From positions 3,488,001 to 3,552,000 of the forward strand of contig OZ242296.1 in NCBI GenBank assembly GCA_965207735.1: a stretch of DNA of 64,000 bases, written 5' to 3'. The position numbers were made by a program, and so were the translations under genes. Of this stretch, positions 1 through 64,000 are shown in pieces. This DNA is from Candidatus Versatilivorator sp. GTDB taxonomy: Bacteria; Acidobacteriota; Terriglobia; Versatilivoradales; Versatilivoraceae. Below the pieces are notes generated by a model. That model did no database searches. It worked only from the letters and a program-made list of their open reading frames with translations, and was not told where the DNA came from. The first letter of the stretch is position 1, and every line of letters starts with the position of its first letter.

Positions 1-195
1 AGTCTGCAATGCGCTTGATTGCCCTTCAGCCAGAATTTTTTGGGCCGTTACGTCGCCATCTGCAGCTATCCGCTTAGCTTCAGCTTCTCGCCGTGCTCTC
101 CAAGACGCCAACATTGGACCAGCAACGCTACCTATTCCGCTCGCTGCATAATCCAATAGTTTTTCTAGCGCAGGAACATTTACGTTTAAGTCCAC
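1..195 (-). CDS. 5' part of a putative DUF2806/TIGR03899-like protein (runs off the window)
   Basis: Not in the ORF track. A GTG at 195 after a GGGAG RBS-like motif opens 65 stop-free codons: VDLNVNVPALEKLLDYAASGIGSVAGPMLASWRARREAEAKRIAA. Family assignment is from recall. Confidence 0.55.
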   Translation of the reverse strand, partial: MDLNVNVPALEKLLDYAASGIGSVAGPMLASWRARREAEAKRIAADGDVTAQKILAEGQSSALQT

Positions 196-255
196 AGCCT
201 TTGCTCCCGACCGGTTGGGTCCAAACTACCCATGGCTCTGTTATCTGACCATCAA

Positions 256-336
256 CTAGGATTGTGCTCTGTTTCCCCCAACCGGTAGCTTCCCAGAGAA
301 TACCTTCGGCAGCAGCGAGTCACTGAGGGCGGCGAG
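256..336 (-). pseudogene. Relic of a type I R-M specificity subunit (hsdS) 3' end
   Basis: Translates to LAALSDSLLPKVFSGKLPVGGNRAQS*, aligning with the HsdS C-terminus at 1235-1321 (LTAVRDALLPKLISGKLRDG...), 12/20 identical residues. Confidence 0.75.
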
Positions 337-337
337 A

Positions 338-1183
338 CTACCACTCAATTGGAGTCAACCTTGGACTCAGTTTGTCGGCAACTTTGGGCACCCAACTGTC
401 ATTGTGGCGATAAAACACGAAGCGCTCCGCCATAAAGGCCACACGACGATCAATTTCCTTGACTAGCGGCGGCCTCGCCTGAACGAAAAAAAGCCCCTCA
501 CGCGGCCCCTGCCAACAGCCGTATAATGCAACGTGAGATGACAAAGGGAAACTGAACTCCCCAAAAGGCGGTTTCAACCCGTACCCCTCATCGAAGAACA
601 CCGGATTGTCACAGGTGAGAAAGTAATGTGAGTCGTCTGCTATGATAACTCTCCATGTCATGGAAAAGATGCAGTGAATCATAACCGGCGAAATCCATTG
701 ACGACGGATAAGAGCGTCTTTCATTGAAAGTCGCTTGCTGTCAAATTTCCCCTCCCATTCCTCGATCTCGTGTAGTAGTTCTTCCTGCGATAAATTGAAT
801 CTCGATGCCTCTAACCCAAGATTTCCTTTGATCTCTGATAACAGTTCGCTTTTCACTTGAGGGGCTTTCTCAATCATTTTTCGCCTATTACGCGGCCCCC
901 TCTTGATCATTGATTCCAAATAAACTGCGACTGCTCGTCTACCTTCCACTCCAACCTCCTGGCCATTTCGCAGTCGATCGAGCGGATCTTGAGCGGGACC
1001 TTCGATCTGGTCGCTCAACGCACGCTCATCTTCCTCACTATAAAATCCGCTCGATTGCGCCACATTCTTAATCGGAAGTCGTTTAAACTCCTTCGAACAT
1101 TTGTCATACATCCAGCTTTTGTCCGGGTCCTCCGGTGTTGCAAAGTGGCGTAGGTAGTGTTGTGGAAGGTAGTGCTGTCCCAT
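338..1183 (-). CDS. DUF4238 domain protein
   Basis: N-terminal QHYLPQHYLRHF and internal FLTCDNPV motifs typical of DUF4238; visibly lower GC than the core genes. Confidence 0.75.
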   Translation of the reverse strand: MGQHYLPQHYLRHFATPEDPDKSWMYDKCSKEFKRLPIKNVAQSSGFYSEEDERALSDQIEGPAQDPLDRLRNGQEVGVEGRRAVAVYLESMIKRGPRNRRKMIEKAPQVKSELLSEIKGNLGLEASRFNLSQEELLHEIEEWEGKFDSKRLSMKDALIRRQWISPVMIHCIFSMTWRVIIADDSHYFLTCDNPVFFDEGYGLKPPFGEFSFPLSSHVALYGCWQGPREGLFFVQARPPLVKEIDRRVAFMAERFVFYRHNDSWVPKVADKLSPRLTPIEW

Positions 1184-1234
1184 TGTTCCTGAAGTTTCAG
1201 CTTAATCGACGTGAACGATGCCGAGGTCCGAGGT

Positions 1235-2584
1235 TCAACTTGTCTTGTGCGCCGCTTGCTTTCCGTCCCGTAACTTGCCCGAGATGAGTTTAGGCAGAAG
1301 CGCGTCTCGGACAGCTGTGAGGAAACGGGATTCTTGAATTGAAGAAACGATGCGATCAATCGGTGGCTGAATCGACCTAGTGAAGACCGCCGCCAATTTC
1401 TGACGGGGCAATGGAACTTGATAACGGGACATGTCGGTCCAGTTCGTGCGCGGCATTCTTGTCCCAGTGGATGTGGCGTCTGTGTAATGCACAAACTCGG
1501 AGCTCGACGCATGACCGAGCACGAAACCAAACCATTCATCGGACACTGGAGAGATGACCACAATGTCGGTTGAACATACACCTCCAATAGGAGCGACACC
1601 TACCTTGTGGAAGTACGGCCGGAGTTTGCCGAAGAGAATGTCGCGTTGCTCGAACCTGAACTTACTGCTAGCCAAACCACCCGCCGTACCCCATTGCGAA
1701 AGTGCGATACAACGCTTGGGCATGTGCTCAAGCGCGATGTAGGGGGTGCCGGCGTCAATTTGTTCTGGACTCACTCCACGCCGACGTTGGGCTGCACACT
1801 CCCCCAACGGCTTCACCTCCCATCCCTCCGGTATCGGACCGAGTTCAGAGTCCACAAAGCTGTCGGGGAATAGGGCCGCGATGTCGGGTTCCATGCTGTT
1901 GAGGTAAGCGCGGGCCCGTTCGACACTCCAATCATTCCCCTCTTTATGGGGAGTCGCAGCGTGATGTTTGAGGGTGGCTTTGGCGTGGACGGGGTCGAAG
2001 TCGACGAACCAGGATTTGAACAGCGCCCGAGCCATCTCCTCCAGCGTCTGGTTCATCCGCCGGTTCAACTCGATCTTGTCGTCGAGCGAACCGAGGATGT
2101 GGGCGATGGCGCGCTGTTCCGGGAGAGAAGGCACTGGCAGACAGAAACCTGGAATGTCAGCGCATTTCAAACTGTCGAAGACCGCTCCAACGTTGATATA
2201 CATGGCAACTTGCTCCCACCATCGAGGACCACGCACAAGCCAACGCAAGAAAGGCTTGAAGATCTTTGTCCCATCGGATCGGAGCAAGACCAGATTCTGA
2301 CCCAGCGCGAATTGGAGACTCTTCGGCACAAATCCGGTCTCTCCGGGATTGCACCGTCGAGAGAGAACGATATCGAATGGTTCGGGATGAGCTTTCCGCG
2401 TCCATTCATCAAAGTGTTTACGTGTGATCCGGCGAACTCCATTCAGATTGATTCGGCCGTCCTTGACCTGAGGGATAGCGACGTAGGGATAACCGCGTTC
2501 TGAAGCCGGTGGAGTACGGTGCTCGCAGTCGATCAGTGAAACACCCGCCTCACGCAGCGACATAATCAGCCACTCACTCGCCAT
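1235..2584 (-). CDS. hsdS: Type I restriction-modification specificity subunit S
   Basis: Two TRDs, central conserved region LPEQRAIAHILGSLDDKIELNRRMNQTLEEMARALFKSWF, C-terminal RDALLPKLISG. Confidence 0.95.
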   Translation of the reverse strand: MASEWLIMSLREAGVSLIDCEHRTPPASERGYPYVAIPQVKDGRINLNGVRRITRKHFDEWTRKAHPEPFDIVLSRRCNPGETGFVPKSLQFALGQNLVLLRSDGTKIFKPFLRWLVRGPRWWEQVAMYINVGAVFDSLKCADIPGFCLPVPSLPEQRAIAHILGSLDDKIELNRRMNQTLEEMARALFKSWFVDFDPVHAKATLKHHAATPHKEGNDWSVERARAYLNSMEPDIAALFPDSFVDSELGPIPEGWEVKPLGECAAQRRRGVSPEQIDAGTPYIALEHMPKRCIALSQWGTAGGLASSKFRFEQRDILFGKLRPYFHKVGVAPIGGVCSTDIVVISPVSDEWFGFVLGHASSSEFVHYTDATSTGTRMPRTNWTDMSRYQVPLPRQKLAAVFTRSIQPPIDRIVSSIQESRFLTAVRDALLPKLISGKLRDGKQAAHKTS

Positions 2585-2587
2585 TCC

Positions 2588-2908
2588 TTACTCCTCTCTC
2601 CCCACCAACACCACATGATCGCGTTCGATCTCGTGGTGAAAGCTCTGCGGCAGCCGCGCCCAGTCCCGCGCTTCCACCAGGAAAGGAATGGTGGAGTCAC
2701 GTAGCGCCTCCTCGAAGTCGGCCAACCGTGAGAGATCAATCTTGGCGAGGCCGGAGCCGCGTAACACCAGATCCAGGTCGCTGCCTTCGTGGCTTCGGCC
2801 ACTGACGCGGCTGCCATAGGCCCACACCTCCACACCGGGCAGATGCCGGCGCAGCAGCGCCTCGATCTGCTGCCGGTGCCTCGGCGACAGATGGAACCGC
2901 TCAGTCAT
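2588..2908 (-). CDS. Minimal nucleotidyltransferase (MNT/MntA-like antitoxin)
   Basis: YGSRVSGRSHEGSDLDL matches the GSx10DxD motif; 106 aa. Confidence 0.88.
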   Translation of the reverse strand: MTERFHLSPRHRQQIEALLRRHLPGVEVWAYGSRVSGRSHEGSDLDLVLRGSGLAKIDLSRLADFEEALRDSTIPFLVEARDWARLPQSFHHEIERDHVVLVGREE

Positions 2909-3323
2909 CTTCCTCCTCTTCGATCACCTCGGCCAATTCCCTTGCATCGGCGAGAAAGGCTGGCAAGATCTCCAGGGTGGATTCGGCAAAGTCTTTGCCG
3001 TAATTGTGGGCGGTATCGTTGCGATTGTCGCGGTACTTCAGCCAGCGTTCGCAGGTGTCCAGGTCGATCAGGTCATGCTTGGCCGCGTGCCGGAACAGAT
3101 CCTTGAATACAAGGCGGTCCGCTTGGCGGTTGCTGGCGAAATAGGCGCCGAGACGCTTCTTCAGCAACTTGCCGCTCTGCTCCAGCACAATTTCAAACTC
3201 CTTGACGCAGGCCGCGCGATAGATGTCGTAGGTAATGTCATCCGGGTCGCTGCGCTTGAGTTCATTCAAGGCGCGCTCCAACGTGTTGAGGCAGCGTCTT
3301 AGGAATTCCGTGTTGATGTTCAT
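2901..3323 (-). CDS. HEPN-domain nucleotidyltransferase substrate-binding protein (HI0074/HepT-like toxin)
   Basis: [17 protein letters not shown] and an intact Rx4H motif (RNDTAH); overlaps the MNT gene. Confidence 0.88.
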
Positions 3324-4948
3324 GATCCCTCACCATCCCCAAAGCCCAACTGCGTCAGGTTTTTCTCAATGGCCGCATCCAGTCTAACTGCCTCGGCCTG
3401 CTGCTTGCGCCACTGGGCGGCGAGACGCTTCATCTTTTCCTCGAACGGCTCGCCGTCGTCTTCCTGCGCTTCCGCCCCGACGTAGCGGCCGGGGGTGAGC
3501 ACATGGCCGTGCTTGCGAACCTCCTCCAGGGTGACGCTCTTGCAGAAGCCCGGAACGTCCTTGTACTCGTCAGCGCCACCCTCATCCCGTTCCTCCTCCT
3601 TCGAGGGAGCGGAAACACGGTTGCGCCAAGCCTGGTAGGTTTCGGCGATGCGGGCAATGTCCTCCTGGGTCAACTCGCGGTGGGTGCGGTCCACCATGCG
3701 GCCGAGCTTCCTTGCATCGATGAACAGGATCTCACCGCTCCGCTCACGTCGGCGCGCCAGAAACCAGAGGCAGGCGGGAATCTGGGTGGAGTAGAAGAGT
3801 TGGCCCGGCAAAGCGATCATGCAGTCCACCAGGTTGGCTTCGATCAGGGACCGGCGGATGTTCCCCTCGCCCGACTGGCTTGACGACATGGAGCCGTTGG
3901 CGAGCACGAAGCCGGCCGCGCCGGCGGGCGACAGGTGGTGGACCATGTGCTGCACCCAGGCGAAGTTGGCGTTGCCCTTGGGTGGGACGCCGTATTGCCA
4001 GCGCTGGTCCTGGGTGAGCCGCTGGCCGCCCCAGTCGGAGACGTTGAAGGGTGGATTGGCCAGGATGAAGTCGGCCTTGAGGTCGGGATGGCGGTCGTTG
4101 TGGAAGCTGTCGCCGTGGGCGATCTGGCCCTCGATGCCCCGAATGGCCAGGTTCATCTTGGCCAGTCGCCAGGTGGTGTAATTGGATTCCTGGCCGTATA
4201 TGGAGATGTCGCCCCTGGCCTGTCCGCCGTTGCCGTTGCCGCTGGCGTGAGCCCGTATGAATTCCACCGACTGGACGAACATGCCGGAGGAACCGCAACA
4301 GGGATCGTAAACGCGACCCCGCCAGGGCTCCAGCATCTCCACCAGCAGCTTGACTACGCAGCGGGGGGTGTAGAACTCGCCGCCCTTCTTGCCCTCGGCG
4401 CTGGCGAACTGGGAGAGAAAGTACTCGTAGACACGGCCCAGCACGTCCTTGGATTGGGCTTCCTTGTCTCCCACCCGGATGTTGCTGACGAGGTCGATGA
4501 GTTGGCCCAGTCGCTGCTTGTCGAGGGAGGGGCGGGCGTAGTCCTTAGGCAGCACGTCCTTGAGCACCCGGTTGTCGTGCTCGATGCCGGCCATGGCGCC
4601 GTCGACGAGCTGGCCGATGGTAGACTGGCGGGCTTGGGACTTCAGATTCGCCCAGCGTGCCTCCGGCGGCACCCAAAAGATATTCTCGGCGATGTACTCG
4701 TCACGGTCCTCGGCGGCCTCGCTGCCCCATTCGGCCACAACCGCCGCATGGCGCTCTTCGAAGGCGTCGGAGATGTACTTCAGAAAGACGAGGCCCAAGA
4801 CGACGTGCTTGTACTCGGCGGCGTCCATGTTGCCGCGCAAGGCGTCCGCCATCTTCCAAAGCTGGGCCTCGTAGCCCGTGATGGCGCCGTCGCCCCCGGG
4901 CTTTGCGTCTGTCTTGGAGGCTGTTTTCCCCGATTGTGCGCTTGCCAT
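3320..4948 (-). CDS. hsdM: Type I restriction-modification methyltransferase subunit M
   Basis: [11 protein letters not shown]-terminus, [16 protein letters not shown] (motif I), ANPPFN (motif IV). Confidence 0.97.
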
Positions 4949-5152
4949 GGTTTCCTTTTCTCTCAGGCAATCGATGGGTCGTTAACTGCTTCCGGCTCTG
5001 GCCTCCGGAACTGCCGGGCAACTACACCGGGTGGTCCTTCCTTGGAGTTCTCTTCACTGTAATCGTGAGCCGTACCGATGCAGTCGTCGGCGCAATCCAA
5101 CCCTTCCTGCAGCGGCACGGCAAACCGCTGCACAGTTGACGTCGCCCCGGTG

Positions 5153-5443
5153 CTACCTGCCCGCGGCCGCCGTGGGCAGTTCACGCACGGCAGCGCCGGC
5201 CCGTTGCTGAGCGACGGCGAGGTCGAATTGTGTCTGGAGGTTCAGCCAGAATTGGGGGTCTATTCCGAACCAGTGCCCGAACCGTAACGCGGTATCGCCG
5301 GTTACGGAACGCTTGCCGGCGATGATTTGACTTACCCGGTTGGGTGGCACATCAATCTGACGGGCAAATGCCGTAGGGCTCACGCCAAACTCGGCCAGCT
5401 CGTCTCTCAGAATCTCGCCAGGGTGAACGACGCGCTTCAACAT
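5153..5443 (-). CDS. higA: HigA family antitoxin
   Basis: HPGEILRDEL, HTH region, FWLNLQ motif. Confidence 0.93.
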   Translation of the reverse strand: MLKRVVHPGEILRDELAEFGVSPTAFARQIDVPPNRVSQIIAGKRSVTGDTALRFGHWFGIDPQFWLNLQTQFDLAVAQQRAGAAVRELPTAAAGR

Positions 5444-5463
5444 GCCAACGTCCCTCCTCTCGA

Positions 5464-5745
5464 CTAATGGTAGTCCACAATCTCAACGCCGGTTGGCCCC
5501 GGACCATCGGGCCAAGCAAAGCAGATGCGCCATTGCCGATTGATGCGGATGGAATACTGTCCTTCTCTCTCGCCACTGAGGGCTTCCAGGCGATTGCTTG
5601 GCAGTGCCCTCAGGGTGTACAGCGAGGGCGCTGCGTTCAGGATGGCCAGCCGCTTGGATGCTTGCAGTTCGAACCCCTGGAATGCGGCTACGAACTCGCC
5701 GGCGGCGAAGCGCTCCGTGCGCTTGTCCCTATAGCTGAGTATCAT
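5464..5745 (-). CDS. higB: HigB (RelE/ParE family) toxin
   Basis: PSNRLEALSGEREGQYSIRINRQWRICF...EIVDYH; toxin-first order. Confidence 0.93.
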   Translation of the reverse strand: MILSYRDKRTERFAAGEFVAAFQGFELQASKRLAILNAAPSLYTLRALPSNRLEALSGEREGQYSIRINRQWRICFAWPDGPGPTGVEIVDYH

Positions 5746-5753
5746 GCGGGAGT

Positions 5754-5791
5754 AGCATATGGACTATGACGCTTGACGTCAAGAGTCATAG
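5754..5791 (-). promoter_or_regulatory. higBA sigma70 promoter with palindromic operator
   Basis: Minus strand TTGACG (5782-5777), 17-bp spacer, TATGCT (5759-5754), ATG 8 nt later. A 28-bp palindrome ctatgacgcttgacgtcaagagtcatag (5764-5791, one mismatched pair) is centred on the -35. Confidence 0.75.
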
Positions 5792-6184
5792 GGGTTGAAC
5801 ACCGGAACGCCCGTCGGCTCGAAGTGCTTGACGTTGCGGATCACCACGGTCAGGCCGGGCTCCAGCGCCGTGGCGGCAATGATCAGGTCCGCCGCGCCCA
5901 AGGTCGCCGGACAGACGCCCCCACCGGCGTGCAGTGGGGACGTCGACGTCGAGAACCCGGTCGCCGTACCAGGCGAGCACTCTGTCAAGCCAGATGGACA
6001 ACTCCCGGGCGAACGATGGGTCACGGCGCTGCTGTTGGGCGATTCCATGCTCTATTTCGCCAATGGTCACTGCGCTCAGGTACAGGTCTGCCGTCCGCTG
6101 GGCCTGCAACCACCGGACCATCTCCGGATGGCGGTCCCGTCGTCGCAGCGCCGACAGCACGTCGGTGTCAATCAGGAACATCAC
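5779..6184 (-). pseudogene. vapC: VapC PIN-domain toxin, frameshifted near 5895
   Basis: One frame gives FLIDTDVLS...RRWGRLSGDLG; the conserved C-terminus ADLIIAATALEPGLTVVIRNVKHFEPTGVPVFNPY is in another frame (ORF 5779..6048). Confidence 0.85.
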
Positions 6185-6435
6185 AGGTCCAGCGGGCGGG
6201 TCGGTAATGGCAGTCTGTCGAAATCCTGGTCATCCCGCGGGATTTCCAGCAGCAACCCGGCCAGCGTCGGCGCATTGGCTTTCTCCAAACGGCACAGGCG
6301 CTCGTACTCTTCTGCCGCCAGCACGACGACGGCAGGCTTGCCACGGCGGGTCACCCGCTGTGGTGCGCCGCCGAGGGCGGCGTCGACCACGGCGCTGAAG
6401 CGGTTCTTGGCGTCCTGCAAGGGCCAGTCGGTCAT
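6181..6435 (-). CDS. Phd/YefM family antitoxin (VapB)
   Basis: WPLQDAKNRFSAVVDAALGGAPQRVTRRGKPAVVV; overlaps the vapC start. Confidence 0.9.
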   Translation of the reverse strand: MTDWPLQDAKNRFSAVVDAALGGAPQRVTRRGKPAVVVLAAEEYERLCRLEKANAPTLAGLLLEIPRDDQDFDRLPLPTRPLDL

Positions 6436-6527
6436 GTGTGTTCTCCTGTCTAGACTAACTGGCTAGATTTTGCTGCAGGGCGGGGCACAGCTTCAAGAGG
6501 CATAACCACTTGCGGAAAGCGTCTCCA

Positions 6528-6782
6528 TCAATCCAGCCCATCGGCAACCGCCGCCTCCAGAGCGCTCCAGTCTTCCTGTTCAGCGGCCATGGCGCCATAG
6601 GTCTCTTCCCAGGAGAGCCTGTTCTTTTGCTTGCTATACAAAAGGACTCCGTCCTCCCTCTCCTCCAGGACAAGCGTTCCGCTCCAGCCATGCCTTTGCA
6701 AAAGGACCCTTGGGAGTACGATTGCTTTGGAGTGGCCGATAGCAATCAGCTTGACGACTCTTGTAATCCGTGGTTTGGCCAT
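6528..6782 (-). CDS. AbrB/MazE-type antitoxin (no adjacent toxin)
   Basis: MAKPRITRVVKLIAIGHSKAIVLPRVLL swapped-hairpin signature. Start reassigned to the ATG at 6782 within ORF 6528..6998. Confidence 0.75.
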   Translation of the reverse strand: MAKPRITRVVKLIAIGHSKAIVLPRVLLQRHGWSGTLVLEEREDGVLLYSKQKNRLSWEETYGAMAAEQEDWSALEAAVADGLD

Positions 6783-6934
6783 TTTCAAGGGTCCATTGAA
6801 CAAGCAAACGAAATTACAGCAATTACCATCTCGGCCGCCGTGTCGCTTGATTGACGTGCCTAAGATAAAAAAATCGTACCATAATGGGCGGTCGGCTAGT
6901 CGGCCGGAAGCAGGTGCCCGATCGGGGGTAGGTC

Positions 6935-8944
6935 TTGGCGAAGAAACCGAATAGAGCGAAACGGAAACCCCGTGCGGGTACCTCGCCCTCCGGGCCACGA
7001 TTCTCCTTCGGTGGCTCGCGCCTGTGGGTTCCGCTTTTGCTGTTTGTGGTGGTGGTCGGCGTCTACCTGCCGTCGGTGGACCATGGGTTTCTCTATGACG
7101 ACTACGAGGTGATTCTCTCCAACGCTCCTTTGCGCTCGGTTCAGGATCTTGGGCGCATTCTGACGGAGAGGCACTTCCTCAGCCTGCCCTATTACCGTCC
7201 GGTGGTACGCTCCTCGCTGCTGCTGCAAAGAAGCCTCCACGGAGACGAGCCCGGCCCCTTTCACCTCTTCAACGCCTGCGTGGCCGGACTGATCGCCATC
7301 ATTGCCTACGCCCTGCTGAGGCTGCCGGTCTTCGGCTTGCGGCCTCGCTGGGCATGGCTGACCGCCGCCGTCTTTGCCCTGCACCCGGTGGCTTCCTCCT
7401 GCGTCTACCCCATCGCCTCGGGACGCGAGACCCTGCTGCCGGCCCTGTTCGTCCTGCTGGCCCTCTACTGCTTCCTCAGGCCCGGGCCATGGTGGCGGGT
7501 GGGCGCCTCCGTCTCGTTCGCTCTGGCCCTGTTCGGCAAGGAGCAGGCGGTGGTCACCCTGGCGGTCTTCGTGCTGGCCGACGCTCTGGGCCTGACCTCG
7601 GCGGCGCCCGGCCGCAGCCTCCGCCGCTGGGTGGTCCGCTACTGGCCGGAGGCCGCTATCGGCGCCCTCTACTTCTCCATTCGCCACTTCCTGTTTGCAG
7701 GCGGGGAGTATCGCCTGGGAGACCTGGGGCAGTTCGCTCTTTCCTACCTCTACGCGCTGCAGGTCGTGACCGTCCCCTTCTGGGAGATGGTCTACGAGCC
7801 TCCGGCCCGGGTCTGGTTCAGCCCCTGGCGCCTGGCCGTCGCGCTGGCCATCGCCGGATGGGCTGTGTTGTGGATCCGGCGATCCTGGCCCGCGTTTCGG
7901 GCCCTGACCTGGTTCTGGCTGGGCTGGTTCGTTCTGACCCTGCTGCCGACGGCCAATCTGCTGGACCAGGAGGCCCCATTTGCCGAGCGCTACGTGTTTC
8001 TGGCCGCGCTGGGCCCGCTCTTTCTGCTGGCCCGGGTTCTCTCCAACCGCGAGAAGGAGGGAAGGCCCAGGCTCTGGACGGGCCTGGCCGTGGCGCTGCT
8101 GCTGGTGGTGGCCGCCCAGACCGTCGCCCGGGGCGCCTATTATCGAGATTATGAGGCCTTTTGCCGGCAGTGGGTCAAGACCGACCCCCAGTCGCTCAAC
8201 GCCCACAACAGCCTGGCGGTGGTTCTGACCATGGACGGCCGGCTGCAAGAAGCCGGCGTCCACTATGAAGAGGCCCTCAAAATCGCGCCGGACAGCGCTC
8301 AGGCTCGCAGCAACCTGGCCAACCTGCGCCTGCAGCAGGGGAGGCTTCAGGAAGCCCATGGCCTCCTGCAGGAAGCGTTGCGCCTGGACCCCGACTCCTT
8401 CGCCACCCACAACGCCCTGGGCGCCATGCTGCTGGGACAGGGCAGAATCGAGCAGGCCATTCCCCACTTCGCGCGGGCCATCAGCCTGAACTCGGAGAAC
8501 CAGCAGGGGCACGCCAACCTGGCCAACGCGCTGGCGCACCAGGGCAACACCCGGCAAGCCGTCCACCACTACCGCGAGGCCCTTCGCATCCATCCGGGCC
8601 TGGTCCACGTGGCCAACCGCCTGGCCTGGATCCTGGCCACCCATCCCGACCCGGCGCTACGGTCCGGCGCCGAGGCGGTCGATCTGGCCGAGAGCTTCTG
8701 CCGGCCGCCCAACGACGCCAACCCCATGTTCCTGGACACCCTGGCGGCAGCTTACGCCGAGACAGGACGGTTTCCCCAAGCACTGGAGACGGCCACGCGG
8801 GCCGCATCCCTGGCTTCTTCCATGGGTCAGCCTGAGCTGGCGGACCAGATCCGGCAGAGATTGGCTGCTTACCGGGAGCGCCGCCCGGTTCGCTACTCCG
8901 AGATTCAGTGGAGGACCTCCGGCACTTCCTTGAGGCACGATTAA
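6935..8944 (+). CDS. TMTC-like membrane glycosyltransferase with C-terminal TPR repeats
   Basis: Multi-TM N-terminal half with YDD, YYRP, FALHP and AERYVFL motifs, followed by several TPRs. Confidence 0.75.
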   Translation: MAKKPNRAKRKPRAGTSPSGPRFSFGGSRLWVPLLLFVVVVGVYLPSVDHGFLYDDYEVILSNAPLRSVQDLGRILTERHFLSLPYYRPVVRSSLLLQRSLHGDEPGPFHLFNACVAGLIAIIAYALLRLPVFGLRPRWAWLTAAVFALHPVASSCVYPIASGRETLLPALFVLLALYCFLRPGPWWRVGASVSFALALFGKEQAVVTLAVFVLADALGLTSAAPGRSLRRWVVRYWPEAAIGALYFSIRHFLFAGGEYRLGDLGQFALSYLYALQVVTVPFWEMVYEPPARVWFSPWRLAVALAIAGWAVLWIRRSWPAFRALTWFWLGWFVLTLLPTANLLDQEAPFAERYVFLAALGPLFLLARVLSNREKEGRPRLWTGLAVALLLVVAAQTVARGAYYRDYEAFCRQWVKTDPQSLNAHNSLAVVLTMDGRLQEAGVHYEEALKIAPDSAQARSNLANLRLQQGRLQEAHGLLQEALRLDPDSFATHNALGAMLLGQGRIEQAIPHFARAISLNSENQQGHANLANALAHQGNTRQAVHHYREALRIHPGLVHVANRLAWILATHPDPALRSGAEAVDLAESFCRPPNDANPMFLDTLAAAYAETGRFPQALETATRAASLASSMGQPELADQIRQRLAAYRERRPVRYSEIQWRTSGTSLRHD

Positions 8945-9040
8945 CCGTCAAGCACCGCCGCCCTATTCCCGATTCGTGGTAACCTTAGCCGCCCCTGCCG
9001 AGCTTGGGGATTCACGACCACGAAGAGGCCCCCAGATTCC

Positions 9041-9721
9041 ATGAAACATTCCGTTGCGTTCCTTCTCGATGCCGACAACACCTTGCTGGACAACGACCGC
9101 ATCCTGGCGGATCTCGTGGGCCACATCGAGCAGACGGTAGGCCACCAGGGGAAGCAGCGCTATTGGGCCATCTTCGAGGATTTGCGGGACGAGCTGGGAT
9201 ACCACGACTACCTGGGAGCCTTGCAGGGCTATCGCAATCGATATCCGCACGAGCCGCGCCTGATGTCGATTGCCTCCTTCATGCTCAACTATCCCTTCGC
9301 CGATCGTGTCTATCCGCAGTCGCTGGAGGTGGTGCGCCATCTCCAGCAATGGGGCGCGGTGGCGATCCTCACCGACGGCGACATGGTGTTCCAGCCTCGC
9401 AAGATGGAGCAGTCCGGCTTGGCCGAGGCCGCCGGCGGCAACGTGCTGATCTACGTGCACAAGGAGGAGGAGCTGGAGGACGTGGAAAGGCGCTATCCCG
9501 CCGACCACTACGTGTTGGTAGACGACAAGCTGCGGATCCTGACCGCCGCCAAGAAAGTGTGGGGAAGTCGCGTCACCACCGTCTTTCCCCGGCAGGGGCA
9601 CTATGCCCTGGACCCCGAGATCCTGGCTCAATTCCCCCCGGCCGACCTCAGCCTGGAAGGGGTCGGCGACCTGCTGACCTGCGAGTTGCCGGCCCTGATC
9701 CAGGCCGGACAGTCTTCCTAG
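9041..9721 (+). CDS. HAD superfamily hydrolase
   Basis: FLLDADNTLLD motif I, TDGD, VDDK motif IV. Confidence 0.88.
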   Translation: MKHSVAFLLDADNTLLDNDRILADLVGHIEQTVGHQGKQRYWAIFEDLRDELGYHDYLGALQGYRNRYPHEPRLMSIASFMLNYPFADRVYPQSLEVVRHLQQWGAVAILTDGDMVFQPRKMEQSGLAEAAGGNVLIYVHKEEELEDVERRYPADHYVLVDDKLRILTAAKKVWGSRVTTVFPRQGHYALDPEILAQFPPADLSLEGVGDLLTCELPALIQAGQSS

Positions 9722-9909
9722 CCCACAGCGCCTCAAAACCTCCAGGCACTTATATCCATACCTTCAACAGGATTCCGCAGGCTCCGAGCGAATCATCGAG
9801 CTGGGATCGTGGGGAAAATGGAACGGGGCTTGCTGTTCTATACTTGTTGTGTTCCAGGTTCAGAGTTGTCACCCCTGATATCGCGAGTGACGACGCCCGG
9901 AGAGCGATC

Positions 9910-11178
9910 GTGCTGGACGAGCTGAGATGGACCTTGCGGTCGTTGGTCATCGACGCCCTGTTGATGCCGGAGTACCGGCGGAGTGGCGTGGCCTTCAACC
10001 CGCTGTCGGACAGGGCAATCCGCAATCCCTATCCCGCCTACGCCCGGCTGCGCGCCCGATCGCCGGTGCACCGCAGCCGGGTGCTGGACGGCTGGGTGTT
10101 CAGTCGCTACGCCGACGTCGAGGCCATCTTTCGAGATTACCGCCGGTTCTCCAACATGCCGACCAATCGAAGGGTGTCGAGGCGGGATGTCTACTTCATT
10201 CCGCCCCGGGCGGACTGGTCCCTGTTGTTCCTGGACCCGCCGGAGCATACGCGCCTGCGGGGACTGGTCAATCAGGCCTTCACCCCGCGGGCCGTCAACG
10301 CCCTCGAGCCCCATATCCGGCGGATCATGGTCGAACTGCTCGACGCCGTCGCTGACCCGTCCGGCTTCGACCTGATGGCGGCGGTGGCCGGTCCGTTGCC
10401 GGTGATCGTGATTGCCGAGATGCTGGGGTTGCCGCCGCAGGACCGCCTCCGATTCAAGTACTGGTCGAACCAGCGCGCGCGCATCCTCGAACCGCTCATC
10501 AGCCCGGATGAGCGAAAACGGGCCGCTGCCGCCGGCGAGGCGTTCGACGCCTACTTCATGCCCGTTATCAGAGCCCGGCGACTCCAACCGAAAGACGACA
10601 TCATCAGTGCCCTCGCAAAGGCGGAAGAGGAAGGGGATACCCTCAGCGAGCGAGAAATGCTGATCATGATGCGCATCCTGCTGGTCGCAGGCAACGAGAC
10701 CACCACCAACCTGATCGGCAACGGGATGCTGGCGCTGCTGCAGCATCCGGAGCAGTTGAAGCTCCTGCGGGAAGACGCCCGTCGGATACCGGGGGCAGTG
10801 GAAGAGTTGCTGCGCTACGACACACCGGTCCAGCTCGATATCCGCGCCGTGGTCGAGGATTGCGAGTTTCAGGGCTTTCGGATGCGCCGCGGCGATCCCG
10901 CCATCCTGGCCATCGGCGCGGCCAACCGCGACCCGGAGGTATTCGAAGACCCGGAGCGGCTGAACATCGAGCGTTCCAAGGGCAGCAACCTCTCCTTCGG
11001 CCGGGGCGTCCACCACTGCCTCGGTGCGCCCCTGGCGCGGTTGGAAGCCCGGGTCGCGCTGGAAGTGCTGCTGGAGCGCTTCAGCTCCATTCGGCTGCTG
11101 ACGGACCGTCCCGCCTTTCGCCGGGCCATCGTCCTGCGCGGGCTCGAGTCCCTCCCGGTCTCGGCCGTCCCTGCGTAG
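9910..11178 (+). CDS. Cytochrome P450
   Basis: DPPEHTRLR, AGNETT, EELLRY, FGRGVHHCLG. GTG start at 9910 after GGAGAG. Confidence 0.93.
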   Translation: MLDELRWTLRSLVIDALLMPEYRRSGVAFNPLSDRAIRNPYPAYARLRARSPVHRSRVLDGWVFSRYADVEAIFRDYRRFSNMPTNRRVSRRDVYFIPPRADWSLLFLDPPEHTRLRGLVNQAFTPRAVNALEPHIRRIMVELLDAVADPSGFDLMAAVAGPLPVIVIAEMLGLPPQDRLRFKYWSNQRARILEPLISPDERKRAAAAGEAFDAYFMPVIRARRLQPKDDIISALAKAEEEGDTLSEREMLIMMRILLVAGNETTTNLIGNGMLALLQHPEQLKLLREDARRIPGAVEELLRYDTPVQLDIRAVVEDCEFQGFRMRRGDPAILAIGAANRDPEVFEDPERLNIERSKGSNLSFGRGVHHCLGAPLARLEARVALEVLLERFSSIRLLTDRPAFRRAIVLRGLESLPVSAVPA

Positions 11179-11209
11179 TTCAGTCCCTACTTACCAAGTC
11201 ATGCGAAGA

Positions 11210-11426
11210 GGCCCACCCGGGAGCGCGGGCGTCCCGCCCGCACAACACCGGCAAAGCCTCACCTATTCCCTCGACCCGGATCGACCGGCAAAGACGCCCG
11301 GGCTCTGCTTCGCCCGGGCCCATGCGGTTCCCACCGGCAGGGTGGACGGGTGCGCCATCGCAGGGAAACTGAGCGACAACCCAAGGGAGAGGATGCGGGC
11401 GGGACGCCCGCGCTCCCGGGTGGGCC
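11210..11426. repeat. REP-doublet (REPIN-like) element with 33-bp perfect inverted repeats
   Basis: ggcccacccgggagcgcgggcgtcccgcccgca (11210-11242) and its exact reverse complement (11394-11426), 151-bp spacer. Confidence 0.85.
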
Positions 11427-11509
11427 GCTTTCGTTACGATTGCCTTTCAAGGGAGAGACGGCGCAACCGAACTGGCTGGATGGTTGCCTTGAATCCCGAT
11501 TTGACAATC

Positions 11510-11537
11510 CCTTGGTGGCCCTTCGTCGTTCTTCGTG
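11510..11537. repeat. Dispersed ttcgtg-type repeat, copy 1
   Basis: ccttggtggcccttcgtcgttcttcgtg, 27/28 identical to 36679-36706. Confidence 0.8.
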
Positions 11538-11816
11538 GACTACGCTTTATTCGCTTGTTCGAAATTAAACCGCTCGTGCGACGCTGACGGCCTTGATCCA
11601 AGCCGGACAGCCTTCCTGACCCCGAAGAGTTGCAGCACCGAGAAAACGCGGCACTTGTTTCCGGGGCGAATCGGGCCCAAAATAAACATTGTCTGCTATG
11701 GGCCTTCAGTGGCCGCCAAGGGATTCTTGGAAATGTGAAGCATCGGCAGACCGCAAGAGAGGTTCGGAAGGGATGGAACCGGCGGTCTGAATAGAGGACA
11801 GAGAGGGGAATAGAGA

Positions 11817-12812
11817 ATGGACGCCGTGGATATCATCCTGCGGGTATTCCTGTGGGGCAGCGTGGTCCTGATCCCGATATTGCTCTTTTGGGCAGTGTTC
11901 GGGAGCAGGCTATCCGGCAGCGGGAAGCGGAGGCGGCCCAAGCCGCAAGCGGTACGGAGGCAGGGGTTCACTCCCCCACCGCCGAAAACCGGCAGTCCGG
12001 GTCCGGAGGTTTCGAAGAGCGCCACGGGCGGAGAGAGGGTGTCGCCCAAGCCTGATGTATCGAAACCCGTGGGCGGTCCGAAGCCCAAACCGGCGAGTGG
12101 GCGGGGATTCATTCTCCCGCCGCCGACGTTGGAAAAGCCGAGCCCGGAGGTTCCAAAAAGCGCTCCAACCGGGGAGGCTCCGTCTCCCCCACCTGCCGCG
12201 TCCGAACGCCCGGACGATCCCAAGCCCGAACCGATGAGCGGGCGGGGACTCATTCCCCAACCGCCGAGTTCCGGCAGATCGGGTCCGAAGGAATCAGAAA
12301 GCACCACGGCCGAAGAAGCGGCATCTGCAGAGCCTGACGCATCCAACCGCCTGGGTGAGCCGACGGCGCAGATGGAGTTCATCTCCAAAGTGGATTTCGA
12401 GCCGCGCCCCCTTCTCAACCAGGCGGAATACCGGATTCTCCGCATTCTGGAGAAGGTTGCCCAGGATATCCCCGGCGGCCATCGCGTCATGTCCCAAACC
12501 AGCCTGGGTCAAGTTCTGGCGCCCCAGCTTGCCTCGGCTTCGAAAGAAGCACGCGACCTTGCCTTTCGCTCCATCAACAGCAAGCGCCTGGACTTTCTGC
12601 TGATCGACGCTTACGGCATGCCCGTTCTGGCGGTGGAGTATCAGGGGCATGGACACTTTGGCGAGAGAACCTTCATGCGCGATGCCGTGAAACGGGAATC
12701 CCTCAGAAAGGCCGGCATCCGCTTGCTGGAGGTTCCGGCAGAATACAACACCGAGGACCTGGAGGGAGACATCCGCAAGGCATTGCCTTCGAACCCTGCC
12801 AGCCGACCGTAG
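11817..12812 (+). CDS. Membrane-anchored DUF2726-domain protein with Pro-rich linker
   Basis: N-terminal TM helix; C-terminal PLLNQAEY...INSKRLDFLLID...AVEYQG...RDAVK. Confidence 0.8.
   Translation: MDAVDIILRVFLWGSVVLIPILLFWAVFGSRLSGSGKRRRPKPQAVRRQGFTPPPPKTGSPGPEVSKSATGGERVSPKPDVSKPVGGPKPKPASGRGFILPPPTLEKPSPEVPKSAPTGEAPSPPPAASERPDDPKPEPMSGRGLIPQPPSSGRSGPKESESTTAEEAASAEPDASNRLGEPTAQMEFISKVDFEPRPLLNQAEYRILRILEKVAQDIPGGHRVMSQTSLGQVLAPQLASASKEARDLAFRSINSKRLDFLLIDAYGMPVLAVEYQGHGHFGERTFMRDAVKRESLRKAGIRLLEVPAEYNTEDLEGDIRKALPSNPASRP
11937..12345 (+). repeat. Three degenerate 141-bp (47-aa) intragenic tandem repeats
   Basis: Units start at 11937, 12078 and 12219: PKPQAVRRQGFTPPPP, PKPKPASGRGFILPPP, PKPEPMSGRGLIPQPP. 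Confidence 0.75.
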
Positions 12813-12940
12813 AACGTATTCCTACGATGGGATCCGCATCCAGCCGCTGGTCAATATCAGCCACAAGCAGCATGGGTTCTCGTTCCTGCTGGTCCGGGGC
12901 CGGCAACCCGGACTGAGCTACAGCATCTCCTTCTAGCCGA

Positions 12941-15900
12941 TCAGAAGCGCAGGCTGAGACCCACCTGCGCGCGCCGGGTGTCGCCGAGACCGCTGCGGAG
13001 CGTACCGTCGAAGTTGTAGAGGAGCGAGCCGACGGCGGGGTCGACGAAGTTGTCGGTGTTGGTCAGGTTGAAGATCTCGAAGATCGGTTCGATGGCGGCG
13101 GCGCCGAGCGAGAAACGCCGCGACACCCGCAGATCCCAGGAGAAGAACTCATTCTGCCTCCGCAGCGTGTTGCGCGCCAGGATGGAACCGTCGGCGCAGA
13201 TCCGGTCTGCCGGCTGGGCGGCCCTCTCGCCCCGGTTGGCGCACTGCTCGGAAACCGGTGACGGGGACAGATAGCGCACCACCTGGCTCAACTGCACCTG
13301 TCCCGGGAGGGTGGCCAGCACGTACCCGCTCACCTGATGGCGCCGGTCGCGATCCGACCAGCCGTACTCCGGCGACAGGTTGGCGGCGTGCGCGTACCGG
13401 AAGACGAACGGATCGCGCTCGTTGTCATCGTCGGAGCGATCGAACGCCAGCGTGTAGTGCGTCTCGAAGGTGATGGGCCAGCCGCCCAGGCCGCTGTGCC
13501 CGCGCAGTCCCGCGGTGAGCGCGTGATAGCGGGAGCGGGCGCTGCTCTCGGTGACGGTCAGCGCGTTGATGCCGCCGCCGTCCGGGTGCGTCCCGATCCC
13601 GAAGGGCGCCCCCAGGACCGCATCGTTGCGGTTGACGAAGCGGAAGAGGTTGTCGGTGCGGGCCTGGATGTATCCCATGCTGGCGACAACGCCGCGCCCC
13701 AGGTCGTGGTCGAGGGTGGCGCTGGACGACCAGGTGCGCGGCAACTCCAGATCGCGGTCCGCCGCATGGATGTCCGGCAGGAAGGGCGGTGACGCCGAGG
13801 TGTCGATCTGCTCGTGGATGGCAGGGACCGGACCCAGCCCCGGAGTGTTGCTGCTGCGAAAGAGGATCTGCTGGAAGGCGCCGTTGGTCGTCCGGTGCTG
13901 GGCGAATACGAGCATCGGGATGCGGGCGACGTAGGATCCGGCGTTGGCCCGCAGCACGGTGCGGCCGTTGCCAGCCAGGTCCCAGGCCAGACCCAGGCGG
14001 GGCTGAAGGTTGTCGAGGTCATCCGGAATCCGGCCATCGGACGGGAATAGCGGATCGTTCAGATAGGGAGCGAAGAAGGTGTCGGCCGGCTCGATGAACA
14101 TATCCGGGTGCCAGGCGCCGTCCCAGCGCAGCCCCAGGTCCAGGGTCACCCGTTCGTGCGGATGCCAGGTATCCTGAACGAAGAGGCCCAGCTCGTGCAT
14201 CGGGAACTGTTGGAGCCCGAGTTGCGCCGCCGGGACGCCCGGGACCGTCGCCGACTGCAGGTAGAGCAGGACCGGCCCGGCGATGGCGGAGCCGCCCGGA
14301 CACACCCCGGACAGGCTGGTCGACCCGTCCGAGCAAGTGACGTAATGGCTGCCGTGGGTGACGAAGCCGATGAAGCCCTCCACCGAATCGAACAGGTAGC
14401 GGCTGTTGGCCATCCCGATGAACTGCTGGCCGACGCGGGTCCGGTTGTACTCCACCCCGGCCTTGACCAGGTGGGTGCCGACGGCGAAGGAGAGATTGTC
14501 CACCAACTGAAACCGCGTGTCGAACGCGGGATCGATCGGCAGGAAGAAGGGCAGCCCGATGCGGAAGCCGTCGTCGAAGTCCATGGCGATGTCGGGAAAG
14601 GGCCGGCCGCCCAACTCGGCGAACTGGGGTGGGCCGGGCAGGCGCGCGCCGGGGAGCAGCGGTCCCCGGTACCCGCGCGGACGGTCCTCGCGCGCCCCCT
14701 GCAGGCGCAGCTCGTTGGAGAAGGCGTCGCTCAACAGCGAGCGCAGACTGGCGTTGACCGCATGCGAGCGATCCCCCTCGATCCCGTTGGCCGAGGCGCC
14801 CCAGGAATCGACGTCGAAGGTGCCGTTCACCTGCTCCGACCAGGTGTAGTTGTACTTGACCGAGGCCTGGTGGCGGCCGCCCAGGTTCAGATCGAACTTG
14901 GCCAGCAGCGAGCGCGCGTCGTCGGTGCGCCGGATCGGCCCGAATTCGTCGTCGAACAGTCCCGGCCAGCGTGCCTGCAGAAAGCGCTCCAGGCGCTGCA
15001 GGTTGGCCGGATTGCGGACTCGGCGGGTCGCCTGCTTGGTCTCGGCGGCCGCCTGCTGGTCGTAGGCCAGGAAGAAGAACGTCCTGTCCCGAACGAGCGG
15101 CCCGCCCACTGTCCCGCCCACCTGATTGCGGTGAAAGTCGGGCCGCCCGCCGCCGCGCGATTCCGGAAACGGGGCGGCGATCTCATCCCACTGCCCGAAG
15201 TAGTGGGCGGAGCCGGCCAGCCGGTTGGTGCCCGACTTGGTGATCACGTTGACGAAGCCGCCTGACGAGCGGCCGAACTCGGCGGTGGCGCCCTGATTCA
15301 CCACCACCAGCTCCTCGATGGCGTCCTGATTGAAGGTGAAGGCCGGACGCTGGCCGCCGCGCTGCTCGCCGAAGAACGGGTTGTTGAAATCCGCTCCGTC
15401 GACGATGAAGTTGTTGAAGATGCCGCGCTGGCCGGCGATGTTGAGGGCGTCGCCGTCCGGCCCCTGCGAGATGGACGCGCCCGGGGTGAGCAGCGTCAGC
15501 GTCATGAAGTTGCGGCCGTTGCTCGGGACCCCATCCACCACATCCTCCAGAACGCGCTGCGAGCTGGTGACGTCCGCGGTGTCGAGCGTTGGCTCCAGCT
15601 CGCTGACGACGGTGATGGTCTCGGTCGTCACGATCTTGAGCGCCACGGCCAGGTCGAGCATTTCCCCGACCCGCAGCCTGGCGCCCTGGATGCGCTCGGT
15701 GCTGAAGACGTCGGTGGCCGCCTTCACGGTCAGGTCGTAGGTCCCCGGCGGCAGCAGGGTGCGCGCAAACGTCCCGGACGACGAGGTCTCCACGGTGGTC
15801 CGGAAGTCGGTCTCCCGGTGCCGCAGGACAACCACCACCCCCTCAACCGGATCGCCGAGCGGATCACGGACCGTGCCGCGGATGGTGCCGGTGGTCGTCC

Positions 15901-16015
15901 CGGCCTGGGCGGCCACCGCGGGCGCGGTCTGGTGGAGGAGCATCGTGGCCAGCAACGCGGCGGCGATGGTGAAGGGGAGACGGCTCGGGAGGCTGATGGC
16001 GCGTGTGTTCGGCAT
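12941..16015 (-). CDS. Oar-like TonB-dependent receptor with N-terminal carboxypeptidase-regulatory-like domain
   Basis: Signal peptide, GTIRGTVRD, VDGADFNN, AEFGRSSGGFVNVITKSGTN plug motifs, C-terminal Phe. Start uncertain (16015 or downstream). Confidence 0.9.
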   Translation of the reverse strand: MPNTRAISLPSRLPFTIAAALLATMLLHQTAPAVAAQAGTTTGTIRGTVRDPLGDPVEGVVVVLRHRETDFRTTVETSSSGTFARTLLPPGTYDLTVKAATDVFSTERIQGARLRVGEMLDLAVALKIVTTETITVVSELEPTLDTADVTSSQRVLEDVVDGVPSNGRNFMTLTLLTPGASISQGPDGDALNIAGQRGIFNNFIVDGADFNNPFFGEQRGGQRPAFTFNQDAIEELVVVNQGATAEFGRSSGGFVNVITKSGTNRLAGSAHYFGQWDEIAAPFPESRGGGRPDFHRNQVGGTVGGPLVRDRTFFFLAYDQQAAAETKQATRRVRNPANLQRLERFLQARWPGLFDDEFGPIRRTDDARSLLAKFDLNLGGRHQASVKYNYTWSEQVNGTFDVDSWGASANGIEGDRSHAVNASLRSLLSDAFSNELRLQGAREDRPRGYRGPLLPGARLPGPPQFAELGGRPFPDIAMDFDDGFRIGLPFFLPIDPAFDTRFQLVDNLSFAVGTHLVKAGVEYNRTRVGQQFIGMANSRYLFDSVEGFIGFVTHGSHYVTCSDGSTSLSGVCPGGSAIAGPVLLYLQSATVPGVPAAQLGLQQFPMHELGLFVQDTWHPHERVTLDLGLRWDGAWHPDMFIEPADTFFAPYLNDPLFPSDGRIPDDLDNLQPRLGLAWDLAGNGRTVLRANAGSYVARIPMLVFAQHRTTNGAFQQILFRSSNTPGLGPVPAIHEQIDTSASPPFLPDIHAADRDLELPRTWSSSATLDHDLGRGVVASMGYIQARTDNLFRFVNRNDAVLGAPFGIGTHPDGGGINALTVTESSARSRYHALTAGLRGHSGLGGWPITFETHYTLAFDRSDDDNERDPFVFRYAHAANLSPEYGWSDRDRRHQVSGYVLATLPGQVQLSQVVRYLSPSPVSEQCANRGERAAQPADRICADGSILARNTLRRQNEFFSWDLRVSRRFSLGAAAIEPIFEIFNLTNTDNFVDPAVGSLLYNFDGTLRSGLGDTRRAQVGLSLRF

Positions 16016-16228
16016 GGCTTGACGCAGCGCGACAGGATTGTGACAACGCGGCCGCTTTGTCACCGAGCGGGCGCGAAATGGATTACGGACGCCTGATAGT
16101 ATACTGAACCGCGATCCGGCGCCTGCCGGAGCGATTCGTGCAGCTCAGTCGCGAACGGCCGAGCGACTCGCGGGCAGGACTCGCGGGCAGCCATCGGAGA
16201 GTTTCTTGAGGCCTTTCCAGACTGCGTC

Positions 16229-16257
16229 ACGGTATGATGGCCGGCACCGGGTGTCAA
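16229..16257 (-). promoter_or_regulatory. Candidate sigma70 promoter for the TonB receptor
   Basis: TTGACA, 17-bp spacer, TACCGT on the minus strand. Confidence 0.4.
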
Positions 16258-16286
16258 GAGACACAGGGGACACAAGGGACTAACCG

Positions 16287-19154
16287 ATGTTGGAAGGACG
16301 CTATCTCGACCTGTTCCAGGACCTTTCCGGAATCATTCCCGGTGAGCGGCTCATCCGGGACGACCTGCGCACCCTGGCCTACGGGACGGACGCCAGCTTC
16401 TACCGCCTGATCCCCAAGCTGGTGGTCCGGGTCGACACCGAAGCCGAGGTGGGGGAAGTCCTGAGGCAGTGCCGCGCCCACCGGCTGCCACTCACCTTTC
16501 GCGCGGGAGGAACCAGCCTCTCGGGGCAGTCCCTCAGCGACTCGGTGCTGATGCAGTTGGGCACGGGGTGGCGGGGGATCCGAATCGAGGACGAGGGCAG
16601 GCTTATCACCTTGCAGCCCGGCGTGGTCGGCGCCCACGCCAACGCCCGCCTGGCTCCCTACCGGCGCAAGATCGGGCCCGACCCGGCTTCCATCAACGCC
16701 GCCATGGTGGGTGGCATCGCCGCCAACAACGCCAGCGGCATGTGTTGCGGCACCTCCCAGAACAGCTACCGCACCCTGGAGAGCATGAGGGTCATCCTTG
16801 CCGACGGCGCCGTCCTGGACACTCGCAGCCATGCCAGCAAGGATCGATTCCGCCAGGCCCGACCGAACCTGGTGGAACGCATCGGTCGACTGGCGGAGCG
16901 GACTCGGCAGAACGGGGAACTGGCCGGCCGGATTCGCCGCAAGTTCAAGATGAAGAACACCACCGGCTACAGCCTGAACGCCCTGATCGATTTCGAAGAT
17001 CCCATCGACGTGATCCAGCACCTGATGATCGGGTCCGAAGGCACCTTGGGCTTCATCTCCGAAATCACCTACCGGACCGTGCCCGACCATCCCTACAAGG
17101 CCACCGCCCTGATCCTCTTCCCGGATATCAGGACCGCCTGTGAAGCCACCACCCTGTTAAGGAACTGTCCCGTCTCGGCGGTCGAGATCATGGACCGGGC
17201 CGGACTGCGCTCGGTGGAAGACAAGCCCGGCCTGCCCCTGGACCTGAAGAATCTGGACCCGTCGGTGGCAGCCCTGCTGGTCGAGACCCGGGGGGAAACA
17301 CCCGAAGACCTGGACCGGCACTTGGGAGCTACCACCCGAAGCCTGGCCGATCTGCCTACGGTGGAGCCGGTCGCCTTCACCCGGGACCCCGCCGAGCAGC
17401 TCCGCCTCTGGAACATCCGCAAGGGTCTTTTCCCCTCCATAGGGGCTATCCGGGAAATCGGGACCACCGTCATCATCGAAGACGTGGCCTTCCCCATCGA
17501 CCGTCTGGCCGAAGCCACCCTGCAGCTCCAGCAACTCTTCCGCAAGCACCACTACTCGGAAGCCATCATCTTCGGGCACGCCCTGGAGGGCAATCTCCAT
17601 TTCGTCTTCACCCAGGATTTCAACCGCCCCGAGGAAGTTCGCCGCTATCGGGACTTCATCGACGACCTCACCGAAATGGTGGTTCGCAGCTACGACGGCT
17701 CGCTCAAGGCGGAGCACGGCACCGGCCGCAATATGGCCCCCTTCGTGGAGTTGGAGTGGGGGGCCGAAGCCTACGGGCTGATGCGGAAGATCAAGGCCGT
17801 CTTCGATCCCGAAAACCTTCTCAACCCGGGGGTGATCCTCAACAGCGACCCCCGGATCCACCTCAAGAACCTCAAGCCCCTGCCCAAGGCCCACTCGGTG
17901 GTCGACAAGTGCACCGAATGCGGTTTCTGCGAGGTCAACTGCCCCTCCCGGGACCTGACCCTTACCCCTCGCCAACGGATCGCGGTTTGGCGTGAGATCT
18001 CCCGGCTCCGATCCGGCGGCGGCAACCCCGCTCGATTGGTCGAGCTGACCGGTCGCTACGCCTACCAGGGCAACGCCACCTGCGCTACCGACGGACTGTG
18101 CGCTATCGCCTGCCCGGTCAACATCGACACGGGCAAGCTCATCAAGGACCTGCGTCGCCTTGAGATTCCCGCATGGCAAGACCGGACCGCCACCTTGCTG
18201 GCCGACCACTTCGGACTGGTTACGGCCTCGCTGCGGATGCTGTTGACCGCCACCCACCAGTTCCATCGGCTGTTGGGCCCGGAAGGCATGCGGCAAGTCA
18301 CGAATTGGGCTCGGAAGCTTTCCGGGAACCGGCTGCCGCAATGGAATCCCTACCTGCCCGGGGCCGCCGAAGTCTTGACCAAATCGGGTGACGAAGGCCG
18401 GTCGCCCTTGAAGGCGGTCTACTTCCCAAGCTGTCTCAGTCGGACGCTGGGCGTGGCCGGCGACAGTGGGGGCCAGCCCTCTCAGAACCGCAAGTTGGAG
18501 TTGCTGATGCGCAAGGCGGGCGTGGAGCCGGTCTATCCGGAAAACCTGGACAGCCTCTGCTGCGGGATGCCCTTTGCCAGCAAGGGATTCGAGCGGCAGG
18601 GAGCCCGCAAGCAGGAGGAGTTGCAGCGGGCTTTGAACCTGACTTCCCGCGACGGCCACTATCCCGTTCTGGTGGACACCAGCCCCTGTCTCTTTCGCCT
18701 GAAGGAATCGGCTCACTTCGACCCGGAGTTTTCCATCTACGAGCCGGCGGAGTTTATTCTGAAGGTACTGCGGCCGGGACTCACCTTCAGCAAGCGCGCC
18801 GGCCCGGTGGCCCTGCACAGCCCCTGCAGCTCCCGCAAGATGGGGCTGGACAGCTCCTTGCGACAGGTCGCCGAACTCTGCTCCGAGGAGGTCATCGTCC
18901 CCGATAGCGTGGGCTGCTGCGGCTTCGCCGGAGACCGGGGCTTCAGCCATCCGGAGCTGACCGCATCAGCCCTCGGCTCCCTGAAGGCCTCCCTGCCGCC
19001 CAGTTGCCCGGTGGGCTACTCCACCAGCAAGACCTGCGAGATCGGGCTGTCGCTGCACGCCCGCATCCCCTATCAGTCGATTGCCTATCTGGTGGATGAG
19101 TGCACGGAAGGGCGGGTCCGGCAGGGTGGGGGAGAGGACTCCGGGGACGGGTAA
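16287..19154 (+). CDS. FAD- and Fe-S-containing D-lactate dehydrogenase (Dld-II type)
   Basis: FAD-binding FRAGGTSLSGQ, KAEHGTGRN, CTECGFCEVNCP ferredoxin motif, C-terminal CCG domains. Confidence 0.9.
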   Translation: MLEGRYLDLFQDLSGIIPGERLIRDDLRTLAYGTDASFYRLIPKLVVRVDTEAEVGEVLRQCRAHRLPLTFRAGGTSLSGQSLSDSVLMQLGTGWRGIRIEDEGRLITLQPGVVGAHANARLAPYRRKIGPDPASINAAMVGGIAANNASGMCCGTSQNSYRTLESMRVILADGAVLDTRSHASKDRFRQARPNLVERIGRLAERTRQNGELAGRIRRKFKMKNTTGYSLNALIDFEDPIDVIQHLMIGSEGTLGFISEITYRTVPDHPYKATALILFPDIRTACEATTLLRNCPVSAVEIMDRAGLRSVEDKPGLPLDLKNLDPSVAALLVETRGETPEDLDRHLGATTRSLADLPTVEPVAFTRDPAEQLRLWNIRKGLFPSIGAIREIGTTVIIEDVAFPIDRLAEATLQLQQLFRKHHYSEAIIFGHALEGNLHFVFTQDFNRPEEVRRYRDFIDDLTEMVVRSYDGSLKAEHGTGRNMAPFVELEWGAEAYGLMRKIKAVFDPENLLNPGVILNSDPRIHLKNLKPLPKAHSVVDKCTECGFCEVNCPSRDLTLTPRQRIAVWREISRLRSGGGNPARLVELTGRYAYQGNATCATDGLCAIACPVNIDTGKLIKDLRRLEIPAWQDRTATLLADHFGLVTASLRMLLTATHQFHRLLGPEGMRQVTNWARKLSGNRLPQWNPYLPGAAEVLTKSGDEGRSPLKAVYFPSCLSRTLGVAGDSGGQPSQNRKLELLMRKAGVEPVYPENLDSLCCGMPFASKGFERQGARKQEELQRALNLTSRDGHYPVLVDTSPCLFRLKESAHFDPEFSIYEPAEFILKVLRPGLTFSKRAGPVALHSPCSSRKMGLDSSLRQVAELCSEEVIVPDSVGCCGFAGDRGFSHPELTASALGSLKASLPPSCPVGYSTSKTCEIGLSLHARIPYQSIAYLVDECTEGRVRQGGGEDSGDG

Positions 19155-19170
19155 GGCATCGGGGCCGGTC

Positions 19171-19446
19171 TCACCCCTTCTGCTCCCGGTCAACCTCCGC
19201 GCTTGCCAGGACCTCATAGAGGGAAGCCGCTTCGATCCTTCGGGTGTCTGAGCCGGGCAGGCGAGCCACCTTCACCCTCAGCGTTCCAAGCCTCTGACGG
19301 CACTCGATCAGATCCCCGACCTTGATCGACTTGCCCCCCTTCGACACCTGCCCGTTGACCGAGACCGCTCCCGCCGCGCAGGCTTGCTGAGCCAAGGTCC
19401 GCCGGGAGATCAGGCGGGACCTTTTCAGGAATAAATCCAACCGCAT
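19171..19446 (-). CDS. S4-domain RNA-binding protein (Hsp15/RqcP-like)
   Basis: MRLDLFLKRSRLISRRTLAQQACAAGAVSVNG. Confidence 0.88.
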   Translation of the reverse strand: MRLDLFLKRSRLISRRTLAQQACAAGAVSVNGQVSKGGKSIKVGDLIECRQRLGTLRVKVARLPGSDTRRIEAASLYEVLASAEVDREQKG

Positions 19447-19479
19447 GGATATGGATTCGGGTAGGGGAGAGGCGGGAAC

Positions 19480-20559
19480 TTACTTCTTCTGCTGTCCCTC
19501 GAAGGCCGCGGGCGGGGGATCCTCGCCGACAGGCTGATCCCCATCGGCAGAGGCGGTCGCCACCTCGGACCCGCTGTCCAGGTAGCCTTCCTTGAGACGG
19601 ATGTAGCTCTGGCGGCGCAGCTTCTCCATATACTTCCGAAGGGCCGGGAGCGCCTTGTCCTCAACCAGCTTGTTGCGGATTTGATCCTTGACCACGTCCA
19701 GGGGTTGAATGCCGGCCACGTTTTTTTCGATCACCTTGAAGATGCGGAGGCCTCCCTGGCCTTCTACAATGTCGGTGATCTGACCTCGCCGCAGTGAAAA
19801 GACCATCTCCTCGATCTCCTTCAGGAGCATTCCTCTGCGGAAAAATCCCAGGTCCCCCGCCTGCTTGGCGGTCGGCCCGTCGGAATACTGGGCCACCAGC
19901 TCGCCGAACAACTCTCCGCCCCTGGCCTTCTCCAGCACTTCCTCGGCCCTCTTCCGGAGCCGCTCGACGTCGGAAGGATCCTCTCCGTTGGAGGCGATCA
20001 GAATCTCCTGGAGCCGCACCTGTTCCGGCCGATCGAACTTATCCCGGTTGGCCTCGTAGAAGGTCTCGATTTCCTCGGTCGAAATCTGGATGCGGTAGTA
20101 GACTTCCCGCCCCAGCACCTGTTCTCTCAGGCTCTGTTCTTTGATTCTCTTTCTGAACTCGACGGGATTGATGCCCTGACCGCGCATCTCCTGCTCCAGG
20201 GCTTCGATGCTGGGGAGATTGTTCTCTTTTCGAACCCGGTCCAGATACTTGATGATGTCGGTATCGGCGGTCATCCCCAGTTCCACTGCCTTCTGCACCA
20301 GGAGCCGTTCCTCGATCATGTTCTTGAGCAGATCCTTTTCGCCCTCGCTCACGGCCTGCGCCAGTTCTTCTCCGGAGAGCTTTTGCCGCGCCTGGACTCG
20401 GAGCTTGAGCAGGTTTACGGCTTCCTCGTACTCCGATTTGGTGATGATGTCGTTGTTGACCCGGCAGATGATCTCCTCGAAGACGATGGTTTCCGCCAGA
20501 GACGTGCCAGACAGCAGCAGCACTCCAGCCAGCACCCCGTGAGAAAGCCTTGTCTTCAT
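19480..20559 (-). CDS. SurA/PrsA-type peptidyl-prolyl isomerase
   Basis: Signal peptide, RVNNDIITKSE, parvulin domain (YSDGPTAKQAGDLGFF); GGAGGA RBS before the ATG at 20559. Confidence 0.88.
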   Translation of the reverse strand: MKTRLSHGVLAGVLLLSGTSLAETIVFEEIICRVNNDIITKSEYEEAVNLLKLRVQARQKLSGEELAQAVSEGEKDLLKNMIEERLLVQKAVELGMTADTDIIKYLDRVRKENNLPSIEALEQEMRGQGINPVEFRKRIKEQSLREQVLGREVYYRIQISTEEIETFYEANRDKFDRPEQVRLQEILIASNGEDPSDVERLRKRAEEVLEKARGGELFGELVAQYSDGPTAKQAGDLGFFRRGMLLKEIEEMVFSLRRGQITDIVEGQGGLRIFKVIEKNVAGIQPLDVVKDQIRNKLVEDKALPALRKYMEKLRRQSYIRLKEGYLDSGSEVATASADGDQPVGEDPPPAAFEGQQKK

Positions 20560-20813
20560 GGTCCCTCCTCCTCGAACTCCCCCTGACGGGCAGAACCCGG
20601 ATCTTTCCTTTAAGCGCATACCCGATGTTAACCGAAAACTCCCCGGAAGTTAACCCACCCGTGTCAGAGGGGGTGTACGACCCATTGCGGGGAGAGGAGT
20701 GTAGCGCATTCCGGCAGCCGTGTGCCAGGCGTCGGTTGCCCCCCACCGCTACATCAGTGCTGCACGACGAATTTTACACAAGGCTCATGGTTTACACGCT
20801 GCTGACGGAGGAC

Positions 20814-23800
20814 TCAGGAAGCCAGTTCGCCCAGCAGCCCTTGCACCGAGGAAAGCAACTCCCCCTGGGAGACGCCTGCCGACCGAAGCCTCAATTGACC
20901 TCCCGGGCTCACCGAGAGTCCGGGGACACTGGAGACGGTTTCCACCAGCTTGTGGGGCGGTATGGGGGTTCTGGGGTGAAAGGTGATGGCGATGCCCTGA
21001 CGATCTCTCTCCATCGACTGCACCAGAATCTTTTCCGCCAGGCGGCGCACTCTCATGTATTGCAGGAGCCTCTCGACCTCCTCCGGCAGCGGTCCGTAGC
21101 GGTCCTCCATCTCCTCCCGGAGGGCATCCATATCAGCGTCCAGCTTCAGGGAGGAGATGCGCTTATAGACGCTCAGCCGTTGATTTTCCTCGGGGATGTA
21201 GTCCGGCGGGATTTTGACGCTCACCTTGAGATCGATCTGGGTCTGGATCTCGGGGAGGACTTCCTGGCCCTCGAGTTCCCTGATGGTCCGTTCCAGCATT
21301 TGACAGTAAAGATCGAAGCCGATGGCGTTGACATGCCCATGCTGTTCCCCACCCAGCAGGTTGCCCGCACCCCTCAACTCCAGGTCCAGCGCCGCCACCT
21401 TGAACCCCGATCCCAGCTCGCTGAACTCTTTCAACGCCGCCAGCCGCTGCCGTGCGATGCCCGAGAGCGTCTGCCGCGGCGGGACCAGCAGAAAGGCATA
21501 GGCGCGGCGGCTGGAACGGCCCACCCGTCCCCGCAACTGGTAGAGCTGAGAGAGACCGAACCGGTCGGCTCGATTGACGATCATGGTGTTGACCAGAGGG
21601 ATGTCCAGGCCGTTTTCAATAATCGTAGTGGAAACAAGCACGTCGGCCTCGTGCCTCAGGAACTTGAGCAGGGTGGCTTCCAGATCCTTTTCCTTCATCT
21701 GGCCGTGAGCTACCAGCAGTCGAGCTTCAGGGCAGATTTCCTGGAGCAGTGCGGCAATGGAATCGATGGTCTCCACCTGGTTGTGGACGAAAAAGATCTG
21801 TCCCTGGCGTTCCAGTTCATTTCTAATGGCGTTTTGGATGACCTGGCGACTGAAGGGCAGCACCGCGGTCTGTATGGCCAGGCGATCCCTGGGTGGCGTC
21901 TCAATCACCGACATGTCCCGGATGCCCGTCAATGACATGTGCAGTGTTCTCGGAATGGGGGTGGCCGTCATGGTGAGGGTGTCGACGTTCTTCTTCAACT
22001 GCCTCAGCCTCTCCTTGTGAGCCACCCCGAAGCGCTGCTCCTCGTCCACGACCAACAGGCCCAGGTCCCGAAACCGGATGTCCTTGGAAAGCATGCGGTG
22101 GGTGCCGATGAGGATGTCGACCTTGCCGGTGGCCACCCGCTCCAGGATGGCCTTCTGTTCCCTGGGGCTCCGGAATCGGCTCAACATCTCAATGGTGATG
22201 GGAAACGCGGTAAAGCGCTGCCTGAAGCGCAGGTAATGCTGGTAGACCAGGATGGTCGTAGGCGCCAGGACTGCCGACTGCTTGCCGTCGAAGGCGGCCT
22301 TGAAGGCCGCGCGCATGGCCACCTCGGTCTTGCCGAAGCCCACGTCTCCACAGAGCAGCCGGTCCATGGGGCTGCTCAATTCCATGTCCCGGTAGAGGTC
22401 TCGAATGGCCTCCCTTTGATCCGGGGTCTCGGTGAACTCGAAAGCATCTTCGAATTCCTGATGCCAGTGGCTGTTGGCGGCAAAGCGGTATCCCGGCGCG
22501 ATCCTTCTCCGGGCATAGAGATCGAGCAGTTCCTCGGCCATGTCCCGGATGGACTTGCGGGCGCGGGCCTTGGCTCGTTTCCAGCTCACTCCTCCCAGCT
22601 TGTCCAGGGGAGGGTGGGCGCTTTCGCCGCTGCTGTGCTTTTGAACCAGGTCCATCCGCTCCAGAGGGACGTAAAGCCGGGCTTCGTCGAAATACTCCAG
22701 GATCATGAACTCCTGGTTCACTCCATCGCGGTCGATCTGCTTGAGCCCCCGGTAGCGGCCGATACCGTGGTCGACGTGCACCAGGTAGTCCCCCGGACTC
22801 AGCTCGCGGAAGTCGGACACGAAGGTCCCGCTTCTGGACCTGGATGGGGCCGGGTGGGAGAGGTACTCCACTTCATCGAAGACGTCCTCGTCCCCGAAGA
22901 TGCTGATCCCTGCCGAGCGGTGGCGGAACCCTTCCAGGACGTGGCCGACCACCACGGCAATCCGGGCAGGTGTCCCATTGGCCGGTCGGTCCTTGGCGCC
23001 GAAATCGCAAACGACCGGAAGATCGTATTCCCGCAGCATTTCCCCCAGGCGCTCGGCCCTTCCCAGGGAAGACTGCGCGAACAGCAGTCGAACGCCGGCT
23101 TCCAGCCACTGGCGCAGGTCCCGTGCCAGGCTTGCGATGTCGCCATGGTACTTTCGGAGGGGAGTTGTTTGGCAGTCAATGTGGATTGGGGGCGGATCGG
23201 CGGCCGCTTGAGACCCTGAATCGACCGTTCCGGCTGCCGTCTTGCCCGCGGAGGGGGACGGGGAGAGAGAGAGATCCAGCGGTTGGCCGGGGGCGGTTCC
23301 CAGTTGCTGCAGGTCGATGACCGGACGGCCCTCCAGCCGTTCCCCGACCTCGGCCAGGGAAACGCAGAGGTCTTCCGGATTCAAGCTGGGCCACCCGCGC
23401 CGGCCGAGCGCCTCCCGATCCCCGGCCATATCCGCCCACCAGTGGCGCAGCCCCTCCTCCAGCTCGTCCGGCTCATCCCTCACCACCACGAAATCGCCCG
23501 CGAAGTCCAGAAACGACATCTTCAGCGGAAGCGTCAGCCCGTGCAGGAACTCGAACCCCTGGAAGTGCTCCCCGCGGCTTGCTTGAACGACCTGGGTCTC
23601 GAAGAAAGCCGGAAAATCTGCGGGAGACCATCTCTCGGAAGCCTCCTGGCTCCACTCCCGCAGAGCATCGGGACCCACGAAGGTCTCTCTCATTGGAACG
23701 GGAGTTACGCTCTCGAGCCGCCCCACCGACCGCTGCGAACTGACGGAAAACTCCCGGAGCGACTCGATCTCATCTCCGAAGAACTCGATGCGGGCGGGGT

Positions 23801-24392
23801 TGGGGCTCCCCGGGGGATAGATATCCAGAATCCCTCCCCGGCGGGAGAAGGTTCCCACACCGGTCACCGGCTCTTCCTTGACGTACCCTGCCCGTTTCAG
23901 GTAGGCGATCAGACCCTCCAGGGAGATCTCTCTGCCCAGAGCCAGTTCGGGCACCTGGCGGAAGTCGGGGAGAAATTCCGGCAATCGAGCCAACAGTGCC
24001 GTGGGGCCGCAGAGCAGAATATCCAGGGTTCGCCGGTGAATCTTCCAGAGAGCCAGCGTCCGCTGCTCCACCGCCTCGGCATGGGGAGACAGACCGCTAT
24101 AGGGCCCCGGCTCCAGTGCGGGAAAGGTGGCTACACGCTCCCCCGGGTTTTCGGAGAGGCTGCGATGATAGAAGGCCGTGGTGGCGGCCATGGCCTCCAG
24201 GTCAGGCACGCCGGCACTGAGGAACAGAATGGGGCGATTCAGGATCCGATGCAGGAGAGCCAGGTAGGCGGGTTTTGCGGACGGCGTGATGCCGGACAGG
24301 GTGATCCAGCAGGATGCGGAATCGACCTGACGGGGAATCGACTGGAGGAGAGGGTCCTGCGCCAGTTGGGTAAGCAGATGTCGGGTAGCCAA
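20814..24392 (-). CDS. mfd: Transcription-repair coupling factor
   Basis: UvrB-like N-terminus, VHVDHGIGRY, CGDVGFGKT, DEEQRFG, QLRGRVGR. Start uncertain; TTG at 24392 chosen to avoid overlap with the upstream gene. Confidence 0.95.
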   Translation of the reverse strand: MATRHLLTQLAQDPLLQSIPRQVDSASCWITLSGITPSAKPAYLALLHRILNRPILFLSAGVPDLEAMAATTAFYHRSLSENPGERVATFPALEPGPYSGLSPHAEAVEQRTLALWKIHRRTLDILLCGPTALLARLPEFLPDFRQVPELALGREISLEGLIAYLKRAGYVKEEPVTGVGTFSRRGGILDIYPPGSPNPARIEFFGDEIESLREFSVSSQRSVGRLESVTPVPMRETFVGPDALREWSQEASERWSPADFPAFFETQVVQASRGEHFQGFEFLHGLTLPLKMSFLDFAGDFVVVRDEPDELEEGLRHWWADMAGDREALGRRGWPSLNPEDLCVSLAEVGERLEGRPVIDLQQLGTAPGQPLDLSLSPSPSAGKTAAGTVDSGSQAAADPPPIHIDCQTTPLRKYHGDIASLARDLRQWLEAGVRLLFAQSSLGRAERLGEMLREYDLPVVCDFGAKDRPANGTPARIAVVVGHVLEGFRHRSAGISIFGDEDVFDEVEYLSHPAPSRSRSGTFVSDFRELSPGDYLVHVDHGIGRYRGLKQIDRDGVNQEFMILEYFDEARLYVPLERMDLVQKHSSGESAHPPLDKLGGVSWKRAKARARKSIRDMAEELLDLYARRRIAPGYRFAANSHWHQEFEDAFEFTETPDQREAIRDLYRDMELSSPMDRLLCGDVGFGKTEVAMRAAFKAAFDGKQSAVLAPTTILVYQHYLRFRQRFTAFPITIEMLSRFRSPREQKAILERVATGKVDILIGTHRMLSKDIRFRDLGLLVVDEEQRFGVAHKERLRQLKKNVDTLTMTATPIPRTLHMSLTGIRDMSVIETPPRDRLAIQTAVLPFSRQVIQNAIRNELERQGQIFFVHNQVETIDSIAALLQEICPEARLLVAHGQMKEKDLEATLLKFLRHEADVLVSTTIIENGLDIPLVNTMIVNRADRFGLSQLYQLRGRVGRSSRRAYAFLLVPPRQTLSGIARQRLAALKEFSELGSGFKVAALDLELRGAGNLLGGEQHGHVNAIGFDLYCQMLERTIRELEGQEVLPEIQTQIDLKVSVKIPPDYIPEENQRLSVYKRISSLKLDADMDALREEMEDRYGPLPEEVERLLQYMRVRRLAEKILVQSMERDRQGIAITFHPRTPIPPHKLVETVSSVPGLSVSPGGQLRLRSAGVSQGELLSSVQGLLGELAS

Positions 24393-24447
24393 ATCGATCG
24401 GGAAACGAGTTCGGAAGGCCCGGGGCTCGGCCACCGGGTCAACCCCG

Positions 24448-24939
24448 CTAAGCCTGCCGGCCGTAGCGGCGAAGAATGCGCTCAATGATTGCGCTAGAGG
24501 ACTGCCCCTCCAGGTAGGGCAGGGGAACCACCCTGCCGCCGGCCGCCTCCACCTCCTGGCGTCCCACGATGGTTTCCACCGTCCAGTCGCCCCCCTTGAC
24601 CAGCACGTCGGGAAGCAGGGCCGCGATCAGCCGCTGGGGCGTATCCTGGTCGAAGACCGTAATGTAATCGACGCTGTCAAGCCCCGAGAGCAGGCGGGTC
24701 CGTTCATCCTGGGTCAGGATGGGCCGCATGGGGCCCTTCAGGTCTCTGACCGAACGATCGCTGTTGACACCGACAATCAGGACATCTCCCATTTGCCGGG
24801 CGCGCCTCAGGTAGTCGATATGGCCGGGGTGGAGCAGATCGAAGCATCCGTTGGTGAAGACCGTCCGTTTGTTCTGCTGCCGCAAGCGATCCCGTTGCGC
24901 CAGCAGATCCTCCAAGGCCAGAATCTTCCGCAGAGACAT
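24448..24939 (-). CDS. rfaE2: D-glycero-beta-D-manno-heptose 1-phosphate adenylyltransferase (RfaE domain II)
   Basis: [24 protein letters not shown]. Confidence 0.92.
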
Positions 24940-25108
24940 GTTGGAAACCGACGGGGAGATCGGAGGTAGGGAGCAGGGATAGCAGGCCGGGATTATAGCA
25001 CAGCCCCGGTGCCGGCCAGGGGAATCCTCCGGGACTTGCATGGCCGGAGTCGACGTGCTGCCATTCGACTATCGAACCCTTCGCCGGAGGCTGCTTCGGA
25101 AGGCGACC

Positions 25109-26119
25109 TCAGTTCTCTGGCAGGTCCTGACGACCGGCCCCCACTGAGACCTCGGCTGCGCGAAGCCGCATTCCCATGCGTTCCAGCAGATCGCGGTCCA
25201 GGTCAGCTTGGGGGTTGGGAGTGGTCAGCAAGCGCTCCCCCATGAAGACGGAATTGGCGCCGGCAAGCAGGCAAAGCGCCTGGGCTTCATCCGAAAGCGA
25301 CAGGCGCCCGGCGCTCAAGCGCACCATGGCCTCGGGCATCAGGATCCGGGCGGTTGCGATCATGCGGACCATTTCGAAAGGGTCCACGGCTCCCTGATCC
25401 GCCAGCGGGGTCCCTTCCACCCGAACCAGCAGATTGATGGGCACGCTCTCCGGGTGGGGATCCTGGGTGGCCAACTCCTCCAGCAGACGCCAGCGGTCCC
25501 GGCGGCTTTCCCCCATCCCGATGATCCCGCCGCAGCAGACGCTGATGCCGGCGTCTCTCACCCGCTCCAGGGTTTCCAGACGGTCCCGGTAGGTCCGGGT
25601 GGTGATGATTCGACCGTAGAATTCGGGTGAGGTGTCCAGGTTGTGGTTATAGGCCGTCAGGCCCGCCGCGGCCAGCGCTTCTGCCTGGGGCTGCGACAAC
25701 ATCCCCAGCGTGCAGCAGGCCTCCATGCTCAACTCCCTGACGCCGCGCACCATGGCCAACACGTTGTCGAACTCCTCACCTTCAGGAGCCTGGCGCCAGG
25801 CCGCCCCCATGCAAAAACGGGTTGCGCCCTGCCGGCGCGCCTCCCGTGCAGACTCCAGCACCTGCTCCGGATTCAACAGCTTCTGGCCGGCAACCTCCGT
25901 ATCGTAACGGGCCGATTGCGGGCAGTAGCCGCAGTCTTCCGGGCACCCCCCGGTCTTGATGCTGAGAAGCGAACACCCCTGCACCTCCTCGGCGCAGTGG
26001 TGCCGGCGGTGCAGGCTCTGGGCGCGAAAGATCAACTCGGGAAAGGGCAAGGTGTAGATACCCTCGATTTCTTCCAGGCTCCAGTCATGACGGATGGGGC
26101 TCGAATCGGGCTGCTTCAT
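25109..26119 (-). CDS. bioB: Biotin synthase
   Basis: [16 protein letters not shown] radical SAM motif, [16 protein letters not shown]. Confidence 0.97.
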
Positions 26120-26194
26120 CTTGGCGCTCTTCCTCGACTCCGGTTGGGGTCCCGGCCCGGCTGCGTCGGGCGTTCCTCCGGCCCGGGTGGCGGC

Positions 26195-27694
26195 TCAGGA
26201 GTAGATCTCTCCGTACTTGGCCTTCAGGTAGCTCACGAAGGGCTCGGCCCTCAGTTCCTCGCCCGTAACCCGATGGACTAGGTCGGCGGGCATGAATTTC
26301 CGGCCATGGCGATGGACGCTTTCTCTCAACCAGCTTAGCAGCGGCGAAAACTCTCCGCGTTCGATGTCCTCCGGGATGCCGGGGATCTCCTGCCTGGCGC
26401 GATCGTACAACTGCACCGATATCAGATTCCCCAGGGAATAGGTGGGGAAATAACCGAAAAGGCCGTGGGACCAATGCACATCCTGGAGCACCCCCAGAGC
26501 GTCGTTGGGCGGAGTGATCCCCAGATAGTCTCGCATCTTGCCGTTCCAGGCCTCCGGCAGGTCCGCCACAGGTAGGCTGTCCTCGACCAGTTGGGCTTCC
26601 AGCTCGTACCGCAGCATGATGTGCAGATTGTAGGTCACTTCGTCGGCCTCCACCCGAATGAGCGAAGGCTCGACACGATTGATGGCCCGATAGAAGGCTT
26701 CCGGCGAGCAGCCGGCCAGCTGCCGAGGAAAGGTGCGCTGAAGCCGCGGGTAGGCGAATTTCCAGAACCCTCGGCTCCGGCCCACCAGATTTTCCCACAA
26801 CCGCGACTGGGACTCATGAATGCCCAGGGAGGTGCCGCTGCTCAGGGGGGTGCGCTCCAGGGCGGGGCTCACGCCCTGTTCGTAGAGGGCGTGGCCCGTT
26901 TCGTGGAGTGTTCCGAACAGGGCCGAAGGGAGGAACCTCTCGTCGAAGCGGGTGGTGATGCGAACGTCCCGATTGGAAAAAGAAGTGCAGAAGGGATGGA
27001 CCGACTGGTCCTGGCGGCCGCCAGTGAAATCGAAGCCCATCTCCTGCGCCATCTCCAGGCCAAAGGTCGTCTGCTTTTCAATAGGGAAGCTCTGGCGCAA
27101 GACTTCATCCTGGACGCTCTCCAGCTTTTGGGAGATTTCCTGCACCAGCGGAACCAACCCGCCCTTCAAGTCGGCAAAGAGCCGGTCCAGTTCCGCCGAT
27201 CGCATGCCCGGCTCGTACTGGTCGAGCAGGGCGTCGTATCGTCTCTCCCGATATCCCAGGCAGTCGGCCAGCTCTCGCTGGAGATCCACCAGGGTCTGCA
27301 GCGTGCTTCGAAACAGGCCGAAGTCGGACCGGCCTCGGGCCTTAACCCAGACTTCCATCCCAAGCGAGGTCCGCCGCGCCAACTCCTCCACCAGCGATGG
27401 CGGAATGCTGCGAGCCTTGTCGTAGTCCCGCCGGGTCAGTCGAACCAGGCTGGCGTCGTCCGAATCGTAGCTCAGGGCCTGGGTCTCGGAAGCCGCGTCT
27501 TCCAGCCAGGCACCCACCTCCTCGGAGACGAAGCGTCCATGGGCGAGCTTCTCCAGGGTGGCGATCTGTTCGGCGCGCGCCGCCGCCCCGCCGCTCGGCA
27601 TGTAGGTCTGCTGGTCCCAGCTCAGCAGCGCGGCAGCCGCCTTGAGATCGGAAACCTCCGCCATCCTGGTTTTGAGTTTACTAAGCTGACTCAT
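26195..27694 (-). CDS. Carboxypeptidase, M32 (Taq) family
   Basis: HETGH zinc motif, HESQSRLWEN, QDVHW, GYFPTY. Confidence 0.95.
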   Translation of the reverse strand: MSQLSKLKTRMAEVSDLKAAAALLSWDQQTYMPSGGAAARAEQIATLEKLAHGRFVSEEVGAWLEDAASETQALSYDSDDASLVRLTRRDYDKARSIPPSLVEELARRTSLGMEVWVKARGRSDFGLFRSTLQTLVDLQRELADCLGYRERRYDALLDQYEPGMRSAELDRLFADLKGGLVPLVQEISQKLESVQDEVLRQSFPIEKQTTFGLEMAQEMGFDFTGGRQDQSVHPFCTSFSNRDVRITTRFDERFLPSALFGTLHETGHALYEQGVSPALERTPLSSGTSLGIHESQSRLWENLVGRSRGFWKFAYPRLQRTFPRQLAGCSPEAFYRAINRVEPSLIRVEADEVTYNLHIMLRYELEAQLVEDSLPVADLPEAWNGKMRDYLGITPPNDALGVLQDVHWSHGLFGYFPTYSLGNLISVQLYDRARQEIPGIPEDIERGEFSPLLSWLRESVHRHGRKFMPADLVHRVTGEELRAEPFVSYLKAKYGEIYS

Positions 27695-27976
27695 TTCCCC
27701 CCGGCAGCCTGCCCGCCCAGTCCAGGATTCCAGCCCCGGCGAGACTTGCGGGCCCGGAATTCATGGCTTTTCCCTCCTCGGTCGGAGCGCGAGTATACCA
27801 CAGGGAATCGTCTGGATTTTCCTCAGCTTGTGATGTCCTTTCCGGCGTGGTAGGGTTGCTGCACCGCGGCGCCTCACCCCCACCGGCACGGCGGCACCCG
27901 TCCCTAAAGCGGCCTCCCGCAGCTGCAATCTCAGGGCCCGCTACCCCGGATGCTTCCGGACCCGGAATCGACCTCG

Positions 27977-28999
27977 ATGAAAGTCCTGCTCCCCTGGACC
28001 GTCAGCCTGAGCCTGACGCTTCTGGTTGGTTCACTGATTTATTTCAGCGTTCCCGACTGGGCGCAGTCCTGGAGAGTGATGTTGCAGGGGCGGCCGGCCT
28101 ATCTGCTGGCCGGCCTGGGGATGACCCTGCTTCACATGGGACTGCGCGCCTGGAGGTGGGGAGTCCTGCTGTCCCCCGTCAAGCATCCCTTGGCCTACCA
28201 GGGCCTCTTTTCCCTGACGGTCGCCAAGTACGTCATCAATCTGATCCCCCCGCGCGCCGGCGAGGTGGTGGCCTCGGTGGTGCTGGCCAGGAAGGAAAAG
28301 ATCCCGGCCGCCTCGGTCATCGCCACCTCTCTGCTGGAGCGGATTCTGGACCTCATCACCGTGATCGGGATCTTTGCGGTCTACCTGGCTCTTTTCTCCG
28401 GTCAGCACCCGCCCAATTCCGAGCGGGGCCACGAAATCATGCTGGCCATCCAAAGATTTTCGCTGATCGGGGTCCCCATCCTGGCCCTGGCTTTGCTGGC
28501 CCTGGTCTACCTTGCCGGGCGTCGGGACTGGACCGGAAGGATTCCGGGGCGGCTTTCCCGCATCATCGTTTCCTTTGGGGATGGCTTCCGGGCACTGCGA
28601 AAGGACGGGGAACGGGTTGAAGTTGCGGTGCTCTCGCTGGCAATCTGGATCACCATCACCTTGCAGCTCTGGTTTCTGGCCAGGGCCTACCTGCCCGATT
28701 TCCCTCTGGCGGGCGCGCTTCTGCTAACGGTGATTACGGTTGCGGGGGTCGCCATTCCCACGCCGGGAGGGGTGGGCGGGTTCCAGTTTTTCATGCAACT
28801 GGCCCTGACCCACTTCTTTGCGCCCTTCCTCTCAACCCAGGACCCGAGCTCACAGGCCGCCGGCATCAGCAACGGCTGCTACCTGGTCTCAATGGTTCCG
28901 ATCCTGCTGCTCGGATTCGTTCTGCTTCATCGAGAAGGACTTTCCTGGAGCAGAATCTCCAGAATTGCCAGCGAGAAGCCGGCTACCGCGGAGAGCTGA
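27977..28999 (+). CDS. UPF0104/lysylphosphatidylglycerol synthase TM-domain (flippase-like) protein
   Basis: RAWRW, NLIPPRAGE, ERILD, PTPGGVGGF; multi-TM. Confidence 0.85.
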   Translation: MKVLLPWTVSLSLTLLVGSLIYFSVPDWAQSWRVMLQGRPAYLLAGLGMTLLHMGLRAWRWGVLLSPVKHPLAYQGLFSLTVAKYVINLIPPRAGEVVASVVLARKEKIPAASVIATSLLERILDLITVIGIFAVYLALFSGQHPPNSERGHEIMLAIQRFSLIGVPILALALLALVYLAGRRDWTGRIPGRLSRIIVSFGDGFRALRKDGERVEVAVLSLAIWITITLQLWFLARAYLPDFPLAGALLLTVITVAGVAIPTPGGVGGFQFFMQLALTHFFAPFLSTQDPSSQAAGISNGCYLVSMVPILLLGFVLLHREGLSWSRISRIASEKPATAES

Positions 29000-29129
29000 C
29001 CACGCCGCCGATTTTCACTCACGGGACGAGGAGTTTGCCCCCCAATTCCGCAAAACGTCCTTCAAGAAACTCAAGTATCACTCCCCCCTTGAGTAGGAGG
29101 TGGAACGGCGGAAGGGGGCGGCAGAAACC

Positions 29130-30287
29130 TCAGGCGCTGAGGACCGCTTGCTGTTTGCTCTGGATGGAGGCGAGCAGCCGGTCAAAGGCGTCTGCGAACA
29201 GCTTGACGCCGTCGTCCTGCAACTTGAGGGTCACCGCGTCCATGTCGATTCCCAACTCTTGCAGCTGGACAAACGTCTGGCGGGCAGCCTCCATGTCCTC
29301 TTCCAGGGTGGCTCTCGCCACCCCGTGATCCCGGAAGGCCGCAAGAGTGGGCAAGGGCATGGTGTTCACCGTGTCGGAGCCAATCAGCGTTTCCACGTAG
29401 AGCACGTCCCGGTAGCGGGGATTCTTGGTGCTGGTGCTGGCCCACAGCGGGCGCTGCACCCGGAAGCCTTGTCGCTCGAGACCGAGGAAGCGGCTTCCGC
29501 CGAAGATCTCCCTGAATTTCCGATAAACCAGGCGCGCATTGGCAACAGCGGCGCGACCCTGCAGCGTTCGGCAACGTTCTCTCTCGGCGGCGCTGCCGGC
29601 TGCCGCCTCCAGCTCTTGGAGCAGCTTGTCGACCACGGTGTCGACCCGGCTGACAAAGAAGCTGGCCACCGAGGCTACCGGGGCGGTCCGGCCGGAGGCC
29701 ACCAGGGTCTCGATCCCCTGCAGGTAGGCCTCGGCCACCCGAAGGTAGTGCTCCATGGAAAACATCAGGGTGACGTTGACGTTGATACCCTCTCCCACCA
29801 GCTGACGGATGGCGGGCATTCCGGCCGGGGTCGCGGGAACCTTGATCATCACGTTGGGTCTGCCCACGGCTTTCCACAGGCGACGGGCTTCCTCCACGGT
29901 TTCCCGGGTCCGGCAGGCCAAGTGGGGCGAGACCTCCAGACTGACGTAGCCATCTCCTCCCCCGGTCGTTTCGAAAAGAGGCCTGAACTGATCGGCCGCG
30001 CCCTGAATATCCTGGATGGCCAGCACTTCGTAGATCCGGGCGGCGGAGAAGCCGGCCCGGGCCATGGTGCGGATCTCCAGGTCGTACTCGGCGCCGCCGT
30101 CGATGGCCTTCTCGAAGATGGAGGGGTTGGACGTCACCCCGCGCAAGCCATCCTCGGCAATCAGCCGCCGCAACTCGCCCGAATCCAACAGGGTTCGGCT
30201 TATGGTGTCGCACCAGACACTCTGACCCAGTTGCTGCAAGTCCAGGAGCGGACTCGTGCCCTTCCCGCCCAGTTTCCGGTTGCCCAT
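29130..30287 (-). CDS. tal: Transaldolase
   Basis: GVTSNPSIF, NVMIKVPAT, SFFVSRVD, RPLWASTSTK. Confidence 0.96.
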   Translation of the reverse strand: MGNRKLGGKGTSPLLDLQQLGQSVWCDTISRTLLDSGELRRLIAEDGLRGVTSNPSIFEKAIDGGAEYDLEIRTMARAGFSAARIYEVLAIQDIQGAADQFRPLFETTGGGDGYVSLEVSPHLACRTRETVEEARRLWKAVGRPNVMIKVPATPAGMPAIRQLVGEGINVNVTLMFSMEHYLRVAEAYLQGIETLVASGRTAPVASVASFFVSRVDTVVDKLLQELEAAAGSAAERERCRTLQGRAAVANARLVYRKFREIFGGSRFLGLERQGFRVQRPLWASTSTKNPRYRDVLYVETLIGSDTVNTMPLPTLAAFRDHGVARATLEEDMEAARQTFVQLQELGIDMDAVTLKLQDDGVKLFADAFDRLLASIQSKQQAVLSA

Positions 30288-30420
30288 CGAAACCTCCTGC
30301 AGTGAGTTTCGGAGACCTCGAGCCCCTCAGGTCCACCGACACCAAACTCTAATCCCCGCGCCCCGCCGACACAATCGAAAACCGCTAGCGGAAATCACAC
30401 CCTCCGGCGAGAACTGTGGG

Positions 30421-31899
30421 CTAGGGAATCAGCAAGCCATAGAGCCGATCATGGCGTTCCAGCGCCTTCCGGTATCGTTGATGTCGATCGCGGCAGGGAT
30501 GGAACCGCGGCCCCAGAGGGGTCTCCACTTTCTCAATGCTGCCAAGATAACCCAGGGCTTCCAGGGCCAGCAAGGCGGCGCCCCGGCTTGAGGCCTCCTT
30601 CACCGCGGAAGCCACCACCGGCTGTCCCAACACGTCCGCCATGATCTGCATCCAGACAGGCGATTGCAGAAGCGCCCCGCCGGAAGCCACGATCTCTCGA
30701 TCCCGCGGGACCACCGGCTCCAGCAGCCGAGCGATCTTGGCAAAACGGTAGGCCACCGATTCCAGTGAAGCCCGCAGGATTTCAATGGGACGGGTGTGCA
30801 AACTCAGGCCCGTGACGGCAGCCCGGGCTTTTGACTGCCAACCCGGGCTGCGTTCCCCGGCCAGGAAGGGGAGAAGGGTCAGCCCATGGGAATCCGGCTC
30901 CAGGTCCGCCAGTTGGCGCTCGACAGCCTCCGGGTCCCTGTCCAGCCGCAGCGTCTCGGTCATCCATTCGAAGAGGAGACCGCCGTTGCTGAGAGATCCT
31001 CCCATGACGAAGCGGCTCCGATTGGCCCGATAGCACCACAATCCCCGGGGAACCGCAGGCTGTTGGGTCTTCCCCATGACTCTCATGGCGCCCGAAGTGC
31101 CAACCATCAGGGCCAGGCGATCGGGCGTGCAGCAGCCGCTGCCCACGTTGCTGCAGGCCCCGTCTCCAACGGCGGCGACCCAGGGGATTCGACTCAAGTC
31201 GGGCCAGCGGCCGGCGAACGCTTGTCCCAGACCCGACAGCGGAGTGTCCAGGTCGATGAGGGGGGACAGCTGGTTCCGCTCCAGCGGCAGGACCTGCAGA
31301 ATCCCCTGGTCCCACTCCAGGCGGTCCTGATCCAGAAGCCCCGTCCCCGACGCCATGGAAAGGCTGCAGCGGTTGACGCCAAACAGTTTCAAATAGGCAT
31401 ATTCCCCGAACGACATCCAACCGGTGACCCCGCGAAACCGCTCCCGATGGGACCGATACAGCCACAGCAGCTTGGCCGGCAGGTAACTGGGATGGAGCGG
31501 ACAGCCGGTGCGAGCGTGGTACCGGCTTTCCTCCACGCGGCTGCGGAGCTCCTCCGCGGCAGCCGCGCTGCGGGTATCGGCCCAGGAGTAGACCGGGGTC
31601 AACGCCCGACCCTTGGCATCTACCCCCACCAGGTTGTGCCAGAAAGTGGACATGGCAACGGCTGCAATCCCCGCACGGCGGCGGCCACTTCGGGCCAGGA
31701 TCTCGTCGATCACCTCCACCACCAGCTTGAACAGGGCGTCGGCGCCCACTTCCACCCCGCCGTCCGGAGTGGTTGCGAACTGATAGGGCCTTCGAGCCTC
31801 CAGACCGGGCAAGGCCCGGCCGCAATGGTCATGGATGGTGGCTCGAACCGAGGAACTCCCGGCGTCAACGGTGAGAATCAGAGGATCGTCAGCGCGCAT
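30421..31899 (-). CDS. gntK: Gluconokinase (FGGY carbohydrate kinase family)
   Basis: VDAGSSSVRA, TGCPLHPSYLPAKL, GDGACSNVGSG, LAGERSPGW. Confidence 0.85.
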   Translation of the reverse strand: MRADDPLILTVDAGSSSVRATIHDHCGRALPGLEARRPYQFATTPDGGVEVGADALFKLVVEVIDEILARSGRRRAGIAAVAMSTFWHNLVGVDAKGRALTPVYSWADTRSAAAAEELRSRVEESRYHARTGCPLHPSYLPAKLLWLYRSHRERFRGVTGWMSFGEYAYLKLFGVNRCSLSMASGTGLLDQDRLEWDQGILQVLPLERNQLSPLIDLDTPLSGLGQAFAGRWPDLSRIPWVAAVGDGACSNVGSGCCTPDRLALMVGTSGAMRVMGKTQQPAVPRGLWCYRANRSRFVMGGSLSNGGLLFEWMTETLRLDRDPEAVERQLADLEPDSHGLTLLPFLAGERSPGWQSKARAAVTGLSLHTRPIEILRASLESVAYRFAKIARLLEPVVPRDREIVASGGALLQSPVWMQIMADVLGQPVVASAVKEASSRGAALLALEALGYLGSIEKVETPLGPRFHPCRDRHQRYRKALERHDRLYGLLIP

Positions 31900-32343
31900 T
31901 TCAGTAGCTTGTCGGTCCGATTCTAGTGGCTTCCGGTTATACACCGTGCTGGGCGCGCTCTGGCTTGTCCTCTTTCCCTCAGCCCATCCATGCTCGCTCG
32001 ACCGTAGTGACCGCTAGCCCGCATTTCTCACCAGGGGGCATGAACATGGCGCAGGATTTTTCCCTTCAGCGCGTGCTCGCGACCGAAGAGCGTAGCGGTC
32101 ACTACGCGCGAGGGAGCATGTGCGCGCTGAAGGGAAAAAGACAAGCCAGGGCAATGCCCAGCGCCGTCTGCTACCCGCAAGCCCTTACCATGGAGCCAAT
32201 CAAGGTACTGAAGATAAACTACTTCTCGTCATGGCACCAGCGGCCTGGTGAGAAATGCGGGCTAGGCTCTTCGCTCGCGAGCACCCGCTGAGGGAAAAAT
32301 TCCCGCGCCATTACCAGGCCCTCCGGGTAGAAATGCGGGCTAA
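31889..32343. mobile_element. Older degenerate MITE copy (inverted), split by the inner copy
   Basis: 31940-32013 and 32266-32343 join to match the reverse complement of the inner element's left part, ending in agaaatgcgggctaa. The left end (cagcgcgcatttc) is less certain. Confidence 0.7.
32014..32265. mobile_element. 252-bp non-autonomous MITE-like element
   Basis: Perfect 22-bp terminal inverted repeats ctagcccgcatttctcaccagg / cctggtgagaaatgcgggctag; internal hairpin cccttcagcgcg...cgcgctgaaggg; no transposase. Confidence 0.88.
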
Positions 32344-33024
32344 TCGCCGTGACTTGCGATGTTTCAGGATCAGGACCAGGCCGGCGACGAAGCCGCCGAT
32401 ATGGGCCCACCAGGCCGTGCCTCCCATGGAGAGATCCCCGCTCGTCAGGGAAAGGGCGCCGTTGAAGAATTGCAGCAGAAACCACAGTCCCAGGAATATC
32501 ACGGCCGGCAGCCGCACCAGGTAAAAGAAGAACAAGATGGGGACGAAGGTGAGAACCCGGGCTCCGGGGAATAGAACCAGGTAGGCGGCCAGCACCCCGG
32601 AGATGGCGCCACTGGCGCCGATCATGGGAATGCGCGAGCCGGGATGAACCGCAATCTGCAACAGGGCCGCCAGGAGCCCGCAAACCAGGTAGAAAAGCAG
32701 AAAGCGCACCGATCCCAGCCAGTCCTCGACATTGTCTCCGAACACCCACAGGTAAAGCATGTTGCCCAGGAAATGCATCCAGCCGGCATGCAGGAACATG
32801 GACGTAAAGAGGGGAGCCAGTCCCATCAGGAGTCCGACTTCCTGCCAGTAGCCGAAACTGAACATCGCACCGGGAACCAGTCCGAACCGGTAGAAGAACC
32901 CTGTCAGCAGCGGTCCGGAGCCCAGGGACAACTGGTAGACGAACAGGGCCGCATTGACGGCAATCAGCAGCAGCGTGACCGCCGGAAAGGTCCGGGTTCG
33001 GTTGATGTCTTTCAGGGGAATCAT
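32311..33024 (-). CDS. Rhomboid family intramembrane serine protease
   Basis: FLHAGWMHFLGNM, GASGA, AHIGGF. Confidence 0.95.
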   Translation of the reverse strand: MIPLKDINRTRTFPAVTLLLIAVNAALFVYQLSLGSGPLLTGFFYRFGLVPGAMFSFGYWQEVGLLMGLAPLFTSMFLHAGWMHFLGNMLYLWVFGDNVEDWLGSVRFLLFYLVCGLLAALLQIAVHPGSRIPMIGASGAISGVLAAYLVLFPGARVLTFVPILFFFYLVRLPAVIFLGLWFLLQFFNGALSLTSGDLSMGGTAWWAHIGGFVAGLVLILKHRKSRRLARISTRRAW

Positions 33025-33066
33025 GGCGTTTCCTGGGCGAGGCCGCCTCCGGGCCTCATTCCAGGC

Positions 33067-36009
33067 TCACTCGCTCCCGGCCCTGGGCGGCCCCGCCAGC
33101 ACGAGATCCAGGGGGCCCTCACCGCAGTGTTTCAAGACCTCGGCGTAGGCTGCATCCCTCAAGCGGATCATTTCCCTCCACCCCTTTCCTCTTGGCTGGA
33201 TGGCCGGACAGACAATCACCCGGAGGGGGGCAGGCGAGGGCAGCAGCCGGCCGTCGCGGAGCACCTGCCGCGTCCCGTGAAGAGTCACAGGCAGCAGGAG
33301 GGCTCCGGTATCGACCGCCAACTTGAAGGCTCCCATCTGAAAAGGCCGCAGTCCACTGGCATGAGTGAAGGTGCCTTCGGGGAACAGGTGGACCGGCGTC
33401 CCATTCAGCAACCTCTCCTCGATACGGCGGCTATCCTGAACGGCCTCGGGCGCGTGCTCGCGGTCGACGGTGAGGTAGCCGGATCGACGAATGAAGGTGC
33501 CCACGAAGGGCCAGGAAGCGGCCTCCCGCTTGGCCACAAAGCAAAAGTCGAAGGGCAGGGCCGCCACCAACACCAGGATATCCAGATAGCTGGCGTGGTT
33601 GGAAATGATCAGCAACCGCTGCTTGCCCGAACGGTCGACCGCCGGCAGGTGCTCCAGGCCGGCCACTACCGGCCGCAGCCCCCCCAATCGGAGAGTGATT
33701 CGCGAGATCCTTCTGAGCAGGGCCGGGCCGGCACGAGGTCCGGCTCGCGCGGGCGTCAATAGCAGCAACACCCAGCAGGGAAGGCCGACCGCAACCAGGA
33801 CCATCCAGACGTAGCTGCCATAGACCCACCGCCCCGCGGCCCCGATTGCCCGGCGGCTCCGCTGTCGCAGGCTCCGGAGAGCCAGTCGAGCCACCTGCAA
33901 CCAAACCGCCGAACTCGGGGAATCGAGCTTGCCTTGCAGGTAGAGGCGGCGACAGCTGTCCCTTCGGATCTTGCCGCTGGAGGTCTTGGGGACGCTTTGG
34001 GGGGGAACCAGCACAACCTCGTCAAGAGGGATTCCCAATTCGGAGTCCATCCTCTCCCTGATGGCCGCAGCCAGCATCTCTTTCTCCTCGGGTCCGGTTC
34101 GACGCGTTTCGGCCACCAGCACCAAGCGCTCGCCCGCCATCCGTCTTCCACTGACTCCGAATGCAGCCACGCAGCCACGCCGAACGCCCTCGACATCCCC
34201 CGCGATATGTTCCAACTCCTGGGGGTAGAGATTTCGCCCTCCCTGGATGATGATGTCCTTGACCCGGCCGGTGACAAAGAGTTCCCCATCCGCCAGGTAG
34301 CCCAGGTCGCCCGTCTTCAACCAGTCGTCCTGCAAGACCTCGGCAGTGGCCTCGGCTCTTCCGAAGTAACCCTGCATGACGGAGGGCCCGCGACACTGAA
34401 TGTGGCCTTGGGTGCGGTCGGGAAGCGGGTCTCCGGCACTACTGACGATTCTTACCTGGTGTCCGGACAGTGACCGGCCGGCGGAGACAAAAGTCAGCGG
34501 CTTCACGGCTTGACCGGAGGCGGGCTTCGCCCGTCCGGTCCTTTCAAAAAGGGCCCTGTCGATGGGGTCCAGACGAGCCCTTCGGCTCAGGGGCGGGACG
34601 GTGACCGCCAGCGAAGACTCGGCCAGACCATATACCGGCAGCAGGGTTTCCGCGCGGAAGCCAAAGGGGTGAAACCGCCTCGAAAATCCCTCCAGGGTCT
34701 CGGGTTGAACCGGCTCGGCGCCGTTCAGGGTTGCCCGCAAGCAGGAGAGGTCCAGTCCCTCCAGGTCCTGAGCGTCGACCCGCCGCATGCAGAGCTCGTA
34801 GGCGAAGTTGGGCGCGGCCGAGAGAGTGGCTCGATAGCGGTGTATGGCCCACAGCCAGCGCTCCGGGCGGGTCAAGAACGCCTGGGGCGACAGGATCACG
34901 ATAGGAACGCCCAGATAGAGGCAGGAGAGCCAGGCTCCGATCAGGCCCATGTCGTGGTAGAGGGGAAGCCAGCTCACCCCCACGTCCCTTGAGTCGATCT
35001 TCAGCGCCGCCGCGATGGCCCGAATATTGGCAATCAGATTGGAATGGGTCAACACCACTCCCTTGGGGTCCCCGGTGCTCCCCGAGGTGTACTGAATGAA
35101 GGCGATGTCCTGGGGCAGGGGCCGCACCACGGTCCCGGAGGCCTTGCCCAGGCTTTCGGGAGTCACCACCTTTTCCAGGCCCGGCACCTGGCCGCGCAAC
35201 AGCCGCGCCAAGGACCCGACCTCCTGAAAGGTCACCAGCAGTCGTGCCCCCGCATCGGCCAGTATCTTGGCCTGACGCTGGGCGTATTCCTCGACGCGGT
35301 TGGCCCGCCAGGGGGGATATAGGGGCACCGGAACGGCGCCGGCCAGGATGGCGCCGAAAAAAACCGGGAAGAATTCGGGGGCGGTGGGGAGCATGAGCGC
35401 AACCCGGTCCCCAGGTTGCACACCCGCCCGCTGCCGGAGGGCCGCCGCCACCTCCGAACTGTCCGAGAGCAGGCCGGCATAGGTGATGGGACGCATCTCC
35501 CCACTCTCCAGCCGCAATTGAATGTGGACCCGCTCCGGGGCGCTCTCGGCAAAATGGAAGAGCGCTTCCTCCAGGGTGGAGGGCCAACCGCCGTCGCGGT
35601 TCCAGGCATCCACGCCTCCCGCCCGCGGACGGCCTTCCAACGTCTGCTGAATCAGGAGGGGGTCGGCGGTGTCAGTGCGGGGGGAGGGCGGTGCCGAGAT
35701 TTCGGCCCGAGATCCGGCCGTCGATACCGCCCGGACCAGGTCGCTGACTTTTTCGGCCCCGGCAAGCAGTTGGTCCGGCAACTTGAGAGAGAGCTCTCTT
35801 TCCAGTCGCAGCAGCAACTCCACCCGCTCCAGGCTGGCCAGTCCCAGCTCACGCTCCAGCGAAGCCCTCGGCGAGAGGTGGCGCAGGGCACGATGAGACC
35901 CCAGTTCAGCCAGGAAAGAACGAAGGACCCCGAGAATCTTTTCCTCCACTTCCTTCTGGTCCGGTTTCCCCGAGCCGGCAGGGGAGGATCTTGTCTCCAG
36001 GGAATTCAT
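33067..36009 (-). CDS. Acyl carrier + fatty acyl-AMP ligase + PlsC acyltransferase fusion
   Basis: LGLASLERVEL (carrier Ser), YTSGSTGDPKG, SWLPLYHDMGLIG, YGLAE, NHASYLD, FPEGT. Confidence 0.9.
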   Translation of the reverse strand: MNSLETRSSPAGSGKPDQKEVEEKILGVLRSFLAELGSHRALRHLSPRASLERELGLASLERVELLLRLERELSLKLPDQLLAGAEKVSDLVRAVSTAGSRAEISAPPSPRTDTADPLLIQQTLEGRPRAGGVDAWNRDGGWPSTLEEALFHFAESAPERVHIQLRLESGEMRPITYAGLLSDSSEVAAALRQRAGVQPGDRVALMLPTAPEFFPVFFGAILAGAVPVPLYPPWRANRVEEYAQRQAKILADAGARLLVTFQEVGSLARLLRGQVPGLEKVVTPESLGKASGTVVRPLPQDIAFIQYTSGSTGDPKGVVLTHSNLIANIRAIAAALKIDSRDVGVSWLPLYHDMGLIGAWLSCLYLGVPIVILSPQAFLTRPERWLWAIHRYRATLSAAPNFAYELCMRRVDAQDLEGLDLSCLRATLNGAEPVQPETLEGFSRRFHPFGFRAETLLPVYGLAESSLAVTVPPLSRRARLDPIDRALFERTGRAKPASGQAVKPLTFVSAGRSLSGHQVRIVSSAGDPLPDRTQGHIQCRGPSVMQGYFGRAEATAEVLQDDWLKTGDLGYLADGELFVTGRVKDIIIQGGRNLYPQELEHIAGDVEGVRRGCVAAFGVSGRRMAGERLVLVAETRRTGPEEKEMLAAAIRERMDSELGIPLDEVVLVPPQSVPKTSSGKIRRDSCRRLYLQGKLDSPSSAVWLQVARLALRSLRQRSRRAIGAAGRWVYGSYVWMVLVAVGLPCWVLLLLTPARAGPRAGPALLRRISRITLRLGGLRPVVAGLEHLPAVDRSGKQRLLIISNHASYLDILVLVAALPFDFCFVAKREAASWPFVGTFIRRSGYLTVDREHAPEAVQDSRRIEERLLNGTPVHLFPEGTFTHASGLRPFQMGAFKLAVDTGALLLPVTLHGTRQVLRDGRLLPSPAPLRVIVCPAIQPRGKGWREMIRLRDAAYAEVLKHCGEGPLDLVLAGPPRAGSE

Positions 36010-36159
36010 GGAGTAGCGTCTTCCAGGCAGCTCGCCGCGGGGCCTACAGGGTTCGGTGCTGCCAATCAGCGGTTTGCGGACGATACCGCCGGCATCTTAG
36101 CACAGGTGGGTCAGCCGGACGGGCGGGCTCACCTGTCTCACCCGGGGGAGTGAACTCTT

Positions 36160-36507
36160 GAGGGATTGATGAACTTGGGAGCCGGGTTTGGGAATTGTCG
36201 GCGAAGAAAAGGTGATGCTCGCACTCAAGGAAGTGAAACAACGAATCTTCATGGCCTGTCGGGAACAAGGACCAAGTCGTGCTAAACCGGTTTTCTACTT
36301 ATTGAACATGGATACACAGGATAGACAGGATAAACGGCACGAGAGGCTGCGCCACAGGAAGCAGACCCGCTCGATGATCGGGTGGGTGTTGGAAGTGATC
36401 CAAGAGCCCGGGCGCGGGTTTTGGGAAATCCGTGTTGGAACAGAGGCGATGGTTGAACTCATGACGGTGGGAACTCTCGCCAAATAATCCTGTGCATCCA
36501 TGTCAAT
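36160..36507 (+). pseudogene. Two degenerate GxxExxY-protein relics, the second bounded by inverted repeats
   Basis: Fragments LGAGF / GIVGEEKVMLALKEVK and TRSMIGWVLEVIQEPGRGFWE...MVELMTV; IR acatggatacacaggat (36306-36322) / atcctgtgcatccatgt (36487-36503). Confidence 0.6.
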
Positions 36508-36562
36508 TAGCCGTCTAACTATGCTTGACTTTGAACGGGTTTCCCGCCACGCGGCACAAGGC

Positions 36563-36763
36563 GTTGTTTCAGACAAGCCGAGCCCCCGCCCTGGTGTGCG
36601 GATCATACATAGAGTGAAACAATCAGAAATCGACCATCCCTTCGCGAACTTGGCACCCCGTCGCGGTCAACCTCAACGCCTTAGTGGCCCTTCGTCGTTC
36701 TTCGTGCCCCTTCGTGGATAAGTCTTTTTCTTTTGTCTTTTGTCGGTTGTTTCAGACAAGCCG
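36563..36763. repeat. 18-bp direct repeats flanking a segment with ttcgtg-type repeat copy 2
   Basis: gttgtttcagacaagccg at 36563-36580 and 36746-36763; internal ccttagtggcccttcgtcgttcttcgtgccccttcgtgg from 36679. Confidence 0.8.
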
Positions 36764-36793
36764 GGCGCAATCACCGCAAACGGCTGGGGCCTC

Positions 36794-37999
36794 TCAGCTC
36801 GAGCTGGACGCGGCAGCCCGTGCGAGCCGGCCCAGGGCTTCGGCCCGATCGGTCTTCTCCCAACTGAACGATCCGTCCGCGCCGACAGGCCGCCCAAAGT
36901 GGCCGTAGGCGGCAGTGGCCCTGAATATCGGGCGCTTCAGCGAGAGCGCGTCGATGATTCCCTTGGGGCGAAGATCGAAGACCTCTCGAACCACCCTCAC
37001 CAGTTCCTCGCCGCCCAGCTTGCCGGTGCCGAAGGTGTCGACCAGAATCGAAACGGGACGCGCAATACCGATGGCATAAGCGAGCTGCACCTCGCATTTC
37101 GCCGCCAAGCCCGCCGCCACGATGTTCTTGGCCACATAGCGAGCCGCGTAGGCAGCGCTGCGATCCACCTTGGAAGGGTCCTTCCCCGAAAAGGCCCCGC
37201 CGCCGTGACGAGCCCAACCCCCGTAGGTGTCCACGATGATCTTGCGGCCCGTCAATCCCGTGTCCCCCTGCGGTCCTCCTCGGACAAATTTTCCCGTGGG
37301 ATTGACATAGTACCGGGTCCGATCGTCCAGCAGGTCGGCAGGGACAACGGGGCCCACAACCTGTTCCAGGACATCTTGGTAGATTTGGCCGTGAGCGACA
37401 CTGTCCTGGTGTTGGGTCGAGATGACCAGCGTATCGATGCGCGCCGGCTTGCCGTCCGCATATTCCACCGTCACCTGGCTCTTGCTGTCGGGCCGGATAT
37501 AGTCCAGGGCACCCTTTTTACGCAGCCTGGCCAGTTCCTCGACCAGCTTCTGCGCCAGAACGATAGGGGTCGGCATGAGCTCAGGAGTCTCGTCACAGGC
37601 ATAGCCGAACATCATGCCCTGGTCCCCGGCCCCCTGCTCCTTGAAAAGCCCCTTGCCCTCGGTGACACCTTGAGAGATGTCCTCCGACTGGGGATCGATC
37701 CTGACGTCTACCCGACAGCTCCCATAGTCGAAACCAACTCCACCTTCAACGTAGCCGATTTCCCGAATGGTATCTCTGACGACGCTCTCGACGTCGACCG
37801 AGTCCTTGGCCTTGGAGGTCACTTCCCCCGCAACCAGGCAATAGTCGGTGGTGACCAGCGTCTCGCAGGCAACTCGGGACTCCGGATCGGCGGCGATGTA
37901 GGCATCGACGATGGCGTCAGAAACCTGATCCGCAACCTTGTCGGGATGTCCTTCCGAAACGGCCTCACTGGTGAACAGCATCCTTTCCGTATCTGCCAT
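36794..37999 (-). CDS. metK: S-adenosylmethionine synthetase
   Basis: [22 protein letters not shown]. Confidence 0.98.
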
Positions 38000-38139
38000 G
38001 ACTGCCTACTCCCTCGATAGTCTCGTTACCGTCGCCGCAATCCAATGCTGCGGGTTAACCGGAAACTCGTCATATAATTCCACTTCAGCCCCGCGGGGAA
38101 CCGTTTGGCCCGGTCTCTGGCCTTGGGGCGAGCGGCTGA

Positions 38140-38169
38140 ACGATAGTCTTGGGCCTTCCGGTTTGTCAA
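38140..38169 (-). promoter_or_regulatory. Candidate metK promoter
   Basis: TTGACA, 18-bp spacer, TATCGT on the minus strand. Confidence 0.45.
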
Positions 38170-38264
38170 GCCCATTGCCGTCGGGGTCGGACGGGTGGAA
38201 TAGTACTGTATCCGGCGACCCGGCGAGAAATACAGGCCAAGATCAACAAGGAGCAGACGACATC

Positions 38265-39440
38265 ATGACCCTGGATATCCAAGAAGTTCAAGAGCAGTTG
38301 AAAGCCATGAAGCTGGATGGATGGCTGCTTTACGATTTTCAAGGCCTCAATCCCATTGCCCGAAAGCTGCTAGGGCTTCAGGAAGCCCTGCTGACCAGAC
38401 GTTGGTTCTGCTGGATCCCTTCCCGCGGCCCCGTGACCTTGTTTTGCCACCGTATTGAGCGTCAAGGGTTCGAGCACCTGCCTGCGCCCACCGTGCTCTT
38501 CAGCAGTTGGGAGGAGATGCAGGCGGGTCTGGAACGTCTGCTGCAGGGAAGCACACGGGTGGCCATGGAGTATTCTCCCCATTGCTACATTCCCTACGTT
38601 TCCAGGGTGGACGCCGGCACCCTGGAGTTGGTTCGGAGTCTCGGCAAGACGGTGGTTTCCTCGGCCGATCTGGTCCAATACTTCGAGGCTCGCTGGAGCC
38701 ACCAGCAGCTCCGGAGCCACCTCCAGGCCAGTCGTCTGCTGATGGAAGTCTTGTTCGAGACCTTCCAACAGGTGGGTGAGGCCAGCCGCAACCGCGTTCC
38801 CCTCAACGAGCACCAGTTGCAACAGAGCATGTGCCAAAGGTACCGGGAACGGGGCCTGGAGTCCTCTTCCCCTCCCATTGTGGCCGTCAACCAAAACAGC
38901 GGGAACCCTCACTATGAGCCACGGGCCGGGGCCTCGGCACCCATCCGGACGGGGGACCTGCTGCTCATCGATTTCTGGGCCAAGCTTTCCACCCCGCAGG
39001 CCGTCTACGCTGACTATACCTGGGTCGCGTTCCTGGGAGAGTCGATTCCTGCAAAAGTCGTCCGGGTCTGGGACATTGTCCGGGAAGCGCGGGACCGCAC
39101 CCTCGAGTTCGTGCGTGCCAGGACCAGCCGGCGGACCGCCGTACGGGGATGGGAGGTCGACGAGGTCGCCCGCCGGGTGATCTCCCGGGCCGGGTTCGGC
39201 GAGTATTTCATCCACCGGACCGGTCACAGCATTGGAGAGTCGGACCACGGCAACGGAGCCAACATGGATGGATTGGAAACCAGGGACGAACGGCTCCTGA
39301 TTCCGCGCACCTGCTTTTCCATAGAGCCGGGGATCTACTTGCCGGATTTCGGAATCCGCAGCGAGTTGAACGTTTACCTGGGGGAGGAAGAGTTGGTGGT
39401 TACCGGGGACCCCATCCAGCAGGAGATACGCAAGATCTGA
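38265..39440 (+). CDS. Xaa-Pro aminopeptidase (M24 family)
   Basis: LLIDFW, YADYT, HRTGHSIG, FSIEPGIY, GIRSE; AAGGAG RBS. Confidence 0.92.
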   Translation: MTLDIQEVQEQLKAMKLDGWLLYDFQGLNPIARKLLGLQEALLTRRWFCWIPSRGPVTLFCHRIERQGFEHLPAPTVLFSSWEEMQAGLERLLQGSTRVAMEYSPHCYIPYVSRVDAGTLELVRSLGKTVVSSADLVQYFEARWSHQQLRSHLQASRLLMEVLFETFQQVGEASRNRVPLNEHQLQQSMCQRYRERGLESSSPPIVAVNQNSGNPHYEPRAGASAPIRTGDLLLIDFWAKLSTPQAVYADYTWVAFLGESIPAKVVRVWDIVREARDRTLEFVRARTSRRTAVRGWEVDEVARRVISRAGFGEYFIHRTGHSIGESDHGNGANMDGLETRDERLLIPRTCFSIEPGIYLPDFGIRSELNVYLGEEELVVTGDPIQQEIRKI

Positions 39441-39456
39441 ACAGCCGGGGCGGCGC

Positions 39457-40179
39457 TCAGCCCCGCCTCCGGGAGAGGCTCTTGTCCAATGCCGTCAAGC
39501 TGGCGATGAGCTTTTTTCTCTGCCCGGAGGCAAAGCGATTCATCTGCTGCAGGTCGCGAAAGAGCTGGCTGGAATCGCCCCTCACATCCTGAAAAGCCCG
39601 AAACAGTTGGGCGGGGCCGGGCGTGGCCAGGGTTTCGGAGTCCACTTTCATCCGGGAAAACCCTTGAGCCAGGAAGTGGAACAGGGCTTGGGTCCTGGCC
39701 ATGGCTCGATCATGTTCGGCAGGCGTGGTCAGGGTCGCGTTCAACCCCAGGGTTTCGAGGTACTGTTTAACTTTCGGGACCCGACTGCCCCTGCCCGGGC
39801 AGAGAACCACTTCCAAACCGGCGATCCCCTGCCGTCCCGTCTCCGGGCCGAAGAGGGGATGGGTCCCTAACACTTCGACCGACTCGGGGAAGAGTTCCAG
39901 CATGAGCCGGAGCGGCTCCTCTTTGACGGAGCAGGTATCCATGACCAGTTGGCCCGGCGTCAGCAGGGGCCCCAGGCGGCGGCACAGTCGCTCCATTTGG
40001 GAGATGGGGACGCAAAGCAGCAGGCAGGGCTTGCGGGCTACCTCACGCAGGGTGCCGCGGCAGACATCCGGATCCCCCGAGGGACTCTTGGGGTCGTAGG
40101 CGGACACCGAGAAATCCCTGCCGAGGATCCGAGCGGCAAATTGACCGAAGCTTCCAAAGCCGACGATGCCGATTTCCAC
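39457..40179 (-). CDS. Prephenate/arogenate dehydrogenase (TyrA-like)
   Basis: GIVGFGSFG Rossmann motif, DTCSVK, HPLFGP, EHDRAMA; GTG start at 40179. Confidence 0.88.
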   Translation of the reverse strand: MEIGIVGFGSFGQFAARILGRDFSVSAYDPKSPSGDPDVCRGTLREVARKPCLLLCVPISQMERLCRRLGPLLTPGQLVMDTCSVKEEPLRLMLELFPESVEVLGTHPLFGPETGRQGIAGLEVVLCPGRGSRVPKVKQYLETLGLNATLTTPAEHDRAMARTQALFHFLAQGFSRMKVDSETLATPGPAQLFRAFQDVRGDSSQLFRDLQQMNRFASGQRKKLIASLTALDKSLSRRRG

Positions 40180-40313
40180 ACCTTCTCCCGATGAATGGCC
40201 GGGGGCATGCCCCAATGGTGGTGGTTTGCGATGACCGTCTCGATGGAGGGGTGGGGGACCCCGAGGCTGTCGATTCAAAACCCGGCGGAGGCCTGGGCGA
40301 GCGGGGGGGAGGG

Positions 40314-40354
40314 CGATTCACAGCCGGAGAGGCTCCCCGCCCGGCTGTGAATCG
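40314..40354 (-). terminator. 14-bp perfect hairpin downstream of the TPR gene
   Basis: cgattcacagccgg-N13-ccggctgtgaatcg; no clear U-tract. Confidence 0.5.
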
Positions 40355-40376
40355 TTGGCTGAGACCGGAGAAGGGG

Positions 40377-41378
40377 CTACTTCAACTCTGCCATGGCGGC
40401 TTCCCTGATGCGGTCGAGACCGTCCAGCGACCCCCCGGTGGCGGCTTTGAAGAGGGCCTCCAGGGCGGTTGTGGCCCGGGTACCGTAGCTGCCGCCGAGC
40501 CCCTCGGCTTGGGCCAGGAGCTTCATCGCCACCCGGTTCTCCTTCAGTTGCCATTGGCTCATTCCCATGTGGTAGTAGGCCGCGGAGTCTCTGGGCTTGA
40601 ACCTCAAGCTGCTCTGGTAGTTGGCCAGCGCCGGGCGCCACCGCTTTCGATTGAAGTGATTCAGCCCAATGGTTGCATAGAGCTGGCCCCTGACCTGCTT
40701 CCAACTCTCCTCGGTAAAGCCGGGCGGCGGTTCGTCGCTGCTGTAAGCCGCCAGCATCTTTTGGGCGTAGCCGGCCGCTCGGCCGACACTCCTGCGCCGG
40801 GCGTAGTGATCGAAGAGCTTGATATTGTAGGGGAATGCCTCCTTGTCGCTTTTTCCCTCGGTCACCTTCCGGGCATAGGTCGCGAACTTATTGCCGTCCT
40901 TTAGCTTGTCGTAGCAATCGGCCAAGGCGGCGGCGATGCCCGGGGTAGGCTTCTTGGCATAGAGCTGCTCGCCATACCTGGCCGCCTTGGCGTAGTTCTT
41001 GGTGGCGTAATAGGCCTCCAGAGCTCCTCCCAGTCCTCTTTCGTCGCCCGGCAGCAGTCGAAGCAACTCCTCCGACGCGCGGCCCAACGCAGCCATGTCC
41101 TTCTTCTGGTAGAGTTCCACAACCCACTGCTGCGTGGCGCTGAGGGCTTGTTTCTGCGCGTAGTCCTTATACTGCGAGTCCGGGTGAGCCTTGACAAACG
41201 CGTTCAGCGCATCGGCCTTTGCCTTCCACCCGTTGGCCTTCAGCGCCTTGTCCAGCACGGCGTATTCCTGCCGGGCCTTCGCGTTCGGGTCCGCCTGGCC
41301 CGGTGCCGCGATCAACGAATTGACGGTCAACCCTAACCCCAGCAACAGTGTTAGAACCAAGGATGCAACTTTTTCCAT
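40377..41378 (-). CDS. Exported TPR-like helical repeat protein
   Basis: Signal peptide MEKVASLVLTLLLGLGL, TPR-like helices, GGAGG RBS. Confidence 0.75.
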   Translation of the reverse strand: MEKVASLVLTLLLGLGLTVNSLIAAPGQADPNAKARQEYAVLDKALKANGWKAKADALNAFVKAHPDSQYKDYAQKQALSATQQWVVELYQKKDMAALGRASEELLRLLPGDERGLGGALEAYYATKNYAKAARYGEQLYAKKPTPGIAAALADCYDKLKDGNKFATYARKVTEGKSDKEAFPYNIKLFDHYARRRSVGRAAGYAQKMLAAYSSDEPPPGFTEESWKQVRGQLYATIGLNHFNRKRWRPALANYQSSLRFKPRDSAAYYHMGMSQWQLKENRVAMKLLAQAEGLGGSYGTRATTALEALFKAATGGSLDGLDRIREAAMAELK

Positions 41379-41468
41379 GACGTCCTCCCGACGATGCTTC
41401 ATCGGCCTTGCCCTTCCCCGGCTCGCCAACGAAGAGCATTCTTTTCTGGTCTCAAACAGGTAAGGGGA

Positions 41469-41497
41469 ATTATCGGGATTTGCCGGTTGCCTGTCAA
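41469..41497 (-). promoter_or_regulatory. Candidate sigma70 promoter for the TPR gene
   Basis: TTGACA, 17-bp spacer, GATAAT. Confidence 0.55.
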
Positions 41498-41760
41498 TAG
41501 TCATGAAACTCCGGGACGGTAAAGGGGGCGACGCGGGCTCTTCCGGGACACCTCTGCCGGATGAGAGGCCGCCGAAAGGGTTTCGGAATCGACGGCTTCG
41601 ATGCTATAAGAACCCTTGGAATCTGCCTCGGATCGGACCAGGGTATCACGTACCCTCACAAAGGAGTTGGCACTTGAACAGGAAGACCGACCAAACTTCG
41701 GAGGACGCTCCCACGCCTTCTCATCCCAATGAGCCGGCTCGCAGGATCGAGAGTTACAGC

Positions 41761-42042
41761 ATGCTGGCTCCGCGCATGAAGAGGATCTACTTCGATTTCT
41801 ACGCGGAGACCTACAGGGAATCCCGGCTGGACCGCAAGACCAAGGAACTCATCGCGATTTCCGCTTCGCTGACGGCCAAGTGTCAGGGCTGCCTGGAGGG
41901 CCACATCAAGAAAGCCCTCAAGTTGGGCGTTACCAAGGAAGAAATCAGCGAGACCATCGCCATCGCCATGGGAGTCAACGCCGCGGCCGTCGTGGATGTG
42001 ACCGATATCGCCGCGGCCAACCTCAACCTGAAACACTACTGA
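41761..42042 (+). CDS. Carboxymuconolactone decarboxylase/AhpD family protein
   Basis: LDRKTKELIAISASLTAKCQGCLEGH (CxxC). Confidence 0.88.
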   Translation: MLAPRMKRIYFDFYAETYRESRLDRKTKELIAISASLTAKCQGCLEGHIKKALKLGVTKEEISETIAIAMGVNAAAVVDVTDIAAANLNLKHY

Positions 42043-42209
42043 ACGTCGGCGCGCCAGCAGGCTGTCGAGGACTTTCTTCGAAACATGCTCCCTATTACCG
42101 GCGACAGAGTTGCCACATACGGAACCTTCTTCCCTGTGTAAGACAAGTGGCGGCCTTGTTTGCGAAAGGCTTTCCCTGGAAGCGCCCCCGGCGCCGGACT
42201 CTCCCCCAT

Positions 42210-42917
42210 ATGGAACAGCCTCATCGACCCGACGGCAGTGGTTCCGGGAACGGTCTCCGTCTCAGTGAATCGGAGACTCGGGCTCAAACCTTCTATGACC
42301 GTTGGATCGGAGAGGGTGACCTGTTCTCCCAGTTGGGGCGGGCGGTCTTCAGCCTGAGCGGCACGGTCTACGCCGGCGGCTTCATCCAGGCCTCCGGCCT
42401 CCGACCCGAGGATCGGGTGCTGGAGATCGGTTCGGGACTGGGCAAGATCCTGACGGCCAGCCAACGTCGCATTGGGGCGGAGGCACTCTACGTCGGGATT
42501 GACCTGTCCTGCCAAATGGTGCGGCGAGCCCGAAGGGACCTGGATCCGCGACGGCCTCCGCTCCACTTTCTGGTCGCCAGCGCGCTGCAAATGCCCTTCC
42601 GCGGCCAATGTTTCGACGTGGTCCTACTCTCCCACGTGGTGAAGTACCTGACCGACCCGCAGCTACGCCTGGTGCTGGCCCAGGTGAGGGGCCTGCTGCG
42701 CCCGGGAGGCCGGATCGTTCTCTGGGAGTTTCGGCCCTATCCCTGGGGTGCGATCAATCGCACCATCTTGCGTGGCAGCCGCTCGCACAAGCTCCGGAGC
42801 GCGACCGAACTGGTTTCTCTCCTTCAGGAACAAGGTTACCGCAACCTGCAGCCCTTCAGGATTCACACTCCCTGGCCCCCCTTCCGCAACCTGGCCTTCA
42901 GCGGACGGCCGGGGTGA
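42210..42917 (+). CDS. Class I SAM-dependent methyltransferase
   Basis: VLEIGSGLG, GIDLS, LRPGG. Start uncertain. Confidence 0.85.
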   Translation: MEQPHRPDGSGSGNGLRLSESETRAQTFYDRWIGEGDLFSQLGRAVFSLSGTVYAGGFIQASGLRPEDRVLEIGSGLGKILTASQRRIGAEALYVGIDLSCQMVRRARRDLDPRRPPLHFLVASALQMPFRGQCFDVVLLSHVVKYLTDPQLRLVLAQVRGLLRPGGRIVLWEFRPYPWGAINRTILRGSRSHKLRSATELVSLLQEQGYRNLQPFRIHTPWPPFRNLAFSGRPG

Positions 42918-43007
42918 ATCGACCCGCCGACGCGCCTTTTCCCGCGCCCCTGTCCCGATTGAAGAGACCTTCTTTGATGATTGTTTCTCATACCCCGGCT
43001 GGTTATC

Positions 43008-43958
43008 ATGGCCCCTATGGAAACTCTGTGTGACGCCCACCTCCATTTCTTCACCCGAGAGGTGCTGAGCTTCTACGCGAGGCAGTCCGCGGAGTACCGG
43101 GCACTCGAGGACCCCGCCGCCCGGGTGGCGGCGCGGTTGGGCATCTCTACACCGCCGAAGGAGGCGAAAGACCTGGCCGCCTTGTGGGTGGAGCAGTTGG
43201 ACCGTCATCAGGTCTCCCGCGCCTTGCTTTTCGGAAGCGTCCCGGGCGAACAACAGGCCGTCTCCCGGGCGGTTGCCGCCTTCCCCGGCAAGTTCGTCGG
43301 CTTCCAGGTGCTGAACCCCCTGGATCCGGAGGCCGGCAGGACCGTCGCCGACATTGCCGCCGGAGGGCTTCGGGGGCTGCTGCTCTTTCCCGCGATGCAC
43401 CGGTTCTTTCCCGACGACCCGGCCTGTCTGGAAACCTGCCGCCTGGCCAGGCGGTATGGACTGATTGTCTTCGTCCACATCGGCCCGCTGCGAATCGTGA
43501 TCCAGGAAAAGCTGGGGGGTGGCGGGGCCATCCAGCCGAGCTACGGTGACGCCCGGCGTTTGGGCAACGCCCTGCGAGCCTTTCCGGAGGTCCCCTTTAT
43601 CGTTCCCCACTTCGGGTGCGGCCGCTTGGCGGCGGCGCTGGAATCGGCCCGGGAAACCCGCAACCTCTACCTCGACACCTCCAGTTCCAACTCCTGGATG
43701 CAGCAGGAGCCGGAGCCTACCGATCTGGAGACCGTGTTCGGCAAAGTGCTGGAAGAGAATGCCTTCGGGCCGGAACGCCTGCTCTTCGGGAGCGACTCGA
43801 CCGTGTTTCCCCGAGGATGGAGAAAAGACGTCTATCTGGCCCAGAGGGCTGCCCTGGATCGCTTGGGGATCTCGTCCCGCGAGAGGCAACTCATTTTTTC
43901 CGGCAACCTGGAACGCCTGCTGGCGCCTGCCGGTGCCGCCACCCGGCCAACGGCTTGA
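43008..43958 (+). CDS. Amidohydrolase family protein
   Basis: DAHLH, PHFG, LDTSS, LLFGSD. Confidence 0.88.
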
Positions 43959-44014
43959 GCCCCGGGGCGGCGGCCAGTCAACCATTTCGGGATCAGCCAA
44001 GAAGGGAGGTCATC

Positions 44015-45289
44015 ATGACGGACCCAAGAGTGGATCGCCGCGGATTTCTCAGACGACTGGGGATGGGCGCCGCCTTGGCCCCGGCCTGGAACGCTCGTAG
44101 CTACCTGGCCATCCCGGGGGCCAATGAGCGCCTATCGGTTGGGGTCATCGGTTGCGGCAGCATGGGAAACTCCCACATGAGGGCCCTGCTGGGCATGCAG
44201 GACAGCGCCAACCTCCGGGTGGCCGCGGTCTGCGACGTCTACCGCAAGCGCCTGGAAGCCGCTACCGCCCTGACAGGCGGCACTGCCTATAGCGACTACC
44301 GGACCCTTCTGGCCCAAAGGGAATTGGACTACGTCTTGATTGCGACTCCCGAGCACTGGCACCACCGTATGACTCTGGACGCCCTGGACGCCGGCAAGCA
44401 CATCTATCTGGAGAAGCCCCTGACCCAAACCATTCGGCAGGCCAAGGAGGTGGTCCGACGGGTCCGGCGCTCCAAGCTGAAACTGCAGGTGGGGGTGCAG
44501 GGCATGTCGGACGAATCCTATGAGGTCGCCGGCCGCTATATCCGGGAGGGAGCCTTGGGCAAAATGGTCATGGCCCAGATCGACTACTCCCGAAACTATA
44601 CCGACGACTTCTGGGCCTACGAGATCGACCCGGATGCCAATCCGAAGACCAACCTCGACTGGGCGGCCTGGCAGGGTCCGGCTCCCAAGCGCCCCTGGGA
44701 CCCGCGTCGCTTCTTCCAGTGGAGACGCTACTGGGACTATTCGGGCGGAATCGCGACCGACCTCTTTATCCACCGCGTGACCCGAATCCTCAAGGCGGCG
44801 GGGCTGACTTTCCCGGATCGGGTGGTTGCCAGCGGCGGAACCTGGCAGTTCACCCGGAGCGTCGCCCAGATCCCCGACACCTTCAACATGCTCTGTGACT
44901 ATCCCGGCGGCCCCACGGTAGCCCTGATCTCCTCCATGGCCAACGACTTCAAGGTGGCCCACGTGATTCGCGGCCACAAGGCCACCCTCCGCTTCACCAG
45001 GGACGGCTTCGTGATCACTCCTCAATCGGTCAGCCTGGAAGACCGTGTTCAGCCGGGAGAGTTGAGGGCTCAGGAGACCTGGTCCAAGGTCTACCGCAGG
45101 ACGGGGGGCGAGGACATCCGGCTGCACCACCAAAATCTGCAGAATGCCATCCGCCTGGGGGAGCCGCTGAAGTGCGACGTCATGCTGGGCTACTACGGCA
45201 CCGTGGTCACCGCCATGGGCGTGCAATCCTTCCGGCGGAGTAAGTACCTGAAGTGGAATCGGAAGAAAGAGCGGGTGGAAACCGCTTGA
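44015..45289 (+). CDS. Tat-exported Gfo/Idh/MocA oxidoreductase
   Basis: DRRGFL Tat signal, IGCGSMG, ATPEHWH, YLEKP. Confidence 0.92.
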
Positions 45290-45322
45290 TTGTCGATTAA
45301 ATGCGGGCTGCCGGAGGACGGG

Positions 45323-47791
45323 TCAGTGAACCACGGGGGATTGACCGTCCTGCAATTGTTCGGACTGATGGGTGATCAGACAGGCGGCTGAGACTTGATC
45401 TCCCTCCAGGAGATCCATCAACTTCACCCCCTGCGTGCTTCTACCCACGGCTCTGATGTCCCCGGCTTCCAGGCGGATCAGCTTTCCCTGGGCGGTGATG
45501 AGGATGATTCCAGAATTCTCGTTCACCTTCATGATGGCCAGCACTTTTCCGTTGCGTTCGGTAGTCTTCATATTGATGACGCCCTGGCCGCCTCGGGACA
45601 CAAAGCGGTAGGCGCCAATCGGCGTGCGCTTGCCGTAGCCGTTCTCGCTGACCGACAGGATCAACCCTTCATCCCCGCCCACCGTCATGCCCACGAGAAA
45701 GTCGCCTCGCACCAACTTGATGCCCCTGACGCCGCGTGCTTGCCGCCCCATATGCCTGACATCCGCCTCGCTGAAGCGGATGCACTTGCCCTTGTGGGTT
45801 CCCAAGAATATCTGGTCGTCTCCCGAGGTCAGTTCGGCGCCGATCAACTCATCTCCTTCGTCCAGTTTGATGGCATGGATCCATCGCGCCATCGGGCGAC
45901 TGAAGGCATCCAGCCGTGTCTTTTTGACCGTTCCCCACCGAGTGGCGAACATCACGTACTTGTCCTTGGCAAACTCGGTGACCGGCAGCATGGCGGCAAC
46001 CTTCTCACCGCGGGAGAAGTTGACCAGGTTGACGATGGCTTTGCCCTTGCCGCTGGTGCCCACATCCGGAATCTCGTAGACCTTGAGCCAGTGGATCTTC
46101 CCCTGATTGGTGAAGATCAGCAGATAGCTGTGGGTTGACGCCACAAAAAGGGTCTCGACAAAATCCTGCTCCCGGGTCCGCATTCCGATACGGCCCTTGC
46201 CGCCGCGGTGCTGCATGCGATAAATGCTGATGGGGGTTCGTTTCAGATACCCCGAATGGGTCACGGTGACCACCACGTCCTCGACGGCGATCAAGTCCTC
46301 CAGCGTGATCTCGGCGGCCTCGTCCACAATGGCCGTGCGACGCTCGTCTCCATACTGCTTGCGGACCTCCTTGAGTTCCTGCACCAGAAGCCTCTTCAGG
46401 GTGGGGTCGCTGGAAAGGATCTCCCGGAGCTCTGCGATGCGTCTGGATAGTTGGGCGTACTCCTGATCCAGCTTTTCCCGCTCCAGGCTGGTGAGGGCCC
46501 GCAACTGCATGTCCAGAATGTGGCGAGCCTGGACGGCGGACAGCGTGAATTCCGCCATCAGGCGATCCCGAGCCTCCTGGGGAGACCTGGACCGGCGAAT
46601 GATCCGGATCACCCGGTCGATATTGTCCAGCGCCTTGAAGAGACCCTCCAGGATGTGGGCTCTTTCTTCGGCCTTTTTCAACTGGTAGCGGCTGCGGCGC
46701 CGAATCACCTCGCTGCGGTGATTCACGAAGCTCCGCAGGGCATCCACCAGGTTCAGGACTCGCGGTTGCCCGTCGGCAATCGCCAACATGATCACGCCGA
46801 AGCTGCTTTGCATGGGCGTGAGCTTGTAGAGATTGTTCAAGATGACTTCCGGCTGCTCGCCGCGTCGCAGCTCCACCACGATGCGCATGCCATCTCGGTC
46901 CGACTCGTCGCGGAGGTCGGCGATGCCGTCGATTCGCTTGGTCTGGACCAGGTCCGCAATCTTTTCGATCAGCTTGGCCTTATTGACCTGAAACGGGATT
47001 TCCGTGATCACGATCATGTGACGATCGCCACGGGCCTGCAGCTCGATGGCGGCCTTGGCTCGAATGACGATCGAGCCCCGACCGGTTGTGTAGGCGCTGG
47101 CAATTCCTTCCCTGCCGTAGATCACCCCCCCGGTGGGGAAGTCCGGGCCCGGCACGATCTTCCTCAGTTCCTCCAGCGTGGCGTCAGGTTTCTCCACCAG
47201 GCGGATCACCGCATTGATCACTTCGGTCAGGTTGTGGGGGGGGATATTGGTGGCCATCCCCACCGCGATGCCGGCCGAACCGTTCACCAGCAGGTTGGGA
47301 ATCCTGGTAGGCAGGCAGGTGGGCTCGAGCTGGCTCTCATCGTAGTTGGGAACAAAATCCACCGTGTCCATTTCGATGTCGGCCAGTATCTCGCGGGCAA
47401 TGCCGGCCAGCCGAGCTTCGGTGTAACGCATGGCCGCGGGAGGGTCTCCGTCCACCGATCCGAAATTCCCCTGGCCGTCCACCAGCGGGTAGCGCATGGC
47501 AAAGTCCTGAGCCATGCGCACCTGGGCGTCGTAGATGGCGGAATCGCCATGAGGGTGAAAGTTGCCCATGACCTCCCCGACGATCTTGGCGCACTTGCGA
47601 TAGGGTTTGTTGGGCGTCAGCCCCATCTCCCGCATGCCGTGCAGGATCCTGCGATGGACCGGCTTGAGTCCATCCCGAACGTCGGGAAGAGCGCGGCCGA
47701 TGATCACGCTCATGGAGTAATCCAGGTAGGAGCGCCTCATCTCCTCTTCGATATTGACCGGCGCTTGATTGAGAGGTGTTGAGCTTTCCAT
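45323..47791 (-). CDS. gyrA: DNA gyrase subunit A
   Basis: [28 protein letters not shown], GyrA box QHRGGKG. Confidence 0.98.
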
Positions 47792-47894
47792 GAGGATCTC
47801 CGGTTGACCGTTCGCGGCGCCAAGGGGACGCCAAAGCGGCCTCAACGGCTAGCGAGGCAACGCTTCAGACCGAAAAGCCAGGGAACACAGATGT

Positions 47895-47914
47895 CCGCGA
47901 AGGGACACGAAGAG
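47895..47914. repeat. Dispersed ttcgtg-type repeat, copy 3 (inverted)
   Basis: The reverse complement of ccgcgaagggacacgaagag matches tcttcgtgccccttcgtgg at 36699-36717 with 2 mismatches. Confidence 0.55.
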
Positions 47915-48015
47915 ACTGATTGATGAATTGTCGACTGCCAACAGTGTCCTGGGGAGTGAGGCTAAAGACATACACTTTTCAGTGCTGTACTCGGCGGGCC
48001 GGCGAGAAAAGCAGG

Positions 48016-51656
<3,641 letters not shown>

Positions 51657-51688
51657 TCCGCTCCGGAGGACGATCCACCCCAATCTCT

Positions 51689-52801
51689 TCAGACCCTCAT
51701 GGGCATGACCACATAGCGATAGCGGTAGTCCTCCGCGGTAGCGGGACGAAGTTGTCCCGCGCTCTCATCGTCCTTGAAATCCAGGCTCACGGAGGGATCC
51801 TCGATAGCTGCGAGAAAATCCAGGAGGTACTGGCTGTTGAATCCGATGTCGATCTTCCCGGCGGAATAATCGGCATCCAGTTCATCCTTGGCCTCGCCGA
51901 GGTCGGAATTGCTCGATCGGATTTCCAGCTTGTTGTTGTCCAACAGAAACTGAACCGTGTGAGACTTGTTGTCCGCCAATAGCGACACTCTCCTGATGGC
52001 CGTGGCAAGCTCCTCACGGTCCAACACGACACTCCGATGGTTTTCCTTGGGAAGCACCGCCTCAAAGTTGGGGAATTGTCCCGTCACCATTCGCGACACC
52101 AGCAAACGCTTGCCCAATTGAAAGAACAGGTGAGTCTCGTCCTGGCCGAAGCTCACCGTGTCCTCTTCGCCCGCTTCCGCCAACAGCCGTTGCAATTCCG
52201 CCAAGGCCTTCTTAGGAATCAAGGCACTGATTTCGCTGGATATGTGGTCAAAGTTAGCCGGCTTCTCCACATGGGCCAATCGGTGTCCGTCCGTCGCAAC
52301 CATGGTCAGGCTCAAGGGCTTGACCAAGAGGAGGGCTCCGTTGAGCGCGAAGCGGACTTCCTCTTCAGCCACCGAAAAAATGGTCTTGTTGATCAGGCCA
52401 AGCAAACCCTTGGCGGGAATCTCCACCAAAGCCGTTCCAAATACCGGCAGCGTAGGAAAATTGTCGGTGGGCAACCCTGCCAGCTTGAATGAGGCCGAAG
52501 CACACTCGATTCTCAGCCAGTTGTTCTCCAGCTTCGTGACCCGGACATCCTCATCGGGAAGGGACCGAAGGATATCCAGGAAGTTTTTGGCAGGTGTGGT
52601 GACGGCACCGGGTTTCTCGACCTTTGCGCCGCAAGAACTCTTGATTCCCAGATCCAGATTGGTGGCTGCAAGGTGTATTTCTTCCGAACCGGCATCCAGC
52701 AATAGATTACCCAGAATGGGGATGGTGGTTTTCTTCTCAACGGCTCCCTGGGTCAACCCAACCTCTTGCAAAATGTCCAATTTTCTAACTGTGAATTCCA
52801 T
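51689..52801 (-). CDS. dnaN: DNA polymerase III beta clamp
   Basis: TIPILGN, ATDGHRL, C-terminal VVMPMR. Confidence 0.97.
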   Translation of the reverse strand: MEFTVRKLDILQEVGLTQGAVEKKTTIPILGNLLLDAGSEEIHLAATNLDLGIKSSCGAKVEKPGAVTTPAKNFLDILRSLPDEDVRVTKLENNWLRIECASASFKLAGLPTDNFPTLPVFGTALVEIPAKGLLGLINKTIFSVAEEEVRFALNGALLLVKPLSLTMVATDGHRLAHVEKPANFDHISSEISALIPKKALAELQRLLAEAGEEDTVSFGQDETHLFFQLGKRLLVSRMVTGQFPNFEAVLPKENHRSVVLDREELATAIRRVSLLADNKSHTVQFLLDNNKLEIRSSNSDLGEAKDELDADYSAGKIDIGFNSQYLLDFLAAIEDPSVSLDFKDDESAGQLRPATAEDYRYRYVVMPMRV

Positions 52802-53011
52802 AGGATTTATTCTAGTAAATACCAATAGTAGTCTTGGTAACGTTGTTGAAAGCGAGGAAAAATCCCCGATCCGATTCTTTTTCAATGACAAAGCCTGTGA
52901 ATGATCCTAAGGATAACCCGGTGGAAAACGGGGTGAGAAAGGGGCTCTGTAAGAAATCCACACTATTTCCACAGGCAGGTCGCAGGTTCCCCTTGTGGAA
53001 AATGAGGCGAC
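52802..53011. other. Chromosomal replication origin oriC (dnaA-dnaN intergenic)
   Basis: DnaA-box-like 9-mers tgtggaaaa (52994), atttccaca (52965), aaatccaca (52954), ggtggaaaa (52920), tgtgaatga (52896); AT-rich tag/taa tract at 52812-52833; gene orientation flips nearby. Confidence 0.82.
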
Positions 53012-54331
53012 TCATTCCAAAGACTCCAGAAACATGTTGATCAGGCTGTTGAAATCTTTTTCGGACGACCGTTGAGCTTCCACCTTCCTGATGGAGTGCA
53101 TGACGGTCGTGTGGTGCTTGCCACCGAAAGCGCGGCCGACCTCGGGAAGGGAGGCGGAGGTCAAGTTTCTGCAAAGGTACATGGCGATCTGCCGGGGTTG
53201 GGTGATCGCTGTCGAGTTGCTCCTGGTCTTCAGGGCTGAGACCTTGACACTGAAATAGTCGGCGACGACCTTTTGAATGTGCTCGATGGAGACGCTTTTC
53301 TCTCGCGGTTTAAGGGTGTTCTTCAGGACCCTCTGAGCCATTCCAAGGGAGATGGGCTCTCCAGTCAGGGAACTGAAGGCTATCAGCCGATTCAGGGATC
53401 CCTCCAACTCTCTGATATTGGATTCTATCTTGCTGGCAATGAAAAATGCCACATTGTCCGGGATCTCGAAATTCTCAAATTCCGCCTTCTTTTTCAGGAT
53501 GGCGACCTTGGTCTCAAGATCGGGCATTTGAATGTCGGCGATCAAGCCCCACTCGAGGCGGGACGTCAGCCGGTCCTGAATGTCCGGGATTTCTTTCGGG
53601 AGCAAGTCGCTGGAGAGGACAATCTGCTTCTGGGCATCATAAAGGGTATTGAAGGTGTGGAAGAACTCTTGCTGTGTCGCCTGCTTGCCGGAGATGAAAT
53701 GAATGTCATCCACAAGAAGCACGTCGACGTTTCTGTATTTTTCCCGTAAGGCCAAGGTCTTGTCGTAGCGAATGGCGTTGACGACCTCGTTGGTAAATTT
53801 TTCCGAGGACACGTAGCTCAGGCGGGACGTTTTGGAGATCGAACGCACTTTGTGCCCAACGGCTTGCATGAGGTGCGTCTTTCCCAGTCCTGCACCACCG
53901 TAGATGAAGAGAGGGTTATAGATACGACTCGGCGCCTCGGCGACGGCCCGGGCGGCGGCGTGGGCGAACTGGTTACAGGAGGCAACCACGAATCGATCGA
54001 AGGTGTACTTGGGATTCAGCAGGTTCTCATCGGCAGTGAAATCCAGTTCTCTTTGAAAGGGAGCGGTTTTCGGAGGGGACGCCGCTTGGTCAGCCGGCTT
54101 GGCGTGGAAGCGAATCTTGAGGTCTTGGAAGTGTGATTCGCGGGCTGCGTCGTCAAGAACGTCGGAGAAGTGCTCCACGATCCAGCTTTGAAACATCAGG
54201 TTGGGAACGGTCACGTGGAGGGTGTTGTCAGCCTGCAAACTCTGGAACTGGGTGGGCTTGAACCAGGTTGTGTAGGTCTGTTTGTTGAGTTTGTTCTCGA
54301 CGCACTTCAAGATCTGTTGCCAAGCATTCAT
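53012..54331 (-). CDS. dnaA: Chromosomal replication initiator DnaA
   Basis: YNPLFIYGGAGLGKTHL, EFFHTFN, RQIAMYL, GGKHHTTV. Confidence 0.99.
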   Translation of the reverse strand: MNAWQQILKCVENKLNKQTYTTWFKPTQFQSLQADNTLHVTVPNLMFQSWIVEHFSDVLDDAARESHFQDLKIRFHAKPADQAASPPKTAPFQRELDFTADENLLNPKYTFDRFVVASCNQFAHAAARAVAEAPSRIYNPLFIYGGAGLGKTHLMQAVGHKVRSISKTSRLSYVSSEKFTNEVVNAIRYDKTLALREKYRNVDVLLVDDIHFISGKQATQQEFFHTFNTLYDAQKQIVLSSDLLPKEIPDIQDRLTSRLEWGLIADIQMPDLETKVAILKKKAEFENFEIPDNVAFFIASKIESNIRELEGSLNRLIAFSSLTGEPISLGMAQRVLKNTLKPREKSVSIEHIQKVVADYFSVKVSALKTRSNSTAITQPRQIAMYLCRNLTSASLPEVGRAFGGKHHTTVMHSIRKVEAQRSSEKDFNSLINMFLESLE

Positions 54332-54527
54332 AGGGAGAGGAGCTGCCGATCCTTACCAGACCTTCAGGGAGAGAGAGTTTTAGTATGAAGCAATAAAAAA
54401 ACGACAAAATAGAGAAATTAAGAGGAAAAAAGAGGATGTTGAAAACCCAAAAAACATACCACAGCAGGGGGTAGAGATTCAACCCCCAAGGCCCCCCGGA
54501 GCGCGCAAGGCCCGCCGTCCAGTCGGA

Positions 54528-54557
54528 TTGACAGCCTCAAAAGGCTTGTGCTATAAA
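54528..54557 (+). promoter_or_regulatory. rpmH operon promoter
   Basis: TTGACA, 18-bp spacer, TATAAA with an extended TG. Confidence 0.65.
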
Positions 54558-54603
54558 GGTGGGTTTTGGACAGGAGCACAGGAGAAGATCCTTCGGGGTA
54601 TCT

Positions 54604-54738
54604 ATGCGGCCGACCTTTCGTCCCAACAATCGCAAGCGTGCCAAGACCCACGGTTTCCGAGCTCGAATGAGGACCCGGTCCGGGCGGCTCATTCTAAAGC
54701 GCCGCCGTGCCAAGGGCCGCAAGCGTTTGATTCCCTGA
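54604..54738 (+). CDS. rpmH: 50S ribosomal protein L34
   Basis: Not in the ORF track; [44 protein letters not shown]. Confidence 0.97.
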
Positions 54739-54750
54739 TCAGGCGGCGCT

Positions 54751-55224
54751 TTGGACTGCGGTTTTGGAAAATCGAGTCGCTTGTTGACGGCTGAGCAGTA
54801 CCGGCGGGTCTATTCCGGCGGCAAGGTGCTTCGCGGCCGTCAGATTCAACTATTCTATTTGAGGAACAGCCTTCGGCATCCCCGCTTTGGCGTCTCCGTG
54901 GGCCGGAAGTTGGGCAAAGCCGTCAGGAGGAACCTGCTACGGCGTCGCATCAGAGAGGCGATACGGCTGAACAAGGCCCGCTTGGCGGAATGTGGTGTGG
55001 ATGTGGTGGTGCATCCCAGGCCGTCTGCAACACCGTTGGGATCTCAATCGACCTTTTCTGAACTGAAGCGCCTTCTGGGACATTTGACGAGGACCCTTGG
55101 AACTCCTCAAGAGAGGCGTACTCGGCATCATTCGCTTTTACAAGCAGTTTGCTTCGCCGCTACTACCTCCAGCTTGCCGGTTCTGGCCATCCTGCTCGGA
55201 TTATTCCTATCAAGCCATCAGTAA
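54751..55224 (+). CDS. rnpA: Ribonuclease P protein component
   Basis: RFGVSVGRKLGKAVRRNLLRRRIRE; C-terminus extends into yidD. Confidence 0.92.
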   Translation: MDCGFGKSSRLLTAEQYRRVYSGGKVLRGRQIQLFYLRNSLRHPRFGVSVGRKLGKAVRRNLLRRRIREAIRLNKARLAECGVDVVVHPRPSATPLGSQSTFSELKRLLGHLTRTLGTPQERRTRHHSLLQAVCFAATTSSLPVLAILLGLFLSSHQ

Positions 55225-55315
55225 ATATGGTCTCCTGAGAGGGACACTGCTCGCGGTGAGGCGAATTGCGCGCTGCCATCCGCTTCACCGAGGCGGCTAC
55301 GACCCGCTTGAGTAG
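55097..55315 (+). CDS. yidD: Membrane protein insertion efficiency factor
   Basis: CRFWPSCSDY...RCHPLHRGGYDP. Confidence 0.93.
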   Translation: MELLKRGVLGIIRFYKQFASPLLPPACRFWPSCSDYSYQAISKYGLLRGTLLAVRRIARCHPLHRGGYDPLE

Positions 55316-55326
55316 TCGGATCGTCG

Positions 55327-57099
55327 ATGAACAGAGACTTTCTCCTAGCCATTGCTCTTTCCTTCCTCGTTCTGCTGGCGTCCCGCTACTTGCTGGAGCC
55401 CTACTTCCAACCCGAACCTTCCGCGCCAACCGCAGAGGTTGACCGGCCGGGTCCTGAGGGGGACCGGCCGGACCCTGAGCCGGCACCGGCGGCGGCCGTT
55501 CCGCCTATTCCCCGGGATAGGCCGGCACCGGTTCTTGCCGGCACCCGCAAAGCCCTCAGGGAGCAGGCCTACACGGTGGAGACCGACTTGTACAAACTGT
55601 CGTTTTCCAACCGGGGAGCCGTAGTGAAGGAATGGGTGCTGAAGCGTTACCTGGACGCCAATGGCGAACCGCTGAATCTCATCGACGCGGACTCTTCGCC
55701 ACAGGCTGTATTCCCCATGGCCTTGATCGTCGATAATGCGCCGGACGTCTCGGCTCTCCTCCGGTCGGTGCTCTTTCGCAGCGAGTCGCCGGCGAAAGTC
55801 GATCTGACCCACGGTGGAGAAGGCTCGGGAAGCCTGCGATTCGAGTATGCGGAGGGTGGAATCCAGGTGGTGAAGACCATAACCTTCCGGTCGGGCTCTT
55901 ACGAGGTCGAGGTGGATTGCGACGTCTCCGTCAACGGCCGACCGGTGGGTTACTTTCTCCTCTGGCAGGGTGAATTCGGGGATGCCACCCTGGAAAACAC
56001 CTGGGCCAAGCGCCAGGTGTTCTATCGAGGCCAGGAAGGGATCGAACGGATGGAGGCCGGGGACCTCGAGAGCAAGCAGGAGATGGAAGGGCGATTCCGG
56101 TTTCTGGGCGTGGAGGATCACTACTTTGCAGCCGTGTTCCTGCCGGTGGACCCGAGCGGGATCGGCCGTATCCAGTTGGCCCGGGACACCGGAACATCGG
56201 AGCAGGAATCGGAGGAGCTTTTGCTGAGGGCCGGGGTTTACAGTTCGGCGTCAGAAGGCCGCGTCAGACTGTTCGTGGGCCCCAAAGACACCGAGGTGTT
56301 GCCCCAAGAGTTGCGGGATCTTATTGATTATGGGTGGTTTGCCTTCCTGTGCAAGCCCTTGTTCGTCGGGCTGAAGTGGATTTACGGCGTGGTGGGCAAC
56401 TACGGAGTCGCCATTATTCTGCTGACGGTGGTCATCAATGCCGCTCTGTTTCCATTGCGCTACAAGTCAGTCACCGCCTCCCAGAAGATGCAGAAGGTGC
56501 AACCCAGGATCAAGGCCATCCAGGAGAAATACAAGAAGCTCAAGGCAACCGATCCCAAGCGCCAGCAGATGAACGCCGAGGTCATGGCGTTGTACAAGGA
56601 ACACGGTGTGAATCCCTTGGGAGGGTGCTTGCCCCTTTTGCTGCAAATGCCCTTCCTGTTCGCCTTTTACAGCCTGTTGAACGTGGCTATCGAATTGCGG
56701 CAGGCTCCCTTTGTCGCCTGGCTCCATGACTTGTCGGCTCCGGATCCGACCTACGTGCTGCCTGTGCTCATGGTCGGCTCCATGATGTTGACTCAAAAGT
56801 TGACGCCGATGCCGTCGGCGGACCCGTTGCAGGCCAAGATGATGCTCTTCATGCCGTTGATCTTCGGCTTCATGATGGCCACTCAGTCCAGCGGCCTGGT
56901 TCTCTACTGGTTTACCAGCAATCTCGTCAACATATTCCAACAGTTGGCCATGAATCGCTTCGGTCCGGGGGCGCCGGCGAAGCAGGCCGGAGGGTCCGGG
57001 GGGGAAGGCAAGAACGCAGCCAAAGTGGATCAGACGAAGCCCGAGCCCAAAGCGGTTCCCCGCAGGTCCAAGCGAAGAAAAGCGCGGTCGGCGCGTTGA
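55327..57099 (+). CDS. yidC: Membrane protein insertase YidC
   Basis: IDYGWF, NPLGGCLPLLLQMP, GLVLYW. Confidence 0.97.
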   Translation: MNRDFLLAIALSFLVLLASRYLLEPYFQPEPSAPTAEVDRPGPEGDRPDPEPAPAAAVPPIPRDRPAPVLAGTRKALREQAYTVETDLYKLSFSNRGAVVKEWVLKRYLDANGEPLNLIDADSSPQAVFPMALIVDNAPDVSALLRSVLFRSESPAKVDLTHGGEGSGSLRFEYAEGGIQVVKTITFRSGSYEVEVDCDVSVNGRPVGYFLLWQGEFGDATLENTWAKRQVFYRGQEGIERMEAGDLESKQEMEGRFRFLGVEDHYFAAVFLPVDPSGIGRIQLARDTGTSEQESEELLLRAGVYSSASEGRVRLFVGPKDTEVLPQELRDLIDYGWFAFLCKPLFVGLKWIYGVVGNYGVAIILLTVVINAALFPLRYKSVTASQKMQKVQPRIKAIQEKYKKLKATDPKRQQMNAEVMALYKEHGVNPLGGCLPLLLQMPFLFAFYSLLNVAIELRQAPFVAWLHDLSAPDPTYVLPVLMVGSMMLTQKLTPMPSADPLQAKMMLFMPLIFGFMMATQSSGLVLYWFTSNLVNIFQQLAMNRFGPGAPAKQAGGSGGEGKNAAKVDQTKPEPKAVPRRSKRRKARSAR

Positions 57100-57107
57100 A
57101 GGGCACC

Positions 57108-57533
57108 ATGACTCTACAAGAATTTCTGAACCTTTTCGTTCGATCCGCGGACCTGAAGTTGTCCTTCGAGGTGGTGGAACTGGACACTCAGGTCGAGGTG
57201 AACTTCACTGGAGAAGATCGGGGGATTCTGCTGGCTCGTTCGGCAGCCGTCCTTCAGGCCCTGGAGTCCTTGTGCAACCGCATGTTTGAACGAAGCGGCT
57301 TGCGAATCGTGCTGGATTCCGAGGGATATCGTTCGGTGCGGACCGAGGAACTGCAGCTCATGGCGGTTACCGCCGCCGAGCAGGTGAAGCGCCAGGGCCA
57401 ACCCTTTCCCTTGAGCCCCATGTCTCCGGAGGAACGGCGAATCGTTCACCTGGCCGTGGCCGGAGACGAAGCCATCCGTACCGAAAGCGAGGGATACGGC
57501 GAAGACAGAAGGGTCGTAATCCACCCCAGATAG
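57108..57533 (+). CDS. Jag/KhpB-like KH-R3H protein (no Jag_N domain)
   Basis: PMSPEERRIVH R3H motif, TESEG, canonical position after yidC. Confidence 0.85.
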   Translation: MTLQEFLNLFVRSADLKLSFEVVELDTQVEVNFTGEDRGILLARSAAVLQALESLCNRMFERSGLRIVLDSEGYRSVRTEELQLMAVTAAEQVKRQGQPFPLSPMSPEERRIVHLAVAGDEAIRTESEGYGEDRRVVIHPR

Positions 57534-57639
57534 TCGGCAGAACCGCCCCCCCCCGCCTCCCGGGCCGTGGCATCCTCTTGCTCCTATTTCTCTCCAAGGG
57601 CCAGACGCCTCGATTCTCAGCATCTGTCAAGCAGCAATC

Positions 57640-59013
57640 ATGCCCACCTTGATTGACGACACCATCGCCGCCATTGCGACCCCCGTGGGACGGAGCGGCA
57701 TCGGGATGATTCGCTTGAGCGGAGAGGATGCCCGAAGGATCGCGGCGAGGGTCTGTGGCTGTCGGAGCGACAGTCTTCGGGATCGCACCACCAGCTTGCG
57801 CAGGATCAGTCACCCAAGAACGGGAGAGGTGCTGGACCAGGGAATGGTGACCTATTTCAGGGCCCCGAGGTCGTATACTGCCGAAGATGTGGTGGAGCTC
57901 GGCTGTCACGGCAGTCCGGTGGTGCTTGAGGCCGTGATGGCAGTCCTGCTGGAATCCGGCGCCAGATTGGCGACGCCGGGCGAGTTCACCTTGAGGGCCT
58001 TTTTGCGAGGCAGGATCGATCTGGTGCAGGCGGAGGCGATTCGTGACCTGATCGAGGCCAAGACCCTTTATCAGGCTCGAGTGGCGCGCCAGCAGGCGGA
58101 GGGATCGCTATCCCGGCGGTTGAAGCCGATCAAGGAATTGCTGGTGCGGTTGATCTCGCTGCTGGAAGCCGGCATCGACTTTGCAGATGACGACGTACCC
58201 GTTCTGGCGGAGGATGCAATTCAAGAGCAGTTGCAGCCGCTGGTAGCCGGGTTGCAGCAGTTGAAGGCCGGTTTTGGTCGGGGACGGTTGCTGAGCGCGG
58301 GACTTACGGTGGCCGTGGTCGGCCGCACCAACGTGGGCAAGTCTACTCTTTTCAATACGTTGCTCAATCAGGAGCGCGCCATTGTCAACGAGTCTCCAGG
58401 GACGACCCGCGACGTGGTCGCGGAAGAGGCTCAGTTGGGAGGGATTCCGGTACGATGGCTGGACACGGCCGGAATTCGCAGCTCGACGGATCCGGTGGAG
58501 CGGATCGGCATCGACAAGACTCGGGAGGTGCTTGCCGATGCCGACAGGCTGCTGCTGGTGCTGGATGGATCGGTCGATCTCACGGACGAGGACAGGAAGC
58601 TGTTGGAGGAGGTGAAGCAGCAGGCCTGCTGCCTGGTCATCAACAAGATCGACTTGCCACAGCGGTTGCCCGGAGAAGGGATGGGGCCTGTCGAGGCGCC
58701 CGTGGTCCGGGTTTCCGCCTTGACCGGTGAAGGGGTGGAAGCCTTGAAGCAGGTGCTGGTTGAGGATCTGGGCCAAGGGAAAGCCATGCAGCAGGAAGGG
58801 ACCCTGGTCACCAATTTCCGCCAGCAGCAAAGGATTGGCGAGGCATTGAAAGCTTTGAAGAGAGCGGGGACTGCTGTCGAGCGAGGGTTGCCGCACGAAG
58901 TGATATTGCTGGACTTGCATGGAGCCTTGATCTCGCTGAACGAACTGACGGGAGAGACGGGGATTGAAGACATTCTGGGTCGCATCTTTCAAACCTTCTG
59001 TGTGGGCAAGTGA
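57640..59013 (+). CDS. mnmE: tRNA modification GTPase MnmE
   Basis: DTIAAIATP, GRTNVGKS, DTAG, NKID, C-terminal FCVGK. Confidence 0.97.
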   Translation: MPTLIDDTIAAIATPVGRSGIGMIRLSGEDARRIAARVCGCRSDSLRDRTTSLRRISHPRTGEVLDQGMVTYFRAPRSYTAEDVVELGCHGSPVVLEAVMAVLLESGARLATPGEFTLRAFLRGRIDLVQAEAIRDLIEAKTLYQARVARQQAEGSLSRRLKPIKELLVRLISLLEAGIDFADDDVPVLAEDAIQEQLQPLVAGLQQLKAGFGRGRLLSAGLTVAVVGRTNVGKSTLFNTLLNQERAIVNESPGTTRDVVAEEAQLGGIPVRWLDTAGIRSSTDPVERIGIDKTREVLADADRLLLVLDGSVDLTDEDRKLLEEVKQQACCLVINKIDLPQRLPGEGMGPVEAPVVRVSALTGEGVEALKQVLVEDLGQGKAMQQEGTLVTNFRQQQRIGEALKALKRAGTAVERGLPHEVILLDLHGALISLNELTGETGIEDILGRIFQTFCVGK

Positions 59014-59040
59014 ACCGGAGGAAACACCAGGCGGAGACTC

Positions 59041-60897
59041 GTGATGGGTGACAGCACGTTTCAAGACCATGATGTGGTGGTGATCGGCGGCGGTCATGCC
59101 GGCGTGGAAGCGGCGGTGGCGGCTGCCCGGATGGGCTTGGACACCGCGCTTTACACCATGAATGCGGACCTCATCGCTCAGATGTCCTGCAATCCAGCCA
59201 TCGGGGGCATCGCCAAGGGCCATCTGGTGCGTGAGCTGGATGCGATGGGCGGCGTTATGGGAGAGGTGATCGATCGCACAGGGATTCAGTTTCGGTTGTT
59301 GAACCGCAGCCGAGGCCCGGCCGTGTGGTCGCCTCGAGCCCAGGCTGACAAGCAGAGATATCGTGTCGCCATGCGGCGGCTGCTTGAAGGGGAGGCCCGC
59401 CTGGGGATCAAGCAGGCCGAGGTGGTGGAGATTCTGCGAGAGAACGGGCAAGTCAGGGGAGTCGAGCTGGCAGATGGCCGGCGAGTGGGTGCTCGAGCCG
59501 TGGTGTTGACGACCGGCACCTTCTTGAACGGGCTGATTCATATCGGCGAGCGGAAGAGTGCGGCCGGCCGCAGCGGGGAATCTCCTTCAGTGCCGCTGGC
59601 CGAATCGATCAAGGGCATGGGTTTCGGTTGGGGGCGTATGAAGACGGGGACGCCACCGCGGCTGGATGGACGAACGATCGACTTCGGCCTGGCCGAGGAG
59701 CAGAAGGGGGATGAGGACCCCACCCCCTTCTCGTTTAGAACCAAGGAGATCCGCCATCCTCAGGTGTCCTGCTACATCGCCTACAGCAATGATCGTACTC
59801 ACCGGGTCGTCCGGGAAAATCTGAGCCGATCCCCGCTCTATAGTGGACGGATTCAGTCGATCGGCCCTCGCTACTGTCCCTCCTTCGAGGACAAGGTGGT
59901 GAAATTCCCGGAGCGGCCAAGGCATCAGATTTTTCTGGAGCCGGAAGGCCTCTCCACCAATGAGATTTATGTCAATGGCCTCTCCACCAGCATGCCGCCG
60001 GATGTCCAGATGGCGATGGTCCGCTCGATCCGGGGCTTGGAAGAGGCAGAGCTGATCCGGCCGGGGTACGCCATTGAATATGACTACGTGGATCCCCGAG
60101 AGCTGTTTCCGTCCCTGCAAACCAAGCGTGTGGCCGGATTGTTTCATGCCGGCCAGATCAACGGCACCACCGGCTACGAGGAGGCTGCCTGCCAGGGGCT
60201 CATGGCCGGGATCAACGCGGCCCGATGGGTCAGAGGAGAGGAACCGGTCGTGCTGGGGAGGGACGAGGCCTATATTGGGATCCTCATCGATGACCTGGTT
60301 ACCAAGGGAACCGACGAACCCTATCGAATGTTCACTTCCCGTGCCGAGTTCCGGCTGCAGTTGAGAATTGACAATGCGGATCGCAGGCTGACCCCTCTTG
60401 GCGGGAAGCTGGGACTGGTCGGGGCAGAGGCTCTGGCCGAATACGAGTCCAAGCAGAAGCGCATGGAACGGTTGGGAGACTTTCTGAAGGAAGTGCGAGT
60501 CCGGGTAGAAAACGGCAGGATTTCCGCAAGAGAAGCCCTGAAGCGCACGGAATTCCGCATCGAGCAGTTTGTGTCGGGATTGCCCGGAGGCCTGCGGACT
60601 GACCTGAACCCGGAAGAAATGCGCAGCGTGGAGACGGAGATCAAGTATGAGGGGTACCTGCGGCAGCAGAGAGCGGACATCGAAAAGATGAGACGGGCTT
60701 CGTCCAGGGTGCTGCCGGCGAATTTCGAGTATGGGAACGTCGCCGGCCTTTCCCTGGAGATCGTGGAAAAGCTCTCCCGCATCCGGCCGGTGACCATCGG
60801 TCAGGCCAGCCGGATTCCGGGGATGACGCCGGCGGCCCTTTCGATCATCCACGTCCACCTGGAGCTCGAACGGCGCAAGAAAGAAGCGAGGGCGTAG
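59041..60897 (+). CDS. mnmG: tRNA uridine 5-carboxymethylaminomethyl modification enzyme MnmG (GidA)
   Basis: [39 protein letters not shown]. Confidence 0.98.
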
Positions 60898-60904
60898 GCA
60901 AGGA

Positions 60905-61564
60905 ATGGCAGTCGGGGATTTCTCTGAGGGCCAGGGAGTGGAGTCCCTTCTGGGCCGATGGGGCATTGAGTGCAAAGGGCTGACGGCGGCCAGGGTGGAA
61001 GCCTACCTGGATCTGTTGGAGCAGTGGAACCGTAAGGTAAACCTGACAGGAATTCGAGGCCGGACGGAGATACTGCGTGACCTGTTCGCGGAGTCGTTCC
61101 TGGCGGCCCCATTGCTGGCCGAAGAGGACGGACCCCTGTTGGACGTGGGCTCCGGGGCAGGATTCCCTGGGATGGCATTGAAGATTTTTCGGCCGGAACT
61201 CTCGGTTTATCTCTTGGAGCCTCGCGCAAAGCGGGCCGGCTTTCTGGAGACGGTTCGTCGCCGGCTAGGCCTGGAGGGCGTGTTTGTGATGCGCAAACGG
61301 CTGGAGGAGTGTCTGCCGTCCGATTTCGTCCTCTCCCCCCGCACGGTGACGCTGCGCGGCCTGGGGGCTGTTGGCGTCAAGCTGGCTTGCTGCGACAGGC
61401 TGATCCAGGGCAGGGTGAAGTTGGTGCTGTTCACTACCAGAAGGATATGGGATGCGGAGGTCCGGCCATTGCCGGGCGTGGATTGGTCGGTTCCTGTCCG
61501 GGTTCCCTGGAGCCGGCAGCGCCTGTTGGTGAGTGGCACCAGGGAAAACCAATGTTCCACGTGA
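60905..61564 (+). CDS. rsmG: 16S rRNA m7G527 methyltransferase RsmG (GidB)
   Basis: WNRKVNLT, DVGSGAGFPG. Confidence 0.93.
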   Translation: MAVGDFSEGQGVESLLGRWGIECKGLTAARVEAYLDLLEQWNRKVNLTGIRGRTEILRDLFAESFLAAPLLAEEDGPLLDVGSGAGFPGMALKIFRPELSVYLLEPRAKRAGFLETVRRRLGLEGVFVMRKRLEECLPSDFVLSPRTVTLRGLGAVGVKLACCDRLIQGRVKLVLFTTRRIWDAEVRPLPGVDWSVPVRVPWSRQRLLVSGTRENQCST

Positions 61565-61568
61565 AACA
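61553..61568. promoter_or_regulatory. parS site 1
   Basis: TGTTCCACGTGAAACA matches the universal parS consensus; contains the rsmG stop codon. Confidence 0.95.
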
Positions 61569-61600
61569 TTGGGACAGCGGAAACCCAGTTAAGGAGTCAA

Positions 61601-61616
61601 TGTTCCACGTGAAACA
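61601..61616. promoter_or_regulatory. parS site 2
   Basis: TGTTCCACGTGAAACA, 48 bp after site 1. Confidence 0.95.
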
Positions 61617-61748
61617 TCCGGGCGGCGGAGGATGAATCGGTTGAGTTTTACCGGTGGTTCTGCTAGTAGTTGCCTGCTTCCAACCTGTCCAGGCGGGAAA
61701 GGCTCGCACTCCGAACTCCTTCAGTTGTTCTGAACTCAAGGGGCCCCC

Positions 61749-62534
61749 TTGGCGAAAGTCATCGCCATCGCCAACCAAAAGGGTGGTGTCGGGAAAACCA
61801 CCACCGGCATTAACCTGGCCGCATCCCTGGCCGCAGCCGAGATGAAAACGCTGCTGGTGGACTGCGACCCCCAAGCCAATGCCACCAGCGGCCTGGGTTT
61901 TCCCAAAAGCGCCTCCAGAAAGAGCCTTTATCATCTCCTGTCGGGAGAGATCCGCTGGCAACAGGGGGTGCTCCAAACCGAACTGGAGGGGATGGATATT
62001 GTTCCTGCCGATCAGAACCTGACCGGTGCATTGGTGGAACTGGTGGAGGTCGACCGTCGCGAGTTCCGCTTGAAAGAGGCGATCAAGCCCCTCCGCAGGA
62101 AATACCAATATGTCCTGCTCGATTGTCCCCCCTCACTGAATCTCTTGACCCTCAATGCTTTGGTGGCGGCAGACTCCATCCTGATTCCCATCCAGTGCGA
62201 GTACTTTGCCTTGGAAGGAGTGTCGGAGATGTTGGAGACGATGGTCCAGGTTCGCCGGCAATGGAATCCGGGCTTGTCGGTGGAAGGGTTTCTCTTGACC
62301 ATGTTCGATGAGCGCACCAATCTCAGCCGACAGGTGGCCGCGGACCTGCGCGCCTTCTTCGCGGGCCAGGTGTTCCGGACCGTCATCCCGAGGAATGTCC
62401 GGCTGGCGGAAGCGCCCAGCCACGGGAAACCCATCATTCTTTACGATGTGAAGTCCAAGGGAGCCGGCAGCTATATACAATTGGCTCTGGAGGTGATCGA
62501 TCATGGCAAGAAAGGCGCTCGGAAGGGGAATTAG
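61749..62534 (+). CDS. parA: Chromosome partitioning ATPase ParA/Soj
   Basis: NQKGGVGKTT, DCPPSL, RLAEAPSHG. Confidence 0.97.
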   Translation: MAKVIAIANQKGGVGKTTTGINLAASLAAAEMKTLLVDCDPQANATSGLGFPKSASRKSLYHLLSGEIRWQQGVLQTELEGMDIVPADQNLTGALVELVEVDRREFRLKEAIKPLRRKYQYVLLDCPPSLNLLTLNALVAADSILIPIQCEYFALEGVSEMLETMVQVRRQWNPGLSVEGFLLTMFDERTNLSRQVAADLRAFFAGQVFRTVIPRNVRLAEAPSHGKPIILYDVKSKGAGSYIQLALEVIDHGKKGARKGN

Positions 62535-63351
62535 CGCGCTGCTGGGTGCGGCCAAGCCCGAGGTGGATTCGAGCTTGCGAGAACTGGAGGTGGCATTGCT
62601 GGAACCCAATCCCTTCCAGACTCGAGAGATCTTTGACAAGGACAGGTTGCGGGAGTTGGCGCGCTCCCTGGAGGTGAACGGATTCGTTCAGCCCATCGCG
62701 GTTCGCCAGGTCGGGGACCGTTTTCAGATCATCGCGGGTGAACGGCGTTGGCGGGCGGCCCAACTCCTGGGGCTGCGCAAGATTCCGGCCGTTGTCAGGC
62801 CTCTTGACGACGACCAGTTGATGCAAGCCGCCCTGATCGAGAATCTGCAGCGAGAAAACCTCAATCCAATGGAGGAAGCCCGCGCCTACTCTCGTCTGGC
62901 CAACGAATTCGGATTGACTCAGGAGGAAGTTGCCCGCAGGACCGGCAAGGAGCGCTCGACCGTGACCAACTTCTTGCGGCTGTTAAAGTTGCCGGCTCCG
63001 GTGCAGGGGTTGGTCAAGGGGGGGAAACTCTCCATGGGCCATGCCAGGGCGCTGCTGGCCCTGGACGACCCCCAGGCTCAGCAACTTCTGGCTGCCCAGG
63101 CATCGACGCGGGGATGGTCGGTTCGGCGGATCGAAAGGCTGATTGCGCAACAAAAGAAGTCCACCGGGAAAACGAAGGAGAAGGAAGGGAAGGGGCTGGA
63201 TCCGAATGTCAAGGCCGCCGCGGCCAAGCTGGAGACATCCCTGGGGACCAGGGTGCGTATCGTCTCCGACGGCAACCGCGGCCGGATCGAAATTGAATAC
63301 TACTCCCAAGAGGAACTGCAACGGCTCTATCAGCGCTTGCTCACTAATTAG
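62503..63351 (+). CDS. parB: Chromosome partitioning protein ParB
   Basis: ALGRGISAL, IAGERRWRA, ENLQRENL. Confidence 0.97.
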   Translation: MARKALGRGISALLGAAKPEVDSSLRELEVALLEPNPFQTREIFDKDRLRELARSLEVNGFVQPIAVRQVGDRFQIIAGERRWRAAQLLGLRKIPAVVRPLDDDQLMQAALIENLQRENLNPMEEARAYSRLANEFGLTQEEVARRTGKERSTVTNFLRLLKLPAPVQGLVKGGKLSMGHARALLALDDPQAQQLLAAQASTRGWSVRRIERLIAQQKKSTGKTKEKEGKGLDPNVKAAAAKLETSLGTRVRIVSDGNRGRIEIEYYSQEELQRLYQRLLTN

Positions 63352-64000
63352 GCTCTGATCGTGCCGCGCGGGCGGGGCGAAACTCGGCGACGGAAGCCGG
63401 GATGGCTAGGTCCTGGACAAATTTCATTCGAAAAACCGTTCCGGCCGGCAGGCGGATCTCCCTGCCACGGGTCAGCAGGATCCCCACGATGGCCCCTGCA
63501 ACAGGTCCCGCGATGGCAGCTCCCAGACTGCCTGTCGTAATGGCGATTGGGATCGAGGCCATGGACCCGATCGACGCGCCCTGCTGAGCCTTTCCCAAAT
63601 CGTGGCCGATGTCCCGGTTGGCTTTCAGCTTGCCTTCCTCGTCGGCTCGAATCTTCTCGTCCAGGAGAATATCGTCGGCTGCATCCACCGACACGGCGAT
63701 CGGTTCCGTCCCGTAGTGTGTCTCCAACCCATTCATCAGAGCGTATAGCTGGGCTTTTCCCTTCACTCTTCCAGGCCGCTTGACGAGAGTCACCCGCCCG
63801 GAGAGTTCCACGCCTCGAGGCAGCACGTGCTCCTCATCGATTCGCAGCGGCTCATACAGTGTCCAGTAGAGATGGTCGCCTTTTTCCGAGAGCTTGGTGC
63901 TGACCGGCGTCTGCAAGGAGGCTTTGAACCGGGTTCCGGCCTGAATGGTGAGCCTTTGCTCTGGTGCGGCGCTACGAGCGGAGGGGGTTTGGGCAGCCAG
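63344..64000 (-). CDS. 3' part of an exported TrbI/VirB10-like beta-domain hypothetical protein (start outside the window)
   Basis: Frame is open to the window edge; TIQAGTRFKASLQTPVST...VKRPGRVKGKA...Gly/Ala-rich helices...EIRLPAGT. Confidence 0.6.
   Translation of the reverse strand: MAAQTPSARSAAPEQRLTIQAGTRFKASLQTPVSTKLSEKGDHLYWTLYEPLRIDEEHVLPRGVELSGRVTLVKRPGRVKGKAQLYALMNGLETHYGTEPIAVSVDAADDILLDEKIRADEEGKLKANRDIGHDLGKAQQGASIGSMASIPIAITTGSLGAAIAGPVAGAIVGILLTRGREIRLPAGTVFRMKFVQDLAIPASVAEFRPARAARSEPN

Follow-up and report, generated by a model that had tools for sequence, protein, structure and literature searches.

An 81-nucleotide segment at positions 336-256 (minus strand) of the window, which is the whole 64,000-nucleotide stretch of Candidatus Versatilivorator DNA analysed here, is a true remnant of the 3' end of an hsdS gene. 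We judge, with a probability of roughly 0.6, that this non-functional remnant was left when a module comprising a conserved hsdS tail block, a short extension and a DUF4238 gene joined the locus where the hsdS body meets its tail. The features concerned are as follows.

3320..4948, minus strand: hsdM, 542 aa; Pfam PF02384 (E 5e-108) and PF12161
2588..3323, minus strand: MNT (2588-2908) and HepT-like (2901-3323) pair, embedded in the hsdM-hsdS interval; Pfam PF18765/PF01909 and PF08780
1235..2584, minus strand: intact hsdS, 449 aa; Pfam PF01420; full-length relatives at 54-86% identity
1235..1333, minus strand: functional hsdS tail; profile score 70.5 bits; identity to the hsdS of relative G013 drops here
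1333-1268, minus strand: conserved 66-nt block in the functional hsdS tail, ESRFLTAVRDALLPKLISGKLR
1267-1235, minus strand: cargo-linked extension of the functional hsdS tail
1184..1234, minus strand: spacer between hsdS and DUF4238, part of the DUF4238 module; conserved in G008b (alignment)
338..1183, minus strand: DUF4238 gene, passenger of the putatively newer unit, 281 aa; Pfam PF14022 (E 1.8e-25)
256..345, minus strand: hsdS 3'-end relic; profile match 345-280, 24.0 bits
279-256, minus strand: decayed part of the relic after the motif, up to the stop
196..255, minus strand: decayed spacer from the relic to the DUF2806 start; GGGAG ahead of a GTG start
1..195, minus strand: 5' part of the DUF2806 gene, the putatively older cargo unit; Pfam PF10987 (E 4.2e-34)

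All open reading frames from hsdM to hsdR could be named (hsdM, HepT-like, MNT, hsdS, DUF4238, DUF2806, a DDE transposase, a 67-aa ORF and hsdR), and the gene order in the window's genome (G000) is hsdM, HepT/MNT, hsdS, DUF4238, relic, DUF2806, IS, hsdR. The non-hsd genes lie between hsd genes on the same strand, which is the arrangement by which genes are counted as embedded in type I R-M operons. The DUF2806 frame starts at 195 (minus strand), encodes 347 aa and extends 848 bases to the left of the window. These assignments, with DUF2806 identified by its PF10987 match, bear out the order of hsdS tail, DUF4238, tail relic and DUF2806 described in an earlier note on this DNA. The same note had called the passenger genes AT-richer than their host, which agrees with G+C contents of 49% for DUF4238 and 46-53% for DUF2806, against 61.7% for the window and 64-68% for hsdM and hsdR. 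Neither gene was matched by any PADLOC 2.0 model. Relative G006 encodes both proteins (DUF4238 at 87% and DUF2806 at 86% aa identity), G009 encodes a DUF2806 protein at 70% identity, and the second G008 locus (G008b) holds a broken DUF4238 copy. The layout is stable in other samples, an X3 contig having the same gene order as G000 without the IS.

The relic begins one base past the DUF4238 stop and encodes LAALSDSLLPKVFSGKLPVGGNRAQS followed by a stop codon, whereas the functional hsdS C-terminus at 1321-1235 reads LTAVRDALLPKLISGKLRDGKQAAHKTS and a stop; 12 of the 20 residues compared are identical. The coordinates and reading given for this divergent copy in the earlier note were thus reproduced. 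A profile HMM was built from 107 distinct HsdS tails, with the window's own HsdS left out, and searched against 138,570 six-frame segments (9.8 million residues) representing the whole 5.26-Mb genome. The real hsdS tail ranked first at 70.5 bits and the relic second at 24.0 bits (E 2e-4; profile positions 20-41 of 42), ahead of a next best match of 11.7 bits. The proposal had also been staked on the segment outscoring shuffled sequence, and none of 5000 residue shuffles (maximum 8.6 bits) or 5000 DNA shuffles in three frames (maximum 9.9 bits) reached its score. The relic carries the conserved helix motif of the HsdS C-terminus and is kept in position in G006 and G008b. It includes neither of the two target-recognition domains, being only about 22-26 codons long; homology to real tails begins at about position 337, at the DUF4238 stop, and the sequence upstream codes for DUF4238 in a different frame, the hsdS frame being interrupted there by stops.

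Related genomes were compared at the same locus, and the cargo between hsdS and hsdR varies among 12 genomes of the genus, as had been predicted. The tail block common to these loci is 66 nt long and encodes ESRxLAALRDxLLPKLxSGE. The hsdS bodies of G000 and G013 share 72-95% nucleotide identity per 60-column window, but from the block start onward identity falls to 65%, then 35%, then 20%, and G013 carries a KAP NTPase gene where G000 has DUF4238. The DUF4238 module stands behind three different pre-block sequences (G000, G006 and G008b) and the KAP module behind two (G013 and G002), while a single pre-block type (G008b, G009 and G005) precedes DUF4238, DUF2806 or ORF326. The extension that follows the motif tracks the cargo, not the hsdS body. 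At the level of aligned sequence, these comparisons establish the 66-nt block as the site at which hsdS bodies are reassorted with the cargo behind them, in keeping with the suggestion that the hsdS tail serves as a recombination site. Cargo at the same two slots in relatives includes the PADLOC candidates HEC-01, PDC-S20 and PDC-M24B as well as a SIR2+HerA pair; judged by gene content, the defence-type cargo in the hsdS-hsdR interval of this genus's type I R-M operon changes from genome to genome.

The arrangement in G009 bears on how the relic arose. This genome has a single hsdS whose tail (72.5 bits) immediately precedes DUF2806, in the position occupied by the relic in G000; the relic is therefore probably an old tail that was displaced by an added module of tail block plus DUF4238. 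The relics of G000 and G006 align with the G009 hsdS tail from TCTCGCCGCC onward, and the junction is at the DUF4238 stop (GTAG/TCTCGCC compared with GTAC/TCTCGCC). We propose that homologous recombination in the tail block brought in a new tail together with DUF4238, and that one illegitimate join, at the microhomology GTA, fused the DUF4238 stop to the beginning of the resident block, which would have left the old tail in place before DUF2806. The untranslated old tail would then have decayed, and the whole unit of block, DUF4238 and relic may later have spread to other hsdS bodies through further crossing over in the upstream block. From precedent in their Pfam families, DUF4238 and DUF2806 are predicted to act as independent anti-phage genes. 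This mechanism is read from end products, with no intermediate seen, and the order could be the reverse, with DUF2806 and its tail added behind DUF4238.

A second, independent scar is present in G005, where the hsdS tail is followed by ORF326, a relic (19.7 bits) and the KAP NTPase gene. This case of tail, passenger, relic and older cargo supplies the further tail copy that had been anticipated in related genomes. Homology of the G005 relic to the G013 and G002 tails begins at GAATCC, again the block start. The possibility that ORF326 is a hidden HsdS was rejected, given an hhalign probability of 0.2% and no Pfam match above cut-off. The hsdM tails of G009, G005, G008, G004 and G001 bear similar scars following inserts.

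Another account is that DUF4238-bearing DNA landed illegitimately in the hsdS 3' end, or took the place of the body of a second, tandem hsdS, in which case the block would have no special part and the junction would reflect chance plus selection for short, harmless scars. The 3-nt microhomology (GTA) at the G000 junction is what such an insertion might leave, tandem hsdS genes are reportedly common, with published papers on duplicated hsdS, and the relic at locus L075 may extend upstream of ESR. However, the two independent junctions both lie at the block start, the block is the crossover point for cargo exchange, and in G009 just one hsdS stands immediately ahead of DUF2806. We therefore regard plain insertion as unlikely, even though junctions at the block start fit selection for short scars as well as a homology-driven, cassette-like route.

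The earlier note had gone further, proposing that each exchange adds a tail and a passenger and pushes the old tail downstream to build an integron-like array. In its fullest form, integrase-free circles of tail block plus cargo would be excised between two blocks, re-enter an hsdS tail by a single crossover and stack newest-first. Both passenger-carrying scars begin within about 10 nt of the 5' edge of the block, and the left breakpoint between G000 and G013 has the same phase, so that exactly one unit appears to have been inserted. The older unit of each pair is also the first unit elsewhere (DUF2806 in G009; KAP in G013 and G002), and the scars at hsdM tails suggest that such events are habitual at this locus. 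Nevertheless, although cargo varies among the 12 genomes, no more than two units stand in series at any of the 13 loci examined, and among hsdS loci of this subfamily outside the genus a second tail occurs in only 1 of 78, with no gene between its tails. The two G000 tail copies are only 59% identical in DNA sequence and share no exact 9-nt seed, and therefore cannot now drive excision; among the 15 listed of 87 contig joints none skips the DUF4238 module, rare variants being invisible in contigs. The 110-nt stretches around the two tails show no attC-like fold on either strand, their folding being no better than that of shuffled sequence (z-scores +0.67 to +2.83), no tyrosine recombinase or site-specific integrase is encoded among the ORFs from hsdM to hsdR, and the first junction of cargo to block would still require an illegitimate event.

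The displaced old tail is therefore retained from that proposal, as indicated by the G009 tail in the relic's place and by the second case in G005, but the integron-like array is not, since there is at most one relic per locus and an attC-like fold is absent. The analogy with integrons is weak, and we consider the excised-circle model doubtful. We are about equally sceptical of the broader idea that hsdS and hsdM 3' ends are integrase-free docking sites at which RecA-type recombination would stack units of tail plus defence gene newest-first, with decaying tails recording the order of acquisition.

Scars of this kind are uncommon. Only two independent scars with a passenger gene were found, the DUF4238 scar occurring in three loci that share one junction. 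Additional relics had been expected to the left of the window as far as hsdR, but the 16-kb locus L001 contains only two profile matches of at least 8 bits, with no more tail copies between DUF2806 and hsdR, and neither G000 nor G006 has a further relic towards hsdR. The tail profile is specific to this hsdS subfamily, and older or more diverged scars would escape it. Elsewhere, 32 other DUF4238 loci lack an hsdS tail nearby (one, L038, has hsdM on the opposite strand), and among 30 DUF4238 loci in 401 genomes of the phylum an hsdS tail occurs at the window's own locus only. The four other DUF2806 loci in these 401 genomes have no hsdS tail within 1.5 kb. A scan of genome contigs yielded no relatives of the DUF4238 protein, and metagenome contigs yielded three distant ones (23-33% identity) with no hsdS tail nearby; neither scan revealed a donor with DUF4238 beside hsdS and no relic. 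On present evidence, the tail-scar phenomenon is local to one Acidobacteriota genus and rare elsewhere.

It is also conceivable that the relic is retained for a function, either as a 30-aa HsdS-tail peptide translated from a TTG at 348, which the earlier note had raised, or as a promoter or ribosome-binding region for DUF2806. The relic does lie directly upstream of DUF2806, and in G009 the hsdS stop is 5 nt ahead of the DUF2806 start with GGAGG in between; thus, the old tail region once carried translation signals. However, the relics of G000 and G006 are 66.7% identical at the nucleotide level, whereas the flanking genes are 89.5% and 91.2% identical, which gives no sign of purifying selection on a coding sequence. 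Matches are spread over the three codon positions without a pattern (12/19, 14/19 and 12/19), and the spacer at 196..255 is likewise diverged from G006 (60.8% identity, 14 gap columns). The relic by this measure evolves about three times faster than its neighbours. Its frame ends after 22 codons in G006 and earlier in G008b, and in L075 it has an internal stop. Because the relic appears to decay neutrally, the peptide is unlikely. A scan of window positions 1-5200 gave 0 promoter-like sites and three terminator-like sites, fewer than in shuffles, and an X13 strain (~90% identity) has unalignable sequence in place of the relic region. A retained function is accordingly very improbable. Chance resemblance of a short peptide, for which the match length of only about 22 residues might speak, can be set aside almost entirely given the gap between 24 and 11.7 bits, the shuffling results and the conserved position in G006 and G008b.

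The entry route of defence genes into restriction operons is not described in the literature searched, and we found no description of hsdS remnants flanking embedded genes in the open-access part of it. The scars and the reassortment suggest a concrete, testable route in which the joint is formed by the conserved block at the hsdS 3' end. Displaced gene tails may also provide a simple marker for the order of acquisition, searchable in other operons with family-specific profiles.

In type I systems, target-recognition domains (TRDs) reassort by recombination in the conserved regions of hsdS. Here, too, crossovers fall in conserved, non-TRD parts of hsdS, but the distal conserved region exchanges the sequence that lies downstream of the gene, and at least twice a unit seems to have been added rather than replaced, leaving a displaced tail. 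In integrons and in islands at tRNA 3' ends, a new unit at the head replaces the end of the target, and the original end moves downstream, where it forms a direct repeat. The present locus resembles these in having a new unit at the head with a replacement tail and the old tail displaced as a direct repeat, but an integrase and a folded attC or att core are both missing, the repeats have diverged and the units never number more than two. TRD reassortment in hsdS is reportedly the subject of a Xylella preprint (10.1101/2022.09.01.506293). Extra partial hsdS sequence near the expressed gene is also reported for phase-variable type I loci, in which silent incomplete copies of hsdS occur (PMC7394358, PMC7672463). 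Those silent copies carry TRDs, are inverted and mostly come with a recombinase, whereas the relic is a decaying sequence in direct orientation that lacks a TRD and has no recombinase close by. Nor is the locus arranged as an hsdS shufflon, in that no inverted repeat links the two G000 tails and no recombinase is present.

The two cargo genes share Pfam families with a DUF4238 single-gene defence system from a P2-like prophage hotspot (PMC9122126) and with Belisama, an integron-cassette defence system with DUF2806 (10.1101/2024.07.02.601686); membership here is by Pfam only. Defence genes embedded in type I R-M operons include PrrC, TgvAB and the HEC/PDC candidates of Payne et al. (10.1101/2024.01.29.577857; PMC11411939), and the accessory defence-type genes of our locus, between hsd genes on the same strand, resemble these as presented in the available text. 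That text counts embedded genes and is silent on their entry, the accessible preprint version (10.1101/2024.01.29.577857) containing 0 occurrences of 'recombination' and 0 of 'hsdS', whereas the tail scars and reassortment described here point to the hsdS 3' block as the joint. The locus is best viewed as a modest new variant of two known things, namely embedded defence genes in type I R-M operons and recombination at conserved regions of hsdS.

The window opens within a minus-strand type I restriction-modification operon, whose parts stand in the following 5' to 3' order.

Operon features in the window
4948-3320, minus: hsdM
3323-2588, minus: HepT-like/MNT pair, between hsdM and hsdS
2584-1235, minus: hsdS
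1183-338, minus: DUF4238 gene
336-256, minus: remnant of an hsdS 3' end (the relic)
from 195, extending 848 bases left of the window, minus: DUF2806 gene

Beyond the window the operon continues with a 2.09-kb insertion sequence (IS) carrying a DDE transposase, a 67-aa ORF and hsdR. This IS (positions 7061-9150 of L001, the 16-kb operon locus; window coordinates -2939 to -850) lies immediately beyond the DUF2806 stop, between cargo and hsdR. It has inverted ends of 16 nt (L001 7061-7076 and 9135-9150), encodes a 618-aa transposase and ends in a multi-copy repeat of the genus. It is absent from the same site in contigs from sequencing runs of other samples (X3, X13 and X4), and the X3 contig has the gene order of the window's genome (G000) without the IS. 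Small toxin-antitoxin-like ORFs lie 5' of hsdM (window 5153-6435), putatively an HTH antidote-like and RelE/HigB-like pair followed by a PIN-like and Phd-like pair, as named from sequence appearance. A PIN_3 gene is present past hsdR (L001 2788-3219).

With the last 45 HsdS residues as a tblastn query, the relic is the best non-self match in the genome (E 0.02). A profile of the tails of HsdS relatives (107 distinct sequences, the window's own protein excluded) was then run on the whole genome. The real hsdS tail scores 70.5 bits and the relic 24.0 bits (E 2e-4), and the next best score among 138,570 six-frame segments is 11.7 bits. The relic's score was matched by none of 5000 residue shuffles (maximum 8.6 bits) and by none of 5000 DNA shuffles in three frames (maximum 9.9 bits). 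The relic is thus a real hsdS-tail copy, as the earlier note had proposed, and the shuffle test set there does not overturn it. The accessory genes are, as also claimed there, AT-richer than the host.

In G009, a genome of the same genus, DUF2806 starts 5 nt past the end of the hsdS tail (72.5 bits), and the relics of G000 and G006 can be aligned to that tail from TCTCGCCGCC on. The relic therefore occupies the place held by a real tail where DUF4238 is absent. The junction between DUF4238 and the relic falls at the DUF4238 stop and is common to G000, G006 and G008b (a second, decayed locus of G008), so we count it as one event. The G008b fragment (locus L014, about 9750-10710) lies apart from the intact operon, next to a dinB-like polymerase gene, and comprises a frameshifted hsdM end, the tail of an hsdS (55 bits), a DUF4238 gene that has lost ~240 nt internally, and a weakly scoring relic (12.7 bits).

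Eleven further genomes of the genus carry the orthologous operon (hsdR 82-97% aa identity), which was compared together with G008b. The cargo between hsdS and hsdR varies: DUF4238 plus DUF2806 in G000 and G006, DUF2806 only in G009, a KAP NTPase (PADLOC PDC-S20) in G013 and G002, a 326-aa gene without an assigned family (ORF326) and then KAP in G005, SIR2 plus HerA in G007 and G004, and genes without an assigned family in G008 and G001. G011 carries IS elements in place of the hsdM-hsdS part, and the operon of G012 is mostly deleted. IS elements also split hsdS in G009 (L013; one DDE_3 and one DDE_Tnp_1 element) and in G005 (L047; a DDE_Tnp_1/DUF772 element), and these two operons are probably inactive. 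Six metagenomic HsdS relatives (P0004, P0005, P0102, P0105, P0106 and P0109), which match about 46% of the query at 82-87% identity, have gene calls of 611-747 aa that include PF04480 (DUF559) and PF18741 domains; these could be hsdS fused to the cargo gene that follows it, or the product of gene calls that read through.

Exchange centres on a conserved 66-nt segment of the hsdS tail (the block), which encodes ESRxLAALRDxLLPKLxSGE. Between G000 and G013, the hsdS bodies share 72-95% nucleotide identity per 60-column window, and identity drops to 65%, 35% and 20% from the block start (window about 1324-1264); past the block, G013 runs on into KAP. Residues ahead of the block are of several types. 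Three of them precede the DUF4238 module (G000, G006, G008b) and two precede KAP (G013, G002); a single type (G008b, G009, G005) stands ahead of DUF4238, DUF2806 or ORF326. The short extension past the motif tracks the cargo: RIKDIxPLEAVSLLAR with KAP, LRxxKQ with DUF4238 and MRV(K/R)D with SIR2. The identity drop and the mixed pairings indicate that crossovers at or within the block have given hsdS bodies new cargo partners.

A second passenger-carrying scar is present in G005, in which an hsdS tail is followed by ORF326, a relic (19.7 bits, E 0.004) and KAP. Homology of this relic to the G013 and G002 tails starts at GAATCC, which encodes the ES of ESR, and ORF326 ends within the block; neither scar starts more than about 10 nt from the 5' edge of the block. 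ORF326 itself is no HsdS. Extra copies of the last 26-40 hsdM codons also occur 3' of intact hsdM, past inserted cargo: after HicA/HicB in G009 (L013 16593-16703) and G005 (L047 9568-9678), after AAA_21+DUF4276 (PADLOC HEC-01) in G004 (L050 9224-9301), and in G008 (L048 9186-9290) and G001 (L052 10461-10562). The G004 copy stands against HepT exactly like the real hsdM end of G000. These copies are an hsdS-like scar pattern at a second operon junction.

The G000 and G006 copies of the relic share 66.7% identity over 81 columns, with no codon-position pattern; the corresponding identity is 89.5% for DUF4238 and 91.2% for DUF2806. Its reading frame stops at differing points in G006 and G008b, and the X13 strain (about 90% identity) has 114 unalignable letters in place of the relic. 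The relic is thus not kept, which makes the suggested 30-aa HsdS-tail peptide unlikely.

The comparisons demonstrate a scar, variable cargo and a crossover point at the block. Homologous recombination within the block, or 5' of it, would have introduced a new tail together with DUF4238, a single illegitimate join at a GTA microhomology would have placed the stop of DUF4238 next to the block already resident, and the old tail, left behind, would subsequently have decayed. Of the two units, DUF4238 is probably the later arrival; alternatively, DUF2806 and its tail may have joined behind DUF4238. Against the integron-like array first envisaged, the tail profile finds no more than one hsdS relic per locus among 13 loci of the genus, no integrase occurs among the operon's genes, and the tails have no attC-like fold. 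A fuller cassette model, with circles and repeated stacking of units, is conceivable but lacks support. The two blocks of G000 are 59% identical with no 9-nt seed in common, and none of the 15 joints listed among contigs of the sequencing runs bypasses the DUF4238 module.

A survey of the hsdS subfamily covered 80 loci from many phyla, in all 931 kb, two of them belonging to the window's genus; 79 have a tail match. A second same-strand tail (27.1 bits) occurs only in L075 (7712-8093, a MAG titled Caldilineaceae), 212 nt downstream of the first with no gene in between; it has an internal stop and may reach 5' of ESR. The L075 hsdS apparently lies outside any hsdM/hsdR operon. No hsdS tail was found near 32 other DUF4238 loci or 4 other DUF2806 loci.

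In the open-access literature searched, we found no account of hsd gene tails displaced to the flanks of embedded cargo. Type I operons are known to embed defence genes (PrrC, TgvAB; Payne et al., 10.1101/2024.01.29.577857; PMC11411939), one DUF4238 family member has tested anti-phage activity (PMC9122126), and the domain of Belisama is DUF2806 (10.1101/2024.07.02.601686). The partial hsdS copies found in print are those of inverting phase-variable systems (PMC7394358, PMC7672463), which differ from the relic in orientation, content and recombinase.
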